The translations under genes were made by a program, and so were the position numbers. DNA of 64,000 nt, taken from positions 608,001-672,000 of the forward strand of contig JAXHNL010000002.1 of the NCBI GenBank assembly GCA_034520565.1, written 5' to 3'. The notes beneath the pieces were generated by a model. That model saw only the letters and a program-made list of their open reading frames with translations. It was not told the origin of the DNA and made no database searches. Below are positions 1 to 64,000 of this stretch, one piece after another. Each line of letters starts with the position of its first letter. Within the stretch, counting starts at the first letter, position 1. Origin of the DNA: Halodesulfurarchaeum sp. Lineage in GTDB: Archaea > Halobacteriota > Halobacteria > Halobacteriales > Halobacteriaceae.

Positions 1-736
1 TCCCTTTGGTACCCTGCCGAACGGTCGTGACCTGTTTACCTTCATGATGGGTGGCGCACGAATCTCGATCATCGTCGCCGGGATGGCGATCGGCATCGCC
101 TCCCTGATCGCAGCGACGCTGTCGATGATATCCGCCTACTACACCGGGTGGGTGGATCTCACGATCCTCACCACTGCGGAAGGGGTGATGTCGATCCCTC
201 GGCTCCTCCTCCTGATCATGGTGAGCGTGGTGTTTGCCGAGCACTGGCTGGGGGCGGTACTCGATGGGGGGTTCCTTTTGGCGCTGATCTTCGCCCTCAC
301 CACCTGGCCGTTCCTCTGGCGGGCGGTTCGGGGCCCAGCTCTCCAGGTATCCGAGGAGGGCTGGATCCAGGCGGCAAAGAGCTTCGGACAGAAGCCCCGC
401 CGGATCATGCGCAAGCACATGCTTCCCTACATCGTCGGCTACCTGATGGTCTATGCCTCCATGTCCACTGGCGGGATCATCATCGGCCTGGCGGCCCTGT
501 CCTTCCTGGGTAACGGACTCGGAATCAATCCGCCAACGCCGGCGTGGGGCCGAGCGGTCTCGCTCGGCCAGCCGTACGTCTCCGGGCTGTCCTGGCACAT
601 CTCCTTCATCCCGGGGGTCATCATCGTCCTCCTCGTGACCGGGCTGAACGCCTTCGGTGACGGGATTCGCGACGCGATCGACCCCGAGACCGAAGGGGCC
701 GACACCGAGGAAGCGACCGTCGGGGGTGGTGGATGA
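1..736 (+). CDS. dppC: Dipeptide/oligopeptide ABC transporter permease (5' end outside window)
   Basis: Frame open from the window start (PFGT..GRDLF); EAA-like loop 'WIQAAKSFG..RIMRKHMLP'; followed by two ABC ATPases. Confidence 0.85.
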   Translation, partial: PFGTLPNGRDLFTFMMGGARISIIVAGMAIGIASLIAATLSMISAYYTGWVDLTILTTAEGVMSIPRLLLLIMVSVVFAEHWLGAVLDGGFLLALIFALTTWPFLWRAVRGPALQVSEEGWIQAAKSFGQKPRRIMRKHMLPYIVGYLMVYASMSTGGIIIGLAALSFLGNGLGINPPTPAWGRAVSLGQPYVSGLSWHISFIPGVIIVLLVTGLNAFGDGIRDAIDPETEGADTEEATVGGGG

Positions 737-1797
737 TGAGCGAGAACGACGTGATCCTCTCGGTGCGGAACCTGGAGACGGTCTTCTACACGGAACACGA
801 GACCATCAGGGCCGTCGACGACATCAGCTTTGACGTCCGGCGTGGCGAGACGGTCGGGATCGTCGGCGAATCGGGCTCCGGGAAGAGCGTGACCGCCCGG
901 TCGATCATGGGAATGATCGAATCGCCCGGTCGGATTCTGGACGGGTCCTCGATCGAGTTCGAGGGCCGAGAACTGACCGAGTTGACGAACAAGGAGTACC
1001 GCTCCGTGCGGGGCAGCGGCATCGGTATGGTTTTCCAGGATCCACGGAACTCGTTGAACCCAGTATATACGATCGGGAACCAGATCAAGGAGTCGCTGAA
1101 GGTCAACCGGGGGATCACCGGGAAACGGGCGACCCGGGAAGCGATCGACCTCCTCGAGGCCGTGGGTATCCCGGACGCCGAACGCCGCCTGGGCGAGTAT
1201 CCCCACGAATTCTCCGGTGGGATGAACCAGCGGGCGGTCATCGCGATGATGCTCGCCTGCGAGCCGGAGTTCCTCATCGTCGACGAGCCGACCACGGCCC
1301 TCGACGTAACCATCCAGGCTCAGATTTTGGACCTGCTCAAGGAACTTCAGGAAGAGCGGAACCTCTCGATCCTCTTCATCACCCACGACATGGGAGTCAT
1401 CGCGGACATCTCCGACCGAGTCAACGTCATGTACGCCGGACAGATCGTCGAATCGGCGCCCGTCGAGTCGCTGTTCGCGAACCCGAAACACCCCTACACG
1501 CAGGCGCTCATCGAGACGATCCCCGGCGAGCACACCCGCGAGGAGGGATTGCGAACGATCGAGGGCGAGGTCCCGACGCCGAACGAACCGGCCACCTATT
1601 GCCGGTTTGCGCCCCGGTGTCCGGAAGCCTTCGACGCCTGTGATCACACGCCACCGCAACACGTGGCTGCAGGGGAGAGCGAGGAACACACCGCGTCCTG
1701 TCTGCTGTATCCAGCGGACCTGGACGAGGCCGGGCGAATCGAACATCACGAAGCACTCTTCGAGGAACCCGCAGGGAATGGGGGGCTCGATCGATGA
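733..1797 (+). CDS. dppD: Dipeptide/oligopeptide ABC transporter ATP-binding subunit
   Basis: Walker A GESGSGKS, signature FSGGMNQR, C-terminal CRFAPRC oligopeptide-ABC domain. Confidence 0.9.
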   Translation: MMSENDVILSVRNLETVFYTEHETIRAVDDISFDVRRGETVGIVGESGSGKSVTARSIMGMIESPGRILDGSSIEFEGRELTELTNKEYRSVRGSGIGMVFQDPRNSLNPVYTIGNQIKESLKVNRGITGKRATREAIDLLEAVGIPDAERRLGEYPHEFSGGMNQRAVIAMMLACEPEFLIVDEPTTALDVTIQAQILDLLKELQEERNLSILFITHDMGVIADISDRVNVMYAGQIVESAPVESLFANPKHPYTQALIETIPGEHTREEGLRTIEGEVPTPNEPATYCRFAPRCPEAFDACDHTPPQHVAAGESEEHTASCLLYPADLDEAGRIEHHEALFEEPAGNGGLDR

Positions 1798-3122
1798 GCG
1801 AGAACGACCTCCGTCCGGACAGCACCGTTGCCAAGGGAAAGCCGATGGTCGAGGTTACGAACCTGAAGAAACACTACGGTGGCGACGGGATTTTCGCCGG
1901 CCCGCCGGTCAAGGCCGTCGACGGCGTGGATCTCACCATCGATCGGGGGGAAACGTTGGGCCTGGTGGGCGAATCCGGCTGTGGGAAAAGTACGCTCGGC
2001 CGAACGCTGATCAGACTCGAACGGGCGACGGAAGGGTCGGTCGTGTTCGACGGGACCGACATCACGACGCTCTCCGGCGGTGATCTTCACGACTGGCGGA
2101 AGAACGCCCAGATGGTCTTTCAGGATCCCCAGTCGAGCCTCGACGATCGGATGACGGTGGGCGAAATCATTCGGGAACCCCTCGACGCCCACGGCTGGGG
2201 AACGGATGCCGACCGGAAAGAGCGCGTCCTCGACCTGTTACAGGACGTGGGCCTCCAGGAGGAGCATTACTACCGGTATCCCAAACAGTTCTCCGGCGGG
2301 CAGCGTCAACGGATCGGCATCGCCCGTGCGCTGGCACTCGAGCCGGAATTTATCGTCCTCGACGAGCCGGTCAGCGCCCTCGACGTGAGCGTGCAGGCCA
2401 AGATCATTAGCCTGCTCGAGCGGCTCCAGGACGAGTTCGACCTGACTTACCTCTTCATCGCCCACGACCTCTCGGTCGTCCGCCACATCACGGACCGCGT
2501 CGCGGTCATGTACCTGGGCAAGATCATGGAACTGGGCGAAACGGAGGAACTGTTCCAGAATCCGGCGAACCCGTACACACGATCCCTGCTCTCGGCGATC
2601 CCGGTGCCGGATCCCACGGCGACGAGCCACCGGATCATGCTCCCGGGCTCGCCACCGAGCCCACGCGATCCGCCGAAAGGCTGCCAGTTCTCGACCCGTT
2701 GTCCGGCGAAGATTCGCCCGGAGGGCTATGACCTTCCCGAGGAGGCCTGGGACGGGATCGAGCGCTTCCGGGAAATCGTCCGGGAACGGTCACGGCTCGA
2801 TCTGGGCGTGCCGGACCTCGTCAAACGTCAGGCGGGGCTGTTCTCGCGGTACGACGACATCGACAATACCCTCGAGGACCTCTTCGAGGGGGTCGAATTG
2901 ACCCCGGAGGTCGAGGAGATCATCGAGACCGCCGCAAATCGAGTCAAGGCGGGCTACCCGGCCGAGGCGCGGAAACACCTCAGCACGGCGTTCAACAGCG
3001 TGTGTGACGTCGAAACCCCCGAATACTACGACGTGAGCTCCTCGGGGAGACAGAGCTACTGTCACCGTCACGGTCTGGAGTACGAGGACGTGGGTCCAGT
3101 ACTGGACCGTCGAACCCGATGA
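1794..3122 (+). CDS. dppF: Dipeptide/oligopeptide ABC transporter ATP-binding subunit
   Basis: [33 protein letters not shown]; overlaps the upstream stop (ATGA). Confidence 0.9.
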
Positions 3123-3520
3123 GTACCCGTCTCCGGGCACTCGAAGCCGTGTACTGGGTTTTCGGTGGGACGACCGTGGCCATTCTGGGACTCGGTGTGC
3201 TCGCGTTCGTCGTCGGCGACGGGCTGCTCACGCTCAAGTACCTGCTCTTCGTCGTCGGCTTCCTCCTCTTCGGCGTCGGAAGCTTCGCGCTCTGGCGAGG
3301 GACGCGGCGTCGGCCGACGATCTGGCCCTCGATGGACGTGGGCCCAGACACGACCGACGAAATCGGCCTCGAGCGACGACTCTGGGAGCTTCCCGGTCTG
3401 CGTGGCGAATATCTTCCCCCGTCGGATCGCGTTTCACGCCCCGTCAAGCTGTTTCTCACCGGCGTTTTCGTGCTTGCCGTCTCCTACGTGATGGAGGCAG
3501 TCTTCGGCATCAGCGTGTAG
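3119..3520 (+). CDS. Small membrane protein at the end of the dpp operon
   Basis: Three hydrophobic segments; translationally coupled to dppF. Confidence 0.7.
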   Translation: MSTRLRALEAVYWVFGGTTVAILGLGVLAFVVGDGLLTLKYLLFVVGFLLFGVGSFALWRGTRRRPTIWPSMDVGPDTTDEIGLERRLWELPGLRGEYLPPSDRVSRPVKLFLTGVFVLAVSYVMEAVFGISV

Positions 3521-3608
3521 CTCCCACCTTTTATACCGGCCCAATCCCTTTGGGAATTCATGACTGAGAATCGGGCCGAACGGCTCCGAGCCCGGGGAAG
3601 CAGAACGG

Positions 3609-4112
3609 ATGGCAGCGACGAGCGACCAGGCGAAGTCGGGGTGGGGTCAGACCCTCGAAGACATGCGGGCGATGGCACGAAACCGGGAGGACGCCGGCTA
3701 CGAGACGCTCACGTTCCAGGCGGGAAACACCGCACCGAAAGGTCCAGACCAGGGTGACACCGACCGGTGGGGACTGTTTTACATCATTCCCGGCGACGAC
3801 GCAACGTCGTTCCAGAACGCACTGGAGCGAGCGGACTTCGACGAAACCGCGGTGTATCAGACCGCGATCGGCAGATACGCGTTTCTCGTGACCGAAGTCG
3901 TCGATCACGACGAAACGCTCGATCTCATGATCGCCGGGAGTTACCGCCGTGATGCAGCCTCGCCCCTGGTCCGGGCCGCGTTGGACCGCGACCGGATGTA
4001 TTCTCACGTGCGAACACTCGACGGCACGCATCTGGGAACGATCGAACACGACGACCCGGCGGCGTTTTTCCCCGACCCGGACGCGATTCACGCTTACGAG
4101 TATCGCCCGTAA
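3609..4112 (+). CDS. Hypothetical protein (haloarchaeal type)
   Basis: Acidic 167-aa ORF with host-like codon usage; TATA-like TTTTATA upstream. Confidence 0.75.
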   Translation: MAATSDQAKSGWGQTLEDMRAMARNREDAGYETLTFQAGNTAPKGPDQGDTDRWGLFYIIPGDDATSFQNALERADFDETAVYQTAIGRYAFLVTEVVDHDETLDLMIAGSYRRDAASPLVRAALDRDRMYSHVRTLDGTHLGTIEHDDPAAFFPDPDAIHAYEYRP

Positions 4113-4192
4113 CTCGCTGCTATTTGTTGGGGATCTGCTCTCTCTCCGATCCGATACCGTTAAATAACGGGTGAGACGTCATACCACACGTC

Positions 4193-4363
4193 ATGGTGTC
4201 CAATGCCACGTCCATGGCCGCCACGGAACGGACCCCAGAGGTCATGGCAGCCGTCGAGGAGGACGATTCGGAGTCGCGGTACGTCATCGCGGACATTTCA
4301 CGGGATGCGGCCTGGGTAACGGCCGCAATGGACGCGACACTCGACCTCGATGCGTGGCGATAG
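4193..4363 (+). CDS. Small acidic hypothetical protein (56 aa, absent from the ORF track)
   Basis: Read by hand: MVSNATSMAATERTPEVMAAVEEDDSESRYVIADISRDAAWVTAAMDATLDLDAWR*; TTAAATA about 30 nt upstream. Confidence 0.65.
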   Translation: MVSNATSMAATERTPEVMAAVEEDDSESRYVIADISRDAAWVTAAMDATLDLDAWR

Positions 4364-4399
4364 GCCACCTTTTTGCCGACTGACCCCGTCCCCGTTCGT

Positions 4400-4819
4400 A
4401 TGCACGCAAGGGAGGTGAGCCCGGATCGAACCCTGCTCGTCGAGTTCGCCTACGACGAGTCGCTCCGCTCCGAACTCCGGGCGTTCGCCGACGCGGCCGA
4501 GATCGAGTCCGCCTGGGTCCTCGGGACGGGGGCCCTCCGCTCGGCCGAACTGGCCGTCTACGACCAGGACGACCTCGAATCACGGCTGGTTTCCTACGAC
4601 GAGCCGCTCGAGATGCCGCTTTTCACCGGCACGGTCACGACCGGGGACACTCCAGATGTCCAGCTGCAGGCCGTCCTCGCCCGCCCCTCCGGCCAGGCGC
4701 TCGCCGGACGGCTCGACTCGGCGACTGTCTTCTTCGGACAGGCGCTCGTGTGGACTTTCGAGGAATCGCTCGACCGGGAACGGGACCCCGACACGGGGAT
4801 GGACCGGCTCGCCCTGTAA
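4400..4819 (+). CDS. PPC-domain (DUF296) putative DNA-binding protein
   Basis: 'AWVLGTGAL..AELAVYDQ', 'ALAGRL' PPC-like motifs; directly upstream of polC. Confidence 0.75.
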   Translation: MHAREVSPDRTLLVEFAYDESLRSELRAFADAAEIESAWVLGTGALRSAELAVYDQDDLESRLVSYDEPLEMPLFTGTVTTGDTPDVQLQAVLARPSGQALAGRLDSATVFFGQALVWTFEESLDRERDPDTGMDRLAL

Positions 4820-7800
4820 ATGCGCGAGATCGATTCCGCCTACTTCGCCGAACTCGAATCCCGGCTCCAGCGGGCCATCTCGGTCGCCGAACGCGCCCGC
4901 GAGAACGGCGGGGATCCGGTTCCCGAGGTCGAGATCCCCGTCGCGACGGACATGGCCGACCGCGTCGAGAACATTCTCGGTATCGACGGGGTCGCCGAGC
5001 GGGTGCGGGACCTCGAGGACGACTATTCCCGCGAGCGGGCCGCGCTCGTGCTCGTCGAGGACTTCGTCGAGGGAAGCGTCGGCGACTACGAGACCCGCGA
5101 GGGAAAAGTCGAGGGTGCGGTCCGGACGGCGGTCGCCCTGCTCACCGAGGGCGTGGTCGCCGCACCGATCGAGGGGATCGACCGGGTCGAACTGCGCCAG
5201 AACGACGACGGGTCGGAGTTCGTTGCGGTCTCGTATGCCGGGCCGATCCGGTCGGCCGGCGGGACCGCCCAGGCGCTCTCCGTGCTCGTCGCCGACTACG
5301 CCCGGGCACTGCTCGGGATCGAGGCTTATCACCCCCGCGAGGCGGAGGTCGAGCGGTACGCCGAGGAGGTCGCCCTCTACGACCAGGAGACCGGCCTGCA
5401 GTACACCCCCTCGGACGCGGAGGCCAAACACATCGCCCGGAACGTGCCGATCATGCTCGACGGCGAGGCCACTGGCGAGCGCGAGGTCTCCGGGTTCCGG
5501 GACCTCGAGCGGGTCGACACGAACCGCTCGCGGGGTGGCATGTGCCTGGTTCTGGCGGAGGGGATCGCACTCAAGGCCCCGAAGATCAAGCGGTACACCG
5601 ACGAACTGAGCGAGGTCGAGTGGCCGTGGCTCCAGTCGCTCATCGACGGCGATCTCGGTGCCGAGACCGATTCGGCCGACGCGCCTCCCGAACCCGCCGA
5701 GGAGGCCGGTTCTGACGACTCCGTTGGCCCGCCACGGGTGGAGCCCTCGGGGAAGTACCTCCGGGACCTCATCGCCGGTCGCCCCGTCTTTTCCCACCCG
5801 AGCGAGCCAGGCGGGTTCAGGCTCCGCTACGGCCGGGCGCGAAATCACGGTTTCGCGACTGCTGGGGTCCACCCGGCGACGATGCACCTCGTCGATGACT
5901 TTCTCGCGACGGGGACCCAGATCAAGACCGAACGACCGGGCAAGGCCGCCGGCGTCGTGCCCGTGGATTCGATCGAGGGGCCGACGGTCAAACTCGCGAA
6001 CGGCGACGTGCGCCGGATCGACGACCCGGCAGAGGCCCTCGAGGTGCGAAACGGTGTCGAGGCGATCCTCGACGTGGGCGAGTATCTCGTGAACTACGGC
6101 GAGTTCGTCGAGAACAACCAGCCCCTGGCCCCCGCGTCCTACACCGTCGAGTGGTGGGAAAAAGACATGGCCGCCGCGGGGGCCAACGTCCAGGCACTCG
6201 AGGACTCGCCCTACGTCGACCTCGAACACCCCGATCCCGAACAGGCGCTCAACTGGGCCCGGGACCACGCATCCCCCCTGCACCCCGAGTACACCTACCT
6301 CTACCACGACATCGACGCCGAAGCGTTCGACGAACTCGCCGACGCCCTCGCCAGCGGTTCGATCGTCGAGGACACCCTGCAGGTCCCACGAACGGAGTCG
6401 GTTCGCGAGATCCTCGAGGTGCTTCTCGTCCCCCACCACCAGTCAGTCGAGACGCTCGAAATCGAGGACTGGCGGCCGCTCGTTCGAACGGTGGGCATCA
6501 CCACCGATCTCGACCGCGAGTGGGAGTTCGCCGACCTCCCCGAGTCGGCCCGCGAGTGGGACAACGCCATGAAGGCAATCGAGGAGGTCGCCCCCTTCGC
6601 GGTTCGCGAGCGGGCCCCGACCCGCATCGGGAACCGGATGGGCCGGCCGGAGAAGTCCGAATCGCGGGATCTGAGCCCGGCGGTCCACACGCTCTTTCCC
6701 ATCGGTGACGCCGGCGGCGACCAGCGGGACGTCGGTAAGGCAGCCGCGTCGGGCGACGAACTCGACGGCAGCCAGGGCACCGTCGAGGTGGAACTCGGCA
6801 CCCGGGAGTGCCCCGCCTGCGGCACCGAGACGTACAGGCCCCGCTGTGAGGACTGTGGCACCCAGACCCGCCCGGTGTTCGAGTGCCCCGAGTGCGACAT
6901 CGGGTCGAACCGGACGACGGCGGCCGGGTCGAGTGCCCACGGTGTGAGCGAGAACTCTCGAACGTCGAGTTCCGGACCGTCGACGTCGGGGCCGAGTTCC
7001 GGGACGCCCTGGCCGCCCTTGGCGAGCGCGAGAACGCCTTCGACATCGTGAAAGGTGTCAAGGGCCTTATGTCGGCGACGAAGGTTCCCGAGCCGATGGA
7101 GAAGGGGATTCTCCGGGCCAAACACGGCGTGACGGCGTTCAAGGACGGGACGGTCCGCTACGACATGACCGACCTGCCGGTGACGACGGTCCGCCCGGCC
7201 GAACTCGACGTGACGGTGGACGATTTCCGCGAGCTGGGCTACGAGGAGGACGTCAACGGCGAACCGCTGGAGCATGCCGACCAGCTCGTGGAGTTGCGAG
7301 TGCAGGACGTCGTGCTCTCGGATGGGGCCGCCGAGCATATGCTCAAGACCGCCTCGTTCGTCGACGAACTCCTCACGGATTACTACGATCTCGATCCCTT
7401 CTACGAACTCGACGACCGCGAGGATCTGGTCGGCGAGCTGGTGTTCGGGATGGCCCCACACACCAGCGCGGCGGTCGTGGGCCGGGTCGTTGGATTTACT
7501 TCCGCTGCGGTGGGCTACGCGCATCCGTACTTTCACGCCTCGAAGCGGCGGAATTGCTTCCATCCGGAGACGAAAATCTGGTTCGAGGACGAGGATGGTG
7601 TGTGGCGTCACGAGACGATCGAGTCGGTGGTAGAAGGCCGGCTCGAAGACCCTCTGGAAGACGATTTTGGAACACTGGTCGAGGAGATCGGTGGCGAGAT
7701 TCGTGTCCCATCGATCGAAAAAGACGGAACGCCCACGCTGGAGCCAGTCTCGGCCATTTCGAAACACCGTTCGTCCGACCACCTTCTCGAAATAGAACTG

Positions 7801-8898
7801 GAAACTGGCCGCTCGCTGACGGTGACACCTGACCATTCGATGCGGAAGTGGGAGGCCGGAGTTTGTGAACTGAGCGCCTCTCAAATCGAGGTAGGTGACG
7901 TCATCCCACGTCCTAATGTTGGTGGAAATAGCCCCAAAATTCGTGACGGAGACCAACTCGAGCGGTGGCTTTCACGAACTCGGTCGAAAAAATCCGAATC
8001 GTCTCCGGTGGCCGCAGACGGGAGCGTCGGATCAGTCCATCTTGACGAAGTAGTTTCTGTCGACATCGTCGAAAGTGAGGTCGAATTCACGTATTCCGTA
8101 ACGGTGGACAATACCCACACGCTCCTTGCCAATGGCTATCATGTCGGGCAGTGTGACGGTGACGAGGATTGCGTGATGCTCCTCATGGACGGCCTGCTCA
8201 ACTTCTCGAAGCAGTATTTACCCCACACGAGGGGCGGGAGGATGGACGCACCGCTCGTCATGTCCTCTCGGATCGATCCGGAGGAGATCGACGACGAGGC
8301 CCACAACATGGACACCGTCCGGGAGTACTCCCGCGAGTTCTACGAGGCGACCCGCGAGATGGCCGATCCCGGCGACGTGGACGTCGAACTCGCCGAGGAC
8401 CATCTCGGCACCGACCGGGAGTACTCCGAGTTTCACTTCACCCACGACACCTCGAACATCGCGCTCGGGCCCGACCTCTCGGCGTACAAGACCCTCGGCT
8501 CGATGATGGACAAGATGGAGGCCCAGCTCGAACTCGCCCGCAAGCTCCGGGCCGTCGACGAATCGGACGTCGCAGAGCGCGTGATCGAGTATCACTTCCT
8601 GCCCGACCTGATCGGAAACCTGCGGGCCTTCACCCGCCAGGAGGTGCGGTGTCTCTCCTGCGGGACGAAGTACCGGCGGGTCCCTCTGACGGGCAACTGT
8701 CGGAACTGCGGCGGGGACGTGAACCTCACCGTTCACGAGGGGTCGGTGACGAAGTACCTCGAGACGGCAATCGAGGTCGCCGAGGAGTACGGCTCCCGGG
8801 AGTACACGAAACAGCGGCTTCGGATCCTCGAGCGCTCGATCGACTCCATTTTCGAGAACGACAAGAACAAACAGAGCGGCATTGCGGATTTCATGTGA
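4820..8898 (+). CDS. polC: DNA polymerase D large subunit DP2, intein-containing; apparent single-base deletion near 6902
   Basis: AGPIRSAGGT, FRLRYGR, RIGNRMGRPEK, Zn fingers, HPYFHASKRRN/CDGDED, C-terminal CxxC..CxxC and PIP-like QSGIADFM; two overlapping ORFs join in the Zn-finger region. Confidence 0.95.
7555..8151 (+). mobile_element. Mini-intein in DP2 (199 aa, no homing endonuclease)
   Basis: Inserted at KRRN|CDGDED; starts CFHPET, block B TPDH, ends NGYHVGQ/C; lower GC than the exteins. Confidence 0.93.
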
Positions 8899-8917
8899 GC
8901 TCCGGCTGCCGATCCCC

Positions 8918-9697
8918 TTACCGAATGTTCCACTTCGATTCCAGGACGGTGTGGGATTCGAGCGCCCGCTCCAGCTGCTCGACGCCCTGCGAGAGCGTCC
9001 TGGCGATCGACCGCTCGTAGGAGATCCGGTGAGGCGGCCCCGAGATGTCCATGGCTCCGAGAATCTCGCCATCCGAACCCCGGACCGGCACCGCCACCGC
9101 CTTCAAATTCTCCCAGGCCTCCTGTTCGTTGACCGCGTAGCCTCGCTTCCGGACGAGTTCGAGTTCCTCGTCGAGGGTTTCCCGGTCGGTGATGGTGAAT
9201 TCGGTTCGCTCGGGCAATCCCCACCGATCGATAATCTCGTCGACCTGTTGTTCGTCCATTTCGGCGAGCATCGCCTTCCCGGCGGCCGAACTGTGGAGGT
9301 AGAAGTACTGGCCCCGCTGGAACCCTTCGAGGGTTCCCGTATCGAGGCTGTCGAAGAGCGTGATCGCTCGTCCGTTTTCCAGAACGGAGAAGTTCACCAC
9401 TTCGCTGGTCCGATCGGCGATCTCGTAGGTCTTCTCGCGGGCCAGCATGAACTGGGTATTTCGGCGCTTGGCCTGCGTGCCGAGGTGGAAGAGTTTCAAT
9501 CCCAGCCGGTAGCGACCCTCCCGTTTGACGACCAGCCCGTTCTCCCGCAGCGTCTGGAGGTGCTTGTGTGCCGTACTGACTGCCATCTCCAACTCCTCGG
9601 CGAGTTCGCTTACTGTCGGCCCGTTCAGGTTTGCGACGGCCTCGAGAACGCGTAAGGACGTGTTCGTGGTCTCGTGTGTTCGGCCCGTCCCCCTCAT
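8918..9697 (-). CDS. IclR-family transcriptional regulator
   Basis: N-terminal HTH 'VSELAEELEMAVSTAHKHLQTL'; 'LHSSAAGKAMLA' effector-domain motif. Confidence 0.92.
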   Translation of the reverse strand: MRGTGRTHETTNTSLRVLEAVANLNGPTVSELAEELEMAVSTAHKHLQTLRENGLVVKREGRYRLGLKLFHLGTQAKRRNTQFMLAREKTYEIADRTSEVVNFSVLENGRAITLFDSLDTGTLEGFQRGQYFYLHSSAAGKAMLAEMDEQQVDEIIDRWGLPERTEFTITDRETLDEELELVRKRGYAVNEQEAWENLKAVAVPVRGSDGEILGAMDISGPPHRISYERSIARTLSQGVEQLERALESHTVLESKWNIR

Positions 9698-10514
9698 CGT
9701 TTCTCCCTCTGTTTCACGTCATAGAAAAACTTCTCCATCGATGCGTGACTCACTTCAGAATTTAATATCGCGATATACGATATATCTTATAAATGATCGG
9801 CGGTCAGCGGTGCTTTGCTCCCGGTTTGAACCGGATCGGAACACGAAGCGTTCGGGCTGTCGGGACTCATCGCGTTCGGCTTTCAGGGCCGTTTCCCGAA
9901 TCAAGCGCCGTCTGTAAAATTTTGTATATCGGTATACCGTTTATTGAAGGAGATAACCACGTCTAAACCCGTCCGTTTCGAGCGAACAGCACACGCGGAT
10001 CGGCTTCCGACGGGTTTCAGCTGAAACGTTTTGGGGCGAGTGGTCTGGGGGCTCGTTTTGCGGTAACTTCTGTATAGTTAGATATGGTGAACCTGAAGCA
10101 CCAGCTATTTTCGAACCGTGGGGTGGTGGGATGCTGTGGGAGATTCGGAATCTGCCGATATAAGTGTGTGTTTTGTTAGCAACGCTTAACTCGATTTCAG
10201 TCGCTGTCTGGGGGTTGTCCACATAATCGAGTGGATGTCGCGCTATTTTCGCCATCCCAGGTATAAGTTAAACTATATGCTGCTATACGAAATTTTTTGG
10301 ACGTGGCTATTAATCGTCCTCCTTCAAAATCGACTCAATTGGCGATAAACACGCAGAAGAGCGTCTCTTATGGGGTGATGGTTCTCAGTGTATGGGCACG
10401 TATATCATTATGGATATTTGTGAGTAAAATCAGCATCGCCCGATTAATGGGCTTATAGAAGCTTTTACCTGGCCACTCGCAGAGATAAATCGTGTTAACA
10501 AATCGTCAGTTATG

Positions 10515-11204
10515 TCAGGCCGGGGGCGTCGCCGTTTCGGGCTCCTCAAGTATCGATTCGAGGAGTTTGGACTGGGCGGCGGCGAGGTGCTCGGTGAAGG
10601 TCGAGGTGGTAATGCCGAGTTCTTCGGCGACTTGGCCGGCGTTCGCGCCCTTTGGATGCTTGAAGTACCCCATTTCGTGGGCGACTTCGAGGACTTCCCG
10701 CTGCCGATCGGTCAAGACGCCCCGATCCACGAAGACGAGGTCCTCGCTCCCGTCGTCGTCCCGGGAACTCACGAGTCGCTGGACGTCCACGTCGTCGTAG
10801 GATTCCCGGAGTGCCGTGACGGCTCCCCGGAGTTCGTCGATCGAGGGCGCGTGGAACACGATGGAGAGGTCCCCCGCCTCTGCCTGGATGTCGACGATCG
10901 GACAGTCGTACTCCTCGACGAGTTCGCAGGCACAGTCGTGGCCGAAATTCCGTTGAAAGCGGTACACCGACTGCTGCCCGTAGGAGAAGACCGGCTCGAA
11001 GTCCGTCTCGGGGAGGTCGACGCTCGCGTCCGTGGCGAATTCCTCAGTGACTCGGCCGGTTTCCGGGTCGACACGCTTCGAGACGTTGAAACATTCGACG
11101 CCACTGCCCGAGACGTCCGCGATCGGACAACTCTTCAGGTCCGAGAGCCGGATCTTCGCTCTGATACCGCCCGACGCGGTCGCTTCGTTCGCAAGCGTGC
11201 TCAT
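10515..11204 (-). CDS. Bat/DmsR-like HTH_10 transcriptional activator (paralog 1)
   Basis: C-terminal 'LTDRQREVLEVAHEMGYF..P..ANA..VAEELGI..STF.EHL'; N-terminal Cys residues (CPI, CAC). Confidence 0.88.
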   Translation of the reverse strand: MSTLANEATASGGIRAKIRLSDLKSCPIADVSGSGVECFNVSKRVDPETGRVTEEFATDASVDLPETDFEPVFSYGQQSVYRFQRNFGHDCACELVEEYDCPIVDIQAEAGDLSIVFHAPSIDELRGAVTALRESYDDVDVQRLVSSRDDDGSEDLVFVDRGVLTDRQREVLEVAHEMGYFKHPKGANAGQVAEELGITTSTFTEHLAAAQSKLLESILEEPETATPPA

Positions 11205-11522
11205 CGTCCCGCTCCGGGTCTCAGCTCGTGGCCGCTCTTTCGGGCCGTCAGAGTCGGATCGCTCGACTGTGGATGTGGGACAGCCAGTGCGTACATGTTT
11301 GGTGGTACTACCTCCAACAACCTAAAATCCGTTGCCCTTCCCACATTTTGAAAACGCTGGAAACGTCCGTTTAAGCCGATTTGCGGCACGAACTTGGCGA
11401 TTGCCGAACGACACCCGATTTAGGCTTGCCCCAAATATACGGGAACCCATTGTCTCTCAGAGGGGGTTGGCCTTGCTGGGGTCGGAAGGGTTTACCAACC
11501 ACCTCCCCACATTCACACAACA

Positions 11523-12149
11523 ATGCCCTCCGGTATTCGGGCGGAACTCGCGTTCGAAGACCCCGACGCGTGCCGCATCGCCGGTTTCCTGGACGGGGAC
11601 GCCGACGCGGCGTCGGTTTCCTGGTCTGTCGCCCCGGAGACCGGACAAATCACGGAGGAGTTCGCCGTCGAGGGCGATCACGACGTCGAGGGGGCCTCGG
11701 AGGTCTTCTCCTACGGCAACCGCTCGATTTACCGGTTCCAGCGCGGCCACAACGGTTGCTGTCCCTGCGAAACGGTCCAGGATTTCGACGTTCCGGTTCG
11801 GGACATCCACACGGTCGACGGTTCGCTTCACCTCGCGATCCACGTCGAGGACATGGACGAGCTCCGTCGGATCGTCGCCGGCGTCAGGTTGGAATTCCCC
11901 GAAGTGCGCATCGTCCGGCTGGTCCACGCCCGTGAAGCGGGGGAGGACGACCTCGTGCTGGTCGACCGCGGCGAACTGACGGCACGACAGCGCGAGGTGC
12001 TCGAAACCGCACACGAACTGGGCTATTTCGACCACCCGAAAGGTGCGAACGCCGGCCAGGTCGCCGAGGAACTCGGGATCACCACCTCGACCTTCACCGA
12101 GCACCTCGCCGCCGCCCAGTCGAAGCTTTTGACCGCGATTCTCTCCTGA
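11523..12149 (+). CDS. Bat/DmsR-like HTH_10 transcriptional activator (paralog 2)
   Basis: Same C-terminal HTH_10 motif; N-terminal 'GIRAEL..C', 'CCPC'. Confidence 0.88.
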   Translation: MPSGIRAELAFEDPDACRIAGFLDGDADAASVSWSVAPETGQITEEFAVEGDHDVEGASEVFSYGNRSIYRFQRGHNGCCPCETVQDFDVPVRDIHTVDGSLHLAIHVEDMDELRRIVAGVRLEFPEVRIVRLVHAREAGEDDLVLVDRGELTARQREVLETAHELGYFDHPKGANAGQVAEELGITTSTFTEHLAAAQSKLLTAILS

Positions 12150-13583
12150 TTACGCGTCGTCCAACTGCGAGCCGAGTATCGCATCGATGGCGTCGATGAA
12201 CGACGGCTCGGTCCCCTCCGGGATCGTCGCCCCCGCCGCCATCGCGTGGCCCCCGCCCTCGCCGCCGACGGTAGCCGCAGCCTCCCGCATGGCCACCGAG
12301 AGGTCGATTCCCCGGCCGGAAAGCCGGCTTGGCGCCCGAGCGGAGACCTTGACCGCTTCGGACCCGTCCTTCTTCGCGAAGCCGACGATCGGGCGGTGAC
12401 GATCGATTCCGTCCGAACCCAGTACCATCCCGGCGACGATCCCGACGATGGTGGCCCGGATCTCCCGGCCCGCGTGGAACCACTGGACGTGGGCTTCCCG
12501 GTTGACGCCGGTTTCCTCGACGAATGCGATGCCGGCCGAGAGGTTCTTCCGGTGCTCGTGGAGCAACTGGAGTGCCGCATCGAGCGCCTCGTTCCGATCA
12601 CCCCGGCAGACCGCCAGCCCGACCTCGCTCCGGTCGTACCGGGCCGTCGCGTTGAGGACCGTCGCGAACTCGCTCGCGTCCCGCAGATGGGTGCCCGGCT
12701 CCTCGCGGGCCAACACGTATCTGGTGCCGACGAGCGCTTCGATTCGATCTGCGGGGACCCCGCGATCGATCGCCCGGGCGATGAGCCCGCTCGCGATCTG
12801 TTGGCGGGTCTCGCTGTCGAGTTCCGCCCAGGTCGGCCAGCGGTCACCGTCCCGGACAGGAACGGGGAGGGACTGCAGAAAATCGATCGCACCCCGCCGA
12901 CTGCCGGTGATGCCGGGGATACGAACGTCACCAGTGTACTCGAGCAGCTTCGGGAGGGGCCGGGTCTGGGTGCCGTAGACTGCGAGGTCGGTCCCGATCT
13001 CGATCGCCCCGGCGGCCGCACCCTCTTCGGCGATGTCCCGGTTCGCGCCAACGAGTTCCCCGTCCACTGTCTGTCGGTCTCCGACGGCCCCGACGACGGC
13101 CAGGGCAGCGAGGTCGCGCGGATCGCTTTCGGGGTCGACCCGCTCGCCGATCGCTCGGGCGAGGACGTAGGCCGTTCCCGCGCCCGCCAGTTCGCGCCCG
13201 CCGTCCAGCCCGACGTCGACGGGATTGAGGTGATGCTCGATCGTCGCGTCGACCGGCTGGTGGTGATCGACGACGACCGGGGTGAACCGGCCCTTTTCGG
13301 CGTGGTGAGCGAGCCGGTCGAGGCCACCGCTGCCCAGGTCGGTGAAAAGAACGACGTCAGTGTTTCCGTCGGCCAGTTCGTCGATGGCCGTCTCGTCCAG
13401 CCCGTGTTTGATCTCGGTGGTCACCGGGAGGTCCGCCCACTCGAGCGCGGTCGCGGCGATTGCCGCACTGGTGAGCCCGTCGGCGTCGTCGTGGGAGACG
13501 AGGTGGACCGAATCCGCCCCGAGTAGCACGGCGGCCGCTCGGTCGGCGCGTTCGTGGAGTGCGGGGACGGGTGGATCCATCAC
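12150..13583 (-). CDS. DHH/DHHA1 phosphoesterase (RecJ-like nuclease)
   Basis: SHDDADG, FTDLGSG, VDHH, GGGHAMAAG motifs. Confidence 0.9.
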   Translation of the reverse strand: MMDPPVPALHERADRAAAVLLGADSVHLVSHDDADGLTSAAIAATALEWADLPVTTEIKHGLDETAIDELADGNTDVVLFTDLGSGGLDRLAHHAEKGRFTPVVVDHHQPVDATIEHHLNPVDVGLDGGRELAGAGTAYVLARAIGERVDPESDPRDLAALAVVGAVGDRQTVDGELVGANRDIAEEGAAAGAIEIGTDLAVYGTQTRPLPKLLEYTGDVRIPGITGSRRGAIDFLQSLPVPVRDGDRWPTWAELDSETRQQIASGLIARAIDRGVPADRIEALVGTRYVLAREEPGTHLRDASEFATVLNATARYDRSEVGLAVCRGDRNEALDAALQLLHEHRKNLSAGIAFVEETGVNREAHVQWFHAGREIRATIVGIVAGMVLGSDGIDRHRPIVGFAKKDGSEAVKVSARAPSRLSGRGIDLSVAMREAAATVGGEGGGHAMAAGATIPEGTEPSFIDAIDAILGSQLDDA

Positions 13584-13622
13584 GAATTACTGGGCCGCCT
13601 TCCGGGATAAACGTGTGCCCGA

Positions 13623-14363
13623 TCAGGCCTGGTCGAGTTCCCCGATCGCCGCCCTGGCGAGTGCCTCGAAGTCCGCAGTCCCGGGGACGATATCGACGGT
13701 GAGTCCAGCCGCGGCGGCCGTTTCGGCGGTGGGCGATCCGATCGCGCCGATGACGGCTCCGAGGAGTCCATCTCGCACTTCGCTCTCGATGTCCCGGTCC
13801 CTGGCGACCGTCAGGAAGTGCTCGACCGTCAGCGAGGAGGTGAAAAGCGCCGCGTCGAGGTCGCCCGCTGCGGCGAGGTCGACTGACTCGCCAGCCCCTT
13901 CCGGAATCACCAGCTCGTAGAGCACCGTCTCGTGCACGTACGCGCCCGCTGCCGCGAGCCCGTCGAGGAGGATCTGGCTCCCGTGATCGCTCCGGGCGAC
14001 CTCCACTCGCTTCCCTTCGACCCGTTCTTCGAGGGCCGCGACGAGCCCGGCGGAGGTGTACTCCTCGGGCACGAGGTCCACCTCGAATCCGGCGGCCTCG
14101 GCGGCCCCGGCTGTCGACGGCCCGATCGCTACCAGCTCGCTCGCCCCCGGCTCCCAGCCCGCGTCCGCGGCAAGCTCGACGCCGGTCTTGCTCGTGAGGA
14201 TCGTGTAGTCTCCGTCGGTTCGAGGGGTCGCGCCGGTTGGCTCGATCGCGAGCATCGGATCCGGAACCGGCTTTGCACCCAGTTCCTCGAGCAGTTCGAC
14301 CGCCTCGTCGATTCGCTCGTCGTCCGGCCGGAAGACCGCGACTCGTGGCCGCTTCCCGGTCAT
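13623..14363 (-). CDS. hemD: Uroporphyrinogen-III synthase
   Basis: LTSKTGV, AIGPST, FTSSLTV motifs; coupled to hemC. Confidence 0.9.
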   Translation of the reverse strand: MTGKRPRVAVFRPDDERIDEAVELLEELGAKPVPDPMLAIEPTGATPRTDGDYTILTSKTGVELAADAGWEPGASELVAIGPSTAGAAEAAGFEVDLVPEEYTSAGLVAALEERVEGKRVEVARSDHGSQILLDGLAAAGAYVHETVLYELVIPEGAGESVDLAAAGDLDAALFTSSLTVEHFLTVARDRDIESEVRDGLLGAVIGAIGSPTAETAAAAGLTVDIVPGTADFEALARAAIGELDQA

Positions 14364-15433
14364 TCCCGTTTCGCCTCCGCGATGAGTTCGGCCGCACCGC
14401 GGTCCGCGAGGTCACGAGCGAATTCGCGGGCCTCGGTGGCGTACCCTTCCACGTCGAGGGCGCGGGTTTCCCTGAGTTCTTCGCTCCCGTCCCGGCTCAG
14501 TACCTGGACGGTCGTCCGGACCACGTCGCCCTGAACGGTCGCGTGGATACCCAGCGGAGCGACACAGCCCGCCCCGAGTTCCGCGAGCACCACCCGTTCC
14601 ACCGTCGTGGCGACCCGGGTCGGGGCGTGATCGAGTGCCGCGTGGATCGCTTCGGCGACGTCGGTCTCCTCGTGGGCGGCGACTGCAAGGGCGCCCTGCC
14701 CGGCTGCGGGGACGTGTGACTCGACGGGGAGATCCACGTGGGGGACCGAATCGAGCAGCCCGCTCCGGACGAGGCCAGCCTTCGCGAGCACGATCGCGTC
14801 GTACTCCGTCTCGACTTCCCGCCCCAGTGCGTCCCGCTCGATCTCGGCCAGCGAGTCGAACCACTCCTCGGGCGTTCGGTCGTCAGGCGCCTCGACGTCG
14901 GACTCGTCGTCTGCGGCCGCGAGTCGGTTCTCGTGCTCGGCCTGGAGCGTCGGTGCGAGCACCTTCTCCACCCTGGTGTCGACGTTCCCCCGCAGCGGCT
15001 CAATTTCGAGGTCCGGCCGTTGGGCCTGCACCTGGGCACCGCGGCGGAGACTCGACGTGCCGACGACTGCCCCCTCGGGAAGTTCCTCCAGGGCGTCGCC
15101 GTCCGGGCTGACGAGCACGTCACCGACGGGACCACGGGACGGGACCGCGGCGATCACGATCTCCTCGGGTTCCTCCGTCGGGACGTCTTTCATCGAGTGG
15201 ACCGCCCCGTCAACGGTCTCGTCCATCACGAGCCGGTCGAGTTCTCGGACGAAGGCTCCGGTCTTCCCGAGGTCCTGGATGAGGGCGTCCTCGATGCGGT
15301 CCCCCTGGGTCTCGACCTCCCGGAGGTCGGCGTCGATGCGGTGGTCCGCGAGTCGGGACTGCACTTGGGCGGCCTGCCGGAGGGCCAGGTCCGAGCCCCG
15401 GGTCGCGAGTTCGATCGTCCCCGTCACGCTCAT
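14360..15433 (-). CDS. hemC: Hydroxymethylbilane synthase (porphobilinogen deaminase)
   Basis: ATRGSDLAL.Q, AVHSMKDVP, GTSSLRR, LRGNVDTR, LGAGC cofactor Cys. Confidence 0.95.
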   Translation of the reverse strand: MSVTGTIELATRGSDLALRQAAQVQSRLADHRIDADLREVETQGDRIEDALIQDLGKTGAFVRELDRLVMDETVDGAVHSMKDVPTEEPEEIVIAAVPSRGPVGDVLVSPDGDALEELPEGAVVGTSSLRRGAQVQAQRPDLEIEPLRGNVDTRVEKVLAPTLQAEHENRLAAADDESDVEAPDDRTPEEWFDSLAEIERDALGREVETEYDAIVLAKAGLVRSGLLDSVPHVDLPVESHVPAAGQGALAVAAHEETDVAEAIHAALDHAPTRVATTVERVVLAELGAGCVAPLGIHATVQGDVVRTTVQVLSRDGSEELRETRALDVEGYATEAREFARDLADRGAAELIAEAKRE

Positions 15434-15491
15434 ACCCCCTCTCGCCGCCGAGTGTGGGAAAACCCCTCGGCTCGGGATGGTCCGCCATCCA

Positions 15492-16827
15492 TCACAGCAC
15501 CGCCTTGTAGGCCTCGAGGGTCTCCTCGATCTCCACCTCGGTGTGTGCGGCCGTGAGGAACTGGGACTCGAACTGGTTCGGGGTGAGCAACACGCCTTCA
15601 TCGCGCATCTGGTGGTAGAAGACTCGCTCCCAGCGGTCGGTCGCAGCGGCCTCGACGTCGCCCGCGTTCTTCGGGCAGGCGCCGTCCTTCGCACAGTCCG
15701 TGTCGTGTCGACAGCCGGTCGTACAGCCCTCGTCCTGGGCCGGGCCCGTGCGGGTAAAAATGACTTTGAACATGCTGTCGATCCCGGTCACCGTGTAGCC
15801 CGGGGCTCGATCGGCGACGATGTCGACCAACCCCGACCGGAGCTGGTCGCCGAGATCGGCGAGGTGCTCGTAGACGTTCTCCCGTGCGGCATAGCGGAGC
15901 GTCTCCAGCCCGGCGGTCATCGTCACCGGGTGCCCGGAGAAGGTGCCGGCCTCGAAGACGTCCCCGGCCGGGGTCAGCGACTCCATGATCTCGGCCCGGC
16001 CGCCGACCGCCCCGACCGGGAACCCGCCACCGATCACCTTCGCGAGCGTCGTGAGATCGGGCTCGATGCCGAAGCGGCTCTGGGCACAGCCCAGTCCGCC
16101 GACCCGGAAGCCGGTCATGACCTCGTCGAAGATCAGGAGCGCCCCGTGGTCGCGGGTCAGCTCGCGGAGGGTCTCGTGATAACCCGGCTGCGGCATGACG
16201 ATGCCCCGGTTGCCGAGGATCGGCTCGGTGAGGACGGCGGCGATCTCCTCGCCACGATCCGCGAAGACCTGCTCGACGCGCTCGGCGTCGTTGAAGGGAA
16301 CCGGAATCGTGTGGCTGGCGAATTCGGCCGGCACGCCCGGACTGGACGGCGCCGACCGGCCGCGCTCGGTCTCGACGAGTGTCGCTCTCCTGGGCGCCGT
16401 GGTAGCCACCCTGCATGACGACGATCTTCTCGCGGTCGGTGTAACCGCGAGCGAGCCGCACGGCTGCCGTCGTGGCCTCGGTCCCGGAGTTCACGAAGCG
16501 GGTCATCTCGATGCTGGGGACGTGGCGGGCGATGAACTCCGCGAGTTCGATCTCGACTTCGGTCGGGGCGCCGTACATCGGCCCGTCGCTTACCTGTGAC
16601 TGGATCGCCGCGATCACGCGGTCGGGCAGGTCATGGCCCAGGAGGACCGGGCCGTACCCGGCGACGTAGTCGATGTAGCGGTTCCCGTCGGCGTCGATGA
16701 CGTGGGCCCCGTCCCCCCGCTCGACGAACGCGGGATAGGGATAACTCGCCCGGACGGGGGAGTTCACCCCGCCGGGAAGCACGGAGAGAGCCCGATCGTA
16801 CAGGTCGCGGGAGGCGTCGTGTCGCAT
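15492..16827 (-). CDS. hemL: Glutamate-1-semialdehyde 2,1-aminomutase; apparent single-base insertion near 16383
   Basis: [35 protein letters not shown]; halves join at GGYHGAQE|STLVE. Confidence 0.92.
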
Positions 16828-16906
16828 GGCTCGTGGTTCGACAGGCGGGGCCATGAAGGTAGTGCTGTCGGCCGGGAGCCTGTCTGGGGGACCCGGTCAG
16901 TCGGGG

Positions 16907-18199
16907 TCAGGCCCCGGTTCCGCCCGGTGCGCCGGGAGACTCGATGACGGTCCGGTACAGCAGCCAGCCGATCGGGAGCAGGACCAGTCCGCCAGCCACG
17001 AAGGGTGCCCAGAAGGCCACGCCGGTGTAAAGCGCCCCGGCCACGACCGGCCCGATCGCCCGGGCGATGCTTCCGGCCGACTGCGTGAGGCCGAACGCGC
17101 TGCCCTGGTCGCGCTCGGCGGCCGAGCGGGAGACGAGGGTCGTCAACGAGACGTTCGCGAAGCCGTTGCCGACCGCGAGCACGGAGAGCACGACGAGGAG
17201 CGCGAGCAGTTCGGGAGCGATCGGGCCGATTCCGGAGAGGAACCGACCCAACTGCGGGGCGAAGGGAACGGCGACGAGGGCGACGAACTCGACTGTCACC
17301 CCACCCATCGCGAGTGTCTTTTCGTCCCAGATGGCCGCGGCCCGACCGACGAGTCCGCCCTGCACGACGGCGATGATCACTCCAAGGTAGGCCAGGATGT
17401 AGCCGTTCATCGCCGTCCCGTAGCCGTAGATGTCCTTCGTGAACAGGACGAACATGCTCTCCATTCCCGAGAAGGCAAGCGACGCCAGGAAGAAGCTGAT
17501 CACGAGTATGGCGAGGACGGGCCTGGCGAGCGCGCGTGTGAGTTCGGCGATCCGGCCCTCCCGATCGCGGGTTTCGGCCTGCCGATTCGTCTCCGGCAGC
17601 AGGAAGAATGCGGCGACGAGGTTCACGAACGTGATGAGGGCGGCGGTAAAGGAGGGGATCGTGAACTGCGAGACCGGCACCGCGGCCGGGAGGATCGATT
17701 CGGCGATAGCCAGTGCGGCCGGACTGGAAACGAGCCCCCCGATCGCCGGTCCGAAGACGAAACCGAGGCCGAACGCTGCCCCGATCAATCCCAGCCCCTT
17801 CGCCCGGTTTGCTTCGGTGGTCACGTCGGCGATGTACGCCTGTGCGGCCGCGATGTTCCCGCCCATGGCACCGGCGAGAAACCGGGCGAGAAAGAGCACC
17901 CAGAGCGCCTGGGCGAGCCCGAACAGCGTCCAGGCGATCACGCTGCCCGCAAGCGAGAGGAGCAACACTGGCCGCCGGCCACGCTCGTCGGAGAGCCGGC
18001 CCAGGATCGGGGCGAACACGAACTGTGTGATGGAATAGGACGCGAGGAGGACCCCGACGACGAACTCGGAGGCCCCGAACGCCGCCGCGTAGAGCGGAAT
18101 GATCGGGATGAGGATGCCGAAGCCGACGAGATCGACGAAAACCACCAGCAGGACGATCACGAGTGGGCGCCTGCCGGAACCATCACTCTCCTCGCTCAT
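16907..18199 (-). CDS. MFS transporter (TetA/DHA1-like)
   Basis: Motif A GRLSDERGRRP; about 12 hydrophobic segments. Confidence 0.9.
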   Translation of the reverse strand: MSEESDGSGRRPLVIVLLVVFVDLVGFGILIPIIPLYAAAFGASEFVVGVLLASYSITQFVFAPILGRLSDERGRRPVLLLSLAGSVIAWTLFGLAQALWVLFLARFLAGAMGGNIAAAQAYIADVTTEANRAKGLGLIGAAFGLGFVFGPAIGGLVSSPAALAIAESILPAAVPVSQFTIPSFTAALITFVNLVAAFFLLPETNRQAETRDREGRIAELTRALARPVLAILVISFFLASLAFSGMESMFVLFTKDIYGYGTAMNGYILAYLGVIIAVVQGGLVGRAAAIWDEKTLAMGGVTVEFVALVAVPFAPQLGRFLSGIGPIAPELLALLVVLSVLAVGNGFANVSLTTLVSRSAAERDQGSAFGLTQSAGSIARAIGPVVAGALYTGVAFWAPFVAGGLVLLPIGWLLYRTVIESPGAPGGTGA

Positions 18200-18350
18200 G
18201 GATGGCCTCCCTCGAGCACTCCATGCAGTCCCATTCACCCCAACGTATCCGTGATTACGGCAAGACGTTTCGGTTCCCGGAACGGCAGATGGGTGCCGCT
18301 GCGCTCACACCGGCTGCTGCTTGCTAAGCGGCGGGTTCGACGACGGGGAA

Positions 18351-19331
18351 TTACAGCCGCTCGGCCACGTCCTCGGCGAAGTACGTGAGGATCAGATCGG
18401 CTCCGGCCCGCTTGATCGATACGAGCGATTCCGTCGCGGTCGCCTCGAGGTCGAGCCAGCCCCGGTCTGCGGCCGCGTGGAGCATGGCGTACTCCCCACT
18501 GACGTTGTAGGCCGCGACCGGGTAGTCGAAGGCCGCATCGATCCGCCGGACGACGTCCAGATAGGGCAATGCTGGTTTGACCATCAGCACGTCGGCCCCC
18601 TGTTCGACGTCCAGAGCGACTTCCCGCAGTGCCTCCTCGCCGTTGCCCGGGTCCATCTGGTAGTGCCGCCGGTCACCGAAGCTCGGGGCGCCATCCGCGG
18701 CGTCCCTGAAGGGGCCATAGAAGGACGACTCGTACTTGGCCGCGTAGCTCATGATCGGCGTGTGCTCAAATCCGGCCTCGTCGAGGGCGTCCCTGATCGT
18801 GCCGACCATCCCGTCCATCATGCCACTCGGGGCGACCATGTCCGCGCCGGCTTCGGCGTGTGAGACGGCCGTCCGGGCGATCCGGTCCAGGGTCGGGTCG
18901 TTGTCGACGGTGAGGGACACGTCGTCTGGCGCTCCCGGCTCGAGGACGCCGCAGTGACCGTGGTCGGTGTACTCGCAGAGACAGACGTCCGTGATGAGGT
19001 ACGCGTCGGTCGCGTCGCTCACGCGTCGGGTCGCCTCCTGGATGACGCCGTGCTCGGCCCAGGCCCGGGATCCCTCGGGGTCCTTCGACTCGGGCACGCC
19101 GAAGAGGATGATCGCCTCGACGCCGGTCGCGAGAACCTCCTCGACGCGGTCGACGATCTCGTCGAGCGGAACCCGCTCGTGACCGGGCATGGAGGGGATC
19201 TCCACACGCTCGTCGGTCGTGGCGTCGACGAAGACGGGGGCGATGAGGTCGCTTGCGGCGAGGTCGGTCTCCCGAACGAGAGCGCGGATCCCGTCCTGCC
19301 GGAGTCGTCGTGGGCGTCGCGAGTGGTCCAT
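18351..19331 (-). CDS. hemB: Porphobilinogen synthase (ALA dehydratase)
   Basis: [14 protein letters not shown] Zn site, [31 protein letters not shown]. Confidence 0.96.
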
Positions 19332-19419
19332 ACGCCCACTGGGCCGCCGAGCAAGATAGTAGCCACGGATGGTTTCCCCGGGGCGAACGCCTATTGGCCA
19401 CCTCGACATAGAGCGGTGC

Positions 19420-20022
19420 ATGCCAGGCCCCCGTTTCAGTCGGGCTGCGCGAGTCGCCCTCCGAACCGTCGAAAAAGAAGACGCCCCGTTCCTCCAGGAA
19501 CACGCGAACGACCCGGCGATCAGACTCCCGGTGACGATCGACGGGCCGACGTCTCGCGAGGAACAGGAAAAGTACATCGAGGAAGACGACGACGGCGCGG
19601 CGTTCCTGGTCTCGGTGGCCGGCGAGGAAACCGGATACAACCCGAAGTACGTGACCGACGACGATCCACCGGTCGAACCGGTCGGGTTCTGTGCCCTGTT
19701 TCACGTCGACGAGTCGGCCGGCAGTGCGGACATCGTTTACTGGATCACGCCCCCGGCACAGGGACAGGGATACATGACCGAGGCCACATCGATGTTGCTC
19801 GATTACGCGTTCGGGCAGCGGCGGTTGCACCGGGTTGTGGCCCGCGCGCTCGAATCAAACCGGGCCTCGCAGGGACTGCTCGAGAAACTCGGCTTTACGC
19901 TGGAAGGGACCGAACGGGCGGCCAAGTTCGTCGAGGGCGAGTACCGGGACGTGGTTCGCTATTCGATGCTGGCCCCAGAATGGCGGGTGGGAGCTGACGG
20001 TGAAACTGTCCTCGACAGCTGA
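19420..20022 (+). CDS. RimJ/RimL-type GNAT N-acetyltransferase
   Basis: [26 protein letters not shown]. Confidence 0.88.
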
Positions 20023-20384
20023 CATGAAGCCTGTTAACAAATAACAAATCTGCCGAAATCTTGCGTGTGAACTGTCCACAACCGGCCACAAGGTTTTTTA
20101 CCCACCCCTTAGATAGCTGGAATGCGTCCCTACGGTGATCGACATGACCACGCGCTTCCCACCCTCCAAAACGAGTGCCCCCCTTCGTTGCACCAACCGG
20201 TGTGACAGTTCTGTCACCGGGTGGTCGACTGCGGGAGCGCGTGTGACGGGTATTTGCCCGTCACGTCCCTTCGGATTCTATCGGCGGACCTGATCCGGTT
20301 CGTCGGTCGATCCGTCGTTCTCGCTGACCCCACCCTTCTGGTGACCAGTATCGCCCCCTGAGTGAACTTCGGCTCTCCAATCCA

Positions 20385-20573
20385 ATGCGACGACACGACC
20401 GACCCCATCGACACGAATCACGCGCGAACGGCCCCCGACCCGCCCCGCCCTTGCGGTTCTCGCTGGCTATGGCCCTGGCGATCCCGCTCGTGGCCATGCT
20501 GTTGCTGTCGCCGGCCGGCCCCCCGCTGTTGGTGGGCCTGGCCGGCATCTCGCTCGCAGCGTTCGGGTTGTAA
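20385..20573 (+). CDS. Putative small membrane protein
   Basis: 62 aa with two hydrophobic segments. Confidence 0.5.
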   Translation: MRRHDRPHRHESRANGPRPAPPLRFSLAMALAIPLVAMLLLSPAGPPLLVGLAGISLAAFGL

Positions 20574-20666
20574 GTGCCGGTTCGTCGAATCCCTCCCAGA
20601 ATAGCGTCGATCGACTTCTGCAGTACCGACGACGAGCCGTACACCCCAAAAAACCGAATCGCTTGA

Positions 20667-22775
20667 TCAGTCCGCCGCGACCGGCGTCTCGGCCCCCTCG
20701 CCGGCTTCGATGGCGTCCCAGACTATCTCGGCAAGGTCGACGACCTCGATGTCGCCCTCGTAGCCGCCGGATTTCATGCCGTCCTCGTACATCGTCATGC
20801 ACATCGGACAGGAGACGACGAACTGCTCGACGTCGTCGCCGGCCGTGGTGTCCTCGAGCGCCTCGCGGATGCGCTCCTCGGAGGGCTTCTCGTCCTCGTC
20901 GGGGTCGAGCCAGAGCCCGCCACCGCCGCCGCCACAGCAGAACGAGTCCGAGCGGTTGCGCGGCATCTCGTCGAGTTCCGCCCCCGTCGTCTCGAGGACC
21001 GCCCGGGGCGCCTCGAACTCCTCGTTGTAGCGGCCGAGATGACAGGGGTCGTGGAAGGTCGCCCGGGTGTCGAGTTCCGTGCCCGTGAGGGGCAACGCGC
21101 CGGACTCGACCAGCTCCTCGACGACCTGGGTGTAATGTTCCACGTCGTCCCCGCGCTCCCAGCCGAACTGCTGGTACTCGTTCACGAAGGTGTTGTAGGC
21201 GTGGGGGTCGGTGGTGACCATGGTGTCAAAGTCCACCGATTCGAAGGTCTCGATGTTCTCCATGGCCAGCATCTCGAAGAGCCCCTCCTCGCCCACGCGT
21301 CGGATGTCGTTCCCGGCGTTTTTCTCGTCCTCGTAGAGGATCCCATAGGAGACGTCGGCGGCCTCGAAGATCCGGGCCAGGGAGCGGGCGACCTTCTTGT
21401 TGCGCTCGTCGAAGCTCGGGTAGTCCCCGACGTACCACAGGTATTCGACGGCCTCCTCGCGGGCGTCGGGGATCTCGAAGTCCAGTTCCTCGGTCCACTC
21501 CGCGCGGGTGCCCTCCGGTTCACCGAAGGAGTTGCCCTGCTGGAAGAGGGCCATCATGGCCTCCTGGACGTTCTCGTCCATCTGGCCGGACTCGGTGAGC
21601 CGGCGGTTCATCTCGGTGAACTGGGTGACGTGTTCGATCTCGACCGGGCAGGCGTCCACGCAGGCCAGACAGGACATGCAGGACTCCATCGTCTCCGGTT
21701 CGATGACCGACTCCTCCTCGCCGGAGATGATGGGGATCTCCTCGGTCTCGTTTCCCTGGAGTTCCCGGCCGTACTTCCGGAGGTCGAGGATGACGTCACG
21801 CGGGTCGAGCGGCCGGCCGGAGGCGTTTGCCGGACAGACCGAGGTACAGCGGCCACACTTCGTACAGGCGTCGTGATCGAGCAGTTGTTTCCAGCTGAAG
21901 TCCTCGATTGTGCTGGTTCCGATCTCCTCGGGGCTGGCGTCCTCCGGAACCCCGGGCAGCCGCTTGCCCGCCATCGGGTCCCGGGCGATGACGTTCGCGT
22001 AACTCGTCAACATGTGGACCGGCTTGGCGTAGGGGACCGTCGCCACGAATCCCAGCGCGAGCAGGGCGTGTGACCACCAGAGCGGCCGGTACAGCGCGGC
22101 GGCCATGTCCGGGCTCATGCCCACGCTCGTGAAGACCGAGGCGAGAGTCCAGCCGATCACGCTCACTGTCTCGAAGTCGGGCATGCCGGCTCCGACGATG
22201 CGAACACCCTCCTGGAGGAAGCCCCCGACGCCGAGCAGGAACAGCGACCAGACGAAGAGGTCGTCCTCGAGGCGGGTGTGCTCGCCCCAGAGCCGATCCT
22301 TGCGGGTGATATAGCGCTGGAAGAGCGCCATCGCCATTCCGACCACGAAGACGAAGCCCATCACGTCCACGACGAAGGAAAAGGAGAGGTAGAAGTCGCC
22401 ATTGAAGAAGTGTTCCTGCCGGAGCAACTTCACCCAGATGTCCATCTCGAAGGCGACGATGGTCGTCGCCATCAGCAGGGTCATGAAGCCCCAGAAGATG
22501 AAGCTGTGCATCAGGCCCGCGAAGAAGTCCCGATCGAACTGTTTGACGTTACTCCCCACGATTTTGGTCCCTTCGGCGATCCGCCCGACGAAGTCGTCGA
22601 GCCGCTCTGTGGGGTCTTCGCTTCCCTGGCGATACCGTTCGACTCGTCGATAGAACCCGTACAGGAAGAGCAACACCGCGACGATCGTCAGGAAGTAGAA
22701 TAGCAACTCTCCGGCGTGGGTGATCTGCCAGAACGTCTCCCGGGAAATGTCGCTTGCCTGTGCGAGTAGCACCAT
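20667..22775 (-). CDS. Membrane-anchored Fe-S oxidoreductase, HdrD/FadF-like (NarI-type TM domain, 2x[4Fe-4S], CCG domains)
   Basis: CTKCGRCTSVCP and CMSCLACVDACP, HDPCHLGR, CCGGGGG, CPMC; N-terminal TM helices with conserved His. Confidence 0.9.
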   Translation of the reverse strand: MVLLAQASDISRETFWQITHAGELLFYFLTIVAVLLFLYGFYRRVERYRQGSEDPTERLDDFVGRIAEGTKIVGSNVKQFDRDFFAGLMHSFIFWGFMTLLMATTIVAFEMDIWVKLLRQEHFFNGDFYLSFSFVVDVMGFVFVVGMAMALFQRYITRKDRLWGEHTRLEDDLFVWSLFLLGVGGFLQEGVRIVGAGMPDFETVSVIGWTLASVFTSVGMSPDMAAALYRPLWWSHALLALGFVATVPYAKPVHMLTSYANVIARDPMAGKRLPGVPEDASPEEIGTSTIEDFSWKQLLDHDACTKCGRCTSVCPANASGRPLDPRDVILDLRKYGRELQGNETEEIPIISGEEESVIEPETMESCMSCLACVDACPVEIEHVTQFTEMNRRLTESGQMDENVQEAMMALFQQGNSFGEPEGTRAEWTEELDFEIPDAREEAVEYLWYVGDYPSFDERNKKVARSLARIFEAADVSYGILYEDEKNAGNDIRRVGEEGLFEMLAMENIETFESVDFDTMVTTDPHAYNTFVNEYQQFGWERGDDVEHYTQVVEELVESGALPLTGTELDTRATFHDPCHLGRYNEEFEAPRAVLETTGAELDEMPRNRSDSFCCGGGGGGLWLDPDEDEKPSEERIREALEDTTAGDDVEQFVVSCPMCMTMYEDGMKSGGYEGDIEVVDLAEIVWDAIEAGEGAETPVAAD

Positions 22776-23152
22776 ACGGAAACCTGCCCACACTTTGCGC
22801 TTAAAGCTTTCCAAGCGTCGTGAAAGCGGCGAACGCTGCCCGAAGGTCGGGGAAATTCTTGCCCCATCTTCGCCATGTGCACACGTGACGGTCTGCCACT
22901 GCAACGGCTATTTATCCGTCCGGGCTGGCGTCTGACGCCCGCGCGGGCAGGAACGACTCCTCGCTTACGACGGCCTGCCGGTCACCAGCGGATCGCGCGG
23001 GAGCGGGGGGGGCAGCACCTGGCCCGATCGAACCCGTGATCGGAGCGAATTCATGACTCGATCGAAACCCGCCCTTGCCGATCGACGCGGACCGATTCCA
23101 GCAGGCTCGGGCCGACGATAGACCTATCCCTCGATGGCTCAGTATGCCCGAT

Positions 23153-23791
23153 ATGGGGGACCGGACCGAGGAACTGCGGGAGCTCTTCGAGTCGGTGACG
23201 GGAACCGAGAGCGTCACCGAGCGACAGCGACGGGGGCGTGGCTCGCTCACGTCGGAAAGGGAGCCATTCGAAGCCATCGCCGCAACGATCGAGGAGATGG
23301 CGGCGGCCCGCGATTTCGAGACGGAGCTTCCGACGTCGTCCCTCGTGCAGGTGGTCGCAGGCTTCTATCGCGGCGACACGGACCAAGAGATCGCCGAAGC
23401 CCTCGAGGCGGAACTCGATGGCACCCCATCCGGGATCGAGGCCGGCGACCCCGACGCTGACACCGTCGCCCGGGCTCGGCTCGACCTGCATCTCGTCCGC
23501 GAGGCCGAACGGCCCGACGAGACGGTGACCGCCCTCCTGTTCGAAATCGAGGACGGAACGGAGACGGTCGCGTCCGTGGCCGACCGCCTCGATCGGGCCG
23601 AATCGACGGTGCAGCGGTGGCTCGCCGTCCGGGAAACACAGGCCGAGCGACGCCGCGTCGCCGACCGCTATCGGCAGGCGTTCGAGTCGGCACTCGGGGA
23701 CCGCGACATCGCCGACCGGCTGACGGCGGGCCTCGAGGAGACCGGGCTGGACGAGTCCCTCGAGGACCAGGAAGTCGACGTCGACATGTAG
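23153..23791 (+). CDS. Haloarchaeal HTH-containing protein (resembles conditioned medium-induced protein 4 family)
   Basis: N-terminus 'DRTEELRELF..VTG.E.VTE.Q', 'ARARLDLHL', HTH 'VADRLDRAESTVQRW'. Confidence 0.65.
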   Translation: MGDRTEELRELFESVTGTESVTERQRRGRGSLTSEREPFEAIAATIEEMAAARDFETELPTSSLVQVVAGFYRGDTDQEIAEALEAELDGTPSGIEAGDPDADTVARARLDLHLVREAERPDETVTALLFEIEDGTETVASVADRLDRAESTVQRWLAVRETQAERRRVADRYRQAFESALGDRDIADRLTAGLEETGLDESLEDQEVDVDM

Positions 23792-23870
23792 GGTAACGCG
23801 CCGTCAGTTCCCGGCACAGCATGGGTGCGACCGGCGGCTTATTTGGTCGTGCCGGCTCCACAGTCGATTC

Positions 23871-24903
23871 ATGGGACTTGGGACCGCGACGACCGCGTTC
23901 TCGGTGGCCGCCATCGTCGTCGCGAGCGTCGCCATCTGGATCGGGAGCGGGTACTTCGAGGGGGCCGCGACCCGGCTCGCAGCGGTGTACGGACTCCCGG
24001 CGATCGTCCAGGGGTCAGTGGTCGTCGCGGTCGGCTCGAGCCTGCCCGAGCTGGCGAGCGTCGTGGCCGCCGGGTCTCCTCGGATCGTTCGACCTCGGTG
24101 TTGGGGCGATCGTCGGGTCGGCCATCTTCAACGTGCTCGTTATCCCGGCCATCGCGGGGCTCTCGACCGAAAAACCCCTCGAGGCCAGCCGCGCGATCGT
24201 CTACAAGGAGGCCCAGTTCTACATGATCAGCGTCTCGGCACTCGTGGTGACCTTTGCCCTCGCGGTCATCTACCTCCCGCTGCCCGAAGGGCCGGCCCTC
24301 GTTGGCCAGCTCAACCGCCCGCTCGCGGCGATTCCACTCGGCCTCTACGGGCTATACCTGTTCATCCAGTGGCAGGACGTGAGCGACTTCGAACCGCCGG
24401 CACCGCCCGAAGGGATCGATCGCCGGCGGGAGTGGGCGAAATTCGTCGCGGGCCTGCTCGTCATCCTGGTCGCGGTGAACCTCCTCGTCGGTGAGGTCGA
24501 AGCGCTGAGTACGGCCGTTGGGGTTCCAACCTTTCTCGCCGGGGTCACGGTCGTGGCCGCGGCGACGAGTTTGCCCGACCTGCTGGTGAGCGTCCGCTCG
24601 GCCGGGGACGCCCGAAGCGAGACGAGCCTCGGCAACGTCCTCGGCTCGAACACGTTCGACCTGTTGGTCGCCATTCCGGTCGGTGTCTTCATCGTCGGGA
24701 CCGTGCCGGTGGATTTCGCCGTCGCCGCGCCGATGTTCGGGGTGTTGACCCTCGCGACGGTCCTCCTTTTCACCCTGCTTCGAACGAAACTCACTCTCTC
24801 CACGGCCGAATCGTACCTTCTGTTGCTTGCCTACGCGGTCTTCGTCGCCTGGGTCGTGGTCGAGTCACTGGGGTTGCTCGATCTCATCAAGACCGCCGGG
24901 TAG
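23871..24903 (+). CDS. Na+/Ca2+ (CaCA family) antiporter; apparent extra G at 24072-24074
   Basis: Alpha repeats GSSLPEL / GAIVGSAIFN and ATSLPDL / GNVLGSNTFD. Confidence 0.88.
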
Positions 24904-24965
24904 GGCTGTTTTCGGCCCCGATCGTGGTCGAAGGTTTATCCCACATGACCGGGCCACTCTCCTGC

Positions 24966-25628
24966 ATGTCCGACACCGTCGCGCTCTCCGATCTCGCCCT
25001 CGCGGCGTTCTGCCCGCGGAAACTGCACTACGCGCGTCAGACCGACCGCTCGCCGCCGGTCGAATACGACGATGCCCTCGACCTGAGCGCCCGGTATGCC
25101 GCGTTTCTCGAACCGAACCCGGAACCGCTCCCGGCAGACAAACTCGCCGTGCACCCATCGACGTATCGGGAGGCACTCCGGGCGGCCCGGGACGCGCTCC
25201 CTGTCTGGCCTGCCCTTACCGACCCGCCGTGGACCGACCTGTTTCTCCGGGGAAAGGACGTCCACGGGCAGGTGGCCAAGGTCCTCGCCGAGCCGCTTGC
25301 CCCCGTCATCGTCTCGCCCGGGGCCCCACCGCCGGCGGGCGTTTGGCAGCCCCAGGTGGTCAAGGCCGTCGGTGCGGCGAAGGCGCTTTCGTGGGAGCGG
25401 GAGACTGACGTCGAGCGGGCGTACGTGGAGTACCCCCGCCACGGCGTCGTCCGGACCGTGGATCTCACGACCAGACACAAGGCGGCCTACCGGCGAACCC
25501 TCCGCGCGGTCCGGGCGATGGATGGGCCGCCACCACGGGTCGGCGACGATTCGAAGTGCGAGTCCTGCCGATTCGCGGACCGGTGTGGGGTGCGAACGCG
25601 CTCGCTGAAGTCGCTGCTGACGGGGTAA
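24966..25628 (+). CDS. Solo Cas4-like protein (Fe-S Cys pattern, degenerate nuclease motif)
   Basis: N-terminal 'FCPRKLHY' and C-terminal 'KCESCRFADRC' give the 1+3 Cys pattern; no other cas genes or array in the window. Confidence 0.7.
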   Translation: MSDTVALSDLALAAFCPRKLHYARQTDRSPPVEYDDALDLSARYAAFLEPNPEPLPADKLAVHPSTYREALRAARDALPVWPALTDPPWTDLFLRGKDVHGQVAKVLAEPLAPVIVSPGAPPPAGVWQPQVVKAVGAAKALSWERETDVERAYVEYPRHGVVRTVDLTTRHKAAYRRTLRAVRAMDGPPPRVGDDSKCESCRFADRCGVRTRSLKSLLTG

Positions 25629-25668
25629 ACTCGAGCCTGCCACGTCCGTGGTCGGGGTCTGGGCGCCG

Positions 25669-26276
25669 CTAGTGGGTCGAAAGCCAGTCCTCGATCTCGG
25701 CGCCGAGGGGCCCTTCTCGATGGATTTGGTCCCGCGCGATGTCGACGACCGTGCTTCCGGTTCCGCCGGTCGAGCCCCCGTCGAGGACGGCCGCCGCGGC
25801 CGCCCGGATCTCCGGGTCGAGGTCGGCCGGATCGGTCACGCTGGGCCGACCGCTCACGTTCGCGCTGGTGGCGGTGAGCGGCGCGACTGCCCGGAGTAGG
25901 TCCAGGGCCACAGGATGATCCGGGACCCGAATCCCGACCCGGTCGGGGCCACCGGTGAGCACGTCCGGGACGACCGGGCGCTTTGTCGCAACGACTGTCA
26001 CCGGGCCGGGCAAAAACGCCGCCATGAACGCCCGCTCCCGGTCGCCGACCGAGACGTAGTCCAGGGCCGCCTCGGGGTGGGAACGGCGAGGGAGATCGGC
26101 TCCTCGCGGTCCCGCTCTTTCGCCTCGAACACCCGTTCGATCGCCGCCGGATCGAGTGCGTCTGCCCCCAGCCCGTAGACCGTCTCGGTGGGGTAGACGA
26201 CCAGCTCGCCGCGCTCGATCGCGGCTGCGGCCCGAGAGATGGCCGCCTCGCCCGCACGCTCGTCCGGGTCTGTCAT
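25669..26276 (-). CDS. tsaC: L-threonylcarbamoyladenylate synthase (TsaC/Sua5); apparent single-base deletion at 26074-26077
   Basis: VVYPTETVYGL, K.R, LPGPVT, VGIRVP, TATSANVSG. Confidence 0.9.
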
Positions 26277-26316
26277 ACGTGAGCGGAGGGCGTCGATCCC
26301 AAGAAGTGTTGGGGCC

Positions 26317-26841
26317 TCAGAACTCGTCTCCGAGGGACGCGAGGGCGTCTTCGAGGCCGTCGTAATCGGGGAACTCCGGCCAGGCCTCGGCGACCCAGGC
26401 GTAGCTGACGGTGCGGTCGGGCTCGACGAGGTAAAGCGAGAGGCGGGGCTCTTCGACCCCTTCCATGCCGTCGAGGTCGTGAACGATACCGTATTCGGCG
26501 GCGACGCCGTTTTTCGGATCGGCGTACAGGCCGCGCATCGACTCGAGCCCTCGCTCCTCGATCGTCCGCGAATGGTCGTACGGGGTCGAGATGGTGACGC
26601 CGACGACCTGGGCCGGCCCCTCGAGAATCGTGCGATCCTGGAGTTCGTTGTAAACGTAGGTGGTCGGGAAGGACCCGTCCATGGGGTGAAAGACGAGCAG
26701 GACGGGGCCGGCCTCGAGGAGGTCGGAGAGTGCGACGTCCTCCCAGAAGGTATCGGTCACGAGCGGCCGGGTGAAATCGGGGGCCCGCTCGCCCGCTTCG
26801 ACGTGGTCGGTCTCGTCGAACTCGACGACTTTGCGGCGCAT
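26317..26841 (-). CDS. Peroxiredoxin/redoxin-fold protein lacking cysteine
   Basis: G.RAPDFT, PVLLVFHP, D....VA.EYGI; no Cys in the translation. Confidence 0.75.
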   Translation of the reverse strand: MRRKVVEFDETDHVEAGERAPDFTRPLVTDTFWEDVALSDLLEAGPVLLVFHPMDGSFPTTYVYNELQDRTILEGPAQVVGVTISTPYDHSRTIEERGLESMRGLYADPKNGVAAEYGIVHDLDGMEGVEEPRLSLYLVEPDRTVSYAWVAEAWPEFPDYDGLEDALASLGDEF

Positions 26842-27134
26842 TATTGCTCACCTCGGTTGCGATAGGTGGAATACAGGTACTTCACGATCCGGCCGCTCTC
26901 GCCCATCGTCACGCCCGTGTTGTGATCGACGATCACCGGGACCTCGCGGCTCCCCGAGAGTTCCTTGATGACGTTTCGCTCGGAATGGTTTGCCTCGATA
27001 AACCTGGAGTGAGAGGACACATCGAGGTCATCGAGGGTGCGGACCACTCGCTCGCAGAAGGGACAGCCCTGCAACCGATACAGCGTGAGGTCCGCGTCCA
27101 CGGACGCGGGCTCCTCTGATACCGCCTGTGTCAT
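26841..27134 (-). CDS. Glutaredoxin-like protein
   Basis: CPFC active site, VPVIVD, ES..I..YL. Confidence 0.88.
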   Translation of the reverse strand: MTQAVSEEPASVDADLTLYRLQGCPFCERVVRTLDDLDVSSHSRFIEANHSERNVIKELSGSREVPVIVDHNTGVTMGESGRIVKYLYSTYRNRGEQ

Positions 27135-27270
27135 ATCCCGGCCTCGGGGACGGGCGTGGAAAACCCTGCCGAGTCCGGACGACCTGGCCGATTGTGCGTG
27201 CCGGTCCCCTGAAGAAACGCTTTAGGTACCGGGCCCGGAAGTCCCGGTGTTGATGGGCATTGTTCCTGCC

Positions 27271-28606
27271 ATGACCGCCGGGTTGGGTATCGCTGCCTCC
27301 CCCACAGCCTGGACCGTGTTCGGTGTGGGCGTTATCCTCCTGCTCGTCGCGCTCTCCGGGTTTTTCTCCTCTTCGGAGATCGCGATGTTCTCGCTTGCCC
27401 GCCACCGGATCGACGCCCTGTACGAGGAGGGTGTCACGGGAGCGTCGGTCGTCAAGGAACTCAAATCCGACCCCCACCGCCTGCTCGTGACGATCCTCGT
27501 GGGCAACAACCTGGTCAACATTGCGATGTCCTCCATCGCGACGGCTCTGCTGGGCTACTACCTCTCTCAGGGCCAGGCGGTCTTTGCGGCCACCTTCGGG
27601 GTCACCGCGCTCGTGCTGTTGTTCGGCGAGATCGCGCCGAAGTCCTACGCGGTCGAACACACCGAATCCTGGGCCCTTAGAGTCTCGCGGCCGCTCGCGC
27701 TCACCGAGCGGCTGCTCTTTCCCTTCGTCGTCCTCTTCGATTGGCTCTCCCGGGTCGTGATCGGCGTCACCGGCGGGCACGCGGCCATCGAGACCTCCTA
27801 TGTCACTCGCGACGAAATCCAGAACCTCATCAAGACCGGCGAGCGCGAGGGGGTCATCGAGGCCGACGAACGCGAGATGTTCAAGCGCATCTTCCGATTC
27901 AACAACACGATCGCCAAGGAGGTCATGACTCCCCGACTGGACGTCACGGCCGTCGACGCCGATGACTCCATCGAGACGGCGATCCAGACCTGCACCCAGA
28001 GCGGTCACGAGCGAGTGCCGGTCTACGAGTCGGAGCCTCGATACGGTCATCGGCATCGTCCAGTTGCGCGATCTGGTTCGGGAGCACCTCTACAGCGAGA
28101 ACGGTGCGGCGACCCTCCGTGACCTCATCGAGCCGACCCTCCACGTGCCCGAATCGAAGAACGCGGACGAACTCCTCCAGGAGATGCAAGAAGAGCGGGT
28201 CGGCATGGTCATCGTCATCGACGAGTTCGGCACCACCGAGGGGCTGATCACGACCGAGGACATCATCGAGGAGATCGTCGGCGAGATCCTCGAGGGCGAG
28301 GAGGAACGACCCGTCGATCGAGTGGACGACCGGACCGTGCTCGTCCGGGGCGAGGTCAACATCGAGGAGGTCAACGATGCCCTCGACATCGATCTCCCCG
28401 AGGGCGAGGAGTTCGAGACGATCGCCGGGTTCATCTTCAACCGGGCAGGCCGGCTGGTCGAGGAGGGCGAGGTCTTCACCTACGAGAACATCGAGTTGCG
28501 GGCCGAACAGGTCGAGGACACCCGCATCATGAAGGCCCGCGTGCGAAAGCACGAGGACGAGGACGGACCGCCGGATTCGGAGGAACCGGGCGTCGAGGAA
28601 CTGTAG
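27271..28606 (+). CDS. CNNM/CorB (DUF21-CBS-CorC) Mg2+ transporter-like protein; apparent extra G at 28032-28033
   Basis: SGFFSSSEIA, ILVGNNLVN, GEIAPK, CBS 'VIDEFG.TEGLIT.EDIIEEIVGEI', CorC-type 'ETIAGF'. Confidence 0.88.
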
Positions 28607-28664
28607 CCCGGTACCGAGCGGCCACTGCCAGTCGCGTTTTCTCGGGGCCGAAACGGGCACGGCC

Positions 28665-29837
28665 TCAGAAGACAGCCAGTACGACCTGGAACCCGGCATA
28701 CCCGACGACGAGCGCACCGAAAAGCGAGCCGACCCACGCCAGCACGGTGTAGCCCATTTTGGACGCACTCACCCCCTCCCGACCCTCGACGGCCAGGCCG
28801 CTGCCCATGATCGCGCTCACGACGATCTCGTTGAAGGAGACCGGGACGCCGAGGAAGACGGCACTCTGGGCGAGCACGAAAGCCGGAATGAGCGCAGCGA
28901 TCGACCGCCGCGGGCCGAGCGAGGAGTAGTCCTGGGCGATCGCCTTGATCATCCGGGTGGCCCCGGTCCAGGAGCCCACGAGCAACCCGATCCCGCCCCC
29001 GAGGAGGATCGCCAGGAGGGGGAGGCTCTCGCCCACGAGCGGAATCAGCGGGCCGACGGCCAGCCCGACTTGACTCCCGCCGGCGGAGAAGGCCACCAGC
29101 CCGCCCATTGCGATCAGGAAGTGCCGCATTCCCACGATCGGGTCCCGGCCGAGGTCCCACCGGAGCACCGCCGCCACCGCGATCCCGAGCCCGACAGAGG
29201 CTGCCCCGACGAGCCCCGTTTCCGGTCCGGCAACCGAGTCGGCGACGACCCGGGCGATCGATCTGGCCCCGTCTGCACCGAGGACGTCAAAGCGGATGTT
29301 CGCCACGACCACGCCAACGAGTGCGCCGAGAAGGGGGACCGTCTGCCGGTCGCGGTCGGTCGATCGAAGTATCTTCGCCGTCGCGTAGGCGACGCCGCCC
29401 CCGACGAACGGGACGGCCACCCAGAGCGCGACGATCTCTCGGTAGGCCCCCCAGGCCGGATCGCCGCCGAGTGCGAGGCCGACCCCGACCACCGCGCCGG
29501 TCACGGTGAACGCGGTCGCGATCGGGTACCCGGCGAACACGCCGATCGCGACGAGCGTGGCGGCGATGGCGAGAATCGTGACGACGGCGGGTGGCGTGAG
29601 CGTCACGCCCCCGATCAGGCCGGTGCCGACAGTCTCGGAGACGTTTGCGCCCTGGAGGACGGCGCCGGCGAAGCCGAGGATACCGACGAGGAAGCCGGCC
29701 CGCATGACCGAGATGGCGTTCGCCCCGACGGCCGGGGCGAAGGGGGTCGAGCCACTCGAGCCGGCGCCGATCGCCCAGGCCATGAAGAGACTGGCCAGCC
29801 CGGCGACCGCGAGGGTGGCGAGTGCGCCGACACTCAT
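28665..29837 (-). CDS. PiT-family inorganic phosphate transporter
   Basis: 'AWAIGAGSSG..PFAPAVGA' and 'AFSAGGSQVGLAVG' PiT-like repeats; highly hydrophobic. Confidence 0.82.
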   Translation of the reverse strand: MSVGALATLAVAGLASLFMAWAIGAGSSGSTPFAPAVGANAISVMRAGFLVGILGFAGAVLQGANVSETVGTGLIGGVTLTPPAVVTILAIAATLVAIGVFAGYPIATAFTVTGAVVGVGLALGGDPAWGAYREIVALWVAVPFVGGGVAYATAKILRSTDRDRQTVPLLGALVGVVVANIRFDVLGADGARSIARVVADSVAGPETGLVGAASVGLGIAVAAVLRWDLGRDPIVGMRHFLIAMGGLVAFSAGGSQVGLAVGPLIPLVGESLPLLAILLGGGIGLLVGSWTGATRMIKAIAQDYSSLGPRRSIAALIPAFVLAQSAVFLGVPVSFNEIVVSAIMGSGLAVEGREGVSASKMGYTVLAWVGSLFGALVVGYAGFQVVLAVF

Positions 29838-30807
29838 CACGTGCGGTTGCACGGCGGGCGGGTAAGTGCCTGTCGGACGTGGGGTGGAATGGTTTGGAGA
29901 GGAAGACTGTATCGTGTGGGCCGGGAGGGCCATCTCTCTTACTAGGGGTATCTGTACAATGGTCGGCTACCGGTCGTCCGGATTCAGCTTGAGCCCTTTT
30001 TGGTTCTCGTGTCTGATCTCGCCCTCGAACCCCTCAAAGACGACCTTGAGCCGGTCGGCAAACTTGGTCGTTGGCCTGGTTCTGGGATTCTAAAACCATC
30101 GGATTGTCGAAGCGGATATTGTCCTTGGAAATCTGTTGAGCGTAAACAATGATTTCGTTTGGCCATCTTTGCTCTCTTGGACCGGATAGTATCCCAGCCC
30201 TCTATTTCTACATAACTCCGAAGTGAACGCGATTGTCTCCTACACTTTTCCACCAGAATTACGGTGTTGGCGAAGATTCGGATAATGAACTTTAACCGGT
30301 AGTCCATTTTCCACTATCATCAACGCCGTACTTCCGGAGTAATCTGGTGGCGTGACCTAGCGTTGATGCAGCTTACTCGGAACTCCGACAATAACTTAAA
30401 AAAGAAAGGGTAGTATGACCATCAACGGTTTCCTATATTCAAGCATCAACGTAATTTGATACGAGAGCGGTTTGCTATCCATCTGCTGTTCTAAATTACA
30501 AAGATAGATTATTTATATCGGGGTAGCTATCTCTACTATTTCAAACACCAATAAGTTGGTAATAGTCCTTCAAAATCAATCACGTTGGTCTATTCCCGTA
30601 CAAATATCGAGTATAATCCCTCTCACTTATGGCGTTTTTACATTGGAACGCTTTGTTTTTCGATATTGCCAACGCGATTTGATTCGACAGATGTCATCGA
30701 CGAACTCACGTTTTCTTGAAAAAAATAGGACTTAAATACCGTCCTAACTATCTTTACTATCTCCAACGGACCAAAAGCTTATAGGGCTCCCGCTAAAACA
30801 GAGGCCT

Positions 30808-31206
30808 ATGACGCAGCAGAAATCGCTCGACGACCTGCTCGTCGATGAGGACGACTTCAACGAGAGCATGCTAACCGACGTACTGGCCCCATTCGTGGGG
30901 ATCGGGGACAACAGCGGGACCCTTCTTCCGACGGATAAGTTCGAGGAACTCTCGGCGGTCGCCCAAACGGCTGTGGTCCTCCTCGCTCGCAAGGCGACCT
31001 ATGAAATCGGGCTATCCGAGGAGGAGGGCGCGACCCCATTGGACATCTCCCAGATTTCCGGGATCAACCATAACACCGTCAAGACGGCCGTCCGGGACTT
31101 GGACGAGATGAACCTAGTCGCTAACGACGACGGCGAGTACACGGTCCCGACCTACGACTACGACAAAGCCAAGGATCTGATAAAGAGTGATCACGATGAC
31201 CGCTGA
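30808..31206 (+). CDS. Islet gene A: small winged-helix-like protein
   Basis: 'TPLDISQISGINHNTVKTAVRDL..MNLV....GEY.V' HTH-wing pattern. Confidence 0.75.
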   Translation: MTQQKSLDDLLVDEDDFNESMLTDVLAPFVGIGDNSGTLLPTDKFEELSAVAQTAVVLLARKATYEIGLSEEEGATPLDISQISGINHNTVKTAVRDLDEMNLVANDDGEYTVPTYDYDKAKDLIKSDHDDR

Positions 31207-31582
31207 CATCGAAGAGCGTGTGGAGGATTTGGAGCGCCGTGTTGGTGAGCTGGAGGACATGCTTGAGGGCGGCACGATCATGCCATCGAAATCGGACCTC
31301 GAGGAGTTCCTTGACCTTACCTCTCCAAACACCCACGTCGAGCGAGCGACCGCTATCGGGTTCTGGCTCGTCCACGAGGCGGACGAAGGTCCCTTCATGG
31401 TTGCCGACGTGGAGGACGCCTACGAGGACTGCCGCCTCAGGAAGCCGGCCAACATGAGTGACGTACTTGCCGGGGCCAATGACCGGGGATGGCTGATGCG
31501 GCAGGGGAGGAAGGGACAGAACCAGCTGTGGATGATCACCAAGGAAGGAGACGAGGCGGTCAATGGAGGGTTCGCGGAATGA
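31196..31582 (+). CDS. Islet gene B: coiled-coil plus winged-helix-like protein
   Basis: N-terminal heptads 'IEERVEDLERRVGELEDML'; C-terminal 'GWL...WMITKEG' wing; overlaps A and C. Confidence 0.75.
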   Translation: MTADIEERVEDLERRVGELEDMLEGGTIMPSKSDLEEFLDLTSPNTHVERATAIGFWLVHEADEGPFMVADVEDAYEDCRLRKPANMSDVLAGANDRGWLMRQGRKGQNQLWMITKEGDEAVNGGFAE

Positions 31583-31977
31583 CCCTGGACGAGGAGATCA
31601 AAAGTAAGTTCCTGACCGAAACGGAGACTATCCTCGAGGGGCACCTTGACGACCTCGAGGGGATGTTCCAATTCCATGAGGACGGCACGATTGAGCTGCT
31701 TGGCGAGTACCGGGAGATCCGGCCGGAGGACAGGATCCTCATCTATCTAATCGCCAGGCGGTACCAGTTCGAGGCCGACCTCGCCGAGAGTGACTCGATT
31801 CCTTACAGCGAAATATATGGGGTGCTACTCGATAAGAAGAAGAGCACGGTGAGGGGCTACTTCATGAACCTGCGGGAGGACGGGTTCGCTCGAAAGGTTG
31901 AGGACGGGCACGAACTAGTGGTCGAGCGCTTGCCGGAGGCCATTGACCGAATTGATTCGAACGGCATCGGGGATTGA
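31579..31977 (+). CDS. Islet gene C: paralog of gene A (winged-helix-like)
   Basis: 'RILIYLIARR..FEADLAE' and 'STVRGYFMNLREDGF' align by eye with gene A; ATGA overlap with B. Confidence 0.75.
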   Translation: MTLDEEIKSKFLTETETILEGHLDDLEGMFQFHEDGTIELLGEYREIRPEDRILIYLIARRYQFEADLAESDSIPYSEIYGVLLDKKKSTVRGYFMNLREDGFARKVEDGHELVVERLPEAIDRIDSNGIGD

Positions 31978-31991
31978 CCTCAATCCACCAA

Positions 31992-32765
31992 TCATTCAGC
32001 TTGTTCGGCGATACGAATTCCCTGGAGTATGTCGTAGAGGATTTCCGCGAACCTTGTCGCCTCCCCGGAAAACGCCTCAACCTCCTCGTCGGCGAATTCC
32101 ACCCGGAGGGCGTGGGCCCCGGCGTTCCCTTCGTCCTTGAGCTCGCGGATGCCCTCAACCAGGGACCGGTCGAGCTCGCGCGAAAACCTCCTCAGAGTTG
32201 GGACGGTGTCAGAGAGGTTGTTAAGAAGCTCATCGAAGCTGTAGTGGCGGCTGTTCTCCTGGTCGTAGAACATCTGGACATCGTCCCCCGAGTAGTATGT
32301 CTTGAGAATCTGGAAAATCAAATCCTCAAAGAGCTTCCGGCTGAGCACCAAAGTCGCGTCGTAGATGCGATATCGGTAGCATTCGTTGATGTCGTCAACG
32401 AGCTGCGCGTACCTCTCGTCGCTTTCGAAACCATCTGTGTTGATGAACAGATCTCCCTCGTCCCTTGTGTTGACGAGTACGGTTTCATCGAGCCACCCCT
32501 CTACGTACTCAACCCCGGCAGGGGTAAGACGATATTCACCATTGCCCACCGAAGCAATCAGGCCGTCTCCATCAAGCCGATCGAAATATCTAGAAACCCC
32601 GGATGGGGAGTAAATGGATCGCGACTGCTTAATTTCGGTCCTGACTTCGGCCTGGGCTACTTTGGGTTGGCCTTCAACTTCATCAAGGTAGTAGAGCGCA
32701 AGTGCGGCATGCTCCTTGCCGCCGGCGTCATCATCTAACCCCTCAAGATAGCGATCAAAACTCAT
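31992..32765 (-). CDS. Islet gene D: N-terminal wHTH plus C-terminal DUF4145/HEPN-like domain
   Basis: 'GEYRLTPAG' wing; 'INECY...YDATLVLSRKLFEDLI' and 'IRELKDEGNAGAH' match the HEPN/DUF4145 pattern. Confidence 0.72.
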   Translation of the reverse strand: MSFDRYLEGLDDDAGGKEHAALALYYLDEVEGQPKVAQAEVRTEIKQSRSIYSPSGVSRYFDRLDGDGLIASVGNGEYRLTPAGVEYVEGWLDETVLVNTRDEGDLFINTDGFESDERYAQLVDDINECYRYRIYDATLVLSRKLFEDLIFQILKTYYSGDDVQMFYDQENSRHYSFDELLNNLSDTVPTLRRFSRELDRSLVEGIRELKDEGNAGAHALRVEFADEEVEAFSGEATRFAEILYDILQGIRIAEQAE

Positions 32766-33415
32766 TAGTCCTCGTTAGACTCGAGACGGTCCACCGTGCG
32801 CGCGATCTGGTCGCACCCTTCTCTCCGACCAGGGAGAGTGAGTTCGATCGCTGTATGTTCTCCAGTCCCTTCCCTTCGGAAATATTGGTCACCCTCACCC
32901 TCATTGAAATAATACATGTTGTATAGACTCGAATCGTCAATGCCGGAAATTCTAAGCGCGTCCTTGAGCTCCGGCGACATCACCGACTCAATTCCCATGC
33001 ATTCCCTCCAGAGTGTAAAGAAAATCAAAGAGGCTCGCATCTGCATTTCGCTCCTGCCCGATCCGGATTCGCCCAACACATCGACTTCGAAATTGAGAGA
33101 GGGTGGCTCGTCCCCGTCGGGGTTTACGTCGAAGTACTGATTGAGGACCGCATTGTCGATACCTGTCTTATCTGGTATGTCTCCGAACCTTGGACCCGAA
33201 CCCTGGGTTGGTCGATCTGACGTATCATCTGTCTCGGGGACCGAGACATTCTCGGCCGTATTACTAGATTCCTGGCTAGCGTAGCCTTCGAGTATATCCT
33301 CATTTTCCTCGATAAAACTGATGAAGTTGATGAGCTCTTCCTGAACTTCCTCTCGGTCTTCTCCGGCTAGCTCGACGTTCAGGCGGCCAAGACTGAGTGA
33401 GACCGTTAGTTCCAT
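32765..33415 (-). CDS. Islet gene E: hypothetical protein with a probable C-terminal wHTH
   Basis: Acidic 216-aa ORF coupled to D (TAATG overlap); C-terminal 'IELTLPGR' wing-like motif. Confidence 0.7.
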   Translation of the reverse strand: MELTVSLSLGRLNVELAGEDREEVQEELINFISFIEENEDILEGYASQESSNTAENVSVPETDDTSDRPTQGSGPRFGDIPDKTGIDNAVLNQYFDVNPDGDEPPSLNFEVDVLGESGSGRSEMQMRASLIFFTLWRECMGIESVMSPELKDALRISGIDDSSLYNMYYFNEGEGDQYFRREGTGEHTAIELTLPGRREGCDQIARTVDRLESNED

Positions 33416-33722
33416 ACTCGGTGTCTGACACACGTATGACGCAAATAATTTGCTACAATGCCAAAAATACTGATGACGCGCCCTTCTGTGTGTAATTTAA
33501 CAATCTCTGGTAAGTGGAACGAATACGGCTGGGTTCGTGTAATTCACCATGGAACCGCCCGACTGCGACTGCCCTACGTTCCTGGATGAGGGCAACCCGG
33601 ACGAGGATTTGGAGCCGGTAGCCGTCCACGGTTCGATAATACAACAAGATATATTTGATATAACCATACCTATAATATATTTTAATACAATAGCAGTCAA
33701 TGATACAGTACAACCTCCCCCC

Positions 33723-34076
33723 ATGCCGATCCCAAAGGAGCGTTTCGAGACGATCGCGGACGACAGCATCTCTCCGGGCACGAACGCAGAGCGGATCATG
33801 ACATTCTTGCTGGAGAACGAGGCCTACGCATTTCGCATGACCGAAATCGCCGATGGGGCTGACATTCCACAGGGAAGTGTGGGCCCGACGCTCCGACGAA
33901 TGGAGGAAGACGGCCTGGTGGAACACCGGGCGAACTACTGGCGGGTTTCGGATTCATATCTGGCCTCAGAAGCTGGACTGTCACTGGCAAATGCGGTTGC
34001 GGCCGAATACGACGACGGGAAGGAGTTCGACAGCGACGCGTGGGATGCCGTTGCCGAAGAGCCGAGTGGCGAATAA
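33723..34076 (+). CDS. MarR-like HTH protein (haloarchaeal antitoxin-type)
   Basis: 'MPI..E.F', 'GTNAERI..FL', 'EIA...DIP.GSVGPTL.R....GLVEHR..YW'; AT-rich promoter upstream. Confidence 0.75.
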   Translation: MPIPKERFETIADDSISPGTNAERIMTFLLENEAYAFRMTEIADGADIPQGSVGPTLRRMEEDGLVEHRANYWRVSDSYLASEAGLSLANAVAAEYDDGKEFDSDAWDAVAEEPSGE

Positions 34077-34208
34077 CTTCTTGAGCGGTCGCGAAGGAGA
34101 GACGAATGGCGTATTTGTGACGAGATCTGGTTTGGGAACTCGAATCGTTCAAATCGACCAAATCCCCGGGGAAAGGGACGTAAACGACGTCCGGCAAGCC
34201 CCACTCCC

Positions 34209-34907
34209 TCAGTTCGTCTGCGAATCCGGCTTTGCGTCGTCCGGTTTGTCCGCCCCCGACGGCGCTTCCACCCCCTCGACGGCCTTGGCGACCTCGATGT
34301 CTTTCTCGGTGTCCACGTGCCAGCGATCCACGTCCTCGAACGAACGGAGGTGCTCTTTTACCTCCTCCTTCAACTCCTCGTCGTTGACGTTGACCTCGAA
34401 GACGAACTCGTCCTGGGCGCGCACCCGCTGGATGTTCGCGCTGATCAGGTCGTTGTCGAAGTAGTAGGGGGCGACCTGGGTCATCACCTTCTGATAGACG
34501 GTGTTCTCGAGTTTCCGGAGGGCCTTTCGACTCGCGGTGTCGGCCGCGCGGGCCACGTAATCGATGGTGTCCTGCCACTTCTCGACGGCCCCGTTCGCGT
34601 CGTTGTCCTCGATGTGTTCGTAGGACTCCGTGAGCCGCTCGCCGGCGGACTGGAGGTCCTCGTCGGCGGTTTTTCCCTTGGCCTCCCCCTCCCCCTTGCC
34701 GACGCTGGCCTGGTCGGCGGTCTTCTCGGAGACGTCGGACTCGATCTGCTCGTGCATCTTGGGCCGCCATTCGACCCACTCCTCGAAGGCGTCCGTGTGG
34801 GACTCTCTCGCGCCGGCCTCCCGGAGTGCGTTGGTGATTCGCTCGCCGTGCTCCACGACCTCACCCCAGGTTCCCCGCTGTTTGAAACCCGAGATGCTCT
34901 CTTCCAT
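34209..34907 (-). CDS. Conserved haloarchaeal hypothetical protein (DUF5828-like)
   Basis: 'MEESISGFK.RG.W.EVVEHGERIT', 'APYYFDN.L.SAN'. Confidence 0.75.
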   Translation of the reverse strand: MEESISGFKQRGTWGEVVEHGERITNALREAGARESHTDAFEEWVEWRPKMHEQIESDVSEKTADQASVGKGEGEAKGKTADEDLQSAGERLTESYEHIEDNDANGAVEKWQDTIDYVARAADTASRKALRKLENTVYQKVMTQVAPYYFDNDLISANIQRVRAQDEFVFEVNVNDEELKEEVKEHLRSFEDVDRWHVDTEKDIEVAKAVEGVEAPSGADKPDDAKPDSQTN

Positions 34908-35005
34908 GAGGATTCACTGCGTACCGAACGCTAAACACCTTTTCCCTGCGGCCGCGGCTTCCGCGGATCGACACCGATAATTGGACACCCGCCGAGCACT
35001 CGCAC

Positions 35006-35692
35006 ATGCCCATCCGGGAGCAAGAACACGGCGCACTGATCGATCATGCCTTTGCCACCGACACGCTCTCGCGGCTCCGGGACCGCGGGACCGAGCAGAT
35101 CGGGTTCCGGAAGGGCCTGGTCAAACTCGGTCGCCTCTGCGGGTACGAGATCGTCGACGGCGCGATGGAGACCGAGTACGTCGAGATCGAGACCCCGCTC
35201 ACCGGGACGATGGGCGAGCGGGTCAGCGGCCTCGAGGACGTCGTCATCGTCAACGTCCTCCGGGCGGCCACCCCGTTCGTCGAGGGGCTGCTCAAGGCCT
35301 TTCCAGCGGCCCGCCAGGGGGTCATCAGCGCCGGCCGGGACGAGGCGGGCGGGATGGACGAGGACGGGACCTTTCCCATCGACATCGATTACGTCAAACT
35401 CCCCGAGATCACCCCCGAGGACACGGTCATCGTCGCCGATCCGATGCTCGCGACCGGCTCGACTGCCAGCACGGTTCTCGAACGGGTGCTTGCGGACGCC
35501 CCACCGGCGGCCGAGGTCATCCTGCTCGCGGCCGTCAGCGCCCCCGCGGGCATCATCCGGATCGAGGAGGAATTCCCCGACGTGCGGGTCCTGACCGTCG
35601 CCATCGACGACCACCTCGACGAGGACGGCTACATCGTGCCCGGGCTGGGGGATGCGGGCGACCGGGCCTTTGGCACGACTGACTCGGCGTAG
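35006..35692 (+). CDS. upp: Uracil phosphoribosyltransferase
   Basis: [24 protein letters not shown]. Confidence 0.95.
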
Positions 35693-35759
35693 ACGGGGCA
35701 CTGCAGTTCCGACCGAGAAAGAACCAACTTATATGCCGATCCCGGCCGGTGTCTCGGGT

Positions 35760-35975
35760 ATGACCGACGCCGAACAGTGTGATGCCTGTGGGGAGCCGGT
35801 TTCCGACGCCCTCTCCCGGACCATTCGCCTGACCGTCGACCGCTCCCAGATCGACGCCCAGCGGCTCTGCCCGGAGTGTTTCGCCGACTGGATCGACCGT
35901 TACGAGACCGAAATGAAGACCCGCGCGGAACCGGCGATCGTCGAGGACGGCGACGACGAACTCATCGTCGATTGA
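35760..35975 (+). CDS. Small CxxC zinc-finger protein
   Basis: CDACG ... LCPECF in a 71-aa acidic protein. Confidence 0.75.
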   Translation: MTDAEQCDACGEPVSDALSRTIRLTVDRSQIDAQRLCPECFADWIDRYETEMKTRAEPAIVEDGDDELIVD

Positions 35976-36020
35976 CCCGATATTGGGCTGGACGACTGCC
36001 CGTCGGCCGGCTTTGCCCGA

Positions 36021-36656
36021 CTAGCTATCCATTTCGATCTCGGCGCGACCACTCGTCGCGCTGCGGATCCGATCCCGGAGGGCGTCGGCCTCTCCGACCG
36101 GAACCGTCACCGAAAAGGACACCTGCTCCTGGTACTCCGCGTCGAAATCCACGTCGGCTGACTCCAGGATCCCCCTGACCGTCCCCGAATCGTCGTAGAC
36201 AACTTCGATGCCGAACGTCTCCTCCGGCCGGGTCTCGGTCACGCCGGCGTCCTCGACGGCCTCTTTCACGCCGCGACTGAACGCCCGAGCCAGCCCGCCG
36301 ATCCCGAGGTTCGTCCCGCCGTAAATGCGGGCGACGACCGCGACCACGTTCTCGAGGTCCTGCTGGACGAGGACGTTCAGCGCCGGTTTCCCCGCGGAGC
36401 CCGTTGGCTCGTAATGGTCGTCCTGGTACTCTCGAAGGATGTATCCGTGGCCGGAGTCGACCCGGACGCGGTAAGCCGGGATGATCGTCGCCCCCGAGAA
36501 CTCGCCTCGAACGGCCTCGATGTAGTCCTCGGCGGCCACCTTGCTCCGTGCGGGAGCGACGTGCCCGGTGAACTCCGAGCCCCGGATCTCGAAGTACGAG
36601 CGCCCCTCTCCGGCCACCGTCCTGTAGGGCTCGGGGTCGGCGCCGGGATCCCTCAT
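36021..36656 (-). CDS. YigZ/IMPACT-family protein
   Basis: EIRGSEF, EP.GSAGKP.L, R.YGGTNLG.GGL.RA. Confidence 0.85.
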   Translation of the reverse strand: MRDPGADPEPYRTVAGEGRSYFEIRGSEFTGHVAPARSKVAAEDYIEAVRGEFSGATIIPAYRVRVDSGHGYILREYQDDHYEPTGSAGKPALNVLVQQDLENVVAVVARIYGGTNLGIGGLARAFSRGVKEAVEDAGVTETRPEETFGIEVVYDDSGTVRGILESADVDFDAEYQEQVSFSVTVPVGEADALRDRIRSATSGRAEIEMDS

Positions 36657-36731
36657 CGTCCGGAGTCGGTGACTGAGTGCCTTCGGGATTGCGGTTTCGT
36701 CATTGCGGTCGGCACCGACCGATCAACCCGA

Positions 36732-37235
36732 TCAGGCGATCTCGATCGACCGAACGAACTCGAGGTTCGAAAGCTCGGTGAGCAAATCGCCCGGGACTTG
36801 CTCTTCCGTGATGATGTGGAGCCGCGGCTCGTCGGTGAACTCGGGGTCCTCGCTGACCGCCTGGCGGATCGTGATGCCCCGGTCGGCGAGGCGGCTCGTG
36901 ATCGTGGCGATGATGCCGGACTCCCCGGCGCTGGTGACCGCGATCGTGAGGACGGTCAGGTCCAGCAAGGGCGCGAGGTCCATCAAGCTCGGAATCTGGG
37001 AGATGTTCCGGAAGATCCGCTCGAGTTCCGGGTCGGTGAGGATCGCGTTGGTCGTCGTGTCGACGACCCGTCGATCCACGCCCGCCTCCTCGGCGACCTG
37101 GGTGTTGGGGATCTCGATCGAGCCGGAGACCACTCGTCCCTCCTCGTTGACGGAAAACCCCCGCTCGAGCATGAGCCGAACCACGGCCTGCTGGCCCGGA
37201 CTTCCCTCGAACTTCTCCATGATGGACCCGAACAT
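36732..37235 (-). CDS. ACT-domain regulator of amino-acid metabolism
   Basis: Archaeal HTH+ACT architecture ('GVDRRVV', 'GIIA.IT..LA..GI.IRQ'). Confidence 0.8.
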   Translation of the reverse strand: MFGSIMEKFEGSPGQQAVVRLMLERGFSVNEEGRVVSGSIEIPNTQVAEEAGVDRRVVDTTTNAILTDPELERIFRNISQIPSLMDLAPLLDLTVLTIAVTSAGESGIIATITSRLADRGITIRQAVSEDPEFTDEPRLHIITEEQVPGDLLTELSNLEFVRSIEIA

Positions 37236-37261
37236 CCGCGATCACCTCCTCCCGGATCCCG

Positions 37262-37852
37262 TCATTCGATCGTGCCCTTGGTGCTCGGTGCGTCGCTCCG
37301 GCGGTCGTCGAGACGGGTCGCATCGTCGAGAGCGACTCCAAGGGCCTTGAAGAGCGCCTCGATCTCGTGGTGGGCGTTTTCGCCCTCGAAATCCACCTGC
37401 AGGGTCAGGCCCGCGTGCTCCGCGAGCGAGCGGACGAAATGGGTCCCGAGCACGCTCGTGAACTCGCCCACGCGGTCCTGGGAGAACGCTCCCGTGGCTT
37501 CGAAGTACGGCCGTCCGCTCACGTCGAGGACGACCGTCGCCCGCGCCTCGTCCATGGGAACGGTCCGATCGGCGAATCGGCGGATCGCCCGACGCTCTCC
37601 CAGGGCCTCGTCGATGGCCTGGCCAAGGACGATTCCCACGTCCTCGACGGTGTGGTGCTCGTCGACGTCAAGGTCGCCCGCACACCGGACGGTCAGATCG
37701 AGGTAGCCGTGGCGGGCGAACGCGGTCAGCATGTGGTCGAAAAAGCCCACGCCGGTGTCGACGGTCGTTTCGCCGGTCCCGTCGAGGTCGACCGTGACCG
37801 AGATCTCCGTCTCGGCGGTCTCCCGCTTTCGGGCCGCTTGCCGTTCGCTCAT
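37262..37852 (-). CDS. hisB: Imidazoleglycerol-phosphate dehydratase
   Basis: [35 protein letters not shown]. Confidence 0.96.
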
Positions 37853-37899
37853 ACCCCATTCCAGCCGGGGGACCCATATGACCGTTGTGCTCGGATCGC

Positions 37900-38622
37900 C
37901 TACTCGACCGCCGATTTGGCCGCTTCGAGGGTGAACGCACCCTCGTAGAGGGCGGTCCCGACGACGACAGCCGCTGCGCCGACCGCTTTGAGCGCGACGA
38001 CGTCCTCGATGTTGGCGACCCCGCCGCTTGCCACGACCGGAATCTCGACGGCGTCGACGACCCGCTCGACCAGCTCGGTCCGAACGCCCTCCTGTTTGCC
38101 CTCGACGTCGACGTCGGTGAAGAGGATCCCGGCTGCGCCGAGGGCCTCGTATCGACTGGCGGCCTCGGCCGGGTCGAGCCCGGTTCCTTCCGTCCAACCC
38201 GAGACGACGACCTCGCCGTCTTTCGCGTCGAGACTGACGAGCACCCCGTCGGGATGGATGTCGCTGATTTGCTCGACGAGTGCGGGTTCCTCGAGGGCTG
38301 CGGTGCCCAGGATCACGCGCTCGACGCCCGAGTCGAGCAGTTCGAGTGCGTCCGCCGCGGTCCGGATCCCACCCCCGAGCTGCACGGGCACGTCCACGGC
38401 CTCGAGGATTGCGTCGATCGCCCCGGCGTTCCGTCGTTCGCCCTCGAAGGCCCCGTCGAGGTCGACGAGGTGGAGCGTCTCCGCGCCCGCCTCGACCCAG
38501 CCGGTGGCGGCCGCGACCGGATCGCCGTAGGTCTTCCCTGTTCCCCGCTCGCCCTGGACGAGTTGGACGACTTCACCGTCTTTGAGATCTACCGCGGGAA
38601 TGACTTCGAATCGCTCGCGCAT
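37900..38622 (-). CDS. hisA: ProFAR isomerase
   Basis: [32 protein letters not shown]. Confidence 0.95.
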
Positions 38623-38783
38623 GGATAACGGTTTCGCGGCCCGACCTTTTAAGCCGGCGCCATCGTGATTGCCCGCGCGCCGAGTGGATTTCCCCGCCGG
38701 GTCCGGAGGTGTCGGCGGATTTTGCCGAAGAATGGTGGAAAAAGGAAAACTACTATCCCCTCTGCGTGTGTATACTGCTGGTG

Positions 38784-39173
38784 ATGCCCACAGTAGAATA
38801 CGTCAACTACGAGGTACTCGACGACCAGGGCTGGGACCTGGACGACGGCGATCTGTTCGAGAAGGCGGCGGACGCCGGACTCGACGATGAAGACTACGGG
38901 ACACTCGACGTCGGCGAAGGTGAGTATATCCTCGAGGCCGCGGAAGCACAGGGCTTTGACTGGCCCTTCTCCTGCCGGGCCGGCGCCTGTGCGAACTGTG
39001 CCGGAATCGTCAAAGAGGGCGACGTCGAGATGGACATGCAGCAGATCCTCTCCGATGAGGAAGTCGAGGACGAGAACGTCCGTCTGACCTGTATCGGCTC
39101 GCCGTCGGCCGACGAGGTCAAACTCGTCTACAACGCCAAGCACCTGGACTTCCTCCAGGACCGCGTCATCTGA
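38784..39173 (+). CDS. fdx: Halophile-type [2Fe-2S] ferredoxin
   Basis: [26 protein letters not shown]. Confidence 0.96.
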
Positions 39174-39379
39174 TCGGCCAGGAACCGACGGTTCGGCGTC
39201 CCCCTTTCGGGGAGCACTTTTCGAGCAGCAGTTTCACGGATAGTCCCGCTTACTGCAGGTCCACCTTGGGCCCGGACAACGACGACCGGCCCCATCGTCT
39301 CGGGTCGAATGAAACGACGGCGGCCGGCAAACGGTTCGAGTGGCCGGATTGAAGGCCACACTCCCCGAACGGGAACCTA

Positions 39380-40543
39380 ATGGCAGCCCAGCCATGGATT
39401 TCGTCGTCCGAACCCGAGCTTCCCGACACCGTTCCTGCACTCCGGAACGCGATGCCCGCACTCGCTGACAGGCTGTACTTCAATTGGGGGGCAAGTGGCC
39501 CGAGCCCTCGCCCCGTCGTTTCCGCGGCGAACGCCGCGATCGAATACCACGAATTCCAGGCGCCACGGGATGTCGGGATGTACCCCGCAGCCGACGAGAT
39601 TTTCGAGCATGCCCGCGAGTCGATCGCCGACCTGGTGGGCGTTTCTCCGTCGACGATCGCACTGACACAGAGCACGACGGAGGGGATCAACCGAGTTGGA
39701 ACGGCGATCGACTGGGAGCCGGGAGACGTCGTCGTCACGACGGATCTCGAACACGCCGCGGGTCGACTCCCGTGGACCCGACTCCAGGACGCGGCGGGTA
39801 TCGAGGTCCGTGTGCTGGAAACGGACCGGGGCCGGATCGACCTCGAGGCGCTGGACCGAGCGGTTCAGGGTGCCGGTCTGCTCTGTGTCAGCGCCGTCGA
39901 CTGGCTCTACGGACGGGCCCATCCCGTTTCAGAGATGGTCGAGATCGCCCACGAAAACGACGCGCTTGCCCTCGTCGATGCCGTTCAAGTGCCGGGCCAG
40001 CGGCCCGTCGATATTCGGACTTGGAACGCGGATTTCGTCGCCGGCGCCGGTCACAAGTGGCTGCTCGGCCCGTGGGGTGCTGGCTATCTCTACGTGGCCC
40101 CGGCGGTCGTCGAAGCCCTCGAACCCATTCACGTCGGGTATCGAAGCGTTTCGACCGCCTCGGGTGGCGAATACGAACTCCACGACGATGCGAAACGGTT
40201 CGAAGTCGGAACCATGAGCCCTGGCCCATTTGCGGGCCTCCGGACGGCCATCGAAACGATGCAGCGTGTGGGCCTCGAACAGGTCAACGAGCGGATTCGA
40301 ACGCTTCGCTCCCGGTTCGTCGAAGGGATCCCGTCCGCCCGTCTCAGAAGCCCGGCCGAGTCGCCGACCGGTCTCGTCACCCTCGCGGTCCCGGACGCGG
40401 ATTCGGTGGTCGAGCGACTGGATTCGGCCGGGATCGCCGTTCGGTCACTGCCCCTCTCCGACTCGATTCGCGTGTCGATTCACGCCCCGAACACCGAGGC
40501 GGAAATCGATGCAATCCTGGCGGCTCTGGAACCGGTTTGGTGA
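39380..40543 (+). CDS. Class V aminotransferase / PLP-dependent lyase
   Basis: YFNWGASGP, STTEG, DAVQ, GHKWLLGP, RFEVGT. Confidence 0.85.
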   Translation: MAAQPWISSSEPELPDTVPALRNAMPALADRLYFNWGASGPSPRPVVSAANAAIEYHEFQAPRDVGMYPAADEIFEHARESIADLVGVSPSTIALTQSTTEGINRVGTAIDWEPGDVVVTTDLEHAAGRLPWTRLQDAAGIEVRVLETDRGRIDLEALDRAVQGAGLLCVSAVDWLYGRAHPVSEMVEIAHENDALALVDAVQVPGQRPVDIRTWNADFVAGAGHKWLLGPWGAGYLYVAPAVVEALEPIHVGYRSVSTASGGEYELHDDAKRFEVGTMSPGPFAGLRTAIETMQRVGLEQVNERIRTLRSRFVEGIPSARLRSPAESPTGLVTLAVPDADSVVERLDSAGIAVRSLPLSDSIRVSIHAPNTEAEIDAILAALEPVW

Positions 40544-40602
40544 GACGAGTCATCGAGCCGAGACGATAACAGCTAAACCGCGACCGGGCAAGAGATCCAC
40601 TC

Positions 40603-41595
40603 GTGGACGCCACCATTCCCGACCTCCTGCGGCTGCTCGCGGTTCCGGTCCTCGGGTGGGCCGCCGTCCGGGACGCCAGGACGAGACGAGTTCCCAACCG
40701 GACGTGGTACCCGCTCGTCTCTCTGGGAGTGTTGCTTCTCCTCTGGGACGCTCTCGTCCTCGGATTCGAGGGGCCGGGGTTCAGCCTGTTTCTCCTGCGG
40801 GCGGGCCTCGGCATCGCCATCGTGGGCACACTCGCCATGGGCTTCTGGTTCACGGGCAGCTTCGGCGGGGCCGACGCGAAGGCGTTCCTGGCGATCGCCG
40901 TGCTCTTTCCGACCTATCCGGCCTACGAACTGTTCGGAACGACCCTCCCCGTCGTGGTCACGGACCTGGGGATCTTCTCGCTGACCATCCTGACCAACGC
41001 CGTGCTCGTCGGCGTCGCGTATCCGATCGCGCTCGCGGTCGGGAACGCCCGGTCGGGGGAACGCTCCCCGCTTTCCTTCGTCGCCCGGCGGGTGTCCGTC
41101 TCGAGTCTCCTTGAGCGACACGGGACCCTCCTCGATACGGACGGTTCGTTTACCCAATCCGGCCTGGACCTGGACGCGCTGCGGATGTACCTCCGGTGGC
41201 GCCGGGTCGATCTCGACACCGTGTGTGCGAACCCGGCTCTCGTGGACCCGAACACGCTCCCCGAGGATCCGGGCGACCCGACCGACGGGGCGGTCGAGAC
41301 AGGGGGCGTTGCGGACACGAGTGCCGGATCCCGGGCCGAGGCGGCGGACTGGAACGACGGTCCCATCGAGGATCGCTGGGGTGCAGCGGCGTTCCTCGCG
41401 GCCATCGACACCACTGCGTACGGCACGGACCCCGAGGACCTCCGGACCGGGCTCGACCGGATCGTCGACGCCGAGTCCGTCTGGGTTTCGCCCGGCATCC
41501 CGTTCATCGTCCCGACCTTTCTCGGGCTCGTCCTCGCGCTTACGGTTGGAGACCTGCTCTTCCTGGTTTTGGGCCTGTTCGGGGTCGTGGCATAG
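40603..41595 (+). CDS. pibD: Prepilin/prearchaellin peptidase (A24)
   Basis: [27 protein letters not shown]. Confidence 0.9.
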
Positions 41596-41636
41596 CAGAC
41601 GTAACGGCTATCCGGCAACGAATCCTTCCTCCGGCC

Positions 41637-42002
41637 ATGACTTCCCTCGAGGTCGATCTGGAGTTCGACAACGGACTGATTCCCGTCATCGCCCAGGACG
41701 TCGAGAGCGACGACGTTCTGATGTTTGCCTATGCCACCCGCGAGGCCGTCGAACGGACCGCCGAGACCGGCCGAGCCCACTACTACTCCCGCAGTCGAGA
41801 CGAACTCTGGGAGAAGGGCCAGACCTCGGGGCACACCCAGACCGTCGCGGAGATCCGGGTGGATTGTGACGGCGACGCGCTGCTCTACCGCGTCGAACAG
41901 GAAGGTGGGGCCTGCCACACCGGCCACCGATCGTGTTTCTTCCGGACCGCCGACGGGACCGACGTCGGCGAGGTCGTCTTCGACCCCGAGAATGTCTACT
42001 GA
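41637..42002 (+). CDS. hisI: Phosphoribosyl-AMP cyclohydrolase
   Basis: YYSRSR..LW.KG.TSG, DCDGD, ACHTG.RSCF. Confidence 0.96.
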
Positions 42003-43116
42003 GCACACCGAATCGCTCATTCGGGAACTCGATGCGGCCCGCGAGGAGCGCGAGCGAGCGATCGAACGGGTCGAGGCGATCGGCGAGGGACAACTCGGCC
42101 GGCTCGAGGATACCTACGAGGAATTCACCACGCTGCTCGCCAAATACGAGGACCGCGCGAGCGGGTCCGGGGATTTCCAGGCCTTCGTCGAGTTCCAGGA
42201 GCGTCTCGACGCGTTCATCGAGGATCTCCCCGCGGACCTCACCGAGCGGGAGGCCTTCGAGGAAATCGACGACCGACTGCAGAAGCGACGGCTCACCGAC
42301 ACGGACTTCGAATGGGCCCGGTCCCGTCTGGAACCCGTCGAGGACCTGCTCGCCCGCCTCGAGGAGCGGAGCGACGCCAAACGCCGGGTGTTGGCCCTTG
42401 AGGGGGACGTTCAGGAGGCGATCTACGAAACGAAGGCCAGAATCGACCGGCTCGAGACCGTTCGCTCGCTCGGCAGCGCGGATCTCGACGCGCCAGTTGC
42501 CGACCTTCGCGAGCCGATCGAGCGATACAACGACTCGGCCCGGGCGGCCGTGACCGAGTTCCGGCGGTCGGCATCGGCGCAAACGGTCCTCTCGCTGCTC
42601 CAGCGGGCACAGCGATTTCCGCTCGTGCCGGTTCCCGAACCGCCCGCAGAACTCGTCGAGTACCTCGACTCGGCACCGGTCGGCGGGGAACCGATCCCCA
42701 CGCTCCTCGAATACGCCGACTACTCGCGGTCGAAACTCGGCCACTACGTCGAGTCGCCGGCGACCTTCGCCCGGATCGTCGGCGGAAATCGAACCTATCT
42801 CGACGGAATCGACGCCGAGCCGTTTACCGTCGAATGGCCACCGCCGGGGGCCGAAACGCTTCGCTGGCGCGGGCGGGAACTAATCGCCCTGCTCGATCGA
42901 TTCGCCCCCGAGGAGACGATCGCCGCGTTCCGGGACGCCTTCGAGATGGCCCGCGCGGACCCGGACCGGTACGCGCGACTCCGGAAAACCGCACGGGCGC
43001 GTTCGGAACTCAGCGAGGACGAACGTCGGCGAGTCGCGGCGGGAGCGATAGAGGAGGGACTTTCCGCCGAGCGCGACCGCCTCGCGGCTCTGGAGGCTGC
43101 ACTCGACTCGAACTGA
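41992..43116 (+). CDS. Coiled-coil hypothetical protein
   Basis: Acidic helical ORF overlapping the hisI stop; host-like codon usage. Confidence 0.75.
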
Positions 43117-43167
43117 TCGGGGGTCAGTACGAACCTTCTTAACCGATTGGACAAAACTCAACTCCGA

Positions 43168-46100
43168 ATGGCTTCGGCCCGGGACCAGGAACTGACCGAC
43201 CGATTCGAGACGTTCTACCGCGAGTATCGCAGCGACGCGATCGCCGATCTCGCGCGGGGTTATCCGCGCGAGGCGAAGTCCCTCGAGATCGATTACGAGG
43301 ACCTCTTCCGGTTCGACCCGGACTTCGTCGACGACCTCCTCGAGACGCCGCGGCGCTTCCTCGACGCGGCGGAGGAGGCCCTGCGGCTTTACGATTTGCC
43401 GGTGGACAGGGACCTCGCGAACGCGCACGTGCGGGTCACGAACCTCCCGGATCCGACCGAGATCCGGGACATCCGCTCGGAGCACCTGGGCACGCTGATC
43501 GCCGTCCAGGGCATCGTCCGGAAGGCGACGAGCGTGAAGCCCAAGATCGAGCAGGCGGCCTTCGAGTGTCTCCGTTGTGGCACGATCACCGTCGTTCCCC
43601 AGGCGGACGGCGACTTCCAGGACCCCTACCAGTGTGACGGCTGCGAACGGGAGGGCCCCTTCCAGTTTTTGACGGACGCCAACGAGACGGCGTTCGTCGA
43701 CGCCCAGAAGCTGCGGATCCAGGAGAGCCCCGAGGGGCTTGGCGGCGGGGAGACCCCCGAGAACATCGACATGCACATCGAGGACGACATCACTGGGAGG
43801 GTAAGCCCCGGCGATCACGTCACCGCTATCGGTATCCTTCGGCTCGACGACAGCGACATCGAATCGACGGACTCCCGGGTGTTCGATATGTACCTCGAGG
43901 GCGTCTCCGTGACGATCGAGGACGAGGAGTTCGAGGAGATGGAGATCTCCGAAACCGAGCGCGAGGAGATCATCCGCCTCTCCGAGGAGCCGGACATCTA
44001 CGAGCGTATCGTCGACTCCATCGCCCCGACCATCTACGGCTTCGAGGTGGCGAAACTGGCGATCGCCCTGCAACTGTTCTCCGGCGTGACCAAGCACCTC
44101 CCGGACGGGGCGCGGATCCGCGGAGACATTCACATTCTCCTGGTGGGTGACCCCGGAACTGGCAAATCTCAGATACTTCAGTATATCCGACATATCGCTC
44201 CACGGTCAGTGTACACCTCCGGCAAGGGGAGCTCCGCGGCCGGGCTCACTGCCGCCGCCGTCCGGGACGATTTCGGCGACGGCCAACAGTGGTCACTCGA
44301 AGCCGGGGCGCTGGTCCTGGCGGACAAGGGCGTCGCGGCGGTGGACGAGTTGGACAAGATGGCCTGCGTGACCGGTGATACGCTCGTCTCCCTCGGCAAC
44401 GGGAAGATAGAGCGAATCGGCGAACTCGCCCGTGAGGAAGCAGCGGAGGGATCCATCGAACATCTCGATAACGGGCGTATCATCAGGAATTTGGACGGTC
44501 TCTCCGTTGAGACGATGACTGAGGACGGGACCATCGATGAACGGCCCGTAACAGCCATCCACGAATACGACGCACCGAGTGAACTCTGTGAGGTCACACT
44601 CGAATCCGGCGAGTCACTCACGGCCACGCCCGATCATCCGTTTTTCGTCTGGGAGTCGGGGGAACGAGTAGAACGACCGGCTGTTGACCTTTCACCGGGC
44701 GATTGGGTTTTCGTTCCGGAGACATCCTTGCCGGTGGCAGGGGACGGTGGCAGCGTGACAAGCGAGGAGAACGCGGCACAGAACCTAATAGCGGTCCAGT
44801 CCTCGAAGGTTGCACTTTCGGCAGTCTTAGGATATCTCTCCGGGGATGGAAATGTCTACTACAACCAAACCGAGGGATCCTACGGTGTCCGTTTCATCAA
44901 TAGCGAAGAGGAACTTCTCTCGCACTTCGAACAGGTGGCAGGTCTGGCGTTCGATACGTTACCAGTACGGCATCCCAGCGAGCAACGAAAAGATGGCGTG
45001 GAAACTGTTCGGGTCAACGGGAAGTCAGCTGCCGAAACAGTCCTCGATGCTGGGATGAACCTTCAGACCTATGATGGAAAGGCGTTCCCAACAAGCGTCA
45101 CAGAGGGTGAACGAGCTGAAAAGGCAGCTTTCGTTCGTGCACTTGCAGATAGCGAGGGGTCAGTCGATACGGCTACTGGCAACGTAAAAATCCACTCGGC
45201 GAGCCGTGAACTGATGACCGGCACGAAAGAGATTCTTCGACAATTTGGCATCACGTCTCAAATACAGCATCGGAGCCGAACAGAGAAACGCGATCTGTTC
45301 ATACTGGTGATTACGGATGCAGAATCATTGCGCAACTTCCGCACCCATATTGGATTTACACTCTCACGAAAACAGGAAGCGCTGGAAGCCGTCGCAGCAG
45401 CTGTTGATGGCAGTCGGACGATACTTGATGTCATCCCCGATATCGGGGACCGGCTCGAGAAAATCCGCAGACAACTCCGACTCTACCAATCCGAATGTGG
45501 GACATCGGCCTATGGGGATTTCGAACGGGGAACCGCAAATACGTCGATCCATCGCGCAAAGGAAATTTTAGTGTCTTTCGAGGAGCGGAAACGGCAAGCC
45601 GAAATTGATCTCGAGCGTCTGGAATCCGAAACCTCGTGGGGGGAATTGGCCGAAATACGAGATCGGTATCACGTTTCCCAATCGGACCTCGGTTCAGAAA
45701 TCGGCTGGAGCCAGCAATCAATATCGGAGTCATGGGGGGCCGATAAAAACCTCAAGCAGGCCGTTCGAACCGGTTTAGGAGACCTTATCGACCCGGTCTC
45801 GACGACGGATTTGTCGTGGTTTAAATCGCTTGTAGAGGGGGATGTCAAGTGGCGACGCGTGAAGTCGGTCTCCCAAACCTCCGCGCCGCAGGTCGACGAT
45901 CGAATTCCACAGATTCGAAACGATCTGGCCCACACTTTGAACTGTTCGCCAAAACACGTCGAAGAGAAAGCGAAGACTCTACTTGAGACGGATGTAGACC
46001 TCTCGAATTGGGAAGACATCAAAATCGCACTTGATACCTTTGACATTTCTCAACACGAAATTGCGAATCACGTCAATGTCGATCAGTCGACCATTTCGAG

Positions 46101-47772
46101 ATGGATTACTGGCGCCGTGGAAACGTCGGAAATTGAGCGCGTTCGTACGGCGACGAAACTCCTCATTTCCCAAAAACGGCAGTACCTCGAGAGAAAACTG
46201 GGGGAAATTGCGGAACGGCGTTCGCCAAAAGTGTACGATCTGACCGTCGAAGGAACCCACAATTTCGTCGCCAACGGGATGGTCGTTCACAACTCCGACG
46301 ACAGGTCCGCAATGCACGAAGCGCTGGAGCAGCAGTCCTATCACCCCGAAACGGAGATCCTGCTTGCCGACGGTCGCCGCGTCAAAATCGGCGAATTTGT
46401 CGACGAACAGATGGCGACCCGAGAAGACGAAATCGTGGACGGAGTCGATTGTGAGATCCTTCCGGTTGATGGCGTGGCTGTTCACTCGACGGACATGGAA
46501 TCCGGAAAGACATCTGAACTTCCCGTCGATCGTGTCAGTAGGCACGAGGCACCGTCGGAGTTTGTTCAGGTGTCATTCTCTAATGACCAGAAAATCACGG
46601 TGACGCCGGAGCACCCGATGTTCGTCGCTAAGGGAAAAGCCGTGAAAACGATCGAAGCGAGTGAGGTGGAGACTGGCACCTTCGTTCCTGCCCCGGTCGG
46701 TGAGTTACTGAGTGGGTCCGAGACCGTGTCGGAGGTGAAACAGTCTGTATCTGACGGTGGTGAGTCACTTTCACAGGACTTCTCCTATCTGCAGGTCACT
46801 GACGTCGAAACGGTCCCGAACGAGGGCGAATACGCCACTGACTGGGTCTATGACGTAACCGTCGAGCCCACGAACACGTTCGTCAGCCAGGGGGTTATCC
46901 TCCATAATTCGATCAGTATCTCAAAGGCCGGAATCAACGCGACCCTCAAATCCCGGTGTGCGCTTCTCGGGGCGGCCAACCCCGAACTCGGACGGTTCGA
47001 CCGCTACGAGACGCCGGCCAACCAGATCGACCTCGAACCCGCGCTCGTTTCGCGGTTCGATCTGATCTTCACCGTCACCGACAAGCCGGACGAGGAGAAA
47101 GACGCCAACCTCGCCGAGCACATCCTCAGGACGAACTACGCCGGGGAACTCAACACCCACCGGACGAAGGTCAACACCTCGAACGTCTCCGCGAGCGACG
47201 TCGACAAGGCGACCGAGTCGGTGTCGCCGGCGATCGAACCGGACATCATGCGGAAGTACATCGCCTACGCGCGCTCGACGTGCTTTCCGACCATGACCGA
47301 CGCCGCGGAATCCCGGATCCGGGAGTTCTACGTCGACCTGCGCTCGCAGGGAACGGGTGAGGACTCGCCGGTTCCCGTGACCGCCCGGAAGCTGGAGGCG
47401 ATCGTCCGACTCGCCGAGGCCTCGGCCCGCGTGCGGCTCTCCGATACCGTCGAGATGGAGGACGCCGAACGCGCCCTCGATATCGTCGAGACGACGCTCA
47501 AGGAGATCGGGATGGACCCCGAGACCGGCCAGTACGACGCCGACGTCATCGAGACCGGACAGTCCAAAACCCAGCGGGACCGCATCCGGACGATCAAGGA
47601 GCTCATCGTCGAGATCGAATCCGAGTTCGACGAGGGTGCGCCGATCGACGAGGTGCTCGCCCGTGCGGAGGAGGTCGACATGGACCGGTCGAGGGCCGAA
47701 CACGAGATCGAGAAGCTGAAAACCCAGGGCGAGGTCTACGAACCGACGACCGAGCACCTCCGGACGACGTGA
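43168..47772 (+). CDS. mcm: Replicative helicase MCM with two inteins
   Basis: Zn finger CxxC..CxxC, GDPGTGKS, VDELDKM, ISKAGI, SRFDLIF, TARKLEA. Confidence 0.97.
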   Translation: MASARDQELTDRFETFYREYRSDAIADLARGYPREAKSLEIDYEDLFRFDPDFVDDLLETPRRFLDAAEEALRLYDLPVDRDLANAHVRVTNLPDPTEIRDIRSEHLGTLIAVQGIVRKATSVKPKIEQAAFECLRCGTITVVPQADGDFQDPYQCDGCEREGPFQFLTDANETAFVDAQKLRIQESPEGLGGGETPENIDMHIEDDITGRVSPGDHVTAIGILRLDDSDIESTDSRVFDMYLEGVSVTIEDEEFEEMEISETEREEIIRLSEEPDIYERIVDSIAPTIYGFEVAKLAIALQLFSGVTKHLPDGARIRGDIHILLVGDPGTGKSQILQYIRHIAPRSVYTSGKGSSAAGLTAAAVRDDFGDGQQWSLEAGALVLADKGVAAVDELDKMACVTGDTLVSLGNGKIERIGELAREEAAEGSIEHLDNGRIIRNLDGLSVETMTEDGTIDERPVTAIHEYDAPSELCEVTLESGESLTATPDHPFFVWESGERVERPAVDLSPGDWVFVPETSLPVAGDGGSVTSEENAAQNLIAVQSSKVALSAVLGYLSGDGNVYYNQTEGSYGVRFINSEEELLSHFEQVAGLAFDTLPVRHPSEQRKDGVETVRVNGKSAAETVLDAGMNLQTYDGKAFPTSVTEGERAEKAAFVRALADSEGSVDTATGNVKIHSASRELMTGTKEILRQFGITSQIQHRSRTEKRDLFILVITDAESLRNFRTHIGFTLSRKQEALEAVAAAVDGSRTILDVIPDIGDRLEKIRRQLRLYQSECGTSAYGDFERGTANTSIHRAKEILVSFEERKRQAEIDLERLESETSWGELAEIRDRYHVSQSDLGSEIGWSQQSISESWGADKNLKQAVRTGLGDLIDPVSTTDLSWFKSLVEGDVKWRRVKSVSQTSAPQVDDRIPQIRNDLAHTLNCSPKHVEEKAKTLLETDVDLSNWEDIKIALDTFDISQHEIANHVNVDQSTISRWITGAVETSEIERVRTATKLLISQKRQYLERKLGEIAERRSPKVYDLTVEGTHNFVANGMVVHNSDDRSAMHEALEQQSYHPETEILLADGRRVKIGEFVDEQMATREDEIVDGVDCEILPVDGVAVHSTDMESGKTSELPVDRVSRHEAPSEFVQVSFSNDQKITVTPEHPMFVAKGKAVKTIEASEVETGTFVPAPVGELLSGSETVSEVKQSVSDGGESLSQDFSYLQVTDVETVPNEGEYATDWVYDVTVEPTNTFVSQGVILHNSISISKAGINATLKSRCALLGAANPELGRFDRYETPANQIDLEPALVSRFDLIFTVTDKPDEEKDANLAEHILRTNYAGELNTHRTKVNTSNVSASDVDKATESVSPAIEPDIMRKYIAYARSTCFPTMTDAAESRIREFYVDLRSQGTGEDSPVPVTARKLEAIVRLAEASARVRLSDTVEMEDAERALDIVETTLKEIGMDPETGQYDADVIETGQSKTQRDRIRTIKELIVEIESEFDEGAPIDEVLARAEEVDMDRSRAEHEIEKLKTQGEVYEPTTEHLRTT
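44365..46293 (+). mobile_element. Large intein in MCM (643 aa) with LAGLIDADG endonuclease and extra HTH modules
   Basis: After DELDKMA; starts CVTGDT, TPDHPF, LAGLIDADG-like VLGYLSGDG and FVRALADSEG, ends VVHN/S. Confidence 0.93.
46336..46908 (+). mobile_element. Mini-intein in MCM (191 aa)
   Basis: After ALEQQ; starts SYHPET, TPEHP, ends ILHN/S; no endonuclease. Confidence 0.92.
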
Positions 47773-47812
47773 GGATCCGAACGCTCATTGGACCGCCACC
47801 GTCAATACGACC

Positions 47813-48091
47813 ATGGACCGCATCGCTGCCCTTCGGACCGTCGAGGACGCCCTGTCGGCCTTCGAGCGGGGCGAAATCGATCTCGACACGATGGCAGCCC
47901 GGGTACAGGGCACCCTCCGAACCTACGCGACCGAGTTCGAGGACGGCGGACTCCGCGCCTATCGAGCCACGGGCGAGCCGGCAATAGAGGGATTGGTCGT
48001 CGTCGCCGAATCGCCGGGGGCAGCACGGGAGCAGATCGCGGCGTTGGTGGATGTCGACCGACCCGATTTCGACATCGAACGCGCGGGGTGA
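47813..48091 (+). CDS. Hypothetical protein, first gene of the minD-linked cluster
   Basis: 92-aa acidic ORF directly after mcm. Confidence 0.72.
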   Translation: MDRIAALRTVEDALSAFERGEIDLDTMAARVQGTLRTYATEFEDGGLRAYRATGEPAIEGLVVVAESPGAAREQIAALVDVDRPDFDIERAG

Positions 48092-48129
48092 TCGAATCCT
48101 TTTTTTGGCAGACAGCATCGGGATAACAT

Positions 48130-48468
48130 GTGTTGTTGGTCATCGCCTATTCGTCGGCCGCCCGCCAGCAGCTCCGGAACACCGAGCGCTCCTTTCCCGG
48201 GGTGTTCCGACGCCGGTTCGGGCGGGTGGGACTGCTCGCGGAGACGGAACTGGGGGCCTTTCTCGCGTTACGGATCCGGGAAGCACACGGTGCCGACGTG
48301 CAACTCGCTCGGACTGAACCGCTCAACGAGTTTCGCGACGTTCCGGCGGCCGTTCGCGAAGCGGCGGCCGCCTACGCCGACCGGGAGTCGCGGGCGACTC
48401 CGTACGAGAAATTCGCCGCGGGAACGCCACATCCGGGGATCGACGCCCTTCGGGATCGCGAGCTATGA
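48130..48468 (+). CDS. Hypothetical protein (minD-linked operon)
   Basis: GTG start; coupled to the next gene by an ATGA overlap. Confidence 0.72.
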   Translation: MLLVIAYSSAARQQLRNTERSFPGVFRRRFGRVGLLAETELGAFLALRIREAHGADVQLARTEPLNEFRDVPAAVREAAAAYADRESRATPYEKFAAGTPHPGIDALRDREL

Positions 48469-49292
48469 GGATCCGGGTCGGCGAGACCGAGCTGGTCGGG
48501 CAAGCGGTCGACCTCCGATCGTACGATGTGCGCCCCGGACGGCTGGTGGCGGCGGTCCGGGACTCGGCTGCCGACCTCGTGGTCGCTCCGTCACCGGACC
48601 CGATACATCGGCATGTCGGACTTATCCGACCGGGCATGCAGTTCGACTGCGGCGGAGCCCTCGCCGATGCCGGCCGTTCGATCGGTCTCGAATCGCCCCA
48701 GGCGGCCGAGATCGCTCGGCTGGATCGCGAGATCGCGGCCATCGAGCCGGCGTCACCGGACCTTCGTGCCGCCCGACAGCGGGCCGCCGAAGCGGGGGCC
48801 GATCTCGCGGCCTTGAAAGAGGCGGTAGCCAGAATCAGTGGACGGTTGAACGCCCGACGGGACGCTGGTCTTCCCACTGCGGAGGTGGAACAGGAACTCG
48901 ACGCGCGCACCCGCGAACTCACGGAAGCGGAAACGGCGGCGATCGCGGCCGAGGAAGCGCTCTCTCGGGCGGAAGCGAGGGCCGAAACCGCTCGGGACGA
49001 GCGGGAGCGGCGCCTCTCGCTCGTCGATAGCCGGGAGAATCGCCGTCGCGAGGCCCGGCAGTGGTTTCGGAACGCCCTGGGTGCTTCCTTCGAGCGATCA
49101 CTCCGTAGCCTCCCGGTCTCGACGGAACCGGCCCGACCGTCGGGTTTTGCCGGCCCTGCTCGCGAGGCGGCACTGGCTATCGCCAGAATTGCCGGCCTTT
49201 CGGCGCCGGTCGTCCTCGCCGATGGGCCGTTCGAAACGGCGGTCCAAGCGCGGGGGGCACTCGACTGCCCGGTGGTCCTGGCCAGAGTTTAA
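48465..49292 (+). CDS. Coiled-coil hypothetical protein (minD-linked operon)
   Basis: Long Ala/Glu/Arg heptad region. Confidence 0.72.
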   Translation: MRIRVGETELVGQAVDLRSYDVRPGRLVAAVRDSAADLVVAPSPDPIHRHVGLIRPGMQFDCGGALADAGRSIGLESPQAAEIARLDREIAAIEPASPDLRAARQRAAEAGADLAALKEAVARISGRLNARRDAGLPTAEVEQELDARTRELTEAETAAIAAEEALSRAEARAETARDERERRLSLVDSRENRRREARQWFRNALGASFERSLRSLPVSTEPARPSGFAGPAREAALAIARIAGLSAPVVLADGPFETAVQARGALDCPVVLARV

Positions 49293-49318
49293 ACACGGAG
49301 ATGGGCCCAGTGTCGCCC

Positions 49319-49753
49319 ATGGACTGCACCGTTACGACGACGGCGATCGACGGCGCGTCGCTGGTGTCCGCGGTCGTCGAAAATCCGCACGACGAGCCCG
49401 CCCGCTTCCGGGTGGAAAACGATTGTGACGGTCCGGTCTGGCCGCCCCGCCGCCGGGGCTACGTCGAACCGGGCTGGGACGAGTCGGGGTATGAAGGCGT
49501 GCTGGAACCGGGCGAGTGTGTCTCGCTCGGCTATGCCGTCCCGGCCGAGCCTGCCGAGCCACCGGCGCGGCTCGCCTGGACCGAACCGGCCACCTCGATC
49601 GACCGGGGCGGGGACGCGGGTACTTCGGCCGTCGTGGACGAGCACGCCGCCGATTCGACGGCCCGCTCCTTCACAGACCCCCGACCGCCACGTGGCGTCC
49701 TTTCCCCGGGCAGTTCCCCTTCCGAACACCGGCCAACTGGTGAGTGGCCGTGA
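49319..49753 (+). CDS. Hypothetical protein (minD-linked operon)
   Basis: 'GPVWPPRR.G....GWD' beta-rich ORF whose stop overlaps the minD start. Confidence 0.68.
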   Translation: MDCTVTTTAIDGASLVSAVVENPHDEPARFRVENDCDGPVWPPRRRGYVEPGWDESGYEGVLEPGECVSLGYAVPAEPAEPPARLAWTEPATSIDRGGDAGTSAVVDEHAADSTARSFTDPRPPRGVLSPGSSPSEHRPTGEWP

Positions 49754-50433
49754 TCGTCACCGTTTGCGGTGGCAAAGGTGGCGTCGGAAAGAGTACGCTC
49801 TCGCTCAACCTCGGGGCGGCCCTCGACGCGGTCGTCGTCGACGCCGACTTCGGAATGGCCGATTTGCCGACCGACGGGGGTCCTACCCTCCACGACGTGC
49901 TCGCGGGCCGAGCTGATCCACTCGAGGCGGTCAGGACGGAGTGGGCCGTGGGCGTGCTTCCGGCGGGCCGATCCCTGGCCGGGGCCCGGTCGGTCGAACC
50001 GACCGAGCTGGTCGGGGTGCTCGAGACCCTCGCGGCGACCTACGAGTACGTGATCGTCGACGCCCCGGCCGGCTTCGACGCGGATGCGGCTCTCCCGATC
50101 GTCGCGGCAGACTGCTGTGTTCTCGTGACGACGCCCGACCCGGCGACGCTGGCCGACGCGGTGCGAACCCGCTCGCTGGCCCGGGAACTCGGGACCGACC
50201 TCGGGGCCGTGGTGTTGAACCGCGCGGCGGCGGTTCGCGAATCGGTCACCGAAACCCTCGGCGGGCCCCAGTTCGCGGTTCCCGATCGTGCCGACATCCA
50301 CGCCGCCCAGCAGTCCGGGCTTCCAGTCGCGCTCACCGATGCCCCACCGGCGGCTCGAACTCCGTTCGAGGCCGTCGCTTCCCACGTACGAACGCTGAAC
50401 CGGGACCGCCGAACGAACCCGCGAGAGAACTAA
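49750..50433 (+). CDS. minD: MinD/ParA-family ATPase
   Basis: Deviant Walker A GGKGGVGKST, VDAD, IVDAPAG. Confidence 0.85.
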   Translation: MIVTVCGGKGGVGKSTLSLNLGAALDAVVVDADFGMADLPTDGGPTLHDVLAGRADPLEAVRTEWAVGVLPAGRSLAGARSVEPTELVGVLETLAATYEYVIVDAPAGFDADAALPIVAADCCVLVTTPDPATLADAVRTRSLARELGTDLGAVVLNRAAAVRESVTETLGGPQFAVPDRADIHAAQQSGLPVALTDAPPAARTPFEAVASHVRTLNRDRRTNPREN

Positions 50434-50438
50434 TCGAC

Positions 50439-51299
50439 TCAGTTTGCAAGCACTCGGACGGCCGATCGAAGCGTCACGGGCGTGACGTCCGCCAGTGTGG
50501 CAGCTTCGGCCTGGGTCGGTCCACCTGCCTCGACATCGGTGACCGCATAGAGGGCCGCGGCGGCGACGCCGCTCGGGTTACGGCCGCCGATCTCGGCCGC
50601 GTCCGTCGCCTCGAGGAGCGAGCGGGCGGCCGCCTCGACGTCGGATCCGAGCCCGAGTTCCGTGGCGAAACGCGGGAGATACGAGGCGGGATCGATCGGG
50701 CCGGTCCGGAGCCCGAGTTCGCGGTTCATCGCGTCGTAGGCCGCCCGGAACTCGTCGTCGTCGGCCTTTGCGACTTCGGTGATCTCTCCGGTCGTGCGGG
50801 CCAACCCGTTCGTCCGGCAGACCGCGTAGACCGCCGCGGCGGCGAACCCCTCGAGCGACCGTCCCGGAAGGAGCCCCTCGTTCTGGGCCGATTCGAACAG
50901 CACGCAGGCCTGGTCGCGGATGTCCTTTGGGAGGGAGAGGTGAGCGGTGACCCGCCGGATCTCCGTGAATCCGTAGATCTGGTTGCGCTCGGCCGTCGAA
51001 CTGACCCGGGCCCGGTCGTGCTGGGTTCGCATCCGGCGCAGGCGCCGCCGCTTCCGTCCAGACACCCGGTTCGAGCGTCCGATTTCGGTCGAGAGTCCGC
51101 GGTCGTGGCGGGACCGGGACAGCGGGGCGCCGGTCCGGCGGCGATCGGGCCCGTCCTCGAAGGACCGCCACTCTGGGCCCCGGTCGAGCCGGTCCTCGTC
51201 GACGACCAGTCCACACTCTCCACAGACGGTTTCGGTTCCTTCCACGCGCAGTGCCCCCGCACATTCCGGACAGCTCCGGGTCGCCTCGGTGACGCTCAT
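50439..51299 (-). CDS. tfb: Transcription initiation factor IIB
   Basis: Zn ribbon CPEC..CGECG, D.GPEWRSF, GRS.E, GRNPSGVAAAA.Y. Confidence 0.93.
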   Translation of the reverse strand: MSVTEATRSCPECAGALRVEGTETVCGECGLVVDEDRLDRGPEWRSFEDGPDRRRTGAPLSRSRHDRGLSTEIGRSNRVSGRKRRRLRRMRTQHDRARVSSTAERNQIYGFTEIRRVTAHLSLPKDIRDQACVLFESAQNEGLLPGRSLEGFAAAAVYAVCRTNGLARTTGEITEVAKADDDEFRAAYDAMNRELGLRTGPIDPASYLPRFATELGLGSDVEAAARSLLEATDAAEIGGRNPSGVAAAALYAVTDVEAGGPTQAEAATLADVTPVTLRSAVRVLAN

Positions 51300-51470
51300 C
51301 ACATCTGAAACTTGACTCCGAACGGGTATTTAAGGTGGCACTGAACGAGGGGGTTGAACCCGGTGACAGCACGACGGAACCTACCGGTAACCGGTAGGCT
51401 GTCTGCGAGATATATCGGAAATCCAACTGCCACACGAACGTTTTTGTCCGGGGACGACCGAGGGGCGACC

Positions 51471-51986
51471 ATGTCGCTATCGGACATCGCCGAAGGGGTC
51501 GCCACGACCCGGACCCAGCAGGATCGGGGCGTCGCGGTCGTGGACCGGACGGAGGCCCCACTGGCTGCCGTACTCGAGGACGTCGCCGATGCCCTGCCAT
51601 GCGACGCGGAGACGGCGTCGGCACTTATCGAGGCCTATCGAGGAGGGGCGAGCGTCGGTGACGTTGCTACGCGGGGCGGGGTTCCACCGACGACCGCCGC
51701 GAAGACCCTTCACCTGCTGGGCTTCGAGGGACTCTCGCCGCTCTCGCCGCTCCAGCGGGACATTTGCCGGGACTGGCTCGCCGGCGACCTCGCCCGGGCC
51801 GAGGCCCGGGAACTCGCGGACGCGAGCGAACGCGAGTTCGCCCTGGGCGCCTACGTCGAGACGCACGATCCGATTCCGGGGGCCGGAGAGGCGATCGACG
51901 ACGCGCTTTCCTCGAGCGAGAACGCGATGGTCGAAAAACGGGAGACGCTGGCCGAGACGATGACCGCGGCGAGTGACTTCCTCTAG
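51471..51986 (+). CDS. Hypothetical HTH-like protein
   Basis: 'G.SVGDVA...GVPPTTAAKTLHLLG'; divergent from tfb. Confidence 0.7.
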   Translation: MSLSDIAEGVATTRTQQDRGVAVVDRTEAPLAAVLEDVADALPCDAETASALIEAYRGGASVGDVATRGGVPPTTAAKTLHLLGFEGLSPLSPLQRDICRDWLAGDLARAEARELADASEREFALGAYVETHDPIPGAGEAIDDALSSSENAMVEKRETLAETMTAASDFL

Positions 51987-52735
51987 GTGCCAAGCCGCTC
52001 GCTCAGTCCACCCAACTGATCGAGCGGGCCGTCACGCTCCTCGATGTCGATCGACACGTCGAGCAGGGTGGCCGTCGCCGCTCCCACCGCCCGGGTAAAT
52101 GAACCGTCGGCGGAAAGCGTCGCCGGCCGGTGAGCCGGGGCATTCCCGGGCCGCTCCGGAAGGTGGGCGGTCGCGTCCGGCGGCGGGTCCCCCGGGCCGA
52201 CGGTGAGCACCGCGTCGAAGGACCCACCGACGTCCGCCAATCGTCCCCGCTCCCGCTGGAGCGCGTCCACGCCCCGGTCGCTCGGTGGAAGGACCGCGAT
52301 CACCTGATCCGCCGACGTGACGGCCCCGATCGCCTGGTTCGACACGACCGGGGGCACGTCCACGAGCACCCAGTCGGCCCGTTCGGCGGCTTCCTCGAGC
52401 CGTTCTCCGACCCGGGCGCCGGCCGCTTCGGACTTCGCCGCGGCGATTTCGACGAACGGGGCCAGCGACGGGACCACCTCGAAACGTCCGTCTCCCTCGA
52501 CAGCCCATTCACGGACCGCATCCCGGAGTGTCTCGTCAGGATCGGCCACCAGCCCGGTCGAGTCGACGGCGATTGTGCCGTCGACGTGCTGGGCGAGGCC
52601 CTGGGTGGCAAAATCGAGATCGAAGACGAGGACGCGTTCCCCGTTTCGAGCGAGCACGCCACCGATATCGAGGATCGATTGGGTGGTTCCACAGCCCCCG
52701 ACCGTGCCGACGAATCCGACACTCGTTCCTGCCAT
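51983..52735 (-). CDS. Divergent ParA-like protein
   Basis: Degenerate P-loop GTVGGCGTT, FDLDFATQG, VDVPP. Confidence 0.75.
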   Translation of the reverse strand: MAGTSVGFVGTVGGCGTTQSILDIGGVLARNGERVLVFDLDFATQGLAQHVDGTIAVDSTGLVADPDETLRDAVREWAVEGDGRFEVVPSLAPFVEIAAAKSEAAGARVGERLEEAAERADWVLVDVPPVVSNQAIGAVTSADQVIAVLPPSDRGVDALQRERGRLADVGGSFDAVLTVGPGDPPPDATAHLPERPGNAPAHRPATLSADGSFTRAVGAATATLLDVSIDIEERDGPLDQLGGLSERLGT

Positions 52736-52777
52736 CACTCGCCGATAGCGGCGGGGTCGGAAAAACCTCGCTTTTCG

Positions 52778-53203
52778 TTAGAGCCGGTCGGCGATCGCGT
52801 CGGCAATCGTCTGTGGATCGTCAGCTTCCGCTTCGGACTGCCGGGGCAACACGGCGTGAATTGGCCCGCCGCCGTCGCCACGCGAGCGGGGGATGATGTG
52901 CCCGTGGACGTGCGGGACTTCCTGCCCGGCCGCGCGGCCGTCGTTGAACCCGATCGTCGTGGCGTCGGCGTCGACGGCCGCTTCGACGGCTGGAGCAAGT
53001 TGCCACAGTAGGTCCATGACCGCCTCGGCGGTTTCCCTGTCGAGATCACCGAGTCGCTCGGCGTGCGTGCGTGGAATCACGAGGGTGTGGCCCGGAGCGA
53101 GTGGTCTCGCGTCGAGGAACGCCATCGCCCGCTCCGTCTCGACGATCGTCGCTGCTGGGGCCTCCCCGGCGGCAATCTGACAGAAGATGCAGTCAGCTGG
53201 CAT
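52778..53203 (-). CDS. HIT-family hydrolase
   Basis: CIFC, PGHTLVIP, GQEVPHVHGHIIPR. Confidence 0.92.
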   Translation of the reverse strand: MPADCIFCQIAAGEAPAATIVETERAMAFLDARPLAPGHTLVIPRTHAERLGDLDRETAEAVMDLLWQLAPAVEAAVDADATTIGFNDGRAAGQEVPHVHGHIIPRSRGDGGGPIHAVLPRQSEAEADDPQTIADAIADRL

Positions 53204-53299
53204 GGGCAGGGTTTCGAGCGGTGACACTTCAACGTTGGCGGGGCCCACCCGGGCGAGCGGACCGATTATCATTTCACCCGGGAGCGTTAGGCTCTCCGT

Positions 53300-56200
53300 A
53301 TGACACACTTCGCCGGGGAAGTCCCCGACCAGTACGACCCGCACGCGGTCGAGGAGCGGGTCTTCGCGTACTGGGAGGATACCGACGCCTACGAGGCCAC
53401 GAAGGAACACCGAGCCGAGGGGGAGGATTTCTTCTTCGTGGACGGGCCGCCGTACACCTCCGGCGCGGCCCACATGGGGACGACCTGGAACAAGACGCTG
53501 AAGGACGCCCACATCCGCTTCCGCCGGATGCAGGGCTACGACGTGACCGACCGGCCGGGCTACGACATGCACGGCCTGCCGATCGAGACGAAGGTCGAGG
53601 AGAAGCTGGGCTTCGAGAACAAGCAGGACATCGAGGAGTTCGGCGAGCAGCGGTTCATCGAGGAGTGCAAGGCCTTCGCCGAGGAACAACTCGAGGGCCT
53701 CCAAACCGATTTCCAGTCCTTCGGGGTCTGGATGGACTGGGAGAACCCCTACAAGACGGTCGATCCCGAGTACATGGAGGCGGCGTGGTGGGCCTTCGAG
53801 CAGGCACACGAACGGGGTCTCGTCGAGCAGGGCAAGCGGTCGATCAACCAGTGTCCACGGTGCCAGACCGCGATCGCGAACAACGAGGTCGAGTACGAGG
53901 AGGTCACCGACCCCTCGATCTACGTGAAGTTCCCGCTCGCCGACCGCGAGGGATCGCTCGTGATCTGGACGACGACGCCCTGGACCATTCCGGCGAACAC
54001 CTTCGTCGCCGTCGACGACGAGCTGACCTATGCGGCCGTCGAGGCCACAAAGGACGGCGAAAGTGAGGTCCTCTACGTCGAGGAGAGCCTCGTGGAGTCG
54101 GTCCTCGAGGCGGGTCGGTACACCGACTACGAGGTCCGCGAGACGTACGCCGGCGAGGAACTCGTCGGCTGGGAGTACGACCACCCGCTCCGCGAGGAAG
54201 TCCCCGAGGCCCCAGATTTCGAGGGTGCGGGAGAAGTCTACACCGCGGACTACGTCGAGGCCGAGGAGACGGGGCTGGTACACTCCGCGCCGGGGCACGG
54301 GGAGGTCGACTTCGAGCGCGGGCAGGAACTCGGGCTCGATGTCTTCTGTCCCGTCGGCGAGGACGGCGTTTTCGACGAGCGGGCGGGGAAATACGCCGGC
54401 GAATACGTCAAGGACGCCGACGAGCGGATCATCGCGGACCTGGAGGAAAACGGTGCCCTGCTCGCCCGGGAGACCGAACACCACTCATACGGGCACTGCT
54501 GGCGGTGTGACACGCCGATCATCCAGATCGTCACCGACCAGTGGTACATCACGATCACCGACGTCAAAGAGGACCTCCTCGACAACATCGAGGCGACCGA
54601 GTGGCACCCCCAGTGGGCACGCGACAACCGCTTCCGGGACTTCGTCGAGGAGGCCCCGGACTGGAACGTCTCCCGCCAGCGCTACTGGGGGATCCCGATC
54701 CCGATCTGGATTCCCGAGGACTGGTCCGGCGACATGGACGACGCCATCGTCGTCGGGACCCGCGAGACGCTGGCCGAGCGAGTCGACCAGGACGTCGACC
54801 CCGAGCAGGTCGACCTTCACAAGGGCACGGTCGACGACCTGACCATCACCGAGGACGGTCGGACATACCGTCGCGTTCCGGACGTCTTCGACGTGTGGCT
54901 CGACTCCTCGGTGGCCTCCTGGGGGACGCTGGGCTACCCGAGCAACACGGAACAGTTCGAGGAGCTGTGGCCGGCGGACCTCATCATGGAGGCCCACGAC
55001 CAGACCCGTGGCTGGTTCTGGTCCCAGCTCGGGATGGGGACGGCCGCGCTCGACCGGGTCCCCTACGAGGAGGTGTTGATGCACGGCTATGCCCTGATGC
55101 CGGACGGTCGCGGGATGTCGAAGTCGAAGAACATCACCGTCGAGCCCGGCGAGGTCATGGCGGAACACGGTGCCGACCCGATGCGCCTGTTCCTCCTCTC
55201 GGTGACGCCACAGGGCGAGGACATGCGCTTTTCCTGGGAGGCGACCGAGACGATGCAGCGGGACCTCAACATCCTCTGGAACGCCTTCCGCTTCCCGCTT
55301 CCCTACATGGAGATGGACGGCATCGACCCGCTCGCGCTCGACGTGCGCGAGGAACCACTCGAGCGGATCGATCGCTGGCTGCTCTCCCGTCTCCAGGGGG
55401 TCGAGGAAACGGCGGCCGAGGGTTGGGCGGACTTCGAACAACACCGGGCTCTCGAGGCGATCCTCGACTTCGTCGTCGAGGACGTCTCGCGGTACTACAT
55501 CCAGGTCGTCCGCGAGCGGATGTGGGACCCCGAGGAGAGCGGCTCGAAGCGAGCCGCGTACGCGACGTTGACCCAGGTGCTCCAGGAGGTCATCGCCCTG
55601 CTTTCCCCGTATGCCCCGTTCATCACGGAGGAACTCTACCAGCGGTTGACCGGCGAGGCTGGGCTCACGTCGGTCCACATGCTCGACTGGCCGGACCCGG
55701 ACGGTGACCTGCGGGACGAATCACTCGAATCGGCCATCGCCCACGTCCGTGCCATCGAGGAGGCCGGCTCACGGGCCCGCCAGGACGCGGGTCGAAAGCT
55801 CCGCTGGCCGGTCACCCGGGTCGTCGTCGACGCCGACGAGGCGGGGGTCGTCGAGACGCTTTCCGAACACGACGATTTGCTCGCCGAGCGGCTCAACGCC
55901 CGTAGCGTCGAGGTCGTCGGGCCGGGTGCTGACTGGGACGAACTCGCCTATACGGCGACCGCGGACATGAGCGAGTTGGGCCCCGAATTCGGGGAGCAGG
56001 CCCAGGCGGTGATGGAGGCGCTGAACGTGGCTCGCGTCGACGAACCCGACCTCGCTGCACTCGAGGCCGCGGTGAGCGCGGAACTCGGCGAGTCAGTCTC
56101 GCTCGCCGAGTCGATGGTCTCCTTCGAGGAAGTCCCGCCGGAATCGGTGGCTGGCACGGACTTCGACGGCGGGCGGGTCTACGTCGACGCCACCCTCACC

Positions 56201-56467
56201 CGGGAGGTCGAGAGCGAGGGCTACGCCCGGGAGATCATCCGGCGCGCCCAGGAGATGCGGAAGGACCTCGACCTGGAGATGGACCTGGAAATCCGCCTCG
56301 AGATCGTCGTCTACGACGAGCGAGTCGGGAAACTGGTCGCCGAGCACGAGGCCCTGATCGCCGAGGAGGTCCGGGCGAGCGAACTCGGCGACGTCGAGGA
56401 CGGATACCGGGAGACCTGGGAGGTCGAGGGGACCCGGGTGGAACTCGCCATCGACCCGGTCGAGTAA
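53300..56467 (+). CDS. ileS: Isoleucine--tRNA ligase
   Basis: DGPPY..G..HMGT (HIGH-like), WTTTPWT, SRQRYWG, DQTRGWF, GMSKS. Confidence 0.97.
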   Translation: MTHFAGEVPDQYDPHAVEERVFAYWEDTDAYEATKEHRAEGEDFFFVDGPPYTSGAAHMGTTWNKTLKDAHIRFRRMQGYDVTDRPGYDMHGLPIETKVEEKLGFENKQDIEEFGEQRFIEECKAFAEEQLEGLQTDFQSFGVWMDWENPYKTVDPEYMEAAWWAFEQAHERGLVEQGKRSINQCPRCQTAIANNEVEYEEVTDPSIYVKFPLADREGSLVIWTTTPWTIPANTFVAVDDELTYAAVEATKDGESEVLYVEESLVESVLEAGRYTDYEVRETYAGEELVGWEYDHPLREEVPEAPDFEGAGEVYTADYVEAEETGLVHSAPGHGEVDFERGQELGLDVFCPVGEDGVFDERAGKYAGEYVKDADERIIADLEENGALLARETEHHSYGHCWRCDTPIIQIVTDQWYITITDVKEDLLDNIEATEWHPQWARDNRFRDFVEEAPDWNVSRQRYWGIPIPIWIPEDWSGDMDDAIVVGTRETLAERVDQDVDPEQVDLHKGTVDDLTITEDGRTYRRVPDVFDVWLDSSVASWGTLGYPSNTEQFEELWPADLIMEAHDQTRGWFWSQLGMGTAALDRVPYEEVLMHGYALMPDGRGMSKSKNITVEPGEVMAEHGADPMRLFLLSVTPQGEDMRFSWEATETMQRDLNILWNAFRFPLPYMEMDGIDPLALDVREEPLERIDRWLLSRLQGVEETAAEGWADFEQHRALEAILDFVVEDVSRYYIQVVRERMWDPEESGSKRAAYATLTQVLQEVIALLSPYAPFITEELYQRLTGEAGLTSVHMLDWPDPDGDLRDESLESAIAHVRAIEEAGSRARQDAGRKLRWPVTRVVVDADEAGVVETLSEHDDLLAERLNARSVEVVGPGADWDELAYTATADMSELGPEFGEQAQAVMEALNVARVDEPDLAALEAAVSAELGESVSLAESMVSFEEVPPESVAGTDFDGGRVYVDATLTREVESEGYAREIIRRAQEMRKDLDLEMDLEIRLEIVVYDERVGKLVAEHEALIAEEVRASELGDVEDGYRETWEVEGTRVELAIDPVE

Positions 56468-56516
56468 CCGTCTCCCGCTCGAGTCGTCCGCGACCCGGTC
56501 GACCCAAAAGCGCCGC

Positions 56517-57368
56517 TCAGTCCCGGAGCGCGTCGGCCACGACCGGTGCGACGCTGACCGCCGAGACCGACCGTTCGATCGTATCTGTACCATACACCTT
56601 CTCGCTCCCGGCGTTCGCGAGCTTCGAGAGCGCGCTGTCGGCAAGCAGCGGATGAACGGTTCCGACGAATACCCGCGCCGGCTCCTCCCCGAGGGCCGCG
56701 ATTGCCCCGCTCATCGTGCCGCCGGTGGCGATGATGTCGTCCACCACGACGAGGTCACGGCCGGCGACGTCGAGATTCGCCGGCTGGATTTCGACGGCTC
56801 CCGTCTCGCGATCCCGGTGCTTCTCGAAGGCGTCGGTCTCCCCGGTTCCGTATGCCGTCTTGACCCGCTCGGCGAGGTCGATGGCCCCGTGATCGGGGGC
56901 GAGAAAGACCGGGTCGGCGAGGTCCGGTGGGAGCGGTTCGGCCAGCCGCCCGGCGGCGTCGACGACGGTCGTCGGGACCGTGAAGAAGTCCGTGACGGCG
57001 GCTTCGTGGGGCGAGACGACCAGTACCCGGTCGGTCCCGGTGCTGATCGCCCGGGCCATCGCCCGCGCGGAGACCGGCTGGCCCGGCTCGAAGGCCTCGT
57101 CCTGTCTGGCATAGCCCATGTACGGGATGACGGTCACGACCTCGCTCGCGCCGGCCTCGCGGACGGCGTCCTGGAGCTGGAGCAACTGGACGTGGGCGTC
57201 ACTCGAACCGGTTGCAGCGACGACGATGGCTCGTCCGTCCTGGGGCGGCACTTTCACGAGCAACTCGCCGTCCGCGAAGTGTCGGTACTCGACTTCGGCC
57301 AGGGACTCGTCGAGTTCGGCGGCGAGTTCGGCGGCCACTGCCTGGGAGGCCGTTCCGGGAACGATCAT
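56517..57368 (-). CDS. prs: Ribose-phosphate pyrophosphokinase
   Basis: FADGE, PYMGYARQD, APD.GA, VDDIIATGGT. Confidence 0.94.
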   Translation of the reverse strand: MIVPGTASQAVAAELAAELDESLAEVEYRHFADGELLVKVPPQDGRAIVVAATGSSDAHVQLLQLQDAVREAGASEVVTVIPYMGYARQDEAFEPGQPVSARAMARAISTGTDRVLVVSPHEAAVTDFFTVPTTVVDAAGRLAEPLPPDLADPVFLAPDHGAIDLAERVKTAYGTGETDAFEKHRDRETGAVEIQPANLDVAGRDLVVVDDIIATGGTMSGAIAALGEEPARVFVGTVHPLLADSALSKLANAGSEKVYGTDTIERSVSAVSVAPVVADALRD

Positions 57369-57527
57369 GTCGAATCGATCGTGGGGGGCTGGCTTACGCG
57401 TTGTGATGCCCCGAACGCCAAAGCGCTCGATCGACCGGAATCGAGGCGGGGGCGGCGGTTTCAACCGCCGACATTCCCGGGCGGGGTTTCACAATGTCTT
57501 TGGTCGCTCCGATCCACCACTCCGATA

Positions 57528-58895
57528 ATGCAGGTATTCGGCTCCAGCGGCACTCGGGGGCGGGTCACCGATGAACTGACGCCCGACTTCGCACTGCGGG
57601 TGGCCGCCGCAGCCGGAACCGTCTGGGGGGCCGATCGGGTCGCGCTCGGTCGAGACACGCGGGTGACCGGGCCGATGCTCGCCAACGCCGCGGCGAGCGG
57701 ACTCGCGAGCGTGGGGGCGGACGTCGACCGACTGGGAATCGTTCCGACCCCAGCCCTCCAAACGTACGTCGCCCGGCAGGGGGTTCCTGGAGTCATGGTC
57801 ACCGCATCGCACAACCCTCCGGAGTACAACGGCATCAAGCTGGTCGGCGCGGACGGCGTCGAACTGAGCGTGGAACGGCTCGAGGCGATCGAATCGGCGC
57901 TCCTCGACGACGATCCAGCCCACGCGTCGTGGGATCGAACCGGCGCGGACCGGATCGTCGAGAGTGCCCGGCGGACTTACCGCGAGGAACTGCTCGAGGT
58001 CGTCGACCGGGAGACGATCACCGCGGCCGATCTCACTGTCGCCCTGGATCCCGGCCATGGCGCCGGCGCCCTCACGAGTCCGGACTTCTTCCGGGAACTG
58101 GGGTGTTCGGTTCGGACGGTCAACGCCCATCCAGACGGCCACTTCCCGGGTCGGAATCCGGAGCCGATCGAGTCGAACCTGACCGATCTGGGCCACCTCG
58201 TCCGGGCCACGGACGCCGACGTCGGGATCGCTCACGACGGGGACGCCGATCGGGCGATCTTCTTCGACGAGACTGGCTCGTACATCGAGGGCGACGCCAC
58301 CCTGGCTGCCCTCGCGGATGCGAACCTGGAACCGGGAGACACCACCGTCTCGGCGGTCAACGTCTCCCAGCGGCTGGTCGACGTCGCCGAGTCGACGGGA
58401 GCCGAACTCGAGTTGACGCCGATCGGGAGCACGCGGATCATGACACACATCCGGGAACTGGAGCGGGCCGGCGAGCGGGTGCCGGTCGCCGGTGAGGGCA
58501 ACGGTGGCGTCATTTTCCCCGACTATCGCATCAACCGGGACGGGGCCTACACCGCCGCACGATTCCTCGAACTCCTCGCCGACCGGTCCGCGAGCGAGGT
58601 CGTTGCCCCATATGATGGCTACGCGAACGTCCGGCGGAACGTCCACTACGCGGACGAGGGCGAACGGGCGACACTCGTGGAGGCGGCCGGCGAATGGGCC
58701 CGCGGGGCAGATGGCGAGGTGACGACGATCGACGGCTATCGCGTCGATTTCGGCGACGCCTGGGTGCTGGCCCGTCCCAGCGGTACCGAACCGGTCGTCC
58801 GGGTCTACGCGGAGGCACGGGAACAGGCCCGCGCCGAAACGCTTGCCGACCGGCTCGTCTCGGCCCTCGAAGACGCCGCCGCGGCCGGTGGGTAA
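57528..58895 (+). CDS. glmM: Phosphoglucosamine mutase / phosphohexomutase
   Basis: FGSSGTRG, TASHNP, DGDADR, GEGNGG, RPSGTEP; substrate specificity inferred. Confidence 0.8.
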   Translation: MQVFGSSGTRGRVTDELTPDFALRVAAAAGTVWGADRVALGRDTRVTGPMLANAAASGLASVGADVDRLGIVPTPALQTYVARQGVPGVMVTASHNPPEYNGIKLVGADGVELSVERLEAIESALLDDDPAHASWDRTGADRIVESARRTYREELLEVVDRETITAADLTVALDPGHGAGALTSPDFFRELGCSVRTVNAHPDGHFPGRNPEPIESNLTDLGHLVRATDADVGIAHDGDADRAIFFDETGSYIEGDATLAALADANLEPGDTTVSAVNVSQRLVDVAESTGAELELTPIGSTRIMTHIRELERAGERVPVAGEGNGGVIFPDYRINRDGAYTAARFLELLADRSASEVVAPYDGYANVRRNVHYADEGERATLVEAAGEWARGADGEVTTIDGYRVDFGDAWVLARPSGTEPVVRVYAEAREQARAETLADRLVSALEDAAAAGG

Positions 58896-58961
58896 AAGGT
58901 CACGCGCCTCGAACGTCGAGTCAGTTCCCATCGATCGGCCCGGCCCGATCCCGTGATCCCA

Positions 58962-59402
58962 ATGAGCCACGAATCCGAGAAGACCTACAGCGAGAGCGTG
59001 GAGATGTATCTCAAGGAGATCTACCTGCTGTCCCGCGACGGCGACCCGGCGGCGACGGGGGCGATTGCCGACCGGCTCGGCGTCTCGCCGCCGAGCGTGA
59101 CCGACCGGCTCAACCATCTCGTGGAACTGGATCTGGTGACCTACGAGAAACACCGAGGGGCGTCGCTTACCGAACGGGGCGAGGAAGAGGCGATTGCCCT
59201 CCTGCGCAAGCACTGTCGGATCGAGCGCTTTCTCGTCCAGGAACTCGACGTGACGGAGGGCTTCCACGAGGAGGCTTGCCGGCTCGAACACGCCACGACG
59301 GACGAAGTCGCCGCCCGGCTGGATCGCTTTGTCTCCCTCCCCGAGGAGTGTCCGGACTGCTACGATCCCGAGGCCCAGCACTGCAGTCGCCTGACACCCT
59401 GA
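58962..59402 (+). CDS. DtxR/MntR-family metal-dependent regulator
   Basis: E.YLKEIY, GVSPPSVT, RKH..IERFL, EACRLEH, C-terminal CPDC. Confidence 0.9.
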   Translation: MSHESEKTYSESVEMYLKEIYLLSRDGDPAATGAIADRLGVSPPSVTDRLNHLVELDLVTYEKHRGASLTERGEEEAIALLRKHCRIERFLVQELDVTEGFHEEACRLEHATTDEVAARLDRFVSLPEECPDCYDPEAQHCSRLTP

Positions 59403-59441
59403 GATGCCAAGGTCTATCACGATCCGTCCCGTCCCACGACT

Positions 59442-59642
59442 ATGACTCCATGGCTTCCGTCTCGCGGCGTGTCGATCGTTCTCTTGGGTCTGCTGGCCCT
59501 CGTGCTGGTGTCGATGAGCGGGTTCGGCCCGGCCTTCGAGAACGTCATTTACACCGGGTACGGCCTCGCCATTCCGTTCATGTTCGGCCTGTTCGTGCTC
59601 GCCGGGATCTACTTCGGCACCAAGCATCTCCTCTTTTCCTGA
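59442..59642 (+). CDS. Small two-TM membrane protein
   Basis: 66 aa, two hydrophobic helices. Confidence 0.6.
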   Translation: MTPWLPSRGVSIVLLGLLALVLVSMSGFGPAFENVIYTGYGLAIPFMFGLFVLAGIYFGTKHLLFS

Positions 59643-59681
59643 ACCCAGAAGACCCAAGCGGGTGGCCCGCGATGGCCCGGT

Positions 59682-59885
59682 ATGGACTGGGACGCGATCA
59701 AGGAACTCCTGCCCCACTACCTGGCGCTGATCATCATCCTCACCGTCATGCTGACTGCCATGCAACTGTTCTGGCCCGGTGGCGAGCCGAGCATCTGGGT
59801 TCAGATCGGCGTGGCGGTCGTTCTGGGACTGGCCTATCCCACCGCCGTGAGGTATCTGGGATTTGCCCCCGCCGCCTGGCAATAA
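59682..59885 (+). CDS. Small two-TM membrane protein
   Basis: 67 aa, 'ELLPHYLA..I' ... 'Y..AVR.LG.AP..W'. Confidence 0.65.
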   Translation: MDWDAIKELLPHYLALIIILTVMLTAMQLFWPGGEPSIWVQIGVAVVLGLAYPTAVRYLGFAPAAWQ

Positions 59886-60144
59886 AGCCCGTCTGGACCG
59901 GATGCGTGCGCTTCAGTTTTCCGGACCTGGAGTTGATACCGACTTCTCACGCTAGTGCAGGGGTAATATATACCACTACCACTTACCAGAAATCTTACAA
60001 TGAGTAAATCGGCCGTCGTCGGGCGATTGTAGGACGTTATCAAGGGGCAAACAACCCTCAACCTTAAATACGCTGATCGCCTAACTTGAGTTAAGCGTCG
60101 GGTAGCTCACCGATTCAGGTGTCCGGCCCGAGCGTACAACAATC

Positions 60145-60538
60145 ATGCTGAACACAATACACAACAAAGTGGACGACCGTGGTGTGTCACCGGTAATCGG
60201 CGTCATCCTGATGGTGGCGATTACGGTGATCCTCGCGGCAGTCATCGGCAGTTTCGTGCTGGGAATCGGTGGGGATGTGGAAGCGACGCCCACAGCGAGT
60301 CTCTCGATTGGAGAATGAAAGTGGATTATTAACAATCGCACATGAAGGGGGCGACACGCTTGATGGCAGTGAAATACTAATCTCTAACGGGACGGCGAAT
60401 GACACTTTCTCTGGTAATCTCGCCCCTGGTGAAGAGGTAACTGATGTGGGACCTGATGACAAGTTTGTTCAAAGTGGAGTTACTATTAGAGTGGTTCACG
60501 AGCCTTCTGGCGGGATAATTGCCAGGGCAGATTTCTAA
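60145..60538 (+). CDS. Archaeal type IV pilin (PilA-like); apparent extra G at 60310-60311, so an error or a pseudogene
   Basis: Read by hand: [13 protein letters not shown]|[27 protein letters not shown] class III signal peptide; continues in a shifted frame as [24 protein letters not shown]. Confidence 0.85.
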
Positions 60539-60559
60539 AATCAAACTTCCGTTTTTAGA

Positions 60560-60965
60560 GTTTTTGTCGCATCCGCGAGTGGAGCGAGACTGTTCACTCG
60601 GTGCAAACGGAGTGGGCGCCGAAGTTTTTTTTTGGTGCAGATTTTTCGAGTCGCGAGGGATCGAAGATCCCTTGGACCGCACGAACGGCGGCGCAGCCGC
60701 CGTGAGTGGAGAGTGGTTCGCCGAAGGCGAACCCGACGAAGAAAAGGTGCAGTGGGACCACGGAGAGACGACTTCGTCGCCTCTCCAGCTCCCGCTTTTT
60801 TCTCCCTTCGGTCGTCAAAAGCGGGACCGCCCGGATTGTGAACCAACGCAAACCTCCCTCGCTCCGCTCGCTCGGTTTGCTGGGCTCAAATCCGGGGATT
60901 CTCCCACTACAACCGCGAATCCAACGCTTCGGACACGCTCTGCGGTCCTCGCGTGTGGATGTGTG
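60560..60965. repeat. Cluster of short GNA-triloop hairpins plus a partial copy of the tRNA 3' end
   Basis: GGGATC-GAA-GATCCC (60657-60671), GGTTCGCC-GAA-GGCGAACC (60715-60733); 60823-60844 nearly equals 60972-60992. Confidence 0.65.
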
Positions 60966-60970
60966 AGAAG

Positions 60971-61043
60971 TGGGACCGCCCGGATTTGAACCGGGGTCAC
61001 GAGCACCCAAAGCTCGAAGGATACCAAGCTACCCTACGGTCCC
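60971..61043 (-). tRNA. tRNA-Pro(TGG)
   Basis: Minus strand GGGACCG..TAGCTTGGTA..CGAGC-TT-TGG-GT-GCTCG..GGTTCAAATCC..CGGTCCCA folds into a cloverleaf; CCA not encoded. Confidence 0.96.
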
Positions 61044-61177
61044 TTATCCGGAATACTGCCGGTGGCCCAATGAGGGTTTCGTTCCCTGTCGGTCCTCACC
61101 GGCCAAATCGGATGAATCCGGCCGAACCCGGCCGAACGGTCAGAAGACCCTTTTCCCTCCCACCCCTCGCATCGTTC

Positions 61178-61453
61178 ATGGCAACTCCCATCGAACTCGG
61201 GCTACTGCTCCTCGTCGCAGTCGCAGTGATCGTGGCCTACCTGCTGCTTCGGGCGATCAAACCGTTCATCATCAACGCGGTCCTCGGCCTCGTGGTGCTA
61301 TTGCTCGCCGGCTTCCTCGGCTTCGAGGTCGCGATCACGCCGATCGTGGTCCTCATCGTCGCAGTTGGTGGAATCCCCGGTGCGCTGTTGGTGCTGCTGC
61401 TCGCGTACTTCGGCATCCTGGTCGGCCCGGCCGCCCTCATCGCGTTCGTCTAA
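61178..61453 (+). CDS. BofA-like small membrane protein
   Basis: 'KPFIINAVLGL', 'GGIPGA' in a 91-aa hydrophobic protein. Confidence 0.75.
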   Translation: MATPIELGLLLLVAVAVIVAYLLLRAIKPFIINAVLGLVVLLLAGFLGFEVAITPIVVLIVAVGGIPGALLVLLLAYFGILVGPAALIAFV

Positions 61454-63495
61454 GACTCCTCGTCGAAGAGTTCGAGGTCGGCCACGATGTCGTACGGGTC
61501 GGTCCCCTTCCGGACGTGATCGAGGATGAGAAAGGCCTGGTCCGGTCGAAGGAAGTGGGTCGTGACCGCCCGGCCCAGTGGCGTCGGCTCTAGGCCGTCG
61601 ATGAAGCCGTACTCGATGAGCTTCGAGAGGGCCTGTTTCGTCGGAATGTCCCCGAGCATGCGGTCGTTGAGCCGCTTGGCCGCGCTGCCGCCGACCGTGA
61701 CGTTGGCGAGCGTTTCCGCGACCGCCGCGTCCGCGTCGTAATGGGCGATGACGTCCTCCATCTCGCCCTTGAGGAGCGTAAACGCGACCTCGTCCTCGGT
61801 CCGGTCCATCGATCCGTGGTAGACCCCGTCGGGCTCGACGAGGAGGAAGACCCGGCCCCGGTCGTGGTAGTCCGGACGGCCGGCCCGGCCGAGCATCTGC
61901 TCGAACTCCTGGACGGAGAGCCACTCGATCCCCATCGCGAGGGAGTCGAAGATCACTTGCGAGGCGGGGAAGTCCACTCCGGCCGCGAGGGCCGCAGTCG
62001 TCACGACCGCAGCGAGGTCCTGGTCGGCGAACTCCCGCTCGACTTGCTTGCGCTTGCCGTAATCGAGGCCGGCGTGATACGGCGCGGAGGCATAATCCAG
62101 CTTCCGGCTGATCTCGTGACAGCGTCGCCGGGAGTTCGTGAAGACGATCGTCTGGCCCCGGTAGCCCTTCGAGGAGGTGGCGTCGAACTCTCGGCGGACG
62201 AGTTTGTTCTCGATTCGGGGCTTCTCCGGACCGTCCGCGAAGGTGACGTGGCGCTCGATCGGCACCGGCCGCTCCTCGAACTCGATCGGCGTCGCTTCGA
62301 GCACTTTTGCGAGTTGGCCGGTGTTTCCGACCGTCGCCGAGAGGTAGATCCACTGGGTGCCGCCCGGACCGCCGTGGCGCTGTTCGGTGTAGTGCTTCAA
62401 GCGGGAGATGAGACCGTCGAGGCGGTGGCCCCGCTCCGGGTCCTGGAGGGTGTGGATCTCGTCGATGACGACCGTCCCGATGTCGCCCAGGTCGCGGCCG
62501 GTTCGGAGGGCGTGATCGATCCCCTCGTAGGTACCGACGATGATGTCCGCGTCGGGTTCGAAGGCCACGCCGTCCTCCCGGATGCGGCTCGCGCCCACCC
62601 GGATCGTCACGTCCGCGAGGTGACCGTACTCGGCGGCGAAGTCCTCCTCCTTCTGGTTGGCAAGCGCGACGAGCGGGACCAGAAAGAGCAGCTTTCCCTT
62701 CCCGTTGAGCAGCCGATTCAGTCCGGCAAGTTCTCCGACGAGGGTTTTGCCGGTCGCCGTCGCGGAGACGACGAGTTGGTCCTCGTCATCGAGGAGCCCG
62801 TGTTCGACCGCGAGGCGCTGCACCGGGAGCAGGGTGTCAAAGCGGTCCTCGAGGAGCGCCTGGAGGTCGGGATGCAGCGAGAGCTCCTCGACCGCGACGT
62901 CCGGGATATCCTCGGTACTTGCGGAGATTTCGTCGAACTTCGTCAGGTCGGGGTCGAGTTCGCCCTGCAGCAGGTCGACGATCCGGTCCAGGTCCCCGAC
63001 TTCGAAGAGCAGTTCCTCGAGTCGCTCCTCGGCCGCCCCGGAGAACCCGCCCGAGAACGCGAGTTCGCGCTCGAGTTCGCGGGTCGCACAGTCCCGGCAG
63101 ATGTACTCGGTGCCGGACTTGATCGCCGTCTCCTCCGTGATCGGGCCGTACCGCCACTGGCCGGCACAGAGCCGGCAGGTCCGCACCCGCGTCGCCTCGA
63201 GCTGGTACCCGGAAAGCATCTCCTGGAGTTCGTTTCGGCCCCGCTTCGAGGTCTGCTGGGAGATGCGGATACGCTCGGCCCGGCGGGCGATTTCGACGAA
63301 CTCCTCGGGAGCCCGGGGTTCCTCGTCGCTCTCGCTTTTGATGCGAAACCTGGCGGGCCGCGGACCGGCCGCGGTCTCCTTGAGTTCGAGGACCGCGCGG
63401 AACAGCCGCTCGCCGTCGCGCTGGGCGACGACGAGGTAGTCGCCCTGGCGCTCGTGGAAGAACAGCGTTTCGACGCGTGCGGCCTGCCGGGACAC
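61450..63495 (-). CDS. Archaea-specific SF2 DEAD/DEAH helicase (Ski2-like)
   Basis: SATATGKT, DEIH, LSATV, YHAGL, QMLGRAGRP; N-terminal CxxC..CxxC; GTG start. Confidence 0.9.
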   Translation of the reverse strand: MSRQAARVETLFFHERQGDYLVVAQRDGERLFRAVLELKETAAGPRPARFRIKSESDEEPRAPEEFVEIARRAERIRISQQTSKRGRNELQEMLSGYQLEATRVRTCRLCAGQWRYGPITEETAIKSGTEYICRDCATRELERELAFSGGFSGAAEERLEELLFEVGDLDRIVDLLQGELDPDLTKFDEISASTEDIPDVAVEELSLHPDLQALLEDRFDTLLPVQRLAVEHGLLDDEDQLVVSATATGKTLVGELAGLNRLLNGKGKLLFLVPLVALANQKEEDFAAEYGHLADVTIRVGASRIREDGVAFEPDADIIVGTYEGIDHALRTGRDLGDIGTVVIDEIHTLQDPERGHRLDGLISRLKHYTEQRHGGPGGTQWIYLSATVGNTGQLAKVLEATPIEFEERPVPIERHVTFADGPEKPRIENKLVRREFDATSSKGYRGQTIVFTNSRRRCHEISRKLDYASAPYHAGLDYGKRKQVEREFADQDLAAVVTTAALAAGVDFPASQVIFDSLAMGIEWLSVQEFEQMLGRAGRPDYHDRGRVFLLVEPDGVYHGSMDRTEDEVAFTLLKGEMEDVIAHYDADAAVAETLANVTVGGSAAKRLNDRMLGDIPTKQALSKLIEYGFIDGLEPTPLGRAVTTHFLRPDQAFLILDHVRKGTDPYDIVADLELFDEES

Positions 63496-63541
63496 GGCCC
63501 GGGATACGGAGTCGGGGTATTTCAGCGCCCCGTCTCATGGG

Positions 63542-63919
63542 CTACTCGGCCAGTTCGATCTCGTCTTCGCCGTTCGGGACGACACAGATGAATGCGGCTT
63601 CGGCGTCGCCCGTGTTCCGATACCAGTGGACTGACCCGGCCGGGATCAACAGCGAATCCCCCGGTTCGACTTCGTACTCGGTTTCGGTACCGTCCTCCCG
63701 GATGCCGACCACGTACTCGCCCTCGAGGACGTACTGCTCGTGTTCGACCCGATTCGTGTGTTTGGGGACCGTCGCGCCGGCGTCGAGGGTGAAGCGTCGC
63801 ATGCGGAAGTTCGGCGCGTCCTGGTCCTCGCCGACGAGAACGCCTTTTTGCAGGCCCTCGGCGGCCGATTGGCGCTCGTATTCGATCTCGTCGCTCCGCC
63901 GGATGACTGGCTCGGGCAT
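63542..63919 (-). CDS. Cupin-domain protein
   Basis: P.H....EHEQYVLEG, PGD.L.IPAG..HWY.N. Confidence 0.88.
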   Translation of the reverse strand: MPEPVIRRSDEIEYERQSAAEGLQKGVLVGEDQDAPNFRMRRFTLDAGATVPKHTNRVEHEQYVLEGEYVVGIREDGTETEYEVEPGDSLLIPAGSVHWYRNTGDAEAAFICVVPNGEDEIELAE

Positions 63920-64000
63920 GGCGGCGAATTCGGTGGCCGGCCCTATACCTTAAACGGACGTGACGACAACGTGTCGATATGCGAAGTTTCCGTATCGGGA

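Follow-up and report, generated by a model that had tools for sequence, protein, structure and literature searches.

HEPN domains carry Rx4-6H as their canonical catalytic motif, and in AbiE an AbiEii nucleotidyltransferase toxin stands beside an AbiEi winged-helix (wHTH) antitoxin. RAZR (PD-T7-4) is described as a ring-activated zinc-finger RNase that acts in abortive infection and requires R146 and H154, spaced as R-x7-H, for defence (PMC13017515). AbiJ-like proteins are described as following a 'variable N-terminal domain plus HEPN' logic, with AbiJ acting as a single gene (Anantharaman et al. 2013, PMC3710099). PbeABCD is presented as a phosphorothioate-dependent archaeal defence with PbeA (PLD plus helicase) and an SMC-like PbeC, usually found with dndCDEA (PMC6459918). 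Archaeal immune systems other than CRISPR and restriction-modification have been little mapped, those of haloarchaea in particular.

The window, a 64,000-nucleotide stretch of a Halodesulfurarchaeum sp. genome, contains a low-GC insertion of about 4.3 kb that carries six genes, A–F. GC content is 0.38–0.61 inside this islet and 0.64–0.73 in its flanks. Because the flanks abut in all three congeneric genomes (G004, G010 and G020; junction at 76335|76341 in G010), the islet is a true insertion missing from these relatives, and its ends therefore lie near positions 29877 and 34207. The initial annotation had recognized a low-GC islet, which both the GC profile and the insertion status in congeners bear out, but had drawn it too narrowly, at 30808..33415; the actual extent adds gene F. 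The islet ends have no flanking direct repeat, its surroundings in its own genome hold no integrase, HerA or helicase, and the insertion itself is without a helicase, SMC or nucleotidyltransferase (NTase) gene. The AT-rich left part, apparently non-coding, gave no Rfam match. Genes A, B and C are translationally coupled and converge, across 14 bp, on the coupled genes E and D of the other strand, exactly the layout first described, and all peptide strings quoted in that description were found (Table 1).

Table 1. Positions of the features of the islet within the window
Feature	Position	Strand	Basis
Insertion islet	29877..34207		GC profile; contiguous flanks in congeners
Left part, AT-rich (GC 0.38–0.48), apparently non-coding, 5′ of A	29984..30807		Short unsupported ORFs only
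A, 132-aa A/C-type winged-helix protein, first in the A-B-C trio	30808-31206	+	Weak TrmB/HTH_24 matches; family alignment; hhalign to C
B, 128-aa, N-terminal coiled-coil-like helix and D/B-type winged helix	31196-31582	+	Family alignment; hhalign to D; weak coiled-coil Pfam matches
C, 132-aa A/C-type winged-helix protein	31579-31977	+	Family alignment; ATGA overlap with B stop
Spacer between convergent C and D stop codons, 14 bp	31978..31991		Sequence
D, 257-aa wHTH-HEPN protein, predicted RNase effector	31992-32765	-	AlphaFold model pLDDT 85; fold searches; 49 homologous clusters
D C-terminal HEPN domain, residues 109–257	31995..32441	-	Fold matches; domain alignment; 838 representatives
Catalytic-type motif KDEGNAGAH (K210...N214...H218)	32112..32138	-	Translation; alignment
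D N-terminal D/B-type winged helix, about residues 1–100	32466..32765	-	wHTH matches Z 9–10.8; homology to B
E, 216-aa partner of D	32765-33415	-	Model pLDDT 80.8; fold search; TAATG coupling
F, 175-aa MarR-like winged-helix protein, divergent from E, within the insertion	33549-34076	+	Pfam MarR_2 5e-4; PADLOC Csa3 1.8e-5

We tentatively interpret the islet as a fragment of a haloarchaeal mobile element whose two cassettes, each conserved and separable from the other, draw on the same two winged-helix families. E-D would be a mobile-element-borne HEPN RNase module of the abortive-infection (Abi) or toxin–antitoxin type, with E as partner and A-B-C as a facultative wHTH trio. Taken as a whole, this explanation has, in our judgement, slightly less than an even chance of being right.

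All five products of A–E, described as winged-helix-like from the start, are supported as such, and F adds a sixth. As proposed, A and C are paralogues: their family profiles align by hhalign with probability 97.0% and E 9.3e-11 over 103 columns (BLASTP is marginal, at E 2e-4). F is distantly A-type, with probability 94.6% and E 6.9e-8 against the A family. The likeness of B to the N-terminal domain of D, also suggested earlier, is equally clear at the profile level (D residues 3–96; probability 97.4%, E 1.1e-11, 92 columns) and escapes BLASTP, which gave no match; these profiles support B as an effector-less homologue of that domain. B begins at an ATG within A, with an 11-nt overlap; from a possible GTG start at 31187 the protein would have 131 residues. 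No PADLOC, Pfam, NCBIfam or PHROGs model gives a name to any of A–E, consistent with the opening view that this is not a named system.

The AlphaFold model of D, with pLDDT mostly 80–92 over residues 115–251, supports a wHTH domain followed by a HEPN domain of the DUF4145 type with a conserved catalytic-type motif, and the C-terminus is predicted to form the four-helix up-down core of the HEPN superfamily. A fold search with this predicted structure found AF_0298 (2hsb) as best C-terminal match (Z 12.2, rmsd 2.6, 119 aligned), followed by Roquin-2 (Z 11.4), SsR10 (10.5), HepS (9.1), HepT of MntA-HepT (9.0) and Csm6 (8.9), scores to be read with the tool's own note that helical bundles can reach Z 9–12 by chance. 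All listed matches of residues 115–251 above Z 8.4 are HEPN-fold proteins, in agreement with the HEPN assignment made at the outset.

The motif KDEGNAGAH departs from the canonical form, as D has K210-x7-H218 with G, E and D at −5 to −7. Its spacing, K-x2-G-N-x3-H, is instead that of the R-x7-H of the DUF4145/RAZR variant, and it conforms to the DUF4145 pattern [RK]-x2-G-N-x3-H with an invariant His; a bona fide DUF4145 protein at locus L004 (38.3 bits; cut-off 23.1) has LRNEGNKGAH in register with it. In an alignment of 19 diverse HEPN domains, A217 and H218 are invariant and every sequence has K or R at −8; R143, K144 and E147 of D are invariant in the family. The earlier remark that D has Lys where Arg is usual was accurate: among the best 150 family representatives, 94 have R at −8 from the invariant His, 42 have K and 4 have another residue, while in the other 10 no motif was found, which makes K or R the residue in 136 of the 140 motif-bearing sequences. 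D itself matches neither the Pfam HEPN models nor DUF4145 (PF13643) at E ≤ 1, falling short of the gathering cut-off of 23.1 bits, and in a six-frame search of its own genome with DUF4145 the D locus was unmatched at E ≤ 0.1. Within the D family, DUF4145 weakly matches 10 of 22 members (best E 3.3e-4), and P0138, of the same HEPN clade, reaches 28.2 bits.

A profile search with the D HEPN domain retrieved 838 representatives at E ≤ 1e-3, of which 139 at E ≤ 1e-30. Fifty-two relatives, those lacking a wHTH or zinc-ribbon N-terminus, were scanned for N-terminal domains, with AbiJ_NTD5 found in 19, AbiTii in 1 and a Pfam DUF4145 score in 1. At least two N-terminal CxxC motifs are present in 12 of the 150 best HEPN representatives, and two haloarchaeal relatives score as DUF2321 zinc ribbons. 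Judged by these domain matches, the nearest HEPN relatives of D carry AbiJ_NTD5, AbiTii or zinc-ribbon N-termini, which is the layout of abortive-infection RNases.

Both cassettes sit among mobile-element backbone genes (integrases, HerA-like ATPase, helicase and PolB), which makes element regulation or maintenance a live rival. The six products would then regulate transcription or segregation for a plasmid or integrative element, as in a lysogeny-type switch, copy control or origin binding, and the HEPN fold of D would be a non-catalytic dimerization or ligand domain, as in the regulators MtlR/YggD, which also match D at Z 8.4–8.9. The presence of a winged helix in every product, the direct adjacency of E-D to an integrase in L001, L036, L037, L042 and L045, the setting of the trio, surrounded on plasmids and islands by genes for a HerA-like ATPase, a helicase and PolB, the Lys in place of the usual Arg and the lack of any PADLOC model match would all suit such housekeeping. 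However, hundreds of divergent relatives keep the catalytic-type residues, which would not be expected of a domain with a structural role alone; N-termini of the abortive-infection type occur in the nearest HEPN relatives; and the alternation of K and R at −8 among family members points to a basic function that is conserved. We consider housekeeping unlikely. Phage and IMG/VR collections yielded no relatives of D or B and so give no indication of a viral origin or target.

The model of E predicts an N-terminal beta-hairpin and helix (residues 3–47), an acidic disordered linker (48–73) and a C-terminal winged helix (108–216); the best 50 matches of the last are winged-helix proteins alone, with Z up to 8.1. 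The initial annotation had likened the winged end of E to those of B and D. That holds for the predicted fold, whereas in sequence the likeness to B fails (hhalign E 0.16, not significant) and that to the D N-terminus is weak (E 0.0019, probability 14.5%). No Pfam, NCBIfam or PADLOC model matches E. Its stop codon overlaps the start of D by 1 nt (TAATG), it lies upstream of and adjacent to D in 10 of the 12 other D loci, and the match lists of the two proteins apparently have 8 contigs in common.

Small, adjacent, coupled genes with a wHTH partner upstream of D make up the generic type II toxin–antitoxin layout, and E-D might accordingly be read as a plain addiction pair, E the antitoxin and D the toxin, with no antiviral role and with A-B-C and F as passengers that share ubiquitous winged-helix folds. 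A coupled DNA-binding-type partner upstream of a HEPN toxin is classic for such pairs, mobile elements carry E-D, and HepT toxins match D at Z 8.9–9.0. Yet E is not the MNT nucleotidyltransferase, the known HEPN antitoxin; the homologies between B and the D N-terminus and between A and C are specific to families and go beyond generic fold likeness; and fusions tie the A/C family to the HEPN clade of D. We find a mere addiction pair quite improbable.

The two cassettes, E-D and A-B-C, can be found apart: 11 of the 12 other D loci have E-D but not A-B-C, and 9 of the 11 other trio loci have no D-type HEPN within about 9 kb of the trio. In the other genomes where B matched strongly, 11 in all, the trio is colinear every time; it is usually accompanied by a HerA-like ATPase together with an AAA_assoc_C protein (7 loci) or by an XPB-like helicase (3 loci). 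Of 12 loci, 8 have an integrase, or the remnant of one, less than 5 kb from D, and plasmids of Halorubrum and Halobacterium also carry homologues. Known defence genes are a minority around D: of 92 ORFs in its neighbourhood, 84 had no PADLOC match at 1e-5, and two of the 8 matches are to the generic core of a helicase or of HerA. In L038 the stop codon of D is overlapped by a GmrSD/HEC-06-like gene, and in L045 a trypsin-like LmuA/RT-protease-like gene lies 3′ of D.

The two operons do occur together elsewhere, a point on which the initial annotation had made its proposal depend. D and A-B-C are 2.5 kb apart on one island in G012 (L039), a Halorubrum plasmid (L085) shows a partial case, with D, E, three A-like genes, an E′-like gene and a helicase within 7 kb, and in the sampled genomes that have both D and the trio the distance is at most 3.5 kb (3 of 3). 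Fusions connect the families further. A C::HEPN protein occupies the C position of the trio in G147 (locus L070), with a convergent E′-like gene; the fusion is also seen in clusters P0068–P0070 (98, 86 and 73% identical to that of G147), and in P0138 a HEPN domain precedes a C-type wHTH.

These associations, together with the homology of B to the D N-terminus, the A–C paralogy and the acquisition of all the window genes as a single insertion, would favour one obligate multi-subunit system, as first proposed, in which D, joined by A, B, C and E, would be part of a complex that senses nucleic acids and gates the HEPN RNase, with B as decoy or regulator and the convergent operons as one functional unit. 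Against an obligate five-gene unit stand the separate occurrence of E-D and of the trio at most other loci and the usual companions of the trio, a HerA-like ATPase or a helicase rather than a HEPN gene. With E-D lacking the trio and the trio lacking HEPN as the rule, the link could therefore be co-carriage on the same elements. An obligate system is thus doubtful in our view, and less likely than the mobile module; gating of the RNase by wHTH subunits, DNA sensing and a decoy role of B may be considered within it.

In the mobile RNase module that we favour, the N-terminal winged helix of D is the predicted sensor or regulatory domain and its C-terminal HEPN, of the DUF4145/RAZR/AbiJ-like clade, a predicted metal-independent RNase. 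By analogy with that clade, D should stay inactive until a trigger elicits a response from its N-terminal domain or its partner, whereupon HEPN domains would pair to form a composite active site from K210, N214 and H218 with the invariant R143, K144 and E147, and active D would cut cellular or invader RNA and stop growth, with the outcome being abortive infection or, alternatively, post-segregational killing to the benefit of the element. E, whose gene lies upstream of D, is coupled to it in translation and is inherited with it, would be the cognate partner, most likely a neutralizer of D toxicity and/or a co-sensor. A-B-C is a fixed trio of small winged-helix proteins with a facultative link to the RNase, and its members might touch D physically; in some lineages C itself bears the HEPN domain, and in the window the HEPN gene lies tail to tail with C.

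A more speculative extension, which we think improbable as a whole, is that these genes represent an undescribed modular haloarchaeal family of mobile-element-borne conflict systems, with A/C-type and B/D-type winged helices as interchangeable sensor or adaptor subunits. These would be free-standing (A, B, C, E′ and F) or fused to an AbiJ/RAZR-clade HEPN RNase (D, C::HEPN and HEPN::C), and combined with a HerA-like ATPase, an XPB-like helicase or HEPN. In the window, A-B-C and E-D would then form one hetero-oligomeric complex in which effector-less paralogues (B versus the D sensor, A versus C) set the threshold of RNase activation on foreign nucleic acid.

Current defence catalogues (PADLOC) miss genes A–E. 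The recurrence of A-B-C in 11 other genomes, as well as on plasmids, with HerA-like or helicase companions marks an uncharacterized conserved cassette of haloarchaeal mobile elements, and E-D, if toxic and neutralizable, would be a new toxin–antitoxin or Abi pair usable in Haloferax or Natrinema genetics, and a model in which to study the influence of free-standing sensor-domain copies on an effector.

Several described systems resemble parts of the islet without accounting for it. PbeABCD shares the haloarchaeal setting, and helicases beside the related loci L002, L063, L064 and L071 match PbeA models at about 1e-35; the match is confined to the SF2 helicase core, the N-terminus of these helicases being a wHTH and not PLD. 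PbeABCD was rejected, as the insertion has no SMC-like PbeC and no helicase. AbiE was likewise rejected, with no NTase gene in the islet and a weak AbiEi match to the D wHTH (E 0.027). HepT-MntA resembles E-D in being two coupled genes with a HEPN toxin (HepT against D, Z 8.9–9.0), but E is a wHTH protein and the DUF4145-type HEPN of D comes with its own wHTH; a HEPN-MNT toxin–antitoxin was ruled out, as E is predicted to be hairpin-helix, linker and winged helix, not a minimal nucleotidyltransferase. Csm6/Csx1 (CARF-wHTH-HEPN) also combine wHTH and HEPN in one chain (Csm6 Z 8.7–8.9), whereas D has no CARF domain and no CRISPR context, and its HEPN belongs to a different clade. HepS, the Gifsy-1 prophage HEPN defence protein (PDB 9oij/9oik), is described as another mobile-element-borne HEPN effector and matches D residues 115–257 structurally at Z 8.6–9.1, with no detectable sequence relation and with different sensing parts. 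The AbiJ-like proteins share the logic of D, and AbiJ_NTD5-HEPN makes up 19 of the 52 scanned relatives; the N-terminus of D is, however, the wHTH of a haloarchaeal family rather than AbiJ_NTD, and D has a partner, E, where AbiJ acts alone. To our knowledge, HepS too has no partner gene.

RAZR, too, is close in design. Like D, it is described as a single chain of about 200–260 residues, with a small sensing domain at the N-terminus and a DUF4145-type HEPN at the C-terminus, and R146 and H154 of RAZR are spaced as K210 and H218 of D. The RNase role documented for RAZR is, for D, a prediction. The two differ in the sensor, a Cys4 zinc ribbon in RAZR and a winged helix without CxxC pairs in D, in the Arg of RAZR as against the Lys of D, and in the upstream partner E, called obligate, of D. 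The PADLOC PD-T7-4 model gave no match to D at E ≤ 1 and left 7 related haloarchaeal HEPN proteins, zinc-ribbon-HEPN included, unmatched at E ≤ 0.1. Haloarchaeal members of the D HEPN clade come in zinc-ribbon (RAZR-like) versions and in A/C-type wHTH versions as well. D would extend the 'swappable sensor plus DUF4145-type HEPN RNase' design, as recently demonstrated for bacterial RAZR, to a winged-helix sensor with a dedicated partner: the kind of design, a variable N-terminus joined to a HEPN RNase, is already known, and the winged-helix variant with partner E is new.

The islet is a true insertion (window 29877–34207), and its flanks abut in three congeneric genomes, for example at 76335|76341 in G010 and at 493297|493291 in G004. 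On the left lies a phosphate-transporter-like gene that ends near window 29876; on the right, a DUF5828 gene starts near 34208. The lower-GC islet of the initial annotation is borne out by the GC profile (0.38–0.61 between ~29900 and 34200, against 0.64–0.73 in the flanks), and its layout, a coupled trio A-B-C converging on a coupled pair E-D 14 bp away, by ORF listing and direct reading. The left ~0.8 kb of the inserted 4.3 kb is AT-rich and apparently non-coding. At this left end, window 29984–30807, with GC down to 0.375, holds no supported gene, family support for a 107-aa ORF at 29984–30307 (−) was not found, and the stretch could serve as a promoter region or be the decayed end of an element. 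No convincing att-like direct repeats were found flanking the insertion, there is no tRNA near the islet (the sole tRNA of the window is at 60970), and an Rfam search of 29500–34500 returned nothing at E ≤ 0.1. Neither a second copy of A–E nor an integrase, HerA or helicase beside the islet was found in its own genome. Away from any trio, the same genome carries a HerA-like ATPase on a small contig (C1:118528–119397) and a family-B DNA polymerase accompanied by an f21-like gene (C2:977933–980977), which are 53% identical to their counterparts beside trio loci.

Genes of the islet (window coordinates) and E-prime genes at loci cut from other genomes and plasmids
Feature	Position	Strand	Basis or remark
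A	30808-31206	+	ORF listing and direct reading
B	31196-31582	+	ATG 11 nt inside A; alternative GTG 31187
C	31579-31977	+	ATGA overlap with B stop; ORF listing and direct reading
Spacer between C and D	14 bp	no strand	direct reading
D	31992-32765	-	ORF listing and direct reading
E	32765-33415	-	TAATG overlap with D
F, sixth winged-helix gene	33549-34076	+	inside insertion, divergent from E across 133-bp intergenic region
E-prime	L002:6796-7323	-	
E-prime	L070:10279-10899	-	
E-prime	L063:10004-10558	+	
E-prime	L071:9418-9957	-	
E-prime	L085:1495-2046	-	

The AlphaFold model of D (pLDDT 85) has two domains, which VIA-align separated where Foldseek with the whole model did not; with the latter, nothing reached E ≤ 1e-3 and winged helices (wHTH) dominated the list. 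Residues 11–99 match MarR/PadR/DtxR-type winged helices (Z 9–10.8). For residues 115–251, the matches listed above Z 8.4 are all HEPN-fold proteins: AF_0298 HEPN (Z 12.2, rmsd 2.6, 119 aligned), Roquin-2 (11.4), SsR10 (10.5), HepS and 4nqf (9.1 each), HepT toxins (8.9–9.0), MtlR and Csm6 (8.9 each). Helical bundles can reach such Z by chance, as the tool cautions, so sequence evidence matters for the HEPN call. In the D-family and HEPN alignments, A217 and H218 are invariant, with N or D at −4, as are R143, K144 and E147 on the first HEPN helix, and the residue at −8 of H218 is K or R in 19/19 diverse domains. A bacterial protein from a motif scan (L004) belongs to DUF4145 proper, scoring 38.3 bits where the cut-off is 23.1, and reads LRNEGNKGAH in register with the D motif. 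Among the best 150 of 838 HEPN representatives, position −8 holds R in 94 sequences, K in 42 and another residue in 4, with the motif not found in 10, so that the earlier remark of Lys where Arg is usual was accurate; as far as these alignments go, the position is basic throughout D's HEPN clade. The DUF4145-type HEPN domain proposed for D stands in fold and motif but not in family models: window D matched neither the Pfam HEPN nor the DUF4145 model, and 10/22 members of its family have a weak DUF4145 match (best E 3.3e-4). Profiles of D, of its HEPN domain and of the X::A proteins described below gave nothing significant against PDB sequences. That the islet genes are mobile-element regulators and the HEPN-fold domain of D is non-catalytic would suit the winged helices and the missing PADLOC match; set against the invariant residues, we regard it as unlikely.

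The winged-helix genes fall into families that pairwise searches barely register, BLASTP giving a weak A–C match (E 2e-4) and none between B and D. Iterated HMMs did not keep A apart from C, or B apart from the N-terminal wHTH of D, so our homology claims rest on separate family alignments (A1–A5) built from other genomes and then compared by hhalign. Two likenesses noticed initially are confirmed by this route: A and C are paralogous (probability 97.0%, E 9.3e-11, 103 columns), and B residues 35–128 correspond to D residues 3–96 (97.4%, E 1.1e-11). A and B are unrelated (E 0.35). The wing ascribed to E holds as a winged helix in the model, but its sequence likeness to B is not significant for the C-terminal domain (E 0.16), and that to the wHTH of D is faint (E 0.0019, probability 14.5%). 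F belongs distantly with the A-type wHTH proteins (probability 94.6%, E 6.9e-8); PADLOC gives it a weak Csa3 match (1.8e-5), and its own genome has three to four paralogues of it at other sites. These comparisons define two wHTH families, an A/C(/F) type and a B/D type, with E as a divergent third. No named system had been recognised here, and scans of A–E against Pfam, NCBIfam, PHROGs and PADLOC likewise gave nothing at curated thresholds, the best family-library match being PHROG 2440, ‘transcriptional regulator’, on the wHTH of D (E 9.5e-7).

The model of E (pLDDT 80.8) comprises a beta-hairpin and helix (3–47), a disordered stretch (48–73) and a compact domain (75–216), of which residues 108–216 match solely winged-helix proteins among the best 50 matches listed (Z up to 8.1). 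For the beta-hairpin domain at the N-terminus of E and for the acidic linker, no counterpart is known. Three runs of D-with-E complex prediction scored 0.42, 0.00 and 0.00. D has 49 homologous clusters; those with a name are all haloarchaeal and carry the labels hypothetical, ‘transcriptional regulator’ or ‘DUF4145 domain-containing’. E has 18, and eight contigs are apparently common to the two match lists; for the most part the homologues lie on short contigs of metagenomic origin. Family HMMs applied to 6–9 kb flanks place E immediately upstream of D in 10/12 other loci, the exceptions being L038, where E is split into two ORFs, and L039 and L043, where it is absent. An integrase or its remnant lies ≤5 kb from D in 8/12 loci and directly adjoins E-D in five (L001, L036, L037, L042 and L045). 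Eight of 92 neighbouring ORFs have a PADLOC match at 1e-5, and in two loci D directly adjoins a known defence gene. After D in L045 comes a trypsin-like (LmuA / RT-protease-like) gene; in L038, a 738-aa GmrSD-type gene (DUF262/DUF1524; PADLOC HEC-06/SspE-like; 6940–9156, −) has a 4-nt overlap with the D homologue at the latter's stop. No relatives of D or B were found in IMG/VR by profile scans or in INPHARED by tblastn.

Strong matches to B occur in 12/401 sampled haloarchaeal genomes, and in all 11 genomes other than that of the window the trio is coupled and in the order A, B, C, counting L062 (C cut by the contig end) and L063 (C partial). Its companions are a HerA-like DUF87 ATPase with a 325–329-aa AAA_assoc_C protein (f6) in seven loci and an XPB/ERCC3-like helicase in three; a family-B DNA polymerase lies near it in two (L065 and L066). 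On Halobacterium hubeiense plasmid pSTJ003 (L084 6607–11996), A-B-C-f6 converges on HerA-f10-A′ with the same geometry as A-B-C and E-D in the window. This convergent operon pair is also conserved in L065–L069, and f10 (314–317 aa) has no family match. Beside XPB-like helicases lie X::A proteins of 270–296 aa (L063:5564–6451, −; L064:8111–8923, −; L071:12112–13002, +), in which a highly conserved ~165-aa N-terminal domain of no named family is joined to an A-type wHTH at the C-terminus. The motif of this domain, RNxRDSVH, is reminiscent of HEPN Rx6H, but HEPN identity was not confirmed: comparison with D-type HEPN gave E 0.36 (hhalign), Pfam gave nothing at E ≤ 1, and the weak Atlas leads are an unnamed cluster (0.93) and one in which 27% of the members have DUF4145 (0.79).

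The profile of D's HEPN domain, run against 1.84 billion representatives, has 838 matches at E ≤ 1e-3, of which 498 stay within E ≤ 1e-10 and 139 within E ≤ 1e-30; the matched proteins are mostly 240–290 aa long with the HEPN domain C-terminal. Among the best 150 of 838, the N-terminus is a D/B-type wHTH in 33, an A/C-type wHTH in 2 and carries two or more CxxC motifs in 12; a Pfam scan of 52 remaining proteins of these 150 found AbiJ_NTD5 in 19, AbiTii in 1 and DUF4145 above cut-off in 1. In the 401 sampled genomes, full-length relatives of D occur in 11 and HEPN-only matches (E ≤ 2e-29) in ~20 more, several with an N-terminal DUF2321-type zinc ribbon. The zinc-ribbon proteins are 237–298 aa long (L029–L035, for example L029:1171–1947 and L035:1198–1980), and the PADLOC PD-T7-4 model did not detect them.

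Several loci join the trio to this HEPN domain. One integrase-bearing island of G012 (L039) holds both D and HerA-A-B-C-f6, 2.5 kb apart, which answers the earlier question of whether the two operons co-occur elsewhere. In G147 (L070), the third trio gene is a 286-aa C::HEPN fusion, preceded by a helicase and followed by a convergent 206-aa E-prime gene, a beta-hairpin N-domain with a B-type wHTH. That XPB/ERCC3-like helicase (4306–8487, +) has 1393 aa against 641–648 in homologues, and appears to contain a ~700-aa intein-like insertion. Three more clusters (98, 86 and 73% identity) carry the C::HEPN fusion, and in protein cluster P0138 a HEPN domain precedes a C-type wHTH. The plasmid of Halorubrum sp. 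CBA1229 holds D, E, three A-like genes, an E-prime gene and a DEAD-box helicase within 7 kb, and N. zhouii (L002) has E-D, a convergent E-prime gene and a helicase in that order. E-prime proteins (175–206 aa) join an E-like beta-hairpin domain and acidic linker to a B-type wHTH, and the family recurs beside a helicase and beside D or C::HEPN. Among the 401 genomes, 31 have the HEPN domain, 12 the trio and 3 both (0.9 expected if independent), and in 3/3 of the latter the two lie ≤3.5 kb apart. Because these are related genomes and their islands could be hot spots, we treat this adjacency as suggestive support for a link; the fusions are stronger evidence.

The initial reading of an obligate five-gene complex would accommodate this proximity, but E-D lacks the trio in 11/12 other D loci and the trio lacks a D-type HEPN within ~9 kb in 9/11 other trio loci, and we hold it to be improbable. 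The conserved E-D pairing would suit a plain toxin–antitoxin (TA) pair with unrelated passenger genes, which, beside the C::HEPN fusions, we consider quite doubtful. The best-supported reading, held tentatively, is that E-D and A-B-C are separable cassettes, both drawn from a single gene pool of mobile elements. E-D would be an Abi/TA-type module in which D is a predicted wHTH-sensor HEPN RNase, with E, coupled to it, as its partner and most probably a neutraliser and/or co-sensor. A-B-C would be a conserved trio whose members are paralogous to the sensor domains used by D's HEPN clade, with a facultative link to the RNase that takes the form of fusion in some lineages and of adjacency in the window. 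We infer the RNase activity, toxicity, trigger and all protein contacts of the module.

This unannotated, recurrent module was not found described in the titles and abstract openings of the papers that literature searches listed, and PADLOC models did not match D. A HEPN-MNT identity is rejected because E is not a nucleotidyltransferase. AbiE was likewise rejected as the identity of E-D. Pbe was rejected, since the PbeA-like matches of neighbouring helicases cover the SF2 core only; PbeA has a PLD domain and PbeC is SMC-like, according to PMC6459918. The layout of D's clade is the ‘variable N-terminal domain plus HEPN’ pattern of abortive-infection HEPN proteins, among which DUF4145 is fused to zinc ribbons and to AbiJ-NTD, as set out by Anantharaman et al. 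2013 (PMC3710099). In RAZR, an RNase, R146 and H154 of the DUF4145 domain are required for defence (PMC13017515), and their R-x7-H spacing is that of the catalytic-type pair of D. The architecture of RAZR/PD-T7-4 resembles that of the haloarchaeal zinc-ribbon-HEPN proteins (DUF2321-type), whereas in D a wHTH replaces the RAZR zinc finger or AbiJ_NTD. D is most like RAZR/PD-T7-4 and AbiJ-type proteins in how it would work and is a member of neither; what is new in this predicted Abi-like HEPN effector is its sensor domain and its partner, and E-D sits within a so far undescribed haloarchaeal network of wHTH genes.
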